This document shows, piece by piece, positions 1-44,815 of a stretch of DNA of 44,815 nucleotides; position 1 is the first letter of the stretch, and every line of letters begins with the position of its first letter. The translations under genes and the position numbers were made by a program. Under the pieces are notes generated by a model. The model searched no databases, had not been told where the DNA came from, and saw only the letters and a program-made list of their open reading frames with translations. This stretch comes from a virus (taxonomy: Duplodnaviria; Caudoviricetes). The stretch covers positions 1 through 44,815 of the IMG/VR virus record IMGVR_UViG_3300037722_000268; one strand, written 5' to 3'.

Positions 1-127
1 AAGTACCTCGGCCTCAAAGAGTGGGCGAACGAGTTTGCTCTTGCCGAGCTATCGCCGAAGTTCGCCTACATGCTCAGGCTTGGCGCTGGCTGCGATGCCG
101 ACTTCGGGCCATAGCTAGTATTAATAG
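1..127. repeat. 127-bp terminal direct repeat, identical to 44689-44815; contig is circular (probable assembler overlap)
   Basis: Exact identity of the first and last 127 nt; the repeat cuts through an ORF (44518-44802). Confidence 0.95.
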
Positions 128-312
128 GTGCGCCCTCGCAGTCGGTACCTGCGATGCTGAACCTCGAGCCCATACCTCCGCAGGGTCCGGTAGAACGTAG
201 TGCGGTGCTGCCCGGCGAGCATAGCTGCCCTGGTGATGTCGCCGTGGGATTCGGACAGAATTCTGAATAAATAAGCCCGGCCGGCGGACTGTAGGGCGTC
301 TTTCAGGCTCAC
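121..312 (-). CDS. Fis-family helix-turn-helix protein (NinH/Fis-like)
   Basis: LFRILSESHGDITRAAMLAGQHRTTFYRTLRRYGL matches the Fis HTH pattern (GNxxxAAxxLGIxRxTLYRKLxxYGL). Confidence 0.8.
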   Translation of the reverse strand: MSLKDALQSAGRAYLFRILSESHGDITRAAMLAGQHRTTFYRTLRRYGLEVQHRRYRLRGRTY

Positions 313-494
313 GCCCGGTCGATGGCGTCCTGAGCCTTGGCGATGGCATCGTCGCGCATCTTGCGAAGCTCCTTGGTGATATCGGCATTCGACATCCCGG
401 CATCCTCCATCTCCTTCACCTTGCCAACGATCACGCCCTTTTCGAGCCCCACGGCGAGTAGGTTAAGTGCGGCCATTACGAGTTCGGCGGTCAT
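309..494 (-). CDS. small hypothetical protein in the lysis region
   Basis: 4-nt start/stop overlaps with both neighbours. Confidence 0.6.
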   Translation of the reverse strand: MTAELVMAALNLLAVGLEKGVIVGKVKEMEDAGMSNADITKELRKMRDDAIAKAQDAIDRA

Positions 495-829
495 TTCTTC
501 CTCGCTTTCGCAGCCACTTCTCGCTGCAGTGCAATAATCAGGCTGGACAGGAGCTTGGCCTGGGTCGCGGCGTTACGGAGGTCTCCCGTGTCCAGGAGGG
601 CCTGTGCTGCGTCCAGGCGCTTGGCATAGGTCCTGACCCTATCCAGGGCCGACTGTGCCTCCTCGCGCGTCATGACGCCTTCCTGGACGTTCTGGGCGAT
701 GACGTTGGCGGTCGCCGTGAGGGTGACGTTCCCCTCGTTGATGAGCCCCTGCGGCGAAGTATCGCCAAGGGTTGCGCAAGCAGCCACAAGCAGCAGCAGA
801 AGCGGCCAAACCACATAGCGGGCTCTCAT
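491..829 (-). CDS. lipoprotein, possible spanin component
   Basis: Signal peptide with lipobox LLLLVAAC, helical body, directly downstream of holin and endolysin. Confidence 0.65.
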   Translation of the reverse strand: MRARYVVWPLLLLLVAACATLGDTSPQGLINEGNVTLTATANVIAQNVQEGVMTREEAQSALDRVRTYAKRLDAAQALLDTGDLRNAATQAKLLSSLIIALQREVAAKARKK

Positions 830-1005
830 GCGGCCCCCTCGTTGGGCACCTGGAACACCCCGAAGGCCGTCAGGGAGGCCACGATGAGGTCCACAATTGC
901 CGCCTCCTGCCCGGTGAGGTCGAAGCCCAGATGCCGGTGCGCGACCAGCACCAGCACGCCCACGACTGCTACGATTGCTTTTCGATATTCCGCTAGCATT
1001 TTCAT
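826..1005 (-). CDS. putative holin with two hydrophobic segments and a Met-Lys-Met start
   Basis: MKMLAEYRKAIVAVVGVLVLV...IVDLIVASLTAFGVFQVPN; SD GGAAGGAG; overlaps the endolysin stop. Confidence 0.65.
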   Translation of the reverse strand: MKMLAEYRKAIVAVVGVLVLVAHRHLGFDLTGQEAAIVDLIVASLTAFGVFQVPNEGAA

Positions 1006-1334
1006 CTCCTTCCGTTGTGTGCCAGTGAGTAGTGATTCCCGTCGTTGAACCTGCCGCCCCATGACCCCCCGATGGATTCCCAATACTCGCCCAGCGGCTG
1101 GTGATGGTCGGTCTGCGTCAGGTACACGCCGCCTTTGAACAGGTTGAAGTCCACGGCTAGCCGGTCAAGGTGCAGCGAGGTCGAGATCCCTTTCCCGGCC
1201 TTGGCGTTTAGCGCCGCCTGTTCGGGCGTCCTGTAGGCTTCGGCAAAGGTCAGTTCGTACCCGTGCTCATAGGCCCAGATGATCAGGTCCGCGATCATGC
1301 GGGTGAACTGGCGTTGCTTCTTGCCGAGTGTCAA
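1002..1334 (-). CDS. endolysin, peptidase M15 family (L-Ala-D-Glu type)
   Basis: EAYRTPEQ, SLHLDRLAVD and WGGRFNDGNHYS motifs; TTG start at 1334 overlaps the upstream stop. Confidence 0.9.
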   Translation of the reverse strand: MTLGKKQRQFTRMIADLIIWAYEHGYELTFAEAYRTPEQAALNAKAGKGISTSLHLDRLAVDFNLFKGGVYLTQTDHHQPLGEYWESIGGSWGGRFNDGNHYSLAHNGRR

Positions 1335-1696
1335 AGCGCGTCGTCCTTGCGAAACGCCGTCATCGGAACCGCGCTCACAGCTCCGGCTGAATCCAGCACG
1401 ACTACCGTATGCCCCTGCAGCACCCAGCACGAATCGTAGGTGTCACCCTTCCAGACGTACCGAGCAGACTTCCAGTCCTTGAACCATGGGCTTTTCAACG
1501 AGCAGGGCTCCTCCATTAAAGTGATTGAGTCCGCCCCAGTCTTCGCGGTGTAGGTGTCCGCGTAGGCGTAGCTCGCGACCGCCGCCACCACAATGGTCAG
1601 CAGCGCTATGAGGATCGCACCGATAACCGGCCGCATCTCGTCGCGGCTGCGCTTGTCTTCGTTGAACGGGTCTTCTAACATAAGACCTCCTTTCAC
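1331..1696 (-). CDS. membrane-anchored or exported hypothetical protein
   Basis: Hydrophobic segment VIGAILIALLTIVVAAVASYAYA followed by a small domain with two Cys. Confidence 0.6.
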   Translation of the reverse strand: MKGGLMLEDPFNEDKRSRDEMRPVIGAILIALLTIVVAAVASYAYADTYTAKTGADSITLMEEPCSLKSPWFKDWKSARYVWKGDTYDSCWVLQGHTVVVLDSAGAVSAVPMTAFRKDDAL

Positions 1697-1968
1697 TTAC
1701 CCCTCCTCATGCGCCTGATCTCCTCGAGCTGCTTACGCAGGTTCGCCAGATGATCGCGCTGCGTCGCGCTCAGGTTGTCCTCTTTCTCGAGCACAGCGAT
1801 CTGGCGCACGAGGTTTTCCTCCCGCACCTGGATCAGGTAGTCCACCTGGGCGCCGGCAACCTGCACGACTCCACGCTCTGCAAAGGTGCTGTGCAAGTAC
1901 CCGTGCGCGCCCCAGCCTCCTGCGGCCACGCTGGAGAGCGTCAGGAACCCTGCGATGTATGCGTTCAT
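1693..1968 (-). CDS. N-terminal hydrophobic segment plus coiled-coil protein
   Basis: Overlapping operon arrangement; heptad-like C-terminus. Confidence 0.55.
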   Translation of the reverse strand: MNAYIAGFLTLSSVAAGGWGAHGYLHSTFAERGVVQVAGAQVDYLIQVREENLVRQIAVLEKEDNLSATQRDHLANLRKQLEEIRRMRRGK

Positions 1969-2171
1969 GGCTCTGCCTTCCGCAGCAGCCCGTTCAAATA
2001 GGCTTCGATGCGGATGATTCGCTCGGTAAGATCCTTCAGCTTCGCCTCCATGATCTTCCCGCTAATGTAGGCGGTGACAACGGCCGTGCACACTGCCGTA
2101 ATACTGGCGACAACTAGTGCTTGAACGATAACGTCGCTATTCATCAGAGCACCTGTCGAACCTTTGCTCAC
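1965..2171 (-). CDS. small single-TM protein, holin-like
   Basis: VIVQALVVASITAVCTAVVTAYI TM segment then a charged helix; first gene after the tailspike; start may be 2144. Confidence 0.55.
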   Translation of the reverse strand: MSKGSTGALMNSDVIVQALVVASITAVCTAVVTAYISGKIMEAKLKDLTERIIRIEAYLNGLLRKAEP

Positions 2172-2186
2172 TTGTTCATAGCCGCA

Positions 2187-3866
2187 TCACACTATGTAAT
2201 CGATGCTGATGTTCAGCGTGTCGCCATCCGCCCAAGTGATTGGGACAGTCGGCGAAAAAGCTGTAGCTCCGGTGTTCTGGTAGCACTGCACCGCATCGGC
2301 ATCAATAGCAGTTACAAGAAGACAGGCTCCGGCGACATACGCAGGCCCAGAATCATCACGTCCCTGCACTTGTCCCACAAAGTTTCTTGCTGTCACTGTC
2401 GTGGCGATTGGCAAAGAGAAGCTATATTCGCCACTTCCAAAAGTGGTTGACGACCCCATGGCGATAGAGATCGTCGCGTGAATGACATCGCCATTTCTGG
2501 TGTAGTGTCCCGTGATGGTCCCATTCCCGATAGCCGGATTTGTTGATGCACCCGTCCATACTGGCGTGTAGTTCTCGCTCTTGTGCGTAATGAGATTGGT
2601 TCCTAACCCCGAGTTGTCCGTAACCGAGAGGTTGAAAGAACAAGGCCCAATGACGTTATCGCCAGATCCAGCGGCGATTGTGATCGCGGGCGAGATCGCG
2701 CCGCCGACTATCGTGTTATTGAATCCATCTACAGTGAGCGTTGCTTGATTTAGCAGTCTGGAATTAGCTATGTACACTGCTCGTGAATCTGCAGTGTAAG
2801 CAACATCTCCAATCGTCGAATTGACGATATAGACGTTATTGCATCCGCCAAAATCGAAGGAACAATTACCCTGAGTCTCGACGTGAATGAATTTTCGAGG
2901 AGTCGCAGCAAGCTGCTGAGTTGCAGAAATCGTTACCGCGTAATTCCCGGTGCCAGTTCCGGAATTAGTGCGACTCAATTCAAGATCGAAGCCAGAGAAC
3001 TGAGAGCCGGCATCTTTGTCATCGAAGGCAATACAAGCCCCGGCCGTATCGTTGATCTTGCAACTGTGAATTCTCTGCTTGCTTGCGGCAGTGGAAAGAA
3101 CAACGCCCTTACCTGTGAATGTGGCGCCGTCACCCTCAAGTGTCAGGCCCTCAATAAATGACCCCGCAGCGGACAGATCAATCATGTCGCCGTTGAAGGT
3201 CTTGGTAATGATCGTGTTCGTCTTGTTGAACCCGACCAAACCTTTATTCGCTGGAATGGTTACTTTCGAGCCGAATGTATAGCTGCCGTAGGGCGGGAGG
3301 AGCGCTACAGAGAACTCGGCCAGGGCCGCGGCGACAGCCGAGGATATGTTTACGCTCGTACCGGCCCTGATCGCCGCCCGGTTTGCGTCCGAGAGGTAGT
3401 CTGTTACATACGCGAACCATCGCCCACGGCTTCGCAGGTTCTCCGGATCAACACTAGCGGATTGGAGAAAGCCTACTAGTGTAGAGCCGTCGGAAGCGGC
3501 ATGGTCGTCTACGAGTTCTTCTATCGCAGCCTGTATATTCGTGGCCGCGATATGGCCGTATGGCGTAAACGCTTGAAGCGTCCCGGAAACATTCCCAGCG
3601 CGAATGCCATCGACCGTCCAGATCGTCACGTCTGCCGCGGTCTTGAGGATGAAGCGATAGGTGGAGGCGTCGTCAAGCCATATATCAGCCTCGCCGCGTG
3701 CGTCGAGAACTACCGGGTTGGCATTAGCCGTGCCGCCGCCAGAATCCGTATATGTGGCAAGCGGAGTGGCCGTGCCGGTCGTGTAGGTGTAGACCAGCCC
3801 GCCCACGAGCGGATCGCCGTTTACATCGAACTCCCTGATCTTGTAGCGCCCAGTGGTTGCGGCCAT
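2187..3866 (-). CDS. tailspike / receptor-binding protein with beta-helix depolymerase-like domain
   Basis: N-terminal virion-attachment motif (NGDPLVGGLVYTY...NANPVVLDARGEA); Asn/Gly/Ile-rich beta-helix-like repeats; last structural gene. Confidence 0.8.
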   Translation of the reverse strand: MAATTGRYKIREFDVNGDPLVGGLVYTYTTGTATPLATYTDSGGGTANANPVVLDARGEADIWLDDASTYRFILKTAADVTIWTVDGIRAGNVSGTLQAFTPYGHIAATNIQAAIEELVDDHAASDGSTLVGFLQSASVDPENLRSRGRWFAYVTDYLSDANRAAIRAGTSVNISSAVAAALAEFSVALLPPYGSYTFGSKVTIPANKGLVGFNKTNTIITKTFNGDMIDLSAAGSFIEGLTLEGDGATFTGKGVVLSTAASKQRIHSCKINDTAGACIAFDDKDAGSQFSGFDLELSRTNSGTGTGNYAVTISATQQLAATPRKFIHVETQGNCSFDFGGCNNVYIVNSTIGDVAYTADSRAVYIANSRLLNQATLTVDGFNNTIVGGAISPAITIAAGSGDNVIGPCSFNLSVTDNSGLGTNLITHKSENYTPVWTGASTNPAIGNGTITGHYTRNGDVIHATISIAMGSSTTFGSGEYSFSLPIATTVTARNFVGQVQGRDDSGPAYVAGACLLVTAIDADAVQCYQNTGATAFSPTVPITWADGDTLNISIDYIV

Positions 3867-3872
3867 TTTCGG

Positions 3873-5576
3873 CTACTCCTTCGTGTTGGTCATGGCGCTG
3901 GCTGCACCAGTTGCGCCGCCGATGGCTCCCAGGCGACCAAGGATCGCGGCCACTTCAGATTTCTCCTGTGCTGACAGTCCCTCTAGCGCCTTCGCAAGCT
4001 CTCTCGGGTTCAAGTAGCGCTGCGTGGCCGCCGCGTCTAGGCGCGGCTCCACACCGCTGCCGACCCGCTTCATGATCGCGTTTGCAATCATCATCGGGCG
4101 CGAGAGCATCTGCGGCAGATGCAGGCGCGACTCCTCGACCACATTCACGCCGCCTCCGAGATTCGTGCGCTGTGCGGGCTTGGCTGCTGCTTTAACGGCT
4201 TCTTTTGCCAACTCCATGCTTTTCGAGCGCGTGGCGAACTCGCGCATGTAGTCCTTCCAGCCAGTGCCGCCGGCCGCCTCGATCGCGTCGTCGATCGACT
4301 TCTGCACGCTGCGCTCTAGGCCGGATACGAGCCTCTTATCCCAATTCGCGGTTTCCTTGGAATACGTCTTGATCGTGTTGCCGATTTCCATGCGAATCGT
4401 GTATAGGTCTTCGGCCTTGATGACGCCGGCATCGTCGGTGAACTCAGCGATCTTTGCCTTCACCGCATTCAGCGTTTTTCCGACCACATCGGACGCGCGA
4501 ATGCCGGGCTTGCCGAGCGTTTTGTCGATACCGGCAGTCACGGAGCCTGACTTGACGCCGCCGGCATTCGCCGCTGTAACGGCGGCCTCGCGCATAGGTG
4601 CGGTGGCGATCCCACGGGCCTCCTCAGCAGCCTTCAGGGCGGCTCTCTGGTCGAGTATTCGCTGGCCGAACTCCGCTGACGGCCCGCCTGACGTTTCAGC
4701 GGTGATCTTCTGGTGAGCGATCAGTGGCGAGCCGGCTGGCACCTTGCCGACGGCTTCAGAAACGGTGGGCTGGTAGCCTGGGACGGGCTCACGAGAGCGA
4801 TTAAGAGCGTCTATTACCTCCTGGCGCCCTTTCGGCCCGATGATCCTGCCCTGATAGCGCGTCAGGATGCGGCCAGCGCCACTCTTGGTGAACAGGTCTG
4901 CCAAGTTGCGGACCCCGCCAGCGACGCCACGGCCGAGTTCTATTCCCCCAGGGATAAGGCCCCCCAGGACCGCGCCTGTGCCTGTCTGAGCGCCTTTGGT
5001 AGCCCAGTAGTCATCTCCACCCACAACAGGCGTAGCGGCCCCTGCAGCGCCTCCTATGCCCACTCCCTGAGCGATCCTGCCAAGCGCGGACTTGGCGATA
5101 GGAATGCCCCTGGTCGCCGCACCGCCCAGCGCGGTGGCGCCGAGTATCCCGGCGACATCCATCCCGGCATCCTTCGGATCAGCGCTCGCTCCCTCGGCCT
5201 GAATTCTAGCGATCTGCCGGTCGATGTTTGCGACCGCCGCCTCGTATCCTGGCAGCGCCGCCATGTTCTCCCTGGCCTTCTGCAAGCGGATAAGGTCAGC
5301 GGCCGGCGTGGCACCTCGGCGCTTCATCTCGTCCAGGCGCTTCAGGTTCTCGGTGATACCGCTGAAACCAAGCCCCTCGGCGCCGAGCTGGGCGACACCC
5401 ATCGGCAAGGACGCTGCGCCGAGCGCGAACCTGACGGCGGGGGAGCCAGCGATCAGCTCTGCCTCGTCTGGCTGGTTATGCTGCGGGGCTGGTGCTTCTG
5501 CAGGAGCCTCGCTTGCTCTCCTGCGCCTTGCCCGCGCGATGGCAATCGCCCGCTGCTGTTCAATCGTCAGCGCCAC
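3873..5576 (-). CDS. DNA ejection (internal virion) protein
   Basis: Ala/Gly-rich helical protein; third of three genes at the P22 gp7/gp20/gp16 position. Confidence 0.65.
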   Translation of the reverse strand: MALTIEQQRAIAIARARRRRASEAPAEAPAPQHNQPDEAELIAGSPAVRFALGAASLPMGVAQLGAEGLGFSGITENLKRLDEMKRRGATPAADLIRLQKARENMAALPGYEAAVANIDRQIARIQAEGASADPKDAGMDVAGILGATALGGAATRGIPIAKSALGRIAQGVGIGGAAGAATPVVGGDDYWATKGAQTGTGAVLGGLIPGGIELGRGVAGGVRNLADLFTKSGAGRILTRYQGRIIGPKGRQEVIDALNRSREPVPGYQPTVSEAVGKVPAGSPLIAHQKITAETSGGPSAEFGQRILDQRAALKAAEEARGIATAPMREAAVTAANAGGVKSGSVTAGIDKTLGKPGIRASDVVGKTLNAVKAKIAEFTDDAGVIKAEDLYTIRMEIGNTIKTYSKETANWDKRLVSGLERSVQKSIDDAIEAAGGTGWKDYMREFATRSKSMELAKEAVKAAAKPAQRTNLGGGVNVVEESRLHLPQMLSRPMMIANAIMKRVGSGVEPRLDAAATQRYLNPRELAKALEGLSAQEKSEVAAILGRLGAIGGATGAASAMTNTKE

Positions 5577-6724
5577 AGCGCCTTTTCCTCAGGGGTCATT
5601 ACGGCCCAGTCCGCGGGATCGACGCCTTCCGGGGCGCTGCCGGGGACGTTAGGCGCTCCTCCACCTTGCGGCTGTCCAAACTGGTCTTGATTCAGGTGCT
5701 CGTACTTCTGCCACAGACTCTTTACGACCTCGAGCGCCTGCAGCCTGCGATCTCTCGGCACCGTGTCGTTGCCGATCTCTGCCGCCATTTCCCGGTAAAG
5801 CTGCACGTCGCGGTCAGACTGCGGCCCTTCCATGCGAGGCATCTTTGCGACCAAAGCGCCTCCCAAGGCTTTCAACGACTGCGCTTCCTTGGAGCCCTCG
5901 GGGCTCAAACCGACGAGTCCGGCTGCGGAGTCATAGATAGACCCGACGGTGCTGCCAGTAGGCTTCGGGCGCGGTCGCCCGGTTGCAGGGTCCTTGCCTT
6001 GGAGAATGTCCTCGGCCTGCTTGAGAGCGGCGCCGATGCCGCTCATATTGAACGTGCGCTTCGCCTCAGCCGTTCCGGTAGTTTTGGCTCCTGCTAAATT
6101 CCTCTGTAGCGGCGGTGAGTCTGTAGACCTGATTACAGGTTTCCCGCCGATCGTTACCGGCGACACTTCCCCAGTGCGCGCGTTACCGGCTACGTAGCCT
6201 TCGGGCGTCGGTAGGAAGGTGAAGAACTGCGACCTTTCGGCGTTCGGCCGCTCGGCTCGAATTTTTGCGATTTCTAGTTGAATACCCTCAATCGCCCTGT
6301 TATGGCGAGCCGTTTCCGCAGCGCGCGCTTCGTCCGTTTTGGCCTGCGACATACGGAACTCGTGCATCATTTCCGCGTTAGCGATGCGCTGGTCTATCTG
6401 GTTTTGCACAGCACGATCGCGCGCTTCGATAGCGGCCTTGCGATCCATTGAAGCCTGATGCGTGGTGAGCACCTTGTCTGGCGATCCGAACTTAGCCGCC
6501 AGTTGCACCAGCGCTTCCTGCGTAGGCGCTTCCCCAAGGCCCTCCACACCCGTACGGAACGCCTCTTCCTGCTGCTGCGCCCGCAGCGCCTTCTCGCGGT
6601 TAAGTTTCGCGAGAGCGCTCTGGTCGAACATATGCTGGAGCTGCGCGACCTGCGAGGCTTGCTCGAGCGGCCCCTGCAGTTGCGGCAGCCTGAACTGGAG
6701 CGGGATGTTAGGGTTGATTGGCAT
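5567..6724 (-). CDS. DNA ejection (internal virion) protein
   Basis: Gln/Ala-rich, MEGPQSDRD motif seen in podovirus ejection proteins; synteny. Confidence 0.65.
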   Translation of the reverse strand: MPINPNIPLQFRLPQLQGPLEQASQVAQLQHMFDQSALAKLNREKALRAQQQEEAFRTGVEGLGEAPTQEALVQLAAKFGSPDKVLTTHQASMDRKAAIEARDRAVQNQIDQRIANAEMMHEFRMSQAKTDEARAAETARHNRAIEGIQLEIAKIRAERPNAERSQFFTFLPTPEGYVAGNARTGEVSPVTIGGKPVIRSTDSPPLQRNLAGAKTTGTAEAKRTFNMSGIGAALKQAEDILQGKDPATGRPRPKPTGSTVGSIYDSAAGLVGLSPEGSKEAQSLKALGGALVAKMPRMEGPQSDRDVQLYREMAAEIGNDTVPRDRRLQALEVVKSLWQKYEHLNQDQFGQPQGGGAPNVPGSAPEGVDPADWAVMTPEEKALWR

Positions 6725-6727
6725 GGC

Positions 6728-7495
6728 CTAGAACCACATGCCGCTGTCTGTGGTCGGCACGCCGCTGATTCCGCCCCTGTTCGCGAGGAGATCCAGCAGG
6801 CGGCTCTGGTTGTAGAAGTTCATCCCCTGCCCGACCCCGCCAGTGATCGCGTTGGCGCCACCGATGTAGCCTGACGCTCTAGCATTGGCCGCCTGGGTCA
6901 TTGCGTCTCCAGCACCGCGCGCTCCCGCCATCGTGTTTGCGCCGGCCTGAGTCGCGAAGTTCTGCCCCGCCTGCCCTACCTGCTGAGCGGCGGTCTGCCC
7001 GACTCCAGCCAGCGACGCGAGGCGGTTGAACTGGTTCGTCGTGTCCTGGTTGTAGCGGTTATAGGCGTTCGAGAACTCGTCGGAAGCGAGCCCTTGGCCG
7101 TAGCGCGTAAGAGCTTTCAGCGTGCCTCCTGAGTCCCAGAGCCCTCGCGCGGCCCCTGCTCGATTGATGGCCTTTTCTCCCTCGGCCAGCCGAAATGCGT
7201 ACCCAGGATCAGCCTGAAAATCCTGCATCGAGAATGGCCTGGTAAGGTCAGGCATTCGCCCGGCGAGTGTCGCTAGGGTGTTCGCTCCCGTCGCGCGCCA
7301 TGGCTCCATATCGGCGCGCGTCTGGTCGAACATCCGCTCCTGCAGAGCATTCGCCTCTCGTGCGGCCTGCAATTGCATACCTGCGGAGTCAGTGGCTGCA
7401 GCGGCCTGCGTGCCGGCTGCCTTGTTCGCCGAGCGAGCCCCAAGAAGAGAGCTTCCGCCGATTGCTATTGCGGTTGCCGAAATCGGATCAGGCAT
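6728..7495 (-). CDS. DNA transfer/pilot protein, P22 gp7-like
   Basis: MPDPISATAIAIGG N-terminus, DPGYAFRL and SGGTLKALTRYGQGLAS motifs; SD AAGGAG before ATG 7495. Confidence 0.75.
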   Translation of the reverse strand: MPDPISATAIAIGGSSLLGARSANKAAGTQAAAATDSAGMQLQAAREANALQERMFDQTRADMEPWRATGANTLATLAGRMPDLTRPFSMQDFQADPGYAFRLAEGEKAINRAGAARGLWDSGGTLKALTRYGQGLASDEFSNAYNRYNQDTTNQFNRLASLAGVGQTAAQQVGQAGQNFATQAGANTMAGARGAGDAMTQAANARASGYIGGANAITGGVGQGMNFYNQSRLLDLLANRGGISGVPTTDSGMWF

Positions 7496-7943
7496 CGCCA
7501 AACTCCTTCTTGTAGTCCTCTAGGCGCTCGCCGTAGAGCGCCATCACATGCGGCGCCAATCCAGCCGCCTTCACGGAACCGTGAACAAGCAGTACGCACT
7601 GCAGCACTACGTCGTAGAACCCTGCGCGCCAAACGAATGACTTTTCGTACTGGTCAGCGAGTTTGTTGCGCTCCACTTCTTCAGCAGCACGCCATTTCAG
7701 GTAAGCATTCGCCATCACAGGGAGCAGTACAGACTCGTTCGCTCTGAAAAATGGGTTCGACGGCATTCCGACTAGCGCGGTCCAAATCAGCTTGTACTGA
7801 TCCACCAGGCTAGTAGCTGCGCCGTCTACTAGATCGTCTAGCCCTTGGATAGATGCCCAGAGATCTAGGAGCCAGTCCACGGCCGCAGGCGGCAGCGCTA
7901 GCGACCCCGAAAGATTTGCGCGAAGTGATTCTTCGTGCGTCAA
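7488..7943 (-). CDS. alpha-helical protein with a DDxxD motif (isoprenoid-synthase-like?)
   Basis: WASIQGLDDLVDG; lies just upstream of the ejection genes; function not established. Confidence 0.5.
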   Translation of the reverse strand: MTHEESLRANLSGSLALPPAAVDWLLDLWASIQGLDDLVDGAATSLVDQYKLIWTALVGMPSNPFFRANESVLLPVMANAYLKWRAAEEVERNKLADQYEKSFVWRAGFYDVVLQCVLLVHGSVKAAGLAPHVMALYGERLEDYKKEFGDA

Positions 7944-8275
7944 GTGATCTCCCTGCCGCTGATTCGAATCGTGAGCGAGGTCGCGGCGGATGCGAGTCCT
8001 TCGATGGTGTCGCCGGATTCAAGGATCTGCCCTACCATCTCCGGGCAGTTGTACGTCTCTCCCGCGGCAATGGAGCGAGCCGAGATTACCCGCTCAGTCA
8101 CGCCCGCCGTGTCTCCTGAATCGACAATATCTATCGTCAGCGTGACAGCGCCCACGGTCGTATTGCAGACCGTGCATTTGTCTACGATCGCCTTGACGTT
8201 CGTCGCGGTGTAGTAGATGGCGTTCGAGGCAGTGAGTTGCTGCGATGCTGCGAACTTTTTTACGTTGACAGCCAT
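7940..8275 (-). CDS. small beta-rich virion protein
   Basis: Tail-module position; beta-strand-like composition. Confidence 0.55.
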   Translation of the reverse strand: MAVNVKKFAASQQLTASNAIYYTATNVKAIVDKCTVCNTTVGAVTLTIDIVDSGDTAGVTERVISARSIAAGETYNCPEMVGQILESGDTIEGLASAATSLTIRISGREIT

Positions 8276-8284
8276 TTCATGTCC

Positions 8285-8689
8285 TTAGTGTTCGTGACGC
8301 GGCGCGTAGATCGCCGTGGGGTCAGATTGCAGGTCGCTTTCGAAACGCTCGCGCAGATGCGCAAGGGACGCCTCCATGCTCAGCAGTCGTTCCGCCACGT
8401 CGATCGTGGGCTGTGGGAGATTCGCAATGGACGCTTCCATACTGCGCAGGCGCTCTGCCACGTCGAGCACTGGCGTTGAAGTCTGCATTGCAAGAGACGG
8501 CTCTAAGCTCAGGCTCCCAGATACATTGATGTCTGGCGGAGCGACCAAAAGATCGGCAAGGCTGAAGTCGCCAAGCCCACCAACACGGTTGAAAAGGTCC
8601 GTCAGGAAGCGATACCACTCCCTCGAGATCAGCCCATTGCGCGAGTCAATGAACGGGACGCGAGGCGGCAAGATTTGAAACGTAGCCAT
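8285..8689 (-). CDS. tail accessory protein with a 21-aa internal duplication (needle-like position)
   Basis: ISREWYRFL N-terminal motif; DVAERLxSMEAS repeated at 63-nt spacing; follows the gp10-like gene. Confidence 0.55.
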   Translation of the reverse strand: MATFQILPPRVPFIDSRNGLISREWYRFLTDLFNRVGGLGDFSLADLLVAPPDINVSGSLSLEPSLAMQTSTPVLDVAERLRSMEASIANLPQPTIDVAERLLSMEASLAHLRERFESDLQSDPTAIYAPRHEH

Positions 8690-10119
8690 CAGGCTCCCCC
8701 CTTCGAGACGCGCAGATTCGCGCCGACGATGACTCTCTTTACCGGGTCAGAGATGGTCGCTTCATAGATACGGTCCCGTGACTTCCCGAGGCGGTTCCAC
8801 AGCGCGCGGCGGCTGTACTCACCGATTTTCCCCATGCCCCGATAGTGGTAGTTGCTCCACGTATGCCCACCGTCGTCCGACCAGCGCAGCATGATCTGCG
8901 GGTCCGAGCCCTGGCCAGTAATCAGCCCGACGCCAGCCTCGATGTCGATTTGCAGGCGGTGGTGAAACAAGTTCGCGAGGTCGTCTTTATCCGAGGCGTG
9001 CCTGCACGCCCTCAGAGCGAGCAGCGGATCTCCGTTATCGCTGTAGGTATCAAGGTCCAGCTCGTACAGCATGCCGTTGTCGTAATCCCCGACGATGTGC
9101 TGGCGGTCGAAGTAGACATGGCAGTTGGAGCGATGACGGCCGAGATCGCCGCTACCAGTGTTCCGGTAGGCCCTCTCGTGCCAGAGATTCGTCGCAGCAT
9201 CGAAGACCCACGTTGCATTCGCGGTAGGAAAGATGAGCACGTAGAAGCTGTGCCCCTCGTCCTGGTAGGTGTAGGCGATAGCGTCGCTGATCGTGGCGTA
9301 GCCGCGAATAGCGAATTCCACCGCATGCGTGGACACTCGCTGTGGGGTGTATCCGTTCGCGCGCCATACAACGCCCGCGCCCTTGTCGTCGGCCCCGAGC
9401 CAGAAGATAGAGTTGTCCATCTTCGCTACGGCATGAGCCGCAGCACAACCATGCTCGATAAATGCGCCCTGCAGACGCTCCATCGGGAAATCGCTCGCGC
9501 CGGAGTTAAACCAGACCTCCGCGGTCCTAGAACCAAAAAGCCAAAGCTCGCGATGATCTACGATCAGGGACACTATGTTGTCCGGATCGCCCTCCGCAGA
9601 AGCGAAATCGAGCGCATCCCACGACGAGCCTTCGTTCAGGTCGGAGATATAGAATTTCTGGGTATCGAGGTCATTGACGATGAAATAGCCGTCAAGGAAT
9701 CCAACGCGCGTAGGGGCCGCAGGGAAGTCCGTATCGGTGATCATAGTGAACACATCCGTCGAGACCGTCAGGATGTAGCCGCTCACCCCGTCCACTATCA
9801 TCAACTGCGTGGTGTTCGCGGCGAGCGACACCTGGCCTGTGTACGTAGCTAGCGTTCCAAGCGTCGTCTCGGTGAAAGCCGTGTCGAACTTCGATAGCTT
9901 GTTCCCGCTCACCACGTACAGGAATGATCCAATGACGTACAGACCGCGCACTTCGGCTGCTGCCGTTGCCGTCGCCACCAACCGAAGCCCCGGCGTGCCG
10001 TATAGCGCCATGACTTGCTTACCGCTCTGGTCGATCTCCGGGTACAGGTTCACTAGCCGCTGTGCGTCGAAATTCACGCTGCGGACGGTATAGGCTGGAC
10101 CGACGAATGGGAAGTTCAT
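8689..10119 (-). CDS. packaged-DNA stabilization / tail hub protein, P22 gp10-like
   Basis: LDGYF, AEGDPDNIV, YQDEGHSFYVL, LRWSDDGGHTWS motifs; ATG 10119 overlaps the HNH stop. Confidence 0.9.
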   Translation of the reverse strand: MNFPFVGPAYTVRSVNFDAQRLVNLYPEIDQSGKQVMALYGTPGLRLVATATAAAEVRGLYVIGSFLYVVSGNKLSKFDTAFTETTLGTLATYTGQVSLAANTTQLMIVDGVSGYILTVSTDVFTMITDTDFPAAPTRVGFLDGYFIVNDLDTQKFYISDLNEGSSWDALDFASAEGDPDNIVSLIVDHRELWLFGSRTAEVWFNSGASDFPMERLQGAFIEHGCAAAHAVAKMDNSIFWLGADDKGAGVVWRANGYTPQRVSTHAVEFAIRGYATISDAIAYTYQDEGHSFYVLIFPTANATWVFDAATNLWHERAYRNTGSGDLGRHRSNCHVYFDRQHIVGDYDNGMLYELDLDTYSDNGDPLLALRACRHASDKDDLANLFHHRLQIDIEAGVGLITGQGSDPQIMLRWSDDGGHTWSNYHYRGMGKIGEYSRRALWNRLGKSRDRIYEATISDPVKRVIVGANLRVSKGGA

Positions 10120-10619
10120 GGCATATCCGGCCAATGGCGATTGCCCTTGCTTGAATTGGCGAACGCCGGGATTACTTGCAGATTGGTTTCAATGTGCAAC
10201 CCGCAGACCAACTGGTGACGCAACGGGACAATATGATCTACTTCCCACCCGTAACCCATTAGACGAGAACGCAAACGTGCGAGGCGATACGCCTCTGAGA
10301 TAAAGAACGAGTTTGCCCACGTAGGCGTCGCACCACGCTTTGCCGCTCTGCGCTTGGCGCTACTTTGCGCGACGATGGCGGAGAACCTATCTGGATGTTT
10401 GGTCCTGTACTTAAGCAGGGATGCGCGTCTTCTCTTCATATTTGCTCTTTGCCACTCTCGCTTCCGCGCAGCGACAAGCTCTGGATTCTCGGCCGCGAAA
10501 CGCTGCCCCCACTCCTTCGTGCATTGTTTGCATTGAGAGGCGCGGCGGTCCTTGGCTTTGTGGTTGCTGAAGAACTCACTAAGGCTTTTCCGCACTTTGC
10601 ACTTGGAGCAGTTCTTCAT
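10116..10619 (-). CDS. HNH endonuclease, free-standing homing-like
   Basis: CxxC pairs; EVDHIVPL...VCGLHIETNLQVIPAFANSSKGN. Confidence 0.9.
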   Translation of the reverse strand: MKNCSKCKVRKSLSEFFSNHKAKDRRASQCKQCTKEWGQRFAAENPELVAARKREWQRANMKRRRASLLKYRTKHPDRFSAIVAQSSAKRRAAKRGATPTWANSFFISEAYRLARLRSRLMGYGWEVDHIVPLRHQLVCGLHIETNLQVIPAFANSSKGNRHWPDMP

Positions 10620-11305
10620 CAGTAGTCCGTTTCTTCACGATCCGAGCGGTAGTAGTCCTCGACCGCTACAGGCTCGTAGTCCTTGCGCTCCGCAGATAGC
10701 TTGCGGATGTTCCGCTCGGCTACGACGGATTCGACGGCGAATCGCTTGATCTTGTCCTCCGGTAGCCCGAAGTGATCCGCTAGGTCGTAGGCGACGAGAT
10801 CCCGCATCCAGCGCATCATTGATACTTCGATGTCTGGTGCCGTGCTCGCTGCGGTGTCGTCTGCGAATTTCTGGTACGTGAGGTGCGCGGTCGTGCCCGT
10901 AATAGGGATGGGGTGGAACCAGAACTCGGCGCTTCCCTTCCACAGCGCCCTCGTCGGGAGGCCGGTGTCCTCCTTGTCCGAGATCTTTGCGTACTCGAGC
11001 GCGCCGACGATGTCCACCTTCTTGTCGTGATCGCCGTCGCGGATCGTCAGCGCGATAGGGAACAGGATGTCTACAGAAGCGCTCGCCGAATTCACGTTCG
11101 CCGTAACCGTGAACTCAAGTGGCACCTCATCCACCTTGAGCCAGAAGATCCCGAGGCGGTGAATCTCCTTCAGGCGCAGGTCTAGGGCCTCGTAGACGAG
11201 CACGGCGTCCTCAGCCGATGCCGTCTCGCCAGCCTCTAGCACGCCGAGCTTCCCGAGGATCATGTCCCTCATCTGCTCGCGCGTACGGGTGAACGAGATG
11301 CTCAA
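10619..11305 (-). CDS. head-tail adaptor, P22 gp4-like
   Basis: ILGKLGVLEAGETASAED N-terminal motif; position before the gp10-like gene. Confidence 0.75.
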   Translation of the reverse strand: MSISFTRTREQMRDMILGKLGVLEAGETASAEDAVLVYEALDLRLKEIHRLGIFWLKVDEVPLEFTVTANVNSASASVDILFPIALTIRDGDHDKKVDIVGALEYAKISDKEDTGLPTRALWKGSAEFWFHPIPITGTTAHLTYQKFADDTAASTAPDIEVSMMRWMRDLVAYDLADHFGLPEDKIKRFAVESVVAERNIRKLSAERKDYEPVAVEDYYRSDREETDY

Positions 11306-11493
11306 TTCGGCACCTTGCGCGGCAGCCTGAGCGTCTTACCCTTGTGGGCTACAGGCTCCACGTACTCCTTGAAATCCGGACGCCTTGCGATGGCGAGCAG
11401 CGTCCCTTTATCGAGGATCGTGGTCGGCTGGCCCCACTTGAACACGTAGCCGCGAAACTCGGTGTATTGCCCTCCTACGTAGACATATTTCAT
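11302..11493 (-). CDS. 63-aa hypothetical protein (MKYVYVGG...)
   Basis: ATGA overlap with the upstream gene; C-terminal part of the 146-aa track ORF. Confidence 0.6.
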   Translation of the reverse strand: MKYVYVGGQYTEFRGYVFKWGQPTTILDKGTLLAIARRPDFKEYVEPVAHKGKTLRLPRKVPN

Positions 11494-12845
11494 GCCGCTT
11501 CCCTCTGCTTTTCGCTGTCTAGAAGATCGTTGAGATCCAGCCCGACGCGCTCTACAACCGGCCTCCAGGCGTCGCCGTCTCCGGCCGGCTGGCGATACAA
11601 GCGCACGGACCTGTACCAGCGCATCGGACCCTCTACACCGTAGCGCCACGCGGGCTTGTTCGGCACCATCACCCAGCACGGCACGCCAAGCGCCCCGGCG
11701 AGGTGAATCACCGATGTGCAGACCGAGATCACGAGATCGCACGACTTCACGAGCTGCGCCGTCTCGTAGTAGTCCTGCGCCTTCGCCGCCGGATGCGACC
11801 GGATCGAATACCCGCCAAGTCGGTTCGTCGTTTCGATGTCCGTCTCAGCGTCTTCGGTGTACTGCAGCGACACGAACTCGCAATCGTTGTTAAGGATCGA
11901 CCCCCACCACGCGAGCGGCACGGAGCGCACGACTACCCGGCCGTGCTTCTGCCCACCGGTCCATGAAATGCCTACGCGAAACTTCTCTCCACGCGGCGCG
12001 CTGTCGGACTTCAGGTAAGGCGTTCCTGGAAACAATTCCTTCGACCTGCGGTAGAAACGCCCGAGAGACCCGATAGAAATCCGCGCATCCGGCTTCTCGG
12101 CGTCCAGCCAGTCGATAGCATTCGACTCGCGCGACCCGTAGCACTTCAGGCCGGGGAACGAGTACTCGAACAGAGACTTCAGCCGCGTGTGGCACTCGAG
12201 CACCACATCGTTCGTCTTCATCAGATCCGGCAGCATCGAGGCGAACATGATTTCGTCGCCCAAGCCCTGCTCGCCGAATACCCATACCTTCTTGCCTGGC
12301 GTGCCATCCCAGGCCGGCACCAGTGACGCCCCACGGTCGATACGCATGGGCGGGACGGACTTGAATCCCCAGTCGTGCTCCTCCCAAGCGCTCTCCCACT
12401 CGCCCTTCTCAAGCAGCCCGATGGCCTTGTTCCAGTGCGCCATGCCGTTCTGCGGGTCCAGCTTCAGGGCGCGATTGGAGTGCTTGATCGCCTCGTCCGG
12501 CATGCCGATGTTGACAAACAGAGCGGCATAGTTCGTCAGCGTGTCGGCGGACGGGTCGTGCTTGATCGCCTCGGCGAACACTTCGCGGCACTTCTTGTAC
12601 TGCCCGGAATGCTTATAGGCGATGCCGAGATTGCACAGCACGTCGCCCTTCGGCTGCAGCTTGGCGGCGCGCTCGAGGAGAGAGATCGCAAGACCGAGTC
12701 TTTCGGTCTGCAGGTACAGCGTGCCCATCGTCGCGAGCAGGCCTGGGTTGTCGTGGTTCTGCGTGAGGAGCTGGTCGTAAAGCCGCTCCGCTTCGTCGTA
12801 TCTTTTCTCGAGATGAAGCTGGCTCGCTTGCTCGAATAGTTCCAT
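11490..12845 (-). CDS. TPR-repeat plus GT-B (GT9-like) glycosyltransferase, FlmG/FlbA-like architecture
   Basis: About five TPR repeats, then GEQGLGDEIMFA, VGISW, DLVISVCTSVIHLAGALG, WRY, WYRSVRLYRQ. Confidence 0.85.
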   Translation of the reverse strand: MELFEQASQLHLEKRYDEAERLYDQLLTQNHDNPGLLATMGTLYLQTERLGLAISLLERAAKLQPKGDVLCNLGIAYKHSGQYKKCREVFAEAIKHDPSADTLTNYAALFVNIGMPDEAIKHSNRALKLDPQNGMAHWNKAIGLLEKGEWESAWEEHDWGFKSVPPMRIDRGASLVPAWDGTPGKKVWVFGEQGLGDEIMFASMLPDLMKTNDVVLECHTRLKSLFEYSFPGLKCYGSRESNAIDWLDAEKPDARISIGSLGRFYRRSKELFPGTPYLKSDSAPRGEKFRVGISWTGGQKHGRVVVRSVPLAWWGSILNNDCEFVSLQYTEDAETDIETTNRLGGYSIRSHPAAKAQDYYETAQLVKSCDLVISVCTSVIHLAGALGVPCWVMVPNKPAWRYGVEGPMRWYRSVRLYRQPAGDGDAWRPVVERVGLDLNDLLDSEKQREAA

Positions 12846-12851
12846 CAGATC

Positions 12852-12875
12852 GGGGCCGAGCCGAAGCCCGGCCCC
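12852..12875 (-). promoter_or_regulatory. 10-bp C(UUCG)G hairpin between the SD and the ATG of the TPR-GT gene
   Basis: Minus strand AAAGGAAA-GGGGCCGGGC-TTCG-GCTCGGCCCC-GATCTG-ATG; the G-U pair works only on the minus strand. Confidence 0.7.
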
Positions 12876-12886
12876 TTTCCTTTCGG

Positions 12887-13309
12887 TTACACGATGTCCA
12901 TCGAGAAGATCGCCGTGAGATGGAATCCCCCGGTGATGGTCCCGACCGACACGGTGGACACTGCGATGTCGATCGTGTCATCGGTCGAATACACGTACGG
13001 CACGTTGCTCGCGTGCAGCGTGATCGTGCGGACCACCGTAGACGCGCTCGCCATGGTGCCGTGCGCGATGTAGCGGTCCTCGTCCACGCCGTCGCCGACA
13101 GCGCAAAGCGCGTCGCCCGAGCCACCGGACACCGCGAGGTAAACGACCGAGGCGCCTTTCGGAACCTTGATCATCTGGATAACGTCTCCTGCCGAGAGCG
13201 AAAGTCCCGCCCCCACCGAGTACGTCGCCGATACCGCCACCAGACCGACGCTCAGACCCTTCGGCGTAACTCCTTCGTCCGAGGTTTTGGTTGATTGACG
13301 AGTAGCCAT
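12887..13309 (-). CDS. capsid decoration/cement protein
   Basis: 140-aa beta-rich protein right after the capsid gene; LSAGDVIQMIKVPKGA motif; ATG at 13309. Confidence 0.65.
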   Translation of the reverse strand: MATRQSTKTSDEGVTPKGLSVGLVAVSATYSVGAGLSLSAGDVIQMIKVPKGASVVYLAVSGGSGDALCAVGDGVDEDRYIAHGTMASASTVVRTITLHASNVPYVYSTDDTIDIAVSTVSVGTITGGFHLTAIFSMDIV

Positions 13310-13320
13310 GTCATCCCCCT

Positions 13321-14415
13321 TTAGTCGGACGGCGCGGAAACGAACGCAGTCACGATCCCGTGATCCTTGGGAGTCGTGGTATCTGCGCCTGCGGCCGTGC
13401 CAAACCGAAGCTTTTCGATTCCGCGGATTTCCTGGACCCCGACCCCGTGAAGAAAGCCGTAGTCGTCGGTATCCGTGGTGCTCTTGGAACGCTGCGCCCA
13501 TGGAATGCCAACCGCTTGCGCACCGCACAGGTAGACCGGCTCGATGCGAACGCCAGTGGAGCTAAGCGAGGCTTCGAGTTGGGCGATCTCAGGGATTTCC
13601 CGCAGGATCATCCCGTCCCACACCAGCGAGTCGCCGGTAAAGAGCGGGTTATCCACGCCTCTGATGCGCGCGTCGCGGTTAGCGAGCGTGAGCACGTTGG
13701 TCGTCGGGTTGTCCTCGGTAAGGTCGCGCCAGCCGTTCGGTCCGATAAAGACGACGTACCATTCCTGGTCCATGGTCTTCACCATCACCGGCTTAACCTT
13801 CGGGCTCGCCTTCTGCGCCATCCGCTTCATCAGCGAAAGGATGTTCGGCGTGAGGGTCTCGCCCGCGCTTACGGCAAAGGTGCCCGTAGCGAACGTTGCG
13901 TTGAAGTTGCCGGTGTTATCGCCAAACAGCACCCGATCCTCGTTGTTCGCGGTCCAGGTGTTGCGCTGGGCAACGGTCGAGGATGTAAACGCCACGCCGT
14001 CGATCTGACCGAGCGCGGTGAGGATGCCGTCGCGAAGCTTCTTCTGCGCCCACTCTCGAAGCTGCACGCGACCAGCGTTGCGAAGGTCAATCGCGGACTT
14101 CTGCTCGTCCCAGTCGTCCACCGCAACCGCGTGACGCAGAACGTCAACGGATACGGCGTGCGAGCGGGAGTTCAGCCGCTCCTCGTTGCCCTTCAGGGTT
14201 GAATTGCCGGTGACGCCGTTGCCGACTAGCTCGTTGACGAGCGCGAAGGTGACGGTATCGCCTTTTTTCTTGGTAAGGTCTTCCTTGAGCTGGATGATTG
14301 CTGCTTCATCCGTGCCCATGTACCTCCGAAAACGGGACGCGCGAACGTAATCGCGAAAGAACTTGTCGTCCCAAATCTGAGGAGTTAGACCTTCTACTGC
14401 AAAGGTCTGAGCCAT
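13321..14415 (-). CDS. major capsid protein (DUF4043 / N4-gp56-like)
   Basis: YMGTDEAAIIQLKEDLTKKKGDTVTFAL, LKGNEERL, NPLFTG, LCGAQA; follows the scaffold gene. Confidence 0.9.
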   Translation of the reverse strand: MAQTFAVEGLTPQIWDDKFFRDYVRASRFRRYMGTDEAAIIQLKEDLTKKKGDTVTFALVNELVGNGVTGNSTLKGNEERLNSRSHAVSVDVLRHAVAVDDWDEQKSAIDLRNAGRVQLREWAQKKLRDGILTALGQIDGVAFTSSTVAQRNTWTANNEDRVLFGDNTGNFNATFATGTFAVSAGETLTPNILSLMKRMAQKASPKVKPVMVKTMDQEWYVVFIGPNGWRDLTEDNPTTNVLTLANRDARIRGVDNPLFTGDSLVWDGMILREIPEIAQLEASLSSTGVRIEPVYLCGAQAVGIPWAQRSKSTTDTDDYGFLHGVGVQEIRGIEKLRFGTAAGADTTTPKDHGIVTAFVSAPSD

Positions 14416-14454
14416 TCTGGCCTCCGAAATGGTTACGGGACTGCGCGCTTCGTT

Positions 14455-14554
14455 CGCCCGATAAACCCGGCGGCGGAACTACGCGCCCGTACCTCGGCGG
14501 CAGGACTGCTAGACCTCTACTGCGGATGCTTGACGCCCGAAAACCCGGCGGCGG
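14455..14554 (-). repeat. three copies of a GC-rich bulged-hairpin motif in the capsid-gene leader (fourth copy at 15540-15559)
   Basis: Plus-strand CGCCCG-N5-7-CGGCGGC at 14455, 14484, 14534 and 15540. Confidence 0.85.
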
Positions 14555-14601
14555 CTACTCCATAGTGTGCGGTTAATAGCACGAACGCACACCAATATCA
14601 A

Positions 14602-15519
14602 TCATGGCTCCAGGATGTTCTCCAGCGGCGTCGGCCCGTTCCACTGCGCGCGCTGCTGCGTCGATGTGCCGCGCGATTCCGTCAGGCTCGGAGGCAGTGC
14701 CGCGCGCTCACGCTCGAGCGCCTCCTGCTTCGCCTTGAACTCGGCCTCCACCTTTGCGCGCACGGCAACCTCGGTCTCCTTGCGCACCTTCTCTGTTATG
14801 GCGTCGATGCTCCCGGCCTGCTCGAGCAGCACATGGTTCTTGCCGATCTTGTAAGCGAACTCGGCCGGGTCAGGCGACGCAAGCCACTGCGCGTGCAGCC
14901 CAGGGGTCTGGTCCAGGATCTTCGCGAAGATCTCGATGTTCTGGTCGAAGTCCTGATACTTGCTTCTAGCAAGTTGCTCTGCAGTGGAAAGGCGCACGTT
15001 CAGGAGTTCGCCGCGGATGTCTTCCCTGGCCTTGGCGATATGCCCTTCGGGATCGTCCCAGAATCCCTTTGGCTGCTCTCCAGGCTGCTGCTGTGGCTGG
15101 CGTAGCTTCGACAGCTCGGCCTCAAGCTCCTGGCGCTTATGGCGCTCATCTTGTGCGGCGCGCAAATATGCCCGCTCCTTCTCGGTCATCTCCGGCTGTG
15201 CCGGGGCGGTGGCGGGCGCTGCCTGGGGCGGTGGCGCAGCAGCCTCCTCCTTAGGAGGCGGCGGCGGTGCGGCCTGTTCCTCTTTCTTGACGAACTGACC
15301 GGTTTCAGGGTCGCGCGCGAGGCCCTTGCCCTCGGCCTGCGCCTCCGCCTCCTTCTGGCGCCACTGCTCCTTGCGTGTCGGCTCGCGCTGCGGCGGCGCC
15401 TGCTCTTTCGGCGCCTCTGCCTTCGGTGCCTCGGCCGGGGGCGGTGCCTCGGCAGCGGGCACTTCAGGCGAAGATGTTTCGTCATCAAGAATGCTATTCA
15501 GGCTGCTTGGCTCTGCCAT
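14602..15519 (-). CDS. capsid scaffolding protein
   Basis: Pro/Ala/Glu-rich N-terminus, RDPETGQF motif, coiled coil, directly upstream of the capsid gene. Confidence 0.8.
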   Translation of the reverse strand: MAEPSSLNSILDDETSSPEVPAAEAPPPAEAPKAEAPKEQAPPQREPTRKEQWRQKEAEAQAEGKGLARDPETGQFVKKEEQAAPPPPPKEEAAAPPPQAAPATAPAQPEMTEKERAYLRAAQDERHKRQELEAELSKLRQPQQQPGEQPKGFWDDPEGHIAKAREDIRGELLNVRLSTAEQLARSKYQDFDQNIEIFAKILDQTPGLHAQWLASPDPAEFAYKIGKNHVLLEQAGSIDAITEKVRKETEVAVRAKVEAEFKAKQEALERERAALPPSLTESRGTSTQQRAQWNGPTPLENILEP

Positions 15520-16256
15520 GGCTGCTCTCCTTTACTGCTCGCCCGGTCCCCGGCGGCGGGAATCATTTTCTTGTACTTCCCCTGTACTGGATAAACGACC
15601 GGGCGAAGATCAGTACGCTCGGCAATTGCGACCATGTTCGCTTCCGTGCTCATATACCGAAACCTTCTGCAACTCGGCACGTCATCGATCTCTTTCCCGT
15701 CCCTGTCGCAGTTGCGCGCGATCATCTTGAGATCGAGCAATTTGAATCCTGGCTGCCCATAGAAGTCCACGTACCACGTCGGATTCATGTTGTAGAAGCC
15801 GTGATTGCCCCAGTTGAACGGGTTCTCGTGCAGGATCACGCCGCCCTTTGCAAGTAGGGATGCCATGTTTAGGGCTGCCTGCCCGATGTTGAAGCAGTGC
15901 TCGAGCGTGCCGATGTCGAGCACGAAATCGTAAGGCTGTCGGCCGAACGCCTCTACCGGGTAGTTGAGATCCACCACGATCTCGCCGCCGCGGTGCGCTA
16001 CTACGTCGTAGACATCCAGGCTCGCCCCTTGCAGCTCGAAGAAGGAATGCGCGTCCGGTATGGCGTGCGTGACGCCGTGCCACTTCCCGATGGCCTCGGA
16101 ATCCTCGCGATTCTTTATATTATAAATTTTCGCTCCAAGGATCGCCTCAAGTTCCTTGCGCGGGGCGATGATATCTGGGTATCCCATTGAAGCCACGCGC
16201 ACTCCGTGGCGCATCCGCGTGCACAGTTCCTGCATAAGGATCGTGCTAAGCCCCAT
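15498..16256 (-). CDS. class I SAM-dependent methyltransferase-like protein
   Basis: VDLNYP...YDFVLDIGTLEHCFN...LLAKGGVILH...HGFY pattern. Confidence 0.7.
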   Translation of the reverse strand: MGLSTILMQELCTRMRHGVRVASMGYPDIIAPRKELEAILGAKIYNIKNREDSEAIGKWHGVTHAIPDAHSFFELQGASLDVYDVVAHRGGEIVVDLNYPVEAFGRQPYDFVLDIGTLEHCFNIGQAALNMASLLAKGGVILHENPFNWGNHGFYNMNPTWYVDFYGQPGFKLLDLKMIARNCDRDGKEIDDVPSCRRFRYMSTEANMVAIAERTDLRPVVYPVQGKYKKMIPAAGDRASSKGEQPWQSQAA

Positions 16257-16410
16257 CTTCCACCTTCGCGCGCTTTATGAATTCGCGGTACAGACCGTGG
16301 TAGTCGTCATTCCTGCACAACTCGAATAACGTTTCGTCGAATTCGTATCCATGCTTCGACGTGTCTGGAATGGACGATGGCGGCTCAATTGGTACTTTCA
16401 CGTATTTCAT
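16246..16410 (-). CDS. 54-aa hypothetical protein (MKYVKVP...)
   Basis: ATGA overlap with the epimerase stop; GGAGGAG upstream. Confidence 0.55.
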   Translation of the reverse strand: MKYVKVPIEPPSSIPDTSKHGYEFDETLFELCRNDDYHGLYREFIKRAKVEDGA

Positions 16411-17252
16411 GCCGAGGCCCTCTCCTCCAATGAGAGTTTGTGACGATACCACTCCACCGTCTCGGCGAGCTTGTACGGCCACGGAATCGTGCACAGCGGC
16501 TTGGACGCCACAACGGTCGTGCCTTCCGGCTCGCCGATCCGCATCGGCTTGTAGACGATCCTGGACGTGGAGTGGCACGCCCTCACCACGTCCATCGCGG
16601 CATTCAGCACCGAGGTTGCCTTTCCGGTGCCGGCTTCCTTTACTTCGCCGTACGGCCCATCGATCGCGTCCACCAGCACGCGGGCGGTGTGCTCCAGGTA
16701 CACCAGATCGATCTTCTGCATCCCGTCGCCATTTACCTCGATGTCCATTCCGGTCAGGGCGCGGGAGACGAACGACGGCACGATCTTTCGCACCGTGCTC
16801 CTGCCGTGCGGCGCGCACATTTTCTGCCCTGGGCCATAGACGTGATACGCACGCACGACGGAGATCCGCTGCCCAGTCCACTGCGCTCGTGACAGAGCGA
16901 GATCGGTGATGCACTTCTTCGTGATCGCGTACGGGTTCGGCTGCCCTTCGTGTCCGGTCGCAATCTGCACCATCGGGATGCCGTACTCGGCAGCGGCATT
17001 CATGACGTTGAGCGCGCCCATGATGTTCACTTCTGCAGCGGTACTCTCCGCGCCCACCGTCTCAGCCGTTCCGAGCACGCCCGCTAGGTTGATGATCGCG
17101 TTGTGGCTCTCGTTAATGGCATCGTTCACGTCCCACTTGTTTCGCACGTCTTGGCGCCCGTCGAACGTACATGGGGTCATGCCGCGCGAGCGCAGTTCAG
17201 CGCATACAGCCTGACCTATGAATCCGGCAGAGCCGGTAACGAGAACTTTCAC
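16407..17252 (-). CDS. NAD-dependent NDP-sugar epimerase/dehydratase (extended SDR)
   Basis: VLVTGSAGFIG, INLAG, YxxxK (YAITK), VYGPGQ, DLVY; GTG start overlaps the upstream stop. Confidence 0.92.
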   Translation of the reverse strand: MKVLVTGSAGFIGQAVCAELRSRGMTPCTFDGRQDVRNKWDVNDAINESHNAIINLAGVLGTAETVGAESTAAEVNIMGALNVMNAAAEYGIPMVQIATGHEGQPNPYAITKKCITDLALSRAQWTGQRISVVRAYHVYGPGQKMCAPHGRSTVRKIVPSFVSRALTGMDIEVNGDGMQKIDLVYLEHTARVLVDAIDGPYGEVKEAGTGKATSVLNAAMDVVRACHSTSRIVYKPMRIGEPEGTTVVASKPLCTIPWPYKLAETVEWYRHKLSLEERASA

Positions 17253-17905
17253 GCTGCCTCCTTTTTCTTCGCGAATTTGTGCAGCATCCATTGCTTGCGC
17301 TTTCCTTTCATGTGCACGATGTACTTCTGCGATACGTCCTCGTCAATCCGATTCGGCGAGTAGTTGTACTCGTCGCACGTCAGCTCGAGCACCTTATATT
17401 TACCGGACTCCGCTACGACCTTTATCGCCACCTGATCGCCGAACCAGTGTTTCAACTTCTCGGATAGCGTGTTGCAGTGCGCGTACACGTCTTCCCAGAA
17501 CTCCCTGCTACGCGAGAACATCACTCCGGAGTTGAACGGCATGTCCGGCACGATGTCCTTGCCGTCTACAAGAATCGGCCCGCGCCGTCGCGTAAGCGCC
17601 ACATCGAACGGCTGATCGAAAACGCCGCTCGTATCTCGTTGCACCACGGCGTCTGTATCGATAAACATCGCGTCGCCTTCAGGGAAGTGCCTGAGGTGGT
17701 CCAGCCGGTAGTGCATGATCCACGGTGCCATGATCTCGCGGCGGATTACCGTGTCTACGCCTCGCACCTTCGGCGTACTCGGATCTGCCATGTGCACGAT
17801 TTCAGCGTTAGGCATGGCCGCTTTGACGGAGCGCACCATGATCTCGGCGAGCGCTCGAGCCTCCGGTTGCCCCTGCAAATCCAAGTGCAGGAATCCGACT
17901 CTCAT
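17249..17905 (-). CDS. GT-A fold glycosyltransferase (GT8/GT77-like)
   Basis: FIDTD (DxD), FNSGVMF, GDQ, YN, IVHMKG motifs. Confidence 0.85.
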   Translation of the reverse strand: MRVGFLHLDLQGQPEARALAEIMVRSVKAAMPNAEIVHMADPSTPKVRGVDTVIRREIMAPWIMHYRLDHLRHFPEGDAMFIDTDAVVQRDTSGVFDQPFDVALTRRRGPILVDGKDIVPDMPFNSGVMFSRSREFWEDVYAHCNTLSEKLKHWFGDQVAIKVVAESGKYKVLELTCDEYNYSPNRIDEDVSQKYIVHMKGKRKQWMLHKFAKKKEAA

Positions 17906-19296
17906 GCGGCGGCTGCAGCCATAAGGGTGAGCAGCATCACGTCGTCTTCCTCCGTTCTGACCGCTTTTCTGAGCAGCATGCCGATCTCGCGATCGACTTC
18001 AGCGAGAGACATGAGCGCGATGGGCATAACGAATTCGCGTTGCGCATCGGCCGTAACCTCTGCGGCGACTTCTCGAGCTTCTTCGACGCGGACTGCGACC
18101 GGAGCCTTTCTCTGCTTGCGCTGCCTGTAGTCGAGTCCTGTCGGCTTGAAGATACCGCCGCGGCCAGCGTTATCTCCCTTTCCTCCTATGTGTGGCGCCT
18201 CGACTTCTGGCGCCGTCGTCGTTGTTGCCGTTACCGTAGGCGCAAATGTCGTCAGGATTAGAGATGCTGTGCCTGGCGTCAGCGTCAGCCCAGCCCCACC
18301 TGTTACCGTGGGTTCGAACGTAGTAAGGGTCAGCGCGGCGGTGCCCGGCGTGACCGTCTTGTGGTCTGTAGTCGAGACAGTTGGCGCAAACGTCTCCAAC
18401 GTGAGCGCCGCAGTACTCGGCGTTACTGTCTGGTTGTCGCTCGCCGTGACAGTCGGCGCGAATGTGGAAAGCGTTAACGCCGCAGTGCCCGGGGTGACTG
18501 TCTTGTGATCGCTCGCCGTTACGGTCGGGGCGAACGTGGCAGTGGTCAGCGCCTTCGTGTCTGGGGTTACTGTGACGTTGCCGGCACCAGCCGCCGGCCG
18601 CAGCGCGAGTGTCGTAGCGCACCACGAATAGCTCGTGCCGTCCCCCGCACCACCGGAGAACGTGAAAGCCGCAGCGTCGAATTCGCCGCTAGTCCAGTCG
18701 GTCTTATGCCCGACGCCGATGACAGCGTCGTTGCTATCGTTCGCGCTTTGCACCTGGAACGCGGTCAGGTCGCTCGATGAGTAAGAGCCGGCGCTACCGC
18801 GACTGTGCCCGCCAGCGCCCACGCACACTATGACCGCACCATCGGTCACTGGAGTAATCGCCGGAGGGTCAGCTTGGGCGGTGTCTGTGCCTGTTGCCTG
18901 AACTGCCGCGACATCCAGGGGCGTTGTCGGGTCAACTCCCCGGTACACACGCACCGCCATCGCGCCGGCGTCAGCAGCGTCTAAGGTCGGCCCGAAGGTG
19001 GTCGAGGCGTCCGGCGTCTCGCCCATGAACTTGTAGGCCACCCGCAGATTCGCGTCCCACGAATCGCTCGAGAACAGCTCGGCGCCGATCAACTCATAGT
19101 CGATCGTCCCGTCTGTGATCGCCAGAGTACCGCGATCCGTGTTCGACCCAGTACCGAACACCGCGATGACGAAATCGCCAGCGGCGACCGCAGTGCCAAT
19201 GCCTCCTGTTAGCCCACTGTCGAGCGCGATGGTGCTATCGCCGGATGTCGCCCCGGCCTTACCAGCGGTGGCCCCGCCGACGAAACTGATTGCCAT
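17902..19296 (-). CDS. Thr/Ala/Gly-rich fibre-like virion protein with five 24-aa repeats
   Basis: Beta-rich N-domain, TVTPGTAALTLxTFAPTV repeats, acidic-hydrophobic C-terminus. Confidence 0.7.
   Translation of the reverse strand: MAISFVGGATAGKAGATSGDSTIALDSGLTGGIGTAVAAGDFVIAVFGTGSNTDRGTLAITDGTIDYELIGAELFSSDSWDANLRVAYKFMGETPDASTTFGPTLDAADAGAMAVRVYRGVDPTTPLDVAAVQATGTDTAQADPPAITPVTDGAVIVCVGAGGHSRGSAGSYSSSDLTAFQVQSANDSNDAVIGVGHKTDWTSGEFDAAAFTFSGGAGDGTSYSWCATTLALRPAAGAGNVTVTPDTKALTTATFAPTVTASDHKTVTPGTAALTLSTFAPTVTASDNQTVTPSTAALTLETFAPTVSTTDHKTVTPGTAALTLTTFEPTVTGGAGLTLTPGTASLILTTFAPTVTATTTTAPEVEAPHIGGKGDNAGRGGIFKPTGLDYRQRKQRKAPVAVRVEEAREVAAEVTADAQREFVMPIALMSLAEVDREIGMLLRKAVRTEEDDVMLLTLMAAAAA
18220..18580 (-). 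repeat. 72-bp (24-aa) tandem repeat, about five copies
   Basis: GTGACyGTCTTGTG recurs at 18350 and 18494 (2 x 72); protein repeats visible; boundaries approximate. Confidence 0.85.
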
Positions 19297-19308
19297 TAGC
19301 CGCCCACT

Positions 19309-19734
19309 TTATGCGAGCGTAAAAACACCGCTTGAATGAGCCGCAACAGTCAAGGTGTTGCCATCCGTCGCAGTCACATCAGCGGGGGTGGCATCCAGCA
19401 AGCAGTAGCACAGCACATCCCCGGCAACCTCGTAGATGACCGCAAATCTCGCAGTGATCGACCCTGTAGATGCCGTCCACACCGGATCGGTGCCGATGTC
19501 CACCGTAACCGTGGTGGTTCCTGCCAAAGTCATCGTCACCGCAATACCGCCGGTCGTGTAGCCGTTAGCGTTTGCATGCTCGTTCGTCACTCCAGCATAG
19601 GTCGTGCTCGCCGCACCGATGTTCGACGTGGATAGAAAGAGCGCGCACTTATACGTGTCCGAGTCGATGTCGAACGTACCGTTAAGCAGGCGGGTCCGCC
19701 CGCCACTGGTGAAAGTCCATGCTCCAGCAGCCAT
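19309..19734 (-). CDS. small virion structural protein (fibre base or decoration)
   Basis: LLNGTFDIDSDTYKCALF...GYTTGG...ITARFAVIY pattern typical of phage minor structural proteins. Confidence 0.65.
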   Translation of the reverse strand: MAAGAWTFTSGGRTRLLNGTFDIDSDTYKCALFLSTSNIGAASTTYAGVTNEHANANGYTTGGIAVTMTLAGTTTVTVDIGTDPVWTASTGSITARFAVIYEVAGDVLCYCLLDATPADVTATDGNTLTVAAHSSGVFTLA

Positions 19735-19737
19735 AAT

Positions 19738-22700
19738 TTATGCTCCGCTAAGATCAGTTATCGCAGATATCACTCTCTCGACCTTCCCGCGCAAATCCTC
19801 TAGCGCGACGGTCGTCACGCGCAGCTCGACAGTCAATGCCTGAACTTCGGCCTCGAGCACGGCGTACTCGTCGCTAGCCGCAGCAAGTTCTGCAGAGAGC
19901 TCCTCGATCTGCGCCTTGAGCTGATCCACCTCGGAAATAGGATCTGGTTCCTCTGGTTCCTCGGGCGGAACTTCGGGATCTTCCGGCGGCTCTTCACTAG
20001 CATTCCACCAACCACGAGGCACGATTCCGTACTGGGGCGTTCCGTAGAAGGAGTCTCGGCTTTTCGAGCCGATCTGCGCGATCATGTTCCAGTTCGGTGC
20101 AGAGGTGATCCGCGCCCAAGCCTTATCAGCATCAGGGACTCCGATGTTCACAGCATATCCAAGGGCACCCATCGCCTCTCCCCATCTGTTCTTCGGAGCA
20201 GATGAGATGTGCGCGCGCCCAAATCGCTCTATGAGTGGCCCGTTCTCTGGGCAATCGGGTGTCGTCCCGTAACCAAGCCCATCCCAGTACGCTTGGCTAT
20301 GCTCCCAGATTTCAGCCCAGGTTTTGTACGTCCAGTTGGCGGCGTGCATGTTCAGATTGTCTGTTTTGGAGAGCGTGATCGGTTCATGTAACCCAGGAAC
20401 CAGACCAGTACCTTTGGGCTCCGTGAACACGAATTGGAGCGGATAATTCTTATAGCAAAACCCTGTTGCATCACCGCATCTGCCAACGATGAGGCGCGCA
20501 TGCCTTATCGCGTGCTCCCGCAGCTTCACCATGTCTTCCGCGCCCACCGGCTGCACCTCGACGGCAAAGCAATGCGCCATCACGCGGTAATGCTGCATGA
20601 AGCTATCGAAGCTGATTGTGGGCCGCATCACCCAGTCGTTGCCGAGTTCCTCTGGCATTCCAGGCGAATGCTGCAAAGCGTGCAGGTACGAGATCACGTA
20701 GTTGAACCACGTGCGCATCTGATCCCGGAATTCGTCGTCGTCACCGTCAGGCGCAACCGCGAGATAAGCGGCAACCGTGCGTATCAGCCACGCCGCGCCT
20801 CGGTCCTGCACCGAAGCGGCAGAGATGGCCGAACGACTGGTCCCATCTCCACGGCTAGCCGGAACGAATAACCAGTTCGAGATGGCGTTGAACTGCATCG
20901 CCTCCAGATGCTTGTAATCTCCGGTGAAGATATAGGATGCGTAACCTATTTCCGGGTGGTGAGATTGCGTCCACCCACCGCCTGCGCCCGCACCCTTGAC
21001 CTCCGAACCGCCGCCGTTTGGGCCGGCTGCATTCCAATTCGGATAGTTGTTAGGCCGCGGCACCTTCCATGTCTTCCGCGACCGCCAGAAAATCGGCCGG
21101 TGCTGCAGGTGCGAATCGCAAGCCTCCATCACGCGAAACGCCCTCGGATGTCCGAGGTTGCAGAGATATAACGCGCTCCAGTTTTTGATGACGGCGATCG
21201 AGTACTCGAACCCGGCCGTCCCCATCGCCGCAGGTACGCCGCCAGTGTGCAGGTAGTTGCGGCCCGGCTCCACAACGGCATAGGACTCTGGCATTCCTTT
21301 GTTATCCAGGACGGCATGCATCGCTGCTTCGTTCGTCGGCTCTCCGACGTGCCATTGATTCGGGAAGAGCTTCGTCTTGATTGCGTACGGCGTATCGTGC
21401 CGCGGGGTGATAATCGGATCGCCACCGATCCATCTCTCGGCTTGGGGTCTACCGCGCCCCTTGTGCACCATGCCTTCTGGGAAAACGGGATCGACGAAAG
21501 TGAACGCAACCGTGCCGTCTATCGTGATCCTCGGCGTGTAGATGTAACCGATGTTGTCGTCTTTGGCGGTGCCAGCGGCATTGTCTAGGAACCCGTTCTC
21601 CACGACAGCCCGCACAAACATCCGCCCGCTCTTGTACAGCCTGACGTGGAACCGCCCGTGCAGTTGCGGGTGCTCTCCGACCATCGCGGCGTAATGACAC
21701 TCGATCATTTCTGGGCCGCTGATGAACGTCTTCACCGGATTCGCGAGGAGGCTTTGCAACTCCAGTGCAAAATCGCCTTCTTGCGTGCCGTTGTTCACGA
21801 CATCCAGGCACTCGATCAGCGCCTGCGGATTCGCCGCCTGAATGTCCGCCGCGGTGAGATCCGGTCCCGTGCGCGCCTGCGTGCCATGGGAGAACACGAC
21901 ATCGACGGGAGCGCCAGCGAATTCCGTTTCACCGCAGACAGTGGCGTGCTTCACGCTGCCGTCGTTCCAGCGACAATTGATTTTCACCTGCGCGGAGGGG
22001 ATGTTGACCTCAACGTCCACCACCTCGCCCTCGACGAAAGGCTGGCCGATCATGAACGGATGGCGCCCCGGAGGCGCGGCACTGGTGAGCGCCACCGAAA
22101 CGATGGTGCCTTCCTGCGGTGGCACGGGCGGATCTTCGGGCTCCGGCTCTGGTTCAGGGACAGGCTTTGGATCTGGCTCAGGGGTCGGCTGCTCGCCGTC
22201 CTCCACGATATCCATGACATACAAATCCGCCTCGTACCGAGTAACGTAGACGAAACTCTTTCCCTCTGCGTCAAGCGGCGGAAACTTGTTGTAGCAGGTA
22301 TGGCTCTCCGGGATGTCTTCCCCGCCCTCGGTCTGCGGCAGCGTGATCTCGACCTCGCTGTAGTCCTCGCTCGGCTTGAGCCGGTACACCTTGCCGCCAG
22401 CCCATTTATTGCGAAGCAGAAAGGCGTCAGCGAACGCGCTGTATTGCATGCAATGGCCCATGCCCTTGCGCAGAACGATCGAGTCATGCATGAATTCTTC
22501 TGCCGCGCTGCCGACCGCCGTCGTGAGGCCATTTTCCAGGTTCGGCAGTTGCAGCCAGAGGAGCACGCCGCTTTTGTTGCCGGCGTACAGCACACGGCCG
22601 CGCTTGGTGTCAACTGCCGCGGCGCCTGCTATTCCGCGCGGCCCGGCGTTGGGGAACTTCCTTACCACCGTCCACGGTTCCGGCGTGTCTCTCCCCTCTG

Positions 22701-23268
22701 CAGCGACGTTCCAGCGCACGACCGTCGAGTCGTTCCAGTAGTAGTAATGCTCTGTGCGCGGATCAACCCAGCAGATCCGGTCCGGCACAACTCTAATCGG
22801 GCAGTCCGCGTAGGTGCCCTCGGGCTCGTAGCGCCCCACGTTTGGATCGAACCCGACGATCACCGGGAAGTGGTAATTCCCGCCGCCGTGCACCGCGCAC
22901 AGCCCCATCTGAAGGTGGCGGTCGAGCTTTTCGCTGTACCAACGGTAGTGATACGGATGCGGCACGCTCGGCTTGCCGTCCAGAAACCACGCCACATTGC
23001 TGACGACCATCTCTGGCGGCGATGGCTGCTCGACGATGGTCCAGGAAGATCCCTCTTTCAGGTCGCGGGTCAGGAACGCGTTGATCGCGCCGTCACCGTG
23101 TCCGCCAGCATCCCAGACGCACACGAGACCACGCTTCGTGTCGTACGTGATGCTTGCCCAGGCGTCTAGCATATTCCTGACCAGGCCGAGCGGCTGCCAC
23201 CAATCCGGCGGCTGCAGCGTACTCAAGGACGAGTTTGGAATGCGGCGATACCGGAAAGTCTGTGTCAT
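19738..23268 (-). CDS. 1176-aa multidomain protein: propeller-like domain, PE linker, PcRGLX/YetA-like lyase-type region, PE linker, coiled coil
   Basis: GGHGDG propeller-like start; PFMIGQPFVEGEV...RWNDGSVKHA; SHHPEIGY, QDRGAAWLIR; EPEPE linkers. Confidence 0.55.
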   Translation of the reverse strand: MTQTFRYRRIPNSSLSTLQPPDWWQPLGLVRNMLDAWASITYDTKRGLVCVWDAGGHGDGAINAFLTRDLKEGSSWTIVEQPSPPEMVVSNVAWFLDGKPSVPHPYHYRWYSEKLDRHLQMGLCAVHGGGNYHFPVIVGFDPNVGRYEPEGTYADCPIRVVPDRICWVDPRTEHYYYWNDSTVVRWNVAAEGRDTPEPWTVVRKFPNAGPRGIAGAAAVDTKRGRVLYAGNKSGVLLWLQLPNLENGLTTAVGSAAEEFMHDSIVLRKGMGHCMQYSAFADAFLLRNKWAGGKVYRLKPSEDYSEVEITLPQTEGGEDIPESHTCYNKFPPLDAEGKSFVYVTRYEADLYVMDIVEDGEQPTPEPDPKPVPEPEPEPEDPPVPPQEGTIVSVALTSAAPPGRHPFMIGQPFVEGEVVDVEVNIPSAQVKINCRWNDGSVKHATVCGETEFAGAPVDVVFSHGTQARTGPDLTAADIQAANPQALIECLDVVNNGTQEGDFALELQSLLANPVKTFISGPEMIECHYAAMVGEHPQLHGRFHVRLYKSGRMFVRAVVENGFLDNAAGTAKDDNIGYIYTPRITIDGTVAFTFVDPVFPEGMVHKGRGRPQAERWIGGDPIITPRHDTPYAIKTKLFPNQWHVGEPTNEAAMHAVLDNKGMPESYAVVEPGRNYLHTGGVPAAMGTAGFEYSIAVIKNWSALYLCNLGHPRAFRVMEACDSHLQHRPIFWRSRKTWKVPRPNNYPNWNAAGPNGGGSEVKGAGAGGGWTQSHHPEIGYASYIFTGDYKHLEAMQFNAISNWLFVPASRGDGTSRSAISAASVQDRGAAWLIRTVAAYLAVAPDGDDDEFRDQMRTWFNYVISYLHALQHSPGMPEELGNDWVMRPTISFDSFMQHYRVMAHCFAVEVQPVGAEDMVKLREHAIRHARLIVGRCGDATGFCYKNYPLQFVFTEPKGTGLVPGLHEPITLSKTDNLNMHAANWTYKTWAEIWEHSQAYWDGLGYGTTPDCPENGPLIERFGRAHISSAPKNRWGEAMGALGYAVNIGVPDADKAWARITSAPNWNMIAQIGSKSRDSFYGTPQYGIVPRGWWNASEEPPEDPEVPPEEPEEPDPISEVDQLKAQIEELSAELAAASDEYAVLEAEVQALTVELRVTTVALEDLRGKVERVISAITDLSGA

Positions 23269-23278
23269 CGCGACCTCA

Positions 23279-25600
23279 TCAATGCACCTTCGCCGTCGCG
23301 CCTCTGATGCCTGAGTCGTCGCGCGTTATGTTTCCAAGCTCGATGACCTTCGGCCGGCTGACCGCCTCGATCAGTTTCGCGTTGAATTCGTTCTGGCTAT
23401 TAAGCAGCATCGCCATCGCCTGCAGGAACTCGTCGCGCGGCGCCATCGCTGAGGACGGCCTGTTCGTTCTCAGATCACCAATGATCTGCTGGATGGATGA
23501 CGAGAATTCTTCGTGAATGCCGCGCATCGCCTCCGGGCTCGGGCCTGATTTCTCTCCATCGCCTCCCTGGGCCGCCGGCTTTTGCAGAACGCCCTGCATC
23601 TTCGTCTCGTGCTGTGTGATCATGTTCTTGATCTTGCCGATCGCCACGGTAACGTCTGCCTTCGCTGCGTCGATCTGCAACTCTGCAGCAGCTACCTCGC
23701 GCTTGATCTCGATCTCCGCGTTCACGCGCTCGCGCTCCAGTTGCATCTCGCCCTCCTGCTTTTCCTGCTGCATCTGCAGATCGGCAGCCACCTCCTGCTG
23801 CTTGACCTGAAGCTTCGCCGCCTCGACCTGCTGATCCGCCTTGAGCGCCTGGTTCTCCTCGGTAAGCTTCGCTGCCTGCTCCTGCAGATCCTGCATTTGC
23901 TTCTGCATCTGCGGCGGGATCTGCGGCTGCTCGCGCATCATCTTCAGGATCTTGTCCTTGTTCGATAGCGGGGAGGCCTCGATCACGGCTTCCGGAGGCA
24001 TCTGGAATCCAGACTTCACCATCTCGCCAAGCACCTGGAAATCCTCGATCTGCGCGGTGAGCACATCCGGCACCTCGCTTACGATGATGTCCACGTCGAG
24101 ATGCGCTATGTCGTTCTCGGTGGAAACAACCTGTTGCATCGAAGGGTCATTCGCGATTTGCGCCTGCATCGCCTGCAACTGCTCAGGAGGCATTCCGCCT
24201 TCCTGGGCTTGCCGAAGCATTTCCTCTCCCGCTGTCACTGGATGGTTCAGCCCGACCCAGCGCAGGCTGTGCTCGTCATCGGTGACGCGAATCCACATCT
24301 CTTCTTTCCAGTACTGCTTGATGCGGTTATAGGTTTTTCGGAACACGCGGTACTGGAAATGCTTCAGCCGATCGAATAGCGGCCCGATCTCCGTGACTCC
24401 GGCCGCCTGGCGCTCGCGCAGCGCGACGCCCGACTGCACGTTCTTGTCCTTGCCCTGCGTCGCCGCATTCGCCCCCACGGCGTCGATCTCTAGCTTCGCT
24501 TCGGTCAGCAGGTTGAACTGCGCCGCCGCCATGTCGCCCGTCTTCAGGACCTCGAACTCCATGCCAGGCGTCGTCTCGAGCACGCCGTCAGGCTTAGCAA
24601 GCTCCTGGCGGGCCTTGTTGATGTCTTCGACCGCCCCGCGCTCCCAGCGCACCTGACGCACGCTCATCAGATGCAGCGCCTTGGAGCGGCGCTTGTTTAT
24701 CTCGTCCTGGATGTCTAGGAGTTGCTTCGTCGCTCCGTAGCGGTTGCCCTCGCGGTCCACGAACGCGGACGTGAATTCATAGGGCCATTCGTGCTCGCCC
24801 TCTTCGTTTCGATACGGGCATGGCATCGGGTCCTGGAGATACCCGCCGCGCGTAAAACAGGCGTAGTACATCGTGGAGCCCTTCCAGTAGTACAGTTCTA
24901 CCTTCTTCACGCGGCGGCGTTTCGTGTCCACCCAGCGCGGCTTGTCGTCGTAGGTCGTGCCGGACTCGAACATCGACTCGAAGAGATTCTCCTTCCCCGG
25001 ATGCTCGACGATCGCCTGCTCGTAGTCCGACCACACGACCTGCCCGAGATAGCGCGCGTCGGTGAAATACTTGTTTCGCGAGTACGGGTCCCACACCAGC
25101 CGGTCCCAAGGTACATACCGGATCAGAATCTTGAATCCCTTGTCTTTAGGCTTCGCGACGATCTCGCAGCCACCGGTGCCCTCGATAAGCACGTTCTCCC
25201 ACACGTCGGATCGCACCTGGTCGAAGGCGTTCTCCTGCAGGGCGAAGCGAATCGCCTCGCTCGCGGCTTCCGCTGCTTTCTCGTGCTTTGGCGTTCTCGG
25301 GAATGCCTTGGCGGTCGTCTTCGCCGCCTTCTCCATTCCCATCAGCGTGTCCATCTTCGGCTTGATCCGGTTGATCACTACCGGCGCCTGCTTACGCTTC
25401 TTCAGCGTCGCGATCTCTTGCGCGCTTAACTGGATCGAATCGTAGTAGTCGCGGCACTTCTCGGACAATTCGCGCGCGCCCTGGCACAGCTCCTCTGACT
25501 CGTTCACCCAGTCGATGAGCGTGCCGAGCATGTCGTCGGCTTTTTGCTCGCGGGGCGTTCCTACATCGACATGCTGCTTCGTTTTCTTAGCGCGTGCCAT
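23279..25600 (-). CDS. portal protein, P22-like, with long C-terminal barrel
   Basis: PVVINRIKPK, DIQDEINKRRSK, SGVAL motifs; Gln-rich coiled coil; follows terL. Confidence 0.92.
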   Translation of the reverse strand: MARAKKTKQHVDVGTPREQKADDMLGTLIDWVNESEELCQGARELSEKCRDYYDSIQLSAQEIATLKKRKQAPVVINRIKPKMDTLMGMEKAAKTTAKAFPRTPKHEKAAEAASEAIRFALQENAFDQVRSDVWENVLIEGTGGCEIVAKPKDKGFKILIRYVPWDRLVWDPYSRNKYFTDARYLGQVVWSDYEQAIVEHPGKENLFESMFESGTTYDDKPRWVDTKRRRVKKVELYYWKGSTMYYACFTRGGYLQDPMPCPYRNEEGEHEWPYEFTSAFVDREGNRYGATKQLLDIQDEINKRRSKALHLMSVRQVRWERGAVEDINKARQELAKPDGVLETTPGMEFEVLKTGDMAAAQFNLLTEAKLEIDAVGANAATQGKDKNVQSGVALRERQAAGVTEIGPLFDRLKHFQYRVFRKTYNRIKQYWKEEMWIRVTDDEHSLRWVGLNHPVTAGEEMLRQAQEGGMPPEQLQAMQAQIANDPSMQQVVSTENDIAHLDVDIIVSEVPDVLTAQIEDFQVLGEMVKSGFQMPPEAVIEASPLSNKDKILKMMREQPQIPPQMQKQMQDLQEQAAKLTEENQALKADQQVEAAKLQVKQQEVAADLQMQQEKQEGEMQLERERVNAEIEIKREVAAAELQIDAAKADVTVAIGKIKNMITQHETKMQGVLQKPAAQGGDGEKSGPSPEAMRGIHEEFSSSIQQIIGDLRTNRPSSAMAPRDEFLQAMAMLLNSQNEFNAKLIEAVSRPKVIELGNITRDDSGIRGATAKVH

Positions 25601-27100
25601 CTATGCAGTCTTCCAATTGTCCGCCTCGTCCTGCTGCTCGCTATCGAACTTCCTCATCCACCGATCCGGTTTTTCCTGCTTCTTGTGCGGAGCCTGCATC
25701 CACGGGCGCGAGTTGCACATGTACATCACTTCGTCCGATACGTGATCTTCCTGGTTCGTCTCTACCTGCTCGGCCTTCAAGCCGTATTTCGTCTCGTCGA
25801 GCACGAGATCCGGCATCGTTCGCCAGAATCCGTCGTGGCATGTCTTGAATGCGTAGAGCATCGGGCCGTCCTCGTCGCCCGCGATGCGCCCGCGCACTTC
25901 GACGTAGCCCACGTGCCGCGAATTCGGTCCCTTCACGGCCTTTCGCATCACGACTCCGTTACGCAGAAACGTCTCTGCAATCGAAGGCCCGCCGTCGATC
26001 GCCCACATCGAAGAATCAGCCACTGTGTAGCCGTAGCTCTCGTTGATCGAGCGCTTCACGATGCCGATCGCGACTTCGGAAGCCTCCATGCGGAGCCCTT
26101 CGTCGGCTTTTCCGTTCCAGCCGTACCACTCGGCGTATCTCACCAGCGCGCCGCGGCGAAGTTTCTTTGCGCCGGCTACGTCATCGCCCTCGACAAGGCC
26201 GCGAAGCGGATGCACGTAGCAGTCATCGCTCACCACCGCCCACCAGCCGACCGAGAACGGCTTGCTCGAGCCCCAGTCCATCGCGCGGTACCTCGCCCAG
26301 TGCGGCGGTATGTCGAAGGGTTCCAGGCCGTGCACGTCGCGGCGCAGCTTCTCGTATGCCTGACCGGCCACCAGATCCCAGTCGCCGTCGAGCATGGCGC
26401 GAACCAGGTTATCCGCCCCCAGGCCGCGTAGCCGGTCGGCGTAGCTCGGATCGTCTTTCGTCAGGTGCGGGTTATCGGCAAGCTTCGCGGGGATGAACTG
26501 GCGGACCATGCCGCCCTCGTCAGAATCGGTGCGCCAGACTTCGAGCGCAGGCTTCGGCGCGATGAACGTGCGTTTTACCCAGGCGTGCCCGATCGAGCCG
26601 GGGTTCGATCCGCACTCGACCCGCGGCAGGCGCTCCTTGTATTGCTCGGGCACCGGCAGGCCGGCGATGCGAACGCGAGAGCGCAGGAACCTGTACTGGT
26701 ACTCGGTGAAATGCGTCAGTTCGTCCATCAGCAGAACGTGGATTTCCGCGCCGCGGTATTTCTCCACGTCGTTTTCGCTGTCGCAGTAGCAAAGGTGCAG
26801 CACCGAGCCGTTCCAGAACTCGAACTCGTTCTCGACCGCCCGGTATTTCACGTGCTCGGTGTCAAGGTGCTCGCCGAGCATGAACTGGAAGCTCGTAGGC
26901 CCGCGCAGGTGGTTATCGCGAAGGTCGGGCAGCGTTCGCCGGAAGAGATATACCTGCACCCCCGGCACTTCCAGGCACCAGCGGATCGCGGAGACGCGAA
27001 GGAAATACGACTTCCCCCCGCCCGCGGCGCCGCCGTAGAGGACCTCCGTCGCCCCGGTATGCCACGCGATGCTCTGCTTGGGCTCGAGGCGCACTTCCAT
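25601..27100 (-). CDS. terL: terminase large subunit
   Basis: Walker A YGGAAGGGKS, Walker B LLMDELT, SNPG, nuclease MDWG and EDHVSDE. Confidence 0.95.
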   Translation of the reverse strand: MEVRLEPKQSIAWHTGATEVLYGGAAGGGKSYFLRVSAIRWCLEVPGVQVYLFRRTLPDLRDNHLRGPTSFQFMLGEHLDTEHVKYRAVENEFEFWNGSVLHLCYCDSENDVEKYRGAEIHVLLMDELTHFTEYQYRFLRSRVRIAGLPVPEQYKERLPRVECGSNPGSIGHAWVKRTFIAPKPALEVWRTDSDEGGMVRQFIPAKLADNPHLTKDDPSYADRLRGLGADNLVRAMLDGDWDLVAGQAYEKLRRDVHGLEPFDIPPHWARYRAMDWGSSKPFSVGWWAVVSDDCYVHPLRGLVEGDDVAGAKKLRRGALVRYAEWYGWNGKADEGLRMEASEVAIGIVKRSINESYGYTVADSSMWAIDGGPSIAETFLRNGVVMRKAVKGPNSRHVGYVEVRGRIAGDEDGPMLYAFKTCHDGFWRTMPDLVLDETKYGLKAEQVETNQEDHVSDEVMYMCNSRPWMQAPHKKQEKPDRWMRKFDSEQQDEADNWKTA

Positions 27101-27570
27101 CAGGCGCTCTCCGCATCCGGCAGCGCGTGTATTTCCTTCTCGCGCGGCTGGACCTGCTGCACGACAGCGAAGACGTTAAACACCGGCGGGCCGCCGCTAT
27201 GCTTATGCTCGATCTTCGGCGAGTAGCGCTCAGGGTTCAGGAGCGCCGCAACGCGCAGGTAACGATCGGTGCGCATTTTCACGAGCGCGGCGGTCTCCGG
27301 CGTTGCCGTATCGACCATCTGCTGCACCGCGTGAACCAGCGACATCCCGAGGGCTTTCCTTGCCGCGTCGTATTTCTCCGGGTAGGTCTCGGTGAACCAC
27401 TCGATGAACTTTCCCTTCGGGACCTGCCAGGCTTTCGCGATCTCGCGAAGATCGTCGCCTTCTGCAACGCGCATCGCGATCTCGCTCGGCGCGTGCGGGT
27501 CGTCCATCAGATCGCGCAGCCGCGCCATCGGGCCTACGTCGTAGGCGGGGAGTTGCGCTTTAGAGGCCAT
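27100..27570 (-). CDS. terS: terminase small subunit
   Basis: HTH-like RVAEGDDLREIAKAW, LNPERYS, KIEHKHSG; directly upstream of terL. Confidence 0.75.
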   Translation of the reverse strand: MASKAQLPAYDVGPMARLRDLMDDPHAPSEIAMRVAEGDDLREIAKAWQVPKGKFIEWFTETYPEKYDAARKALGMSLVHAVQQMVDTATPETAALVKMRTDRYLRVAALLNPERYSPKIEHKHSGGPPVFNVFAVVQQVQPREKEIHALPDAESA

Positions 27571-28072
27571 CTAATCCCCGCGGCGCGACCACCCTACGGG
27601 ACTTCCATTTGCGGGTGCTCTTGTATGCGACGTGCTTCCAGCGCTTTCCGCTTACGACTTCTGATACATACGAGCATGTGATTCCGAATTTACGGGCTAT
27701 ATCTTCTAAAAGCTCACCGTCATCGAAAACGCGTCTGATCTCAACAACCGACGCCTCGTTGAGCTTAGCCCTTGGGTGTGCTTCTCCTTGGTTGTTTGGA
27801 CTGCGCCCCTTCTGAACCATGTCCCGCATGTTGTCGGCTTGGGATCCGATGAATAAATGCGCAGGATTTACGCATCTTCGGTTGTCGCAGTGATGACAAA
27901 CAAGCGATCCACTTGGGATATGACCGTGATGCATCGCATACGAATAACGATGCGCTAAAAACATCTTCCCGCCACGCTTGAGTCGCCCATACCCGTCATG
28001 CGTTCCGCCGAGCCATAACCAGCATTCCCCAGAACGATCTACTGACGCCCAGAATCTCTGTTCTACCGTCAT
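27560..28072 (-). CDS. HNH endonuclease with C-terminal HTH (homing-like)
   Basis: CWLW, AHRYSY, VCHHCDNRRCVNPAHL, AKLNEASV. Confidence 0.92.
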   Translation of the reverse strand: MTVEQRFWASVDRSGECWLWLGGTHDGYGRLKRGGKMFLAHRYSYAMHHGHIPSGSLVCHHCDNRRCVNPAHLFIGSQADNMRDMVQKGRSPNNQGEAHPRAKLNEASVVEIRRVFDDGELLEDIARKFGITCSYVSEVVSGKRWKHVAYKSTRKWKSRRVVAPRGLDGL

Positions 28073-28755
28073 CGCTCGCTCGCTTCGGTTAGCTGGTAAT
28101 CAAGCCCCCGCATGGCTCTATTCGCTACGGCGCGCCATTCGTCCGCATGCGGTGCATCTCGGTACCTCAAAAACCCTGGTTGACCGCAAGTCCAATGAAG
28201 CAATTTCGCAGCGCTATTCGCGCCGAACTCATCGCACAGCCAATTCCACTCCACAGGCAGCTCCCCTATCCGGTCGTCCGGCAGCCACGCGAAGCGGTGC
28301 AGGTAGTCGCCACTTTTATCTCCCACGAACGCCGGCGTCAGGAGGCGATTAGCGTAGTGCGCGTTGTTGAAAATCATGAGCGACGACCAATTTTTACGCG
28401 GCATGTCGCGGTTCTCGGATTCCATTTCCGTGCCCACCATCTTTCGCGGGTGCTTGGTCGTGTATTCGTGCTTTACGATTTGGAGGGCTTTCCATGGATC
28501 TCGCAGTTCCCACAACTCAGCCAAGTCAGCCAGCGAGAGCATGTCGCTACCATCTGCGAAAATCGACATGCCGGTGAAATTGGAGAGATACGGAACCAAG
28601 AACCTTGAGTAGCCGAACGCCGTGCTCGCGTCGCGCTGCCGGCCAGATACCGGCGTGATGGAAACAGGAACGCTAGATTTTTCTAGTACGGATTGGATGA
28701 AACAATGCGCGCCTAACGCCTCTCTTGCATCCCAACCGATGTAGAGGCGTATCAC
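28069..28755 (-). CDS. GT-A glycosyltransferase (GT8-like)
   Basis: LYIGWDARE, STAFGYSRFLVP, FADGSDM, RKNWSSLM, LPVEWNWL, LLHWT; GTG start at 28755. Confidence 0.85.
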   Translation of the reverse strand: MIRLYIGWDAREALGAHCFIQSVLEKSSVPVSITPVSGRQRDASTAFGYSRFLVPYLSNFTGMSIFADGSDMLSLADLAELWELRDPWKALQIVKHEYTTKHPRKMVGTEMESENRDMPRKNWSSLMIFNNAHYANRLLTPAFVGDKSGDYLHRFAWLPDDRIGELPVEWNWLCDEFGANSAAKLLHWTCGQPGFLRYRDAPHADEWRAVANRAMRGLDYQLTEASER

Positions 28756-28937
28756 TGCACCCTCTGCAGGCCAACCCAGCGCACGAAACTCGCACACCCG
28801 CCCAGCAGCAGCGCCTCTACGTCAAAACTCGCCCACGTCCCAGTCCCACGCTGCCACTGCTCGCCAATCCGCACCCGAAACCGCCGGCACCCATCACGCT
28901 CCGCGCATCCCTGCCCGGCACAGTTCGCTTTCACCAC
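28752..28937 (-). CDS. small Cys-containing hypothetical protein
   Basis: CAGQGC...CRRF pattern; GTGA overlap with the GT gene. Confidence 0.5.
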   Translation of the reverse strand: MVKANCAGQGCAERDGCRRFRVRIGEQWQRGTGTWASFDVEALLLGGCASFVRWVGLQRVQ

Positions 28938-28951
28938 GAACAGCAGCCATT

Positions 28952-28996
28952 AAAAAAAACGGGCACCAGCCAGGCATCAGCCCAGGCGGCACCCGT
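28952..28996 (-). terminator. intrinsic terminator in the late-operon leader
   Basis: Minus strand ACGGGTGCCG...TGGTGCCCGT stem followed by a T run. Confidence 0.6.
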
Positions 28997-29368
28997 CGCG
29001 GCCAACACCGCGCAGCTATGAGAGGAGGAGGAGACGCCACGCGTACAACTGAGCCGCATGGCGCTGATACAGTACATTAAACCGACTACAACGTCCGTAG
29101 CGATTCGAACGACAGCGAGACGTACCCCGACAGCACCCGCTCACGCCGCGTGCAGCACAGCGCCACTCAGCGACTCCTGATGGGACCCGCGGGGCGATAC
29201 CCCCCCCCTGATCAAACACGGGAAGTGGGGAGACGGGGATATATAGCCATACGCATAGCCCCTTGCCCTACCACCACGATCGACGCCCCCCCTGGTCGAG
29301 CTGCCGGAGCGTGTGCAGCGCAGCAAACAGCGCTCAAGCGCTCATAACAGCGCCTAAGCCATTGATTA

Positions 29369-29818
29369 CTATGCTTTGATGCTAGTTACAGTTAGTGAGT
29401 CGGCACCGCACCGCTGACACCTCCACTGCCAGGCGCCTTTGACCTTACGTGCGTACAAACACCGTGATTTCATACACTTAGGACAGTCGCAGCGCCACTC
29501 GCGGCCGGCGATCCGCACAGGGTTCGGAAATTGCGGAGCGTTGCGTGCGAGCCAGCGCGCATATAGCTTGGGCCTATGCCTTCTAAGCATAGCGATAGAG
29601 TGCTTGTATTTCCGAGGGGTCTGTGCGCGCGTAATGCGCCTAAGCAGGGTGTTTTCGACCATGCGTCTGTATCTTTGCGAGCCGAGGTGACGGTGCATCT
29701 CGAGTCGCACCCAATGCTCGGAGCAATCAAGTCTCGTTGCGATGGCGCGCGTGCTGAGGGTGCTTTCGTACAAAGACACCATGAGGTTGCGTGTTTTGCT
29801 CACGTTGTCCGCCTCCAC
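29369..29818 (-). CDS. HTH plus Zn-ribbon protein, possible late regulator
   Basis: LSTRAIATRLDCSEHWVR; CPKC...CQRC; lies between replication and late genes. Confidence 0.5.
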   Translation of the reverse strand: MEADNVSKTRNLMVSLYESTLSTRAIATRLDCSEHWVRLEMHRHLGSQRYRRMVENTLLRRITRAQTPRKYKHSIAMLRRHRPKLYARWLARNAPQFPNPVRIAGREWRCDCPKCMKSRCLYARKVKGAWQWRCQRCGADSLTVTSIKA

Positions 29819-29861
29819 ACAGTCCTACCTACTACGTAGGGACGTGTGTGGAGCGCCAAAC

Positions 29862-29988
29862 TGAGCACTTTGAGCGCACTTTGAGCAGTCACTTTGAGCA
29901 GCCATTTTCATAGGGAGAATGCGTGTTTTGCTGCAGCGCATGCTCATTTTGCTGCTCACGATGCTGCTCACGATGCCAAAATGAGCAT
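29862..29988. repeat. iteron cluster, candidate replication origin
   Basis: CACTTTGAGC x3 (29866, 29877, 29890); TGCTGCTCACGA x2; 12-bp inverted repeat 29940-29951 / 29977-29988. Confidence 0.7.
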
Positions 29989-30045
29989 TAGTCGCCAAGG
30001 ACTTACGCGCGTTCTGCTCATTGTGAATTTTCGTGCTGCAGAGCA

Positions 30046-31848
30046 TTAATCGACCTCTTTTATGCCCTCAATTGGCTGCCGACGCGCGCTCCTGCCTACC
30101 TCGCCGCGCACGAGTTTGCCGCTTAGGATCAGTCGGCGCATTGCTTCGGCAAGCTCCTTCGCGCTGTTGCCCTCGGCGAGCTTGTATTCGCCGATGAGCT
30201 TGGGAAGGTAGCGGCCGGTGTTGCTTGAGTCGGTCGGGTGCAGCCCCAGATCGCTCAGCTTGCGTAGGCCATCCAGCACCGTGCGCTCGGAGTTGCGCTC
30301 ACGGATCTCTGACACGATGCCGCCGCTTGGCTCTATGGCTTCGGGTATGAGCACGCCTTCGGTGTAGGTGAACTTGCGCCAGTCGCGATTCGAGTAGTTC
30401 GCCTTCCGCCGTGCGAGGTAGCGCACCGTCTCATCGGGCGGCTCATCGGTGTCGGGCTTCTCGTCCGGTAATCGCGTGCCAAGGTACAAGCGCGTGCGGG
30501 CCGTGTTCTCCCATGCGCTCGAGCCCGAGAATTCGCTGCCAGTTGAGCGAGCTGGATGGGCGAACAGCATTATGGCTCGCCCGGGCATTCGGCCAGGCAG
30601 TGCGTTCAGGAACATCGTCACCGCATGCCGGTCGTTTTCGCCCGCGCCGTAGACTTGGGCGGCGTTGTCTAGGATCACCACGTCGGCGCGCAGATCGCCT
30701 GCCTGCTGGGCTAACTCGTCAAGCGCAGGGGTGAGGATGGGGCGTCCGAAATCCGTTGCCGCAAGCGCATTGTCCATGCCATGCCGCGGCACGATTACAA
30801 GGTTCTCGGCGAACGTCTCTAGACCGACGTTGAGCCACTTCGCAATCGCTATCTGTCGGCGCCACAGTTCGTCGTGGTCGTCCTCACAAGCCCACATCAA
30901 CACCTTGAGCGCCGCCGGCACGGTGTCCACGAAATCGCGCCCGATCGCCAAGCACGAGCCGATCTGCTGACCGAGAAGCGTTTTTCCGATACCGCCAGCG
31001 CCCACTAGGAGCGTCGTGTGCCCAAACCCGAACCAGCCCTTGAGCGCCCAGCGCCGCGCCGGGGGCTCGAGGCCGGACAACTTTGGCCAGTCAAGGGGTA
31101 AGCGTGTTTCGCGCGGGGCCTCGGGTTGGGGCTGCGCCGGGGCTTCCGGGGTATAGCGCGCCACGCTCGCCGCCGTGCGACGCACCTCATCCTCGGGGAG
31201 CGGTGGGGAGCATTTTGCGTTCTCGGCTAGAAGCGCCGCCAGAATTGCGTCTGCCGACATCCCGCGACGTCGCATCGCGCCAGCCATGCTCGCGAGAGTC
31301 GCATTGCGCTGCCCTGCCGGTATCTGCCCTTCCGCGCCACCATTAGACTTCGGCGCCTCACGCTGCACTAGCCACGCCGGGGCCTCAGTTGGGGCCATCG
31401 ACCAAGGCTCCGACTCATCCAGCCAGCAGTAGCACTCGCCGCTCGGGTGCACCGAGGGCTCGACCACGATGTAGGCGCCGGCGCCGGACTTCACATCAAC
31501 GCCTGGGGCAGGATGTGCTGCGTAGCGCGCGCCGTTCAGGGATTTGTAGAGGTAATGAAGACCGCCACCGCCTGTTCTGGCGTAGCATGTATCGGTGAGC
31601 GCTCCCGGCAGGGCGTCGGGATCGCCGCCATTCCTGGGGTCGATGTCCACCACCACGAGGTCGGTGAGCACCATGCCGATGTTCGCGTCAGGCCAGCGCG
31701 CCCACCAGTCGCGTATCAGAGCTTCATCGGTTGTCGCGTCGTGCGAGCCATGCTCGGTGATTGGTATCTTGCCGCGCGGGCGTAGTGGAAACACCGCCCT
31801 GCCCGCATGGGCGTAGCGTAAAGCCGCCTCGAGAAAATCCTGCGACAC
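30046..31848 (-). CDS. bifunctional primase-polymerase with PriCT and RepA-type (AAA_25) helicase
   Basis: VFPL...DANIG...VVDIDPRNGG...TGGGGLHY; GQRNATL; GAGGIGKT; VVILDN; GSSAW. Confidence 0.92.
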   Translation of the reverse strand: MSQDFLEAALRYAHAGRAVFPLRPRGKIPITEHGSHDATTDEALIRDWWARWPDANIGMVLTDLVVVDIDPRNGGDPDALPGALTDTCYARTGGGGLHYLYKSLNGARYAAHPAPGVDVKSGAGAYIVVEPSVHPSGECYCWLDESEPWSMAPTEAPAWLVQREAPKSNGGAEGQIPAGQRNATLASMAGAMRRRGMSADAILAALLAENAKCSPPLPEDEVRRTAASVARYTPEAPAQPQPEAPRETRLPLDWPKLSGLEPPARRWALKGWFGFGHTTLLVGAGGIGKTLLGQQIGSCLAIGRDFVDTVPAALKVLMWACEDDHDELWRRQIAIAKWLNVGLETFAENLVIVPRHGMDNALAATDFGRPILTPALDELAQQAGDLRADVVILDNAAQVYGAGENDRHAVTMFLNALPGRMPGRAIMLFAHPARSTGSEFSGSSAWENTARTRLYLGTRLPDEKPDTDEPPDETVRYLARRKANYSNRDWRKFTYTEGVLIPEAIEPSGGIVSEIRERNSERTVLDGLRKLSDLGLHPTDSSNTGRYLPKLIGEYKLAEGNSAKELAEAMRRLILSGKLVRGEVGRSARRQPIEGIKEVD

Positions 31849-31857
31849 GCCGCGCGA

Positions 31858-32175
31858 TCAGAAGGGTGGCCGATCTTCCGATTCGTGGGCTTTCTGGGCT
31901 GAACTCTCGCCAGGGCCATCGAGATATTGCCGGAGCTGCGCGCAGACTTCGGCTTGGAGCTTGTCGAGCCTCGCGCGATCTGGGACCAGCACCACGTTCT
32001 TGTACTGCGTCTTGCCCTCCTTGTCGGTCCACGGGATGCCTGGGAAGCCGATCCAACTCTTGCCGTGCGATTCATGCAGCGTGCAGTCTTTGATCTGAAA
32101 GCCGTTCGCAAGCTCGAGGATGAAGAACCCCCGCAGTGTGTTTTTGCGATATGGGCGGAATTCAGTTGCTTGCAT
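31858..32175 (-). CDS. SpoVG-like nucleic-acid-binding protein
   Basis: LRGFFILEL...IKDCTL...WIGFPG...GKTQYKNVV; acidic C-terminus ending PPF like SSB tails. Confidence 0.55.
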   Translation of the reverse strand: MQATEFRPYRKNTLRGFFILELANGFQIKDCTLHESHGKSWIGFPGIPWTDKEGKTQYKNVVLVPDRARLDKLQAEVCAQLRQYLDGPGESSAQKAHESEDRPPF

Positions 32176-32195
32176 CAGATGACTCCTTTTGCTGG

Positions 32196-32420
32196 TTAGG
32201 ATTTGCGTCGTGCGATATCTGACTTGATGAGGCTGTCCTGCTTGCGGCGGTAAGCCTTGTGATGGCGCGCGCCGTTTTTCTTGCGCGTGTTGCTGAACGT
32301 GACGCGCCGCCCAGGAGTGCCGCCGCGTCCACGATCAGGCTCGCGCTCGTGGGTCGTGACGCGGCTGCGCGGTGTCTGCACGAGGAGGTTAAATGCCGCC
32401 GCTAGCGCCTTGTGGTTCAT
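32196..32420 (-). CDS. small basic hypothetical protein
   Basis: ATGA overlap with the VRR-NUC stop; Arg/Lys-rich. Confidence 0.45.
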   Translation of the reverse strand: MNHKALAAAFNLLVQTPRSRVTTHEREPDRGRGGTPGRRVTFSNTRKKNGARHHKAYRRKQDSLIKSDIARRKS

Positions 32421-32878
32421 TGCAGCAGCGCGAGCGCCTGTTCCTTGCACGTCGCCCAGCCTGATATCGCGCCCATCCGCGCGAAGTGCTCAAGGCGCTC
32501 GCGCTGCCTATCGTCGGGTCGCTCGCCGGGGCGTTTTACTTCGATGAAGAACGCGCGCCCGCCGCGCAGGAACCCGATTACATCGGGCATCCCCTTCGGC
32601 CCGGCCTGTATCCAGCGCTCGCCGTCGCGAAACGTCCCGGAAGTCTGGCGCCACACGAAACCGACGCGCGGATCGTTGCGCAGCGCCTGCATGATGTCGG
32701 CGAGAACCTCGCGCTCGAGCGGGTGTGCTGGCTTGCCATCGGAGCGCATGACCTTCTCGCGCCGCGGCGCAACTTTGTTCCGTATGTGCTCTGGGACCTC
32801 GAGGTAGTCGAGCGCTGCGTTGACCGCGCGCTTATGGTCTGCGTCGGATGGGCGCCCTCGATACGGCGGTCTTGCCAT
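32417..32878 (-). CDS. VRR-NUC domain nuclease (Holliday junction resolvase-like)
   Basis: GMPDVIG...FFIEVKRPG...Q, a PD-(D/E)xK pattern. Confidence 0.88.
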   Translation of the reverse strand: MARPPYRGRPSDADHKRAVNAALDYLEVPEHIRNKVAPRREKVMRSDGKPAHPLEREVLADIMQALRNDPRVGFVWRQTSGTFRDGERWIQAGPKGMPDVIGFLRGGRAFFIEVKRPGERPDDRQRERLEHFARMGAISGWATCKEQALALLQ

Positions 32879-32892
32879 CGGTCACTCCAGGC

Positions 32893-32917
32893 AATAAAAA
32901 GGGCGCCTCAGCGCCCC
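32893..32917 (-). terminator. tR1-like intrinsic terminator after cro
   Basis: Minus strand GGGCGC-TGAG-GCGCCC-TTTTTATT. Confidence 0.75.
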
Positions 32918-32923
32918 GTTCGG

Positions 32924-33163
32924 TTACTTCCAGTTCCCGCCGTTGATGTAGGCGGCCATGCGCATCGCCTCGGCCCTTGCAGCCTTGTCAGCTTTCAGCC
33001 CGGTCAGTGGTTCCAGCTCGAGCTGCCATGGACCTGGGATTCGATCCCGGAATTTCCACTGGTGGACGGTCTGCTTCTTGACAGCCTTTTTTCTGTTTTT
33101 GCTCAGTGCCTTGGCGATCTTCGAGGAGCCGCCCAGGACGCGCTCAACTTGTCGGTATTTCAC
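32924..33163 (-). CDS. cro: Cro-like HTH repressor
   Basis: LGGSSKIAKAL...QTVHQWK...IP pattern; divergent from the cI-like gene; GTG start at 33163. Confidence 0.75.
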   Translation of the reverse strand: MKYRQVERVLGGSSKIAKALSKNRKKAVKKQTVHQWKFRDRIPGPWQLELEPLTGLKADKAARAEAMRMAAYINGGNWK

Positions 33164-33280
33164 CCGCGAGAGTATCCACGATGCCGGTCCGGTAGTCAAC
33201 GATCATGGACTAGCCATGTAGGTGATTGAACGATAGACAAAAATCGGGTAGCCTGTAAACTACTGTTGACCACTAGTCAA
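33164..33280. promoter_or_regulatory. PR-like promoter and operators
   Basis: Minus strand TTGACT-17 nt-GATACT; operator AGTCAAC-N4-ATGGACT at 33194-33211; related TGTAAAC-N4-GTTGACC at 33254-33271. Confidence 0.8.
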
Positions 33281-33298
33281 CGCTTACGAGGTGAACCG

Positions 33299-33790
33299 AT
33301 GAGTACATTTGTGGAGAGACTCCTGCAGGCCGCACGCCATGCAGGAGTCGAGGAAACACAGAAAGCGATTGCCGCATCCCTTGGGCTTAAAAAGCAGACG
33401 GTAAATCGCTGGTTTAACGAGGGCGGCGAGCCGAGCGCCGACAACCTGCTCGACATTGAGGCGAAGTGGGGCGTCGACGGGAAGTGGCTGAAGAAGGGAG
33501 AGGGCGAGATGGTGCCGACCATCTCCGTACTCTCTCCAGACGAGCGCGCCCTTCTTAAGGACTACCGCAAGGCGCTTCCGCGGGTGCGCGATGTGATTCG
33601 AAACATGGCTCGAGCCGCCAGGAAATCGGTTGTTACGATCGCGGCGCTGATACCGCCATTGCTTGTGCCGCAGCCATCGGACGCAGGCGTTTTACATAAA
33701 ATTTATTATATCCATCAACAGGTTACACATTGTGCCCAAAACGTGCTTCGCTGGCTGATGGGCGCCGTACCACAAATCAAGTTTTCCTGA
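33299..33790 (+). CDS. CI-like XRE HTH repressor with no S24 peptidase domain
   Basis: TQKAIAASLGLKKQTVNRW, GVDGKWLKKGEGEM; SD GAGGTG before ATG 33299. Confidence 0.85.
   Translation: MSTFVERLLQAARHAGVEETQKAIAASLGLKKQTVNRWFNEGGEPSADNLLDIEAKWGVDGKWLKKGEGEMVPTISVLSPDERALLKDYRKALPRVRDVIRNMARAARKSVVTIAALIPPLLVPQPSDAGVLHKIYYIHQQVTHCAQNVLRWLMGAVPQIKFS
33689..33716 (-). other. dif/Xer-like 11-6-11 recombination site inside the repressor gene (candidate attP or resolution site)
   Basis: Minus strand GATGGATATAA-TAAATT-TTATGTAAAAC versus E. coli dif GGTGCGCATAA-TGTATA-TTATGTTAAAT (arms 7/11 and 9/11). Confidence 0.55.
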
Positions 33791-33879
33791 CGGGCAAAAG
33801 TCACACTCGGCGTCAACTTGGGACGCCGGGATAAAGCGCACGGAGTGAATTTTGCGCCCGGCGGTGTATTACAGGAACA

Positions 33880-34107
33880 ATGGCCCCGGACTCGGCTTCG
33901 CTCGTCGCCGAGATTCTGAACGCCGGATACATGGTGCGGCACTACGCGCGCGGCGGCAGGACCTCGATCGGGCGCACCCTGCGCCAGCAGGCGATCCTGC
34001 GCATGGGCCTCACCGTGCGCGACGCCTTCAACAAGTCAGATGATTTCGAAGCACTTTTAGCCGCCGTCGCGGACGGCCTGCGCCCGCGGGACGCTCCGCC
34101 GTTCTAG
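33880..34107 (+). CDS. hypothetical protein downstream of the repressor
   Basis: SD AGGAA, ATG start. Confidence 0.5.
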   Translation: MAPDSASLVAEILNAGYMVRHYARGGRTSIGRTLRQQAILRMGLTVRDAFNKSDDFEALLAAVADGLRPRDAPPF

Positions 34108-34110
34108 CGT

Positions 34111-34152
34111 AGTCCATACTTGTTGACTGCGGGACCCGTTTCATGGTTTACT
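34111..34152 (+). promoter_or_regulatory. PL-like promoter with operator overlapping the -35
   Basis: AGTCCAT-ACTT-GTTGACT (34111-34128) has the same arms as the 33194 operator, inverted; TTGACT -35 and a weaker TTTACT -10. Confidence 0.75.
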
Positions 34153-34181
34153 CGCCATACACCACCAACGGGGGCGGGCAC

Positions 34182-34580
34182 ATGAACAAGCTGATAGTCC
34201 AAGTCGCTGCGGTACTGGCGCTCGCCGGCTGCGCGACGATCGACATGCACACCGCGCCGCCAAGGGACTGGCCGCTGCTCACGGTGCAGGAGCACAGAGT
34301 TTCCTTCGGCGCCGTGTTCGCGCGCTGCTACAAGTACGTCCCGCTCGGCATGAAGCTGCTCGGCAGCGTCCCGCTCGCATGCGCCGAGATTGATTTCGTT
34401 CAGCAGCGCTGCGATGTCTGGATGACGCAAAGCACAGATGCAGATATCCGAGAGCACGAGCTGCTGCACTGCGCCGGTCACGATCATGCCGGGGACGCGA
34501 CCCTGCGCGATCTCTGGTCCGTCTACCGCTCGGGCGTCTACGGAAGCGCGCTCGCCGAGACCGTGGCGGGGCCGCTATGA
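34182..34580 (+). CDS. lipoprotein with HExxHxxGxxH zinc-metallopeptidase motif
   Basis: MNKLIVQVAAVLALAGC lipobox; HELLHCAGHDH. Confidence 0.75.
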   Translation: MNKLIVQVAAVLALAGCATIDMHTAPPRDWPLLTVQEHRVSFGAVFARCYKYVPLGMKLLGSVPLACAEIDFVQQRCDVWMTQSTDADIREHELLHCAGHDHAGDATLRDLWSVYRSGVYGSALAETVAGPL

Positions 34581-34870
34581 ACGAGCCGCGTAAGCGCGAG
34601 TATGTCTATATGTTCCTAGCCGCGGCGCTGCTACTCGCCGGGCCATCGCTTGACCGCCCCGAAGTAACCGCGCAGCACGTAGCCGAGGCCGATGAGCGAA
34701 AAGAAGTGCGGCCCTGCGACGGCGTATGGGTGCGCAAGTGCAATGCCGGCGAGTGCTGGTCGCCGCGCCCTCCTGAGTTGCAGTGCGTCGCCTCGGCCGA
34801 TCTCACCGAGTGGCGCGCGCGAAACGACGTTCTGACACTACCTGTGGAGCCGAAATGGAAAAAGAACTAA
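34577..34870 (+). CDS. exported or membrane Cys-containing hypothetical protein
   Basis: N-terminal hydrophobic segment, four Cys; ATGA overlap. Confidence 0.55.
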   Translation: MNEPRKREYVYMFLAAALLLAGPSLDRPEVTAQHVAEADERKEVRPCDGVWVRKCNAGECWSPRPPELQCVASADLTEWRARNDVLTLPVEPKWKKN

Positions 34871-35187
34871 GCCCGATGGCGCAGCATATTTTCAATATGG
34901 CTACAGGCCACGGCAATATGATCCGCGCCGGTATCCAGGCCGAGCAGGAGCGCATGCGCCCGGCGGTGCGGCTGCTGCAGCGCACGTACCTCGAGGCATC
35001 CGGCGGGCAGGCGAAGCTGCCGATACCGCTCGAGTTGGCGATCGAGGCCGTGCTGCGCTCATTCGCCGAGGGCGTCGTGAACGAGTACGCGAACGCGCGC
35101 ATCACTGCGGACAAGCACGCGCGCCACGAGGGTAAGCCGGAGCACGACATGACGACCCGCGGCGAACGCATGAAAGCGGGGGCGTGA
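34855..35187 (+). CDS. hypothetical protein
   Basis: GGAG SD before ATG 34855; operon continuity. Confidence 0.55.
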   Translation: MEKELSPMAQHIFNMATGHGNMIRAGIQAEQERMRPAVRLLQRTYLEASGGQAKLPIPLELAIEAVLRSFAEGVVNEYANARITADKHARHEGKPEHDMTTRGERMKAGA

Positions 35188-35396
35188 TGGCCGAATACAA
35201 AGAAGGGCTGGACGTAATCGACGCGCTGCAGGCAGAGCACTCGCGGCTCGCACACCTGAACGGCCAGCTTAGGATGGCGCAGAAGGTTCAGGACTGGGTG
35301 CTGCGAAACCGCGACCAATTGCCGCCGTGGGTTATCGAGGAATTGTCGATACTCATCGCTGCGACATACGAGACGGGCGACGATGCAGCCGGTTAG
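35184..35396 (+). CDS. hypothetical protein
   Basis: Overlaps both neighbours. Confidence 0.55.
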   Translation: MMAEYKEGLDVIDALQAEHSRLAHLNGQLRMAQKVQDWVLRNRDQLPPWVIEELSILIAATYETGDDAAG

Positions 35397-36096
35397 ATTC
35401 TCCGTGCTGCGCGCTTACGGCCGCTCGCCGATGCACGGCTGGCACGCGCGTACGACCGAGGCCGACGAAACGCGGTCTATGGAGCGCGGCACCGCCGTCC
35501 ACGCGCTGCTGTTCGGCACGCGCAAGGTCTGCGGCTATCCTGGTGCGCAGCGCCGCGGCAGGGACTACGAAGCGTTCGCTGCGGCGCACGAGGACTATGA
35601 AATCCTTACCGCTTCAGAGTACGACAAGGCCCGGCGCATGGTCGATGCGATCCTCGCATGCAGCGTCGCTCAGCCGTATCTCAAGGGCACGGCAGAGGAA
35701 ACGATCGTGTTCCGGTGGATGGGGCTCGACTGCCGCGCGACGCCTGACGTGCGCAACCCTGAGTTCCTGACAGAGCTTAAAACGTCGTCCACCGCCGAGC
35801 CGGTCAAGTTCACCTACCAAGCGCTCAGGATGGCCTATCACGCGCAGATGCGCATGCAGCAGATCGCGGTAGGCAATCCCCTGCCCTGCTTCATCGTGTG
35901 CGTGGAATCCGACGAGCCGCACCCGGTCACGGTGTTCCAGATCGACCCGCGCACGCTCGAGATCGGCGAGAAGCTGCTCGTGCTCTGGGCCGAGCGGCTG
36001 AAGAACTGCGAGGCGTCGCAAGTGTTCCCGCCGTACACCGACAGCATTTTCCCGCTGATTGCACCTGAAGAACTGGAGCTTGAATATGGGGACTGA
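35383..36096 (+). CDS. PD-(D/E)XK exonuclease, RecE/ExoVIII-like (DUF3799-like)
   Basis: GTAVHALL, CRATPD, TELKT, YHAQ, FIVCVE motifs. Confidence 0.85.
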   Translation: MQPVRFSVLRAYGRSPMHGWHARTTEADETRSMERGTAVHALLFGTRKVCGYPGAQRRGRDYEAFAAAHEDYEILTASEYDKARRMVDAILACSVAQPYLKGTAEETIVFRWMGLDCRATPDVRNPEFLTELKTSSTAEPVKFTYQALRMAYHAQMRMQQIAVGNPLPCFIVCVESDEPHPVTVFQIDPRTLEIGEKLLVLWAERLKNCEASQVFPPYTDSIFPLIAPEELELEYGD

Positions 36097-36496
36097 ACGG
36101 ACCGACTACCGCGCGATGTACGGCAAGGATTACGTGGGCGCCTGGGACATCCCAGACGGCAAAGACGTGACGCTCACCATTACCGCAGTGAAGGGCGGCG
36201 AGCTGACATCGATCGGCGGCCGGAAGTCGAAGAAGCCGCTGCTGTCCTTCAAGGGCACGGAGAAGAAGCTCGCCCTCAATGCAACGAACGGCAAGACCAT
36301 CGCCAGCATGTACGGGAAGTTCGTCGAGGAGTGGGTCGGGAAAAAGATCGCGATCTACAAGTCCACGACGCGCTCCCCGGAAGGCGATGGCGAAGTCGAT
36401 TGTGTTCGCGTAAGACCGCGGGTGCCTGCAGGAGCGGGTGCAACCCTCCCCCCCGATCCCGCCCTGCAGCCGCCCGCGGAGGAGGCACAGACATGA
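36086..36496 (+). CDS. conserved phage recombination-module protein, possibly ssDNA-binding
   Basis: DVTLTITAV...KKLALNATN...WVGKKIAIY; follows the exonuclease. Confidence 0.6.
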   Translation: MGTERTDYRAMYGKDYVGAWDIPDGKDVTLTITAVKGGELTSIGGRKSKKPLLSFKGTEKKLALNATNGKTIASMYGKFVEEWVGKKIAIYKSTTRSPEGDGEVDCVRVRPRVPAGAGATLPPDPALQPPAEEAQT

Positions 36497-37410
36497 CCGA
36501 ACCGACGCTCGAAGACTTCACGCCCAACACCGTCGCCTGGCTGATCCAGAAGCGCATCGACGAGTCGCGCACGCCAGGCGCACGCAAGATGGGCTCGAGC
36601 CAGGGCTACGTGCTGCGCGGCCTGCAGCGCGACAAGATCATCGCAGGCAAGCTCAACACCGCGCTCAAGCCCATCGACTTCATCGAGTGCTGCCGGGCCT
36701 ACCGCGCCAAGGGCCTGCTGCCGCAGACCATCAACCAGCGCATGTCGTTCCTCGCCGGGGTGCTGAAACACGCGGCCGAGATATGGGACATGCCAGACAC
36801 TGGCATCGTCGCCTATCAGAAGTCGAAGCCGCAGCTCAAGAAAGAGCAACTGATCGGCAAGTCGCCGGGTCGCACCCGCCGCCCGACGCAGGACGAGCTG
36901 GACCGGCTGCTCGCCTACTTCGATGAGCGCAAGCGCATGACGATCCCGATGCGCGCGATCGTGGAGTTCTCGGTGCTCTCGGCCAGGCGCATCAGCGAGA
37001 CCTGCCGGCTGCGCTGGGAGGACATCGACGAGAAGAAGCGTACCTGCATGGTGCGCGACCTGAAGAACCCAGCCGGCAAAGGATTCGATGACGAGTTCCC
37101 GCTGCTCGGGCGCGCGTGGGAGATCGTTCAGGCGCAGCCGCGGACCTGCGATCGGATCTTCCCGTACAACGCGAAGTCCTGCTCGCTCGCCTACACCAGG
37201 GCGAAGCAGGCGCTCAGCATCAATGGGCTGCGGCTGCACGACAACCGCCGAGAAGCGATCTCGAGGCTGTTCGAGCAGGGCTTCAACGTGCCCGAGGCGC
37301 AGAAGCTATCGCTGCACCGGAATGCGACGGTGCTGCTGAAGAACTACACGTCGCTCAAGCCCGAAGATTTGCACCGCGGCCCGGCGGCGAAACGGCATGC
37401 ACATGGCTAA
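36493..37410 (+). CDS. int: tyrosine recombinase / integrase
   Basis: Catalytic set R (SARRISE), K (DLKNP), HxxR (LHDNRR), H (SLHRN), Y (LKNY); ATG 36493. Confidence 0.92.
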   Translation: MTEPTLEDFTPNTVAWLIQKRIDESRTPGARKMGSSQGYVLRGLQRDKIIAGKLNTALKPIDFIECCRAYRAKGLLPQTINQRMSFLAGVLKHAAEIWDMPDTGIVAYQKSKPQLKKEQLIGKSPGRTRRPTQDELDRLLAYFDERKRMTIPMRAIVEFSVLSARRISETCRLRWEDIDEKKRTCMVRDLKNPAGKGFDDEFPLLGRAWEIVQAQPRTCDRIFPYNAKSCSLAYTRAKQALSINGLRLHDNRREAISRLFEQGFNVPEAQKLSLHRNATVLLKNYTSLKPEDLHRGPAAKRHAHG

Positions 37411-37642
37411 GGCAAAGGTAAGCAAGGTCGTTAAGGGCTACGTGGTGAAGCGCGAGACCATCGTCAAGGACGAGGAAACGGGCGCGCAGCGCAGGGTACG
37501 GAAGGAGGTTAGCCGTCTCTACCACGCCCTGAGCGCCGCCGAAACATGCCTCGCCATGTGCCGCAAGCAGTGGCCGGACGGTGATTTCTACATACACGAG
37601 AAGACCGGCGCTGACGGGCTGACGCACCAGCCGATTACGTGA
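37403..37642 (+). CDS. small basic protein overlapping int (RDF candidate, unproven)
   Basis: Position and charge only. Confidence 0.5.
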   Translation: MAKAKVSKVVKGYVVKRETIVKDEETGAQRRVRKEVSRLYHALSAAETCLAMCRKQWPDGDFYIHEKTGADGLTHQPIT

Positions 37643-37661
37643 GCGACGACGCACACGCCAA

Positions 37662-37937
37662 GTGAGCGATCAAACAATGACGCGCGTTGAAAAGATGTTA
37701 CAGCGCCTTCAGAACGACGCTGCGATGAGCAAGTTCCACACGCGGGCTGAGCATCAAGCCTACCACTCGGCTATAGAGGACATGCTGACAATGCTAAGCG
37801 CTGTCCCGTTGACAGCCGAACGGGACCTTCTGGCGGCGCTGGAGTACCTGCTAAAGCGCTCCGGCCAATCCAAGGACATCTCCGACGCTAGGCAAAACGC
37901 GCAGGACGTCATCGCCGAGGCTCGCCGGCGACGCTAA
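37662..37937 (+). CDS. hypothetical protein
   Basis: DLLAALEYLL...ARQNAQDVIAEA tail common in phage early ORFs. Confidence 0.55.
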   Translation: MSDQTMTRVEKMLQRLQNDAAMSKFHTRAEHQAYHSAIEDMLTMLSAVPLTAERDLLAALEYLLKRSGQSKDISDARQNAQDVIAEARRRR

Positions 37938-37954
37938 ACCAAAGTGAGCCGATT

Positions 37955-38122
37955 CTACGAACTCTCCCGGTCCGCCAGCGCCTTGAGCCAGAGGCTCAGG
38001 GAGACCCCTTCCCTACGGGCTGCTGCCTTGTACCGCTCCCGCTCCCCGGGCGTCACCCGCACGTTTATACGCACGCTGGCGGGGTCTTTCTTGGGGGGTT
38101 GCCCCCTGCGCTTCGCTGTCAT
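37955..38122 (-). CDS. 55-aa ribbon-helix-helix (Arc/Mnt/DUF1778-like) regulator, absent from the ORF track
   Basis: Hand translation MTAKRRGQPPKKDPASVRINVRVTPGERERYKAAARREGVSLSLWLKALADRESS. Confidence 0.85.
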   Translation of the reverse strand: MTAKRRGQPPKKDPASVRINVRVTPGERERYKAAARREGVSLSLWLKALADRESS

Positions 38123-38190
38123 GGGTGGATTATGTACTCACAAATAATACTTGACAAGTACCCGTCCTCATGGTTAAATGTACTCACACT
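38123..38190. promoter_or_regulatory. overlapping divergent sigma70 promoters with direct-repeat operators
   Basis: Plus TTGACA-17-TTAAAT; minus TTGTCA-17-CATAAT; palindrome TACTTG-A-CAAGTA; ATGTACTCACA at 38132 and 38178. Confidence 0.8.
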
Positions 38191-38206
38191 TAATGGGGGC
38201 TAGATT

Positions 38207-38464
38207 ATGACGACCATCCAAGTTATCCAGCAGATGTGCGACGACGTAGCAAACGACAAGGCCCGTGTTCTAGTCCTCAGTCACGAACTAGCGGTGCTCC
38301 GTGGTGCCCTCCCGCACCTTAAAGGTGTTAGGGCCCGCCTGGCGAAGGTCGACATTGCCAGCCGCGAAGACGAACTGCGCACCCTTTCGTACCTGCTCTC
38401 GCTGTATGAGCGTGAAGACGCCGCAGAGTGCGAAATCAAGGCAGCGCTCGAGGGAGCACGATGA
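38207..38464 (+). CDS. helical hypothetical protein, first gene under the RHH-linked promoter
   Basis: GGGGG SD-like run, ATG start. Confidence 0.6.
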   Translation: MTTIQVIQQMCDDVANDKARVLVLSHELAVLRGALPHLKGVRARLAKVDIASREDELRTLSYLLSLYEREDAAECEIKAALEGAR

Positions 38465-39102
38465 ATCGTGACGGTAGTCCGATGAGGCACTGCTACTTGC
38501 TGCCTCTGCTGGACGAGACATTCGACCGTGCCGCCGCGGAAGTATGCCGAGAGTTTCTTGAACGCTTCGACATGGCGCCGCCTTCCGTTCGCTCCCTGCT
38601 GGAGAACATTGCCATTAGGCAAAAAAGTGAGGAAATGATGAGCAACACCCCGAGAACGGACGCCGAGGAGGGTGATGCGACGAATACTAACGGTGAGCCT
38701 GTGAAAGTGGTGCTGTCGTCCTTCGCCCGCGAGCTTGAGCGCGAGAGCGCCGTGCTGCTATCGGCGCTGGAGGGGCTGATTCCTTTCGCCATGCTCGTTA
38801 TCCATTCTACGGACAACGCGCACGACCGCGACAAGTTGAATGCTGCTCGCGCCGCTATTGCCAAGGCTCGCGGCGACGCACCACCATGCCCAGCTACTGA
38901 CGACAGCGAATGGGATCTTCTGCAGCGTCAACTACGCGCGGTCCTGGCGACTATCGATGCGCTGGAATCAAAGCATTCATCCGCTAATCGTTACAGGCCG
39001 CTGTGCGGTGACGCCTGCATAGATCCATTTGTGTGCTCACGGATGAAGTTATGCGTATCGCCCGGCGTAGTCAGTCCCCGAAGTGGCCATGAGCCAGCAT
39101 AA
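38461..39102 (+). CDS. mosaic hypothetical protein with internal MMSNTPRTDA module (possible internal start 38635)
   Basis: Internal AGTGAGGAA-ATGATG; similarity to ORF 39379. Confidence 0.55.
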   Translation: MNRDGSPMRHCYLLPLLDETFDRAAAEVCREFLERFDMAPPSVRSLLENIAIRQKSEEMMSNTPRTDAEEGDATNTNGEPVKVVLSSFARELERESAVLLSALEGLIPFAMLVIHSTDNAHDRDKLNAARAAIAKARGDAPPCPATDDSEWDLLQRQLRAVLATIDALESKHSSANRYRPLCGDACIDPFVCSRMKLCVSPGVVSPRSGHEPA

Positions 39103-39141
39103 CGACGCCACACTGTAAAACACGAGAAAGGTTGACCCACC

Positions 39142-39351
39142 ATGAACCACGGCGACGAGCGCAACAGGCAGGTAGTAACCGACGTTGGCCCGGCGGTCGA
39201 GTGGAGCACCACGGACGGCGGGCGATTCATGATGCCCATGTCGGCGCACACGTACACGCAGGCTGACCGCTACTGCCGCAACTGCGGCTGGGTGACGTGC
39301 AAGTGGATCATCGACTTCATCGTCTGCCCAAAGTGCCACGGCGATTGGTAG
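39142..39351 (+). CDS. small Zn-ribbon protein
   Basis: CRNC...CPKC. Confidence 0.55.
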   Translation: MNHGDERNRQVVTDVGPAVEWSTTDGGRFMMPMSAHTYTQADRYCRNCGWVTCKWIIDFIVCPKCHGDW

Positions 39352-39378
39352 ACGACGCCACACCGTAACAGGGAGCTA

Positions 39379-39591
39379 ATGATGAGCGACACGCCGAGAA
39401 CTGATGCAGAGATCGCGGAGTGCGATGAAACTCTGCCGTTCACCCTCGCTGCCAAGGACCGGGGCGCCTCGCTGTACGGACAGACTTGCCGAGCATCGTT
39501 TGCCCGTCAGCTTGAGCGCGAGCTTGCCTTTTTCGCGGCAGAGAACAAGACGCTGGCTAGGGCACTGAATGATGCACATGCCAGGCGATAG
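39379..39591 (+). CDS. TPRTDA...FARQLERE phage module protein
   Basis: SD GGGAG; paralogous to the 38635 module. Confidence 0.6.
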   Translation: MMSDTPRTDAEIAECDETLPFTLAAKDRGASLYGQTCRASFARQLERELAFFAAENKTLARALNDAHARR

Positions 39592-39617
39592 CACACTAAA
39601 TCAGTGAGGAATTGCCT

Positions 39618-39902
39618 ATGAAACTGCACAAGTACGCCGAAGACCCGCTGGTAAAGCGGCTGACCGAGTTGAGCGCGGCCGCCACTCCGGGGACGTGGCG
39701 TGTCGACCCGAAGCGCCTCGAGATCGACACACCGCACGGCAAGCTGGAGGGGCCGATCATTTCCTATCTCGTCGGCAACAAGGGCACGGCGCCGGGCCAG
39801 ACGGTAAGCCTGGGCTCTGAGCGCATCGCCGATCATGAGTTCGTCGCCGCGCTGGTCAACGCATGGCGTGACGGCAGGCTGTACTGCATCCAAGAAGTCT
39901 AG
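39618..39902 (+). CDS. Ead/Ea22-like early protein
   Basis: LSAAATPGTW...ADHEFVAA motif. Confidence 0.6.
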   Translation: MKLHKYAEDPLVKRLTELSAAATPGTWRVDPKRLEIDTPHGKLEGPIISYLVGNKGTAPGQTVSLGSERIADHEFVAALVNAWRDGRLYCIQEV

Positions 39903-39930
39903 TTCTAGGTATAAATCAGTGAGAAATTTA

Positions 39931-40107
39931 ATGCACAAAGAACTGAAAACGAAGTGGATCGAGGCGCTGCGTGGCGGCGCTAAGGGCATCGTGGCTAAGA
40001 TCTTGTTGCCTTTTGCAGCCGGCGGCGCCATTGCTGCCGCTCTAATTTTCGGCGTGCCGTGGCTATGGAGGATGATAAAGCCGTGGTTGCACTCCATCAC
40101 CGGATAG
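39931..40107 (+). CDS. small membrane protein
   Basis: MHKELKTKWIEALRGG followed by a TM segment. Confidence 0.5.
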   Translation: MHKELKTKWIEALRGGAKGIVAKILLPFAAGGAIAAALIFGVPWLWRMIKPWLHSITG

Positions 40108-40134
40108 ATAGTTCTAGGTAACCAGAAAGGAAGA

Positions 40135-40341
40135 ATGATGAGAAAGCAACTTGGATACACCGCCACAGAGCTGGTCATGGTGCTGTTCATTGGCAGCTTG
40201 GTCCTTGCCAGCGCCTTCGGCTGGGTCTGGAACATAGTCAAGCTGGTCGGGATGGATCTCGACCCGATCACCGGGCTGCTGATCGTGCGCGTCATTGGGA
40301 TCTTTCTCGTGCCACTCGGCTGCATTGTGGGGTATCTCTGA
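40135..40341 (+). CDS. small membrane protein with a type IV prepilin-like N-terminus
   Basis: MRKQLG/YTATELVMVLFI matches the class III signal pattern G/FTLxE; two TM segments. Confidence 0.7.
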   Translation: MMRKQLGYTATELVMVLFIGSLVLASAFGWVWNIVKLVGMDLDPITGLLIVRVIGIFLVPLGCIVGYL

Positions 40342-40343
40342 CC

Positions 40344-40568
40344 ATGATTAACGAGCACGGGGCCGAGTGCGGCGACTGCGTGCATTTCGTGTATGCGCGG
40401 CACGAAAGCGGGCGCATCAACCGTAGGCACTTCGGCAAATGTATGTTCTTCGTGAGTTGGCCGGAGAAGATACCGATGAACTACAACTGGATGGCGCCCA
40501 AACCAAGCGCTGTTTGGCACAGCAGCAACGCCGAGCGCTGCGCGTGCTTTGAGCGACGGCTCACCTAG
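40344..40568 (+). CDS. Cys-rich hypothetical protein
   Basis: CGDCVHF...GKC...CACFE. Confidence 0.55.
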   Translation: MINEHGAECGDCVHFVYARHESGRINRRHFGKCMFFVSWPEKIPMNYNWMAPKPSAVWHSSNAERCACFERRLT

Positions 40569-40584
40569 GTAGTGAGGATAGAAC

Positions 40585-40881
40585 ATGACAAATCACGAAG
40601 GCAATCCAATCAAACTCCCCGTGCGCTGCGAATACGGAGGCGTCGGCTATGTCCCGCTGTGGCAAGACGCTGACGGGATATATGTCCCGTTCGAGAACAT
40701 CGTAGCCTTCATCAACGCAGGACAAAACTTGCCATTGAGGACGATCCTGCATCGCTGGTCAAAGGCCAGCCACATTCAACTGTGCACCGGGGAGATGACG
40801 GCTGGCGAGTTGCGCTCGGTCAAGGCTGTGGTTGCCGCAATCACGCGAGAATGCTTCCCCGAGGATTTGCACACTAGGTAA
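40585..40881 (+). CDS. hypothetical protein
   Basis: GAGG SD; LCTGEMTAGELRSVKAV motif. Confidence 0.55.
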   Translation: MTNHEGNPIKLPVRCEYGGVGYVPLWQDADGIYVPFENIVAFINAGQNLPLRTILHRWSKASHIQLCTGEMTAGELRSVKAVVAAITRECFPEDLHTR

Positions 40882-40912
40882 GTGAGCAATCGAAAGGAGC
40901 TTGGTTGTACCA

Positions 40913-41179
40913 ATGACGAGCGACATCGAACTAGATGCTAGGCGTTACAGAGAGTTGCGCCGATTTATTGGAATCGGGCGAGACTATTTCTCTCTCAGGT
41001 TTCCGAGTGAGTTCGTCTACGACATCACAAGCAAGGCCAACCTAGATGCCGCTGTTGATACCTTGCTCGCGCGGGCTCCTGCGAGACACCCAGACTGCGC
41101 TAGGGACTGCACGATTTATCGACGGCATTCTACGCCATCATGCCACGGCTATTGCGCGCTGTTGCCGAAGAAAACATGA
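40913..41179 (+). CDS. hypothetical protein (DARRYRELR module with Cys-rich tail)
   Basis: AAGGAG SD; DARRY...LDAAVD pattern common in phage early ORFs. Confidence 0.55.
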   Translation: MTSDIELDARRYRELRRFIGIGRDYFSLRFPSEFVYDITSKANLDAAVDTLLARAPARHPDCARDCTIYRRHSTPSCHGYCALLPKKT

Positions 41180-41577
41180 GCGACGCCTCACCCTTCGGGT
41201 GCAAGGTCATTAGCGGCCACAAGATCGTGACGAGCTTCGACTACCCACCCATCCCAGATCGCAACTACGACTGGAGCGCCACATTGGCGGACTACGACGG
41301 AGCGCCGGATGCGACTGGGCCGACTAGCCTGATCGGGCATGGGAAGACCGAGGCCGCTGCGGTAGCAGATCTGCTCGAGCAACTGGATATGCTCCATGAA
41401 CTGAAGGCGCTAACGATGAGCGATAACCGACGCACGGATTACACCGTCCCTGCGGAGCCCACGATGGGCATGTGGGACGACTTCTGCGCCGTCTATGAGG
41501 TTCCGTTCGACACCTTCATCGTAGCGTACAAGGCAATGCTCGCGGGATTGCCGACTAGTCTACCGGAGAAGCCATGA
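41176..41577 (+). CDS. hypothetical protein, apparent two-module fusion (second module from 41416)
   Basis: PPIPDRNYDW module plus VPAEPTxxM...YKAMLA module. Confidence 0.55.
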   Translation: MSDASPFGCKVISGHKIVTSFDYPPIPDRNYDWSATLADYDGAPDATGPTSLIGHGKTEAAAVADLLEQLDMLHELKALTMSDNRRTDYTVPAEPTMGMWDDFCAVYEVPFDTFIVAYKAMLAGLPTSLPEKP

Positions 41578-41981
41578 CCGACAACTCACACAGCTATGAA
41601 GCAAATTTGAGAGCCGAAGCAGAAGCGACGGCGGATAGTGCCCTCGCCGAGATGCCAGCATTCTGCGGGCTCGAGGAACCACATTCAGGCGTGATTCGCG
41701 CGGCGCTTATTCACGGTTACCTTCTCGGCGTAAAAAGACACACTGGGCCGAACAGCGATTGGATCGACATTGAAGAGCGCTTGCCGGAGGCGCGATACGG
41801 CGAGGAAGGCGCAGCCCCTGTCGTATCGGAGGATGTTTTATGCATCTTCCCTGACGCCTTGCAGGCGATGTGTAACTACGATCATGAGGCGAAGATCTGG
41901 ACGGTCGTATGGACGCTTGAAAAGTTGGACAACGGTTACGCGCCTACCCATTGGATGACCCTGCCAGAAAGCCCGAAATGA
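41574..41981 (+). CDS. DUF551-domain protein
   Basis: WIDIEERLPE...PTHWMTLPESP. Confidence 0.75.
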   Translation: MTDNSHSYEANLRAEAEATADSALAEMPAFCGLEEPHSGVIRAALIHGYLLGVKRHTGPNSDWIDIEERLPEARYGEEGAAPVVSEDVLCIFPDALQAMCNYDHEAKIWTVVWTLEKLDNGYAPTHWMTLPESPK

Positions 41982-42039
41982 ATGCCATTGACCGCAGGAT
42001 CGCCAAGCAAAAACGCCTCACTGCCACAGTGGAGAGTAA

Positions 42040-42240
42040 ATGAATGCACTGAGCGAACTTCTCGTAGGGCTTCTCAACGAGCACGACCAGCGACAGTCAT
42101 GGGCTGGCTCGTCCTACAACGGAAGCGACCTACAGACGAGAACCAGGGCGGTTCTCTTGAAAGCTGAGAACGACGCCTATCACGACCATCTATTTGCGCA
42201 AGGTGGACTCGGCGCAGCCAGTGACGGGACCGACATATGA
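42040..42240 (+). CDS. hypothetical protein
   Basis: GGAGAG SD; ATGA overlap downstream. Confidence 0.5.
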   Translation: MNALSELLVGLLNEHDQRQSWAGSSYNGSDLQTRTRAVLLKAENDAYHDHLFAQGGLGAASDGTDI

Positions 42241-42803
42241 ATCGCCCCACTACCCCAGGGTGGCAAGGATTGCTGCTCATCCGCTGGTGCGAGTGGACAG
42301 GCGGGCACATCACAGATAAGCAGTTCTTGAACGAGGTCCAAGACATCGTGATTGAAAACCTACTCTCGCCTGTATCGGAGAAACCAGAATCGAATGCAGC
42401 GCCGCAGGGTGTCCCGTCACTATCGGCGCCCTCCCGGGAGGCGGGTGAATCAGCGCCGAGCCCTGCGGCATTGCACACCGATAAGGTGAGCGAAGGCGAC
42501 GATTTGCCAGTTGGTGTTGGACGCGCCCCGATGCCGACGACCGACGATCTAGAGGCCGCGCTACGTAGCGAGTACGGCGGAACGGCGACAAGCGACGCTT
42601 TGATCGGGCTGTGGATGAAGGATCGTCGCGAGTTTGAAACGGCGCAATCCGCAAGTGAGCCAACGTTATTGCTTCGCGAGGCTTACGAGGCCATTGCGTA
42701 TGACACCACGAACCACGGAGACGACTGTCACCACTGCCAAGCAGCGCAGGCGACCATGAGAAAGCTGGAAGCCTATCTGTCCAAAGTTAGTCGTAATACG
42801 TAG
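42237..42803 (+). CDS. mosaic hypothetical protein with low-complexity linker
   Basis: ATGA overlap; Ser/Pro/Ala linker; CHHC. Confidence 0.5.
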   Translation: MNRPTTPGWQGLLLIRWCEWTGGHITDKQFLNEVQDIVIENLLSPVSEKPESNAAPQGVPSLSAPSREAGESAPSPAALHTDKVSEGDDLPVGVGRAPMPTTDDLEAALRSEYGGTATSDALIGLWMKDRREFETAQSASEPTLLLREAYEAIAYDTTNHGDDCHHCQAAQATMRKLEAYLSKVSRNT

Positions 42804-42834
42804 ACTTGCGTCGCTCGACTGGAGATGGGAGCAA

Positions 42835-43155
42835 ATGAACCTAACTGAATTGCGGCGGTACATGACCGAGGCCGGGAAGATGCTCGATGAACTCCTGCCT
42901 CTTCCAGGCGTGCCTCAAGATATGGGCGAGCGTGACTACAGGCTCTATATAAAGTTGGCGGAGCTATTTGTCCCGATGCGGGAGGCGGTTGAATCTGCTG
43001 TACCGGAAGAACTCGATACCGCGCAGCGCAAGCTCCACGGCATAGCGGCCGCCATTGCCGTAGAACTTAGCGGAGGCGGTGTCGTAGATAGGGCGTCGCT
43101 GCTGGACAAGATCAATGAAGTTCGCGATCAGCTCATCGCCGCAGGGAGCAAATGA
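42835..43155 (+). CDS. helical hypothetical protein
   Basis: GGGAG SD. Confidence 0.55.
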   Translation: MNLTELRRYMTEAGKMLDELLPLPGVPQDMGERDYRLYIKLAELFVPMREAVESAVPEELDTAQRKLHGIAAAIAVELSGGGVVDRASLLDKINEVRDQLIAAGSK

Positions 43156-43327
43156 ACTTCTCTACATTCTTTATGCGCCATCCAGGCATTTGCACGTTTC
43201 GGCTACTTGGCTTTGGCGTGCTGATCTTCCACGAGGGCGTCATCCATATGTTCCCGAGTAATCGCGCACGGTTATGGCTGATCCCAGTGTGGCCTGAATG
43301 GAAGTTCGCGTTGGTGGCTCCGTGGAC

Positions 43328-43591
43328 ATGAGCGACGCCAAACCTCTGGATACGAACGTCGCGGTGGAGTTCATCTGCCCGCGCGAGAACCAGGCTACCC
43401 GCTGGGGCGAGTACGTCCTGTCACTCGGGCGCGACCAGAAAGGCAGGCTGCTGGCTATCATCACCAAGGGCCATCCAGACCTCGGCGGCAACACGGAGGT
43501 ATGCGATGTCGAGGTAGTCAAGGATCGCACCGAGGCCGCGTCGTGGTTTGGCTTGGCGCTGATCGAGCGGCCTTGGGAGCCGAGACAATGA
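43328..43591 (+). CDS. hypothetical protein
   Basis: MSDAKPL start, similar to the next gene's start. Confidence 0.5.
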   Translation: MSDAKPLDTNVAVEFICPRENQATRWGEYVLSLGRDQKGRLLAIITKGHPDLGGNTEVCDVEVVKDRTEAASWFGLALIERPWEPRQ

Positions 43592-43812
43592 GCGACGCTC
43601 GACCCCTGAATTCGACCGACGTAGACGCTACGGTTCTAGAGGCGCTGCGGGCCGTAGACACCAAGCCCGCCGTTATGAAAGCAACCGGGCTGTCCGAAAT
43701 GCGGGTCAGGGCATCGTTTAAGAGACTGCAAAAGCGCGGTTTGATACGGCTAGGGGAATTAGATCGCGGAGCGATCCCGGCAAGGTGGAAGCTCACCGGA
43801 GTAGCTGGATGA
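43588..43812 (+). CDS. winged-helix DNA-binding protein
   Basis: VLEALR...VMKATGLSEMRVRASFKRLQKRGLI. Confidence 0.65.
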   Translation: MSDARPLNSTDVDATVLEALRAVDTKPAVMKATGLSEMRVRASFKRLQKRGLIRLGELDRGAIPARWKLTGVAG

Positions 43813-43949
43813 GACTGATAGGTGTGTTACTGGCGTACCTCGGCGCCGGCATGGTGCTAGTAGGCATCGGCCTAGAGCCGCGAGAGTTCGCGTTCGCCGT
43901 TGTTGGTCTCGGTGCGATGCTTACGGGGGCGGCTCTTGCGGAGCGATAA
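43809..43949 (+). CDS. 46-aa two-TM membrane peptide, absent from the ORF track
   Basis: Hand translation MRLIGVLLAYLGAGMVLVGIGLEPREFAFAVVGLGAMLTGAALAER; ATGA overlap. Confidence 0.6.
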   Translation: MRLIGVLLAYLGAGMVLVGIGLEPREFAFAVVGLGAMLTGAALAER

Positions 43950-43969
43950 AGCACTCGGACAGTGAGGAA

Positions 43970-44158
43970 TTGATGAACTTTCTGTGCTGGTTTGGCTTGC
44001 ACAAAAGGCGTGGATGGAAGACTGATTATTCTGTCCCGTACTCGCCAGCCATAGGGGCATTCTTCCCAAGCTCACCACTTACCCGGACCAGAAAGTACCG
44101 GGCGTTCAACCGCTGCGTGCGTTGTGGCAACGTGCAATGTAGGTTCACGAATGGATAG
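43970..44158 (+). CDS. small Cys/His protein
   Basis: LCWFGLH...CVRCG pattern. Confidence 0.55.
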   Translation: MMNFLCWFGLHKRRGWKTDYSVPYSPAIGAFFPSSPLTRTRKYRAFNRCVRCGNVQCRFTNG

Positions 44159-44178
44159 TTCCATCGAGGGAGTAAACA

Positions 44179-44397
44179 ATGCGAACTGAATGCTGTGGGT
44201 CTATGGAGACCGGGCAATGTCCCGACTGCCCGTATACATACCCGACTCGGCCATATCGGGGTTTCTGGACATCTCCAAATACCGGATGGGAATGCCCGCG
44301 CTGCCATAAAGTCAACGCCCCGAGCGTTGCGCAATGCGCCTGTCCTCCCCTATGGCAGGGCGTCATAGGGCCGGCTGGTGGAGCTTCCAATAGCTAG
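44179..44397 (+). CDS. small Cys-rich Zn-finger protein
   Basis: CPDC and GWECPRCHKVNAPSVAQC. Confidence 0.6.
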   Translation: MRTECCGSMETGQCPDCPYTYPTRPYRGFWTSPNTGWECPRCHKVNAPSVAQCACPPLWQGVIGPAGGASNS

Positions 44398-44517
44398 TTC
44401 CTTAAAGTGAGCAAACGATGACCCTGGCACAAAAGCGCGAACTATTCCGGCTCATCCTTCGCGGGATACCCAGGCCACTCGCCGAGGCGATGGTGCGCGG
44501 AGCATTCAGGGGCCCGT

Positions 44518-44802
44518 ATGGATAGGGACCGACCCGGATTCGGGCAGCCTTGCAACGGCTGCGGCCACTGCTGCCGCGAGGAAGCCTGCGACCTGTCCGT
44601 GCAGTACCTTAAGAGTACCGTCGCGCCCTGCATCGCCCTGGAGTTCGATGACGGGCGGTATTGGTGCGGCCTGATAAGGCATCCGGCAAAGTACCTCGGC
44701 CTCAAAGAGTGGGCGAACGAGTTTGCTCTTGCCGAGCTATCGCCGAAGTTCGCCTACATGCTCAGGCTTGGCGCTGGCTGCGATGCCGACTTCGGGCCAT
44801 AG
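44518..44802 (+). CDS. CxxCxxCC (YkgJ-like) Zn/Fe-S cluster protein
   Basis: CNGCGHCC...C...CIAL...C. Confidence 0.7.
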   Translation: MDRDRPGFGQPCNGCGHCCREEACDLSVQYLKSTVAPCIALEFDDGRYWCGLIRHPAKYLGLKEWANEFALAELSPKFAYMLRLGAGCDADFGP

Positions 44803-44815
44803 CTAGTATTAATAG

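Follow-up and report, generated by a model that had tools for sequence, protein, structure and literature searches.

Filamentous phages, other non-tailed phages and a few islands have been described to integrate by exploiting the host XerC and XerD recombinases. The locus considered here raises the question of whether a tailed phage does the same, as the gene of its helix-turn-helix (HTH) repressor contains, near the 3' end, an AT-rich site resembling host dif. The window (the whole stretch of DNA that was analysed, 44,815 nt) is the whole circular genome of a podovirus of ~44.7 kb, with a 127-nt end overlap and direct terminal repeats.

Genome and setting of the locus

The structural genes are P22-like, with Pfam or PHROG matches to portal, terminase, capsid, head-closure and DNA-ejection proteins, and the other genes include those of a primase-polymerase, a Cro-like protein and a divergent HTH repressor. 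Sigma-70-like promoters are found on both strands in 33171-33261, and no tRNA was found in the window. Genes for a TPR protein, a methyltransferase-like protein and an NAD-dependent epimerase are located amid the head genes (11490-17291), which suggests a sugar modification of the virion or of the DNA; the TPR protein is common to the window phage and to a related 46-kb genome (G001). The features of the switch region are:

32924-33199, minus strand: Cro-like gene, divergent from the repressor gene (weak P22_Cro/YdaS Pfam and phrog_409 matches)
33299-33790, plus strand: HTH repressor gene, 163 aa, with the dif-derived element in its 3' end (HTH_3, E 3e-7; the family profile matches RSS0 ORF13)

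A two-piece dif-derived element

33689-33699, minus strand: XerD-type arm (plus strand GTTTTACATAA), 24 nt away from the host-type centre; matches the RSS0 attP and prophage-border arms
33700-33716, minus strand: rest of site 1, a 6-bp AT-rich centre and a weak XerC-like arm, not kept in the DNA loci
33724-33740, minus strand: site 2, host-type centre TACACA and XerC-type arm, likely the crossover core (prophage-border matches, G010 repeat)

The preliminary description of this DNA had reported an 11-6-11 site in an AT-rich island of the repressor ORF, and both were recovered: the site occupies 33689-33716 (plus strand GTTTTACATAA AATTTA TTATATCCATC), inside the ORF 33299-33790, and no 30-mer of the genome has a lower GC content than the one that begins with it (17%). 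Its arms score, as reported, 7/11 and 9/11 to the XerC and XerD arms of E. coli dif, this being the best such match of the genome, and its inner pattern occurs once against 0.01 expected from shuffles. A promoter was rejected as the cause of the island, where there is no sigma-70 match. A skew of the KOPS motif (6 versus 19, p 0.015) toward the predicted dif was likewise discarded, control motifs with the same letters being equally skewed.

The second dif-like half that had been suspected beside this site is present at 33724-33740 (TACACA TTGTGCCCAAA), the 11 bp on its XerD side being degenerate. An arm and a half-site within 60 nt were found in 0 of 3000 shuffles and at 0 of 80 unrelated phage HTH loci, both counts being post hoc in that the motif was defined from the repressor family itself. 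The 11-6-11 site is half of a larger split element. Its parts are not those first emphasised: conservation is lowest in the supposed XerC arm (33706-33716), and the conserved pieces are the XerD arm and the second half-site.

An imperfect hairpin closed by CGTTTT/AAAACG had also been proposed for the region. This pair does occur in the minimum-energy fold, but the stability of the fold is no better than that of shuffled sequences (z 0.66 and -0.16). A single-stranded hairpin of the CTX type, folding both pieces into a recombination substrate, is extremely improbable: a stem can be drawn around the window site, but none of 8 loci beats its shuffles on either strand (z -0.98 to +1.96), the arm-to-arm pairing probability is at most 0.15, the phage is dsDNA and there is no inverted second site.

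Conservation of the element among related loci

When metagenome and viral contigs were scanned, seven different related loci emerged, namely L089 (identical to L093), L090 (L099), L091 (L096-L098), L094, L104, L105 and L109; two of the nine metagenome matches (L092, L095) were judged to be chance and dropped. Where contigs were long enough, they carried cro-like genes and genes for replication and recombination that are those of tailed dsDNA phages, as judged by eye from the translations. Conservation at the nucleotide level had been named as a check of the initial proposal, and the dif-derived site is kept in all seven related loci, in split form in six and reversed in one.

The layout of the six split loci is that of the window (XerD-type arm, gap, TACACA-TTG), with gaps, over the window and the six loci, of 24, 28, 29, 5, 6, 28 and 40 nt. 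Among these seven split-form loci, the XerD arm TTTACATAA is exact in five and varied in two, TACACATTG is exact in six and is read in frames 0, 1 and 2, and the host-type centre TACACA is kept in six, while the centre of site 1 varies. The loci with gaps of 5-6 nt are without the XerC arm of site 1. In the reversed locus (L104), the centre and the XerD arm are contiguous.

At the protein level, a family of 51 members was drawn from 130 proteins of 110-230 aa, membership being set by the hydrophobic segment. A dif half-site is encodable in the tails of 35 of the 51, against 2.35 for shuffled tails, 0/51 for the N-terminal parts of the same family and 8/79 for other proteins, an enrichment whose size is flattered by motifs picked after viewing the tails, although no open frame of any motif was left out. 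At +3, where an inner XerC-like arm would follow after 6 bp, 15 of 32 H[NK] tails have Tyr or Cys, against a background of 0.08. Gaps range from 10 to 55 nt across 29 tails; this spread led to the rejection of an exact tandem duplication of the 28-bp dif, near which length only some gaps fall.

Orientation of the site was mapped, using labels from looser peptide patterns, on a tree built from the repressor without its tail. It is scattered over the tree, the 11 reversed rows needing 10 changes (shuffled mean 10.1), of which at least 8 are forced by well-supported branches; this is the pattern to be expected if the DNA site has been replaced repeatedly. Loci, frames and tails together place the dif-derived site under DNA-level selection across this repressor family of tailed phages.

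Two relatives (L107 at 1531-1590 and L108 at 793-850) have lost by deletion the repressor, the dif element and the first ~19 codons of the small (75-aa) gene that lies downstream, and cro is found beside the remnant. G001 carries, in addition to its repressor site, a second dif-like site (L103, 34243-34262), located between terminase-like and replication genes; its XerD arm is canonical and its centre is not of the host type.

Selection on the DNA could also reflect the resolution by XerCD of phage circles (a plasmid-like prophage or replication multimers) through site 1, whose non-host centre would bar recombination with the chromosome. This is unlikely. The near-perfect XerD arm is consistent with it, as are the inner XerC-like arm placed after exactly 6 bp in the 15 tails mentioned above, the unintegrated state of every assembly seen and the further site of G001, with its non-host centre near terminase genes. 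It leaves unexplained, however, why TACACA should be kept in 6 of the 7 split-form loci and the centre of site 1 be free to vary, and why loci with 5-6 nt gaps should do without the site-1 XerC arm; moreover, no partition protein was found among the 46 phage proteins scanned (a subset of the ORFs).

Probable position of the crossover

The uninterrupted form (arm, TACACA and TTG) was searched for and returned 13 viral loci. Nine of them, in AT-rich contexts, were judged to be chance and dropped; the other four are GC-rich and mark the borders of prophages of filamentous type, recognised by inspection from Zot-like and Rep-like ORFs, and two of the records with such border loci are classed as provirus. 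In G010, the 17-base stretch that begins with TACACA occurs as a direct repeat, at 9727 and at 15956; the XerD arm is intact at one end and degenerate at the other. This repeat and the prophage borders indicate that TACACA followed by TTG is a real dif centre with its XerC-type arm, used as a crossover core. The filamentous prophage of G010 (L131, 1-15972), located between its two dif-like repeats, adjoins another element, the ORFs of which resemble a tailless (double jelly-roll) phage by inspection; this is possibly a tandem array at dif outside Vibrio.

When compared with the four border sites, the window has an XerD arm matching theirs at 9-10/11 and a site-2 centre identical to theirs (6/6), the centre of site 1 matching at 2/6 only. 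The XerC-type arm of site 2 matches the known arms of these borders at only 4-6/11 and the XerD side of site 2 at 4-5/11, the borders being from other hosts and the dif of the phage's own host possibly differing from theirs.

The reading that we favour, with a probability of about 0.58, is that the two-piece dif-derived site is the attP of a family of tailed phages that integrate at host dif through XerC and XerD, with the crossover probably at TACACA (33724-33729). Site 2 would then serve as a dsDNA attP of the TLC/XacF1 type, right-armed and degenerate on its XerD side, and the crossover would leave a working dif at one junction. As 141 repressor residues precede the site-2 core and ~20 follow it, the last ~20 residues, a conserved cationic helix, would be swapped for residues encoded by the host. 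The replacement of the repressor tail that had been put forward initially thus retains its place, inside the 3' end of the gene, but not its extent, which would be ~20 residues at TACACA and not 25-30. The 75-aa gene would be moved to the far end of the prophage, off the promoter of the repressor, and this move could give integration a direction. The perfect XerD arm that is displaced is putatively an extra XerD-binding site or a second, left-armed site; to our knowledge, no described Xer geometry fits a split site with a gap of 5-55 nt.

Tyrosine recombinase of the phage

36493-37410, plus strand: tyrosine recombinase, 305 aa, mEp460/Rci-like (PF00589), probably outside the dif module

The recombinase has its catalytic motifs, is 40-42% identical to mEp460-type integrases and is shorter than these by ~57 N-terminal residues. 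Its gene is tightly packed in the early operon with no intergenic att alongside, and a dusA-type att is not indicated, no dusA piece being found nearby. A second N-terminally shortened mEp460-like recombinase was found in L081 (5992-6924); like that of the window, it sits right after recombination genes, with no att space beside it.

The complete phage G002 has a 67%-identical recombinase and no dif-like site. Conversely, the site is kept in G001 (46 kb, 142-nt end overlap; CheckV 62%) and in G003 (40.6 kb, partial), in both of which no tyrosine or serine recombinase was detected. Over these few genomes, site and enzyme are therefore uncoupled, which goes against one alternative of the preliminary description, namely that the phage's own enzyme uses this site as its core site. 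Although the recombinase is short (305 aa), in the manner of simple two-domain recombinases, this uncoupling, and arms that follow known variants of the XerD arm, make the alternative very unlikely.

The presence of an enzyme also invites the explanation that the module works in the family at large but is bypassed, or in decay, in the window phage, which would integrate elsewhere by its own recombinase. The distance of the window arms C1 and C2 from the consensus is in line with this, as are the natural deletions of repressor and site in L107 and L108. We nevertheless find it quite unlikely, since the XerD arm and the centre are kept in the window as well as in recombinase-free relatives, and since the recombinase, enclosed in the early operon, has neither an att beside it nor the N-terminal part of the mEp460 integrase nor a dusA piece.

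The proposal of a tailed IMEX is borne out in part only. The conserved dif-derived site, the layout resembling those of RSS0 and Cf1c and the recombinase-free relatives speak for it; against it stand the integrase of the window phage, whose PF00589 domain is at variance with the IMEX feature of having no integrase of its own, and the absence of an observed junction.

Search for integrated copies

Prophage junctions were searched for, and two scans of 185,579 species genomes (GTDB) found neither the repressor nor the 75-aa gene. Among the 13 viral loci with the contiguous form, the pattern expected of a junction, none had the 75-aa gene beside it. In a sediment-metagenome run (X1), which contains the genome in full and may be its source, the region is in one unbroken contig with no loose end at the site, contigs being prone to drop rare forms; two further runs (X2, X3) contain small shares of the phage only and leave the site uncovered. 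A canonical host XerC read-through was found in no tail among 167 proteins, a weak result in that a host arm of the TTGTCG type would escape it. The hosts appear to be absent from the collections searched.

Repressor protein and its putatively replaceable tail

33605-33685, plus strand: signal-peptide-like segment, residues 103-129, basic, with 14 uncharged hydrophobic residues and an S-D-A motif; processing predicted
33728-33790, plus strand: predicted post-crossover repressor tail, ~20 aa, cationic amphipathic, 'RWL' (Trp and charge conserved in family tails)

A structure model of the repressor was obtained with pLDDT 86 and pTM 0.56. Sec signal peptides combine a basic n-region, an uncharged hydrophobic h-region and small residues at -3 and -1 for signal peptidase I. 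Among 54 family members chosen by eye for their hydrophobic segment (alignment A2), a basic n-region is found in 51, an uncharged core in 49 and an [AS]xA motif in 41, the latter against 14.2 in shuffles and 8.1 in N-terminal windows. The segment is internal and short, and in the model it forms one long helix together with the residues ahead of it, of which it is the end; this hydrophobic stretch may alternatively be a dimerisation helix. Among the open-access papers listed, none dealt with a signal-peptide-like segment of such repressors.

In the tail, Trp occurs within 12 aa after the core in 24 of 34 cases (25% expected), whatever the frame of the core; the net charge is at least +2 in 29/34, and the hydrophobic moment exceeds that of shuffles in 25/34. 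Over the seven DNA loci of split form, each of the three frames is used to read the core, but the RWL-type motif stays in that of the repressor, so that selection acts on the DNA site and, separately, on the peptide that follows it. This separate selection is the best hint that the swap of the tail could matter. No ssrA-like degron is evident in the tails by inspection.

Viral scans with the repressor alone returned nothing or generic HTH genes, and annotated phages and plasmids gave only HTH-level matches to it. From the last codons of the repressor to the small gene downstream (33774-33835), 62 bases containing an inverted repeat are identical in a contig of another run, which may explain the shared -FS/-VS ends of the repressors. 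No conserved RNA structure was found between the repressor and the small gene in 5 loci.

Conserved gene downstream of the repressor

33880-34107, plus strand: 75-aa three-helix protein of no known family, directly downstream of the repressor in 7/7 related loci

The order cro, repressor (with the site) and 75-aa gene is fixed in the related loci, and the 75-aa gene is also located behind HTH domains of other subtypes (L104, L105, L109). The protein has 504 homologues and is modelled as three helices (pLDDT 88); family and fold searches returned generic helical bundles only, and no relative was found in annotated phages and plasmids. DUF3653 is matched by none of 120 members of the family, and comparison with Cf1c cp7 gave an hhalign probability of 0.2%, so that the protein is not DUF3653/XafT. 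From its position, it is a candidate accessory factor or Xer activator.

These observations can be combined into a broader and tentative proposal, unlikely when taken as a whole, according to which widespread tailed phages of the lambdoid kind, infecting uncultured bacteria of soil and groundwater, would lysogenise at dif by a three-part switch. Its parts would be the split dif site, a new (non-DUF3653) Xer-activating protein cut off from its promoter by integration, and membrane tethering or signal-peptidase processing of the repressor, set by the replaceable cationic tail. If the favoured reading, integration of tailed phages at dif through this module, is right, many tailed phages regarded as 'integrase-less' would be temperate and would share a lysogeny cassette with inoviruses. 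The 75-aa family, with its 500+ members, is a candidate new family of XerD activators. Variants that occur in nature, with either orientation, gaps from 5 to 55 nt or deletions, are suited to testing whether the cut at dif alters repressor activity.

Comparison with known systems

Among the open-access papers listed, none deals with a tailed phage carrying this module. The closest counterparts of the module are in inoviruses. The attP of the Ralstonia inovirus RSS0 is mapped to dif and integration shortens ORF13 by 26 aa, with an effect that is hypothesised only (PMC3816273). RSS0 ORF13 has the same succession of HTH, hydrophobic segment, AxA motif and dif-encoded tail, and matches the family profile over the HTH and over the hydrophobic-to-tail part (E 3.7e-7; hhalign 84.6%); the XerD arm of the RSS0 attP is that of the window at 10/11, and variants without repressor and site exist in both cases (RSS1 versus RSS0, and L107 and L108 here). 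RSS0 is, however, a filamentous phage with ssDNA, and its site is contiguous and reversed (left-armed), the junctions being mapped, whereas the window phage is lambdoid and tailed, with a cro/cI switch and a split site for which no junction was found.

The Xanthomonas inoviruses offer a second counterpart, the attP of XacF1 being inside ORF12 (PMC4076744). In Cf1c cp8, the centre and the XerC arm are on the coding strand after a hydrophobic helix, with a degenerate XerD side. Site 2 has the place and the orientation of the Cf1c attP core, and a small gene is directly downstream in both, although that of Cf1c is DUF3653-like (E 4.5e-4, under the cut-off) and the 75-aa gene is unrelated to it. 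Cf1c, which is non-tailed, has no displaced XerD arm (2/11). Judged on these sequence likenesses, the repressor-site module is homologous to the repressor-attP module of RSS0 and Cf1c.

Published work describes the types of IMEX (PMC5357621), the XafT/DUF3653 accessory gene of TLC-type IMEXs (PMC6744903) and modules common to inoviruses and double jelly-roll phages, among them dif-type Vibrio prophages (PMC12715192); longer centres are frequent in phage dif-like sites (PMC3025954). TLC-type IMEXs and Vibrio double jelly-roll prophages resemble the window phage, on the favoured reading of its site, by a dsDNA attP with one degenerate arm, and by a module of repressor, small accessory gene and dif-like attP that recurs across unrelated phage groups; they differ from it in being non-tailed and integrase-less, with an attP between genes and a DUF3653/XafT accessory gene. 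Mycobacteriophage BPs has its attP inside the repressor gene; its own integrase serves for integration, which removes an ssrA-like tag from the repressor (PMC4557955). Like the window phage, BPs is a tailed phage, and the two would share the place of the attP and a repressor C-terminus changed by integration, both of which are predictions for the window phage; the latter is set apart by a dif-like site and by a cationic amphipathic repressor tail, with no evident ssrA-like end, behind a signal-peptide-like segment.
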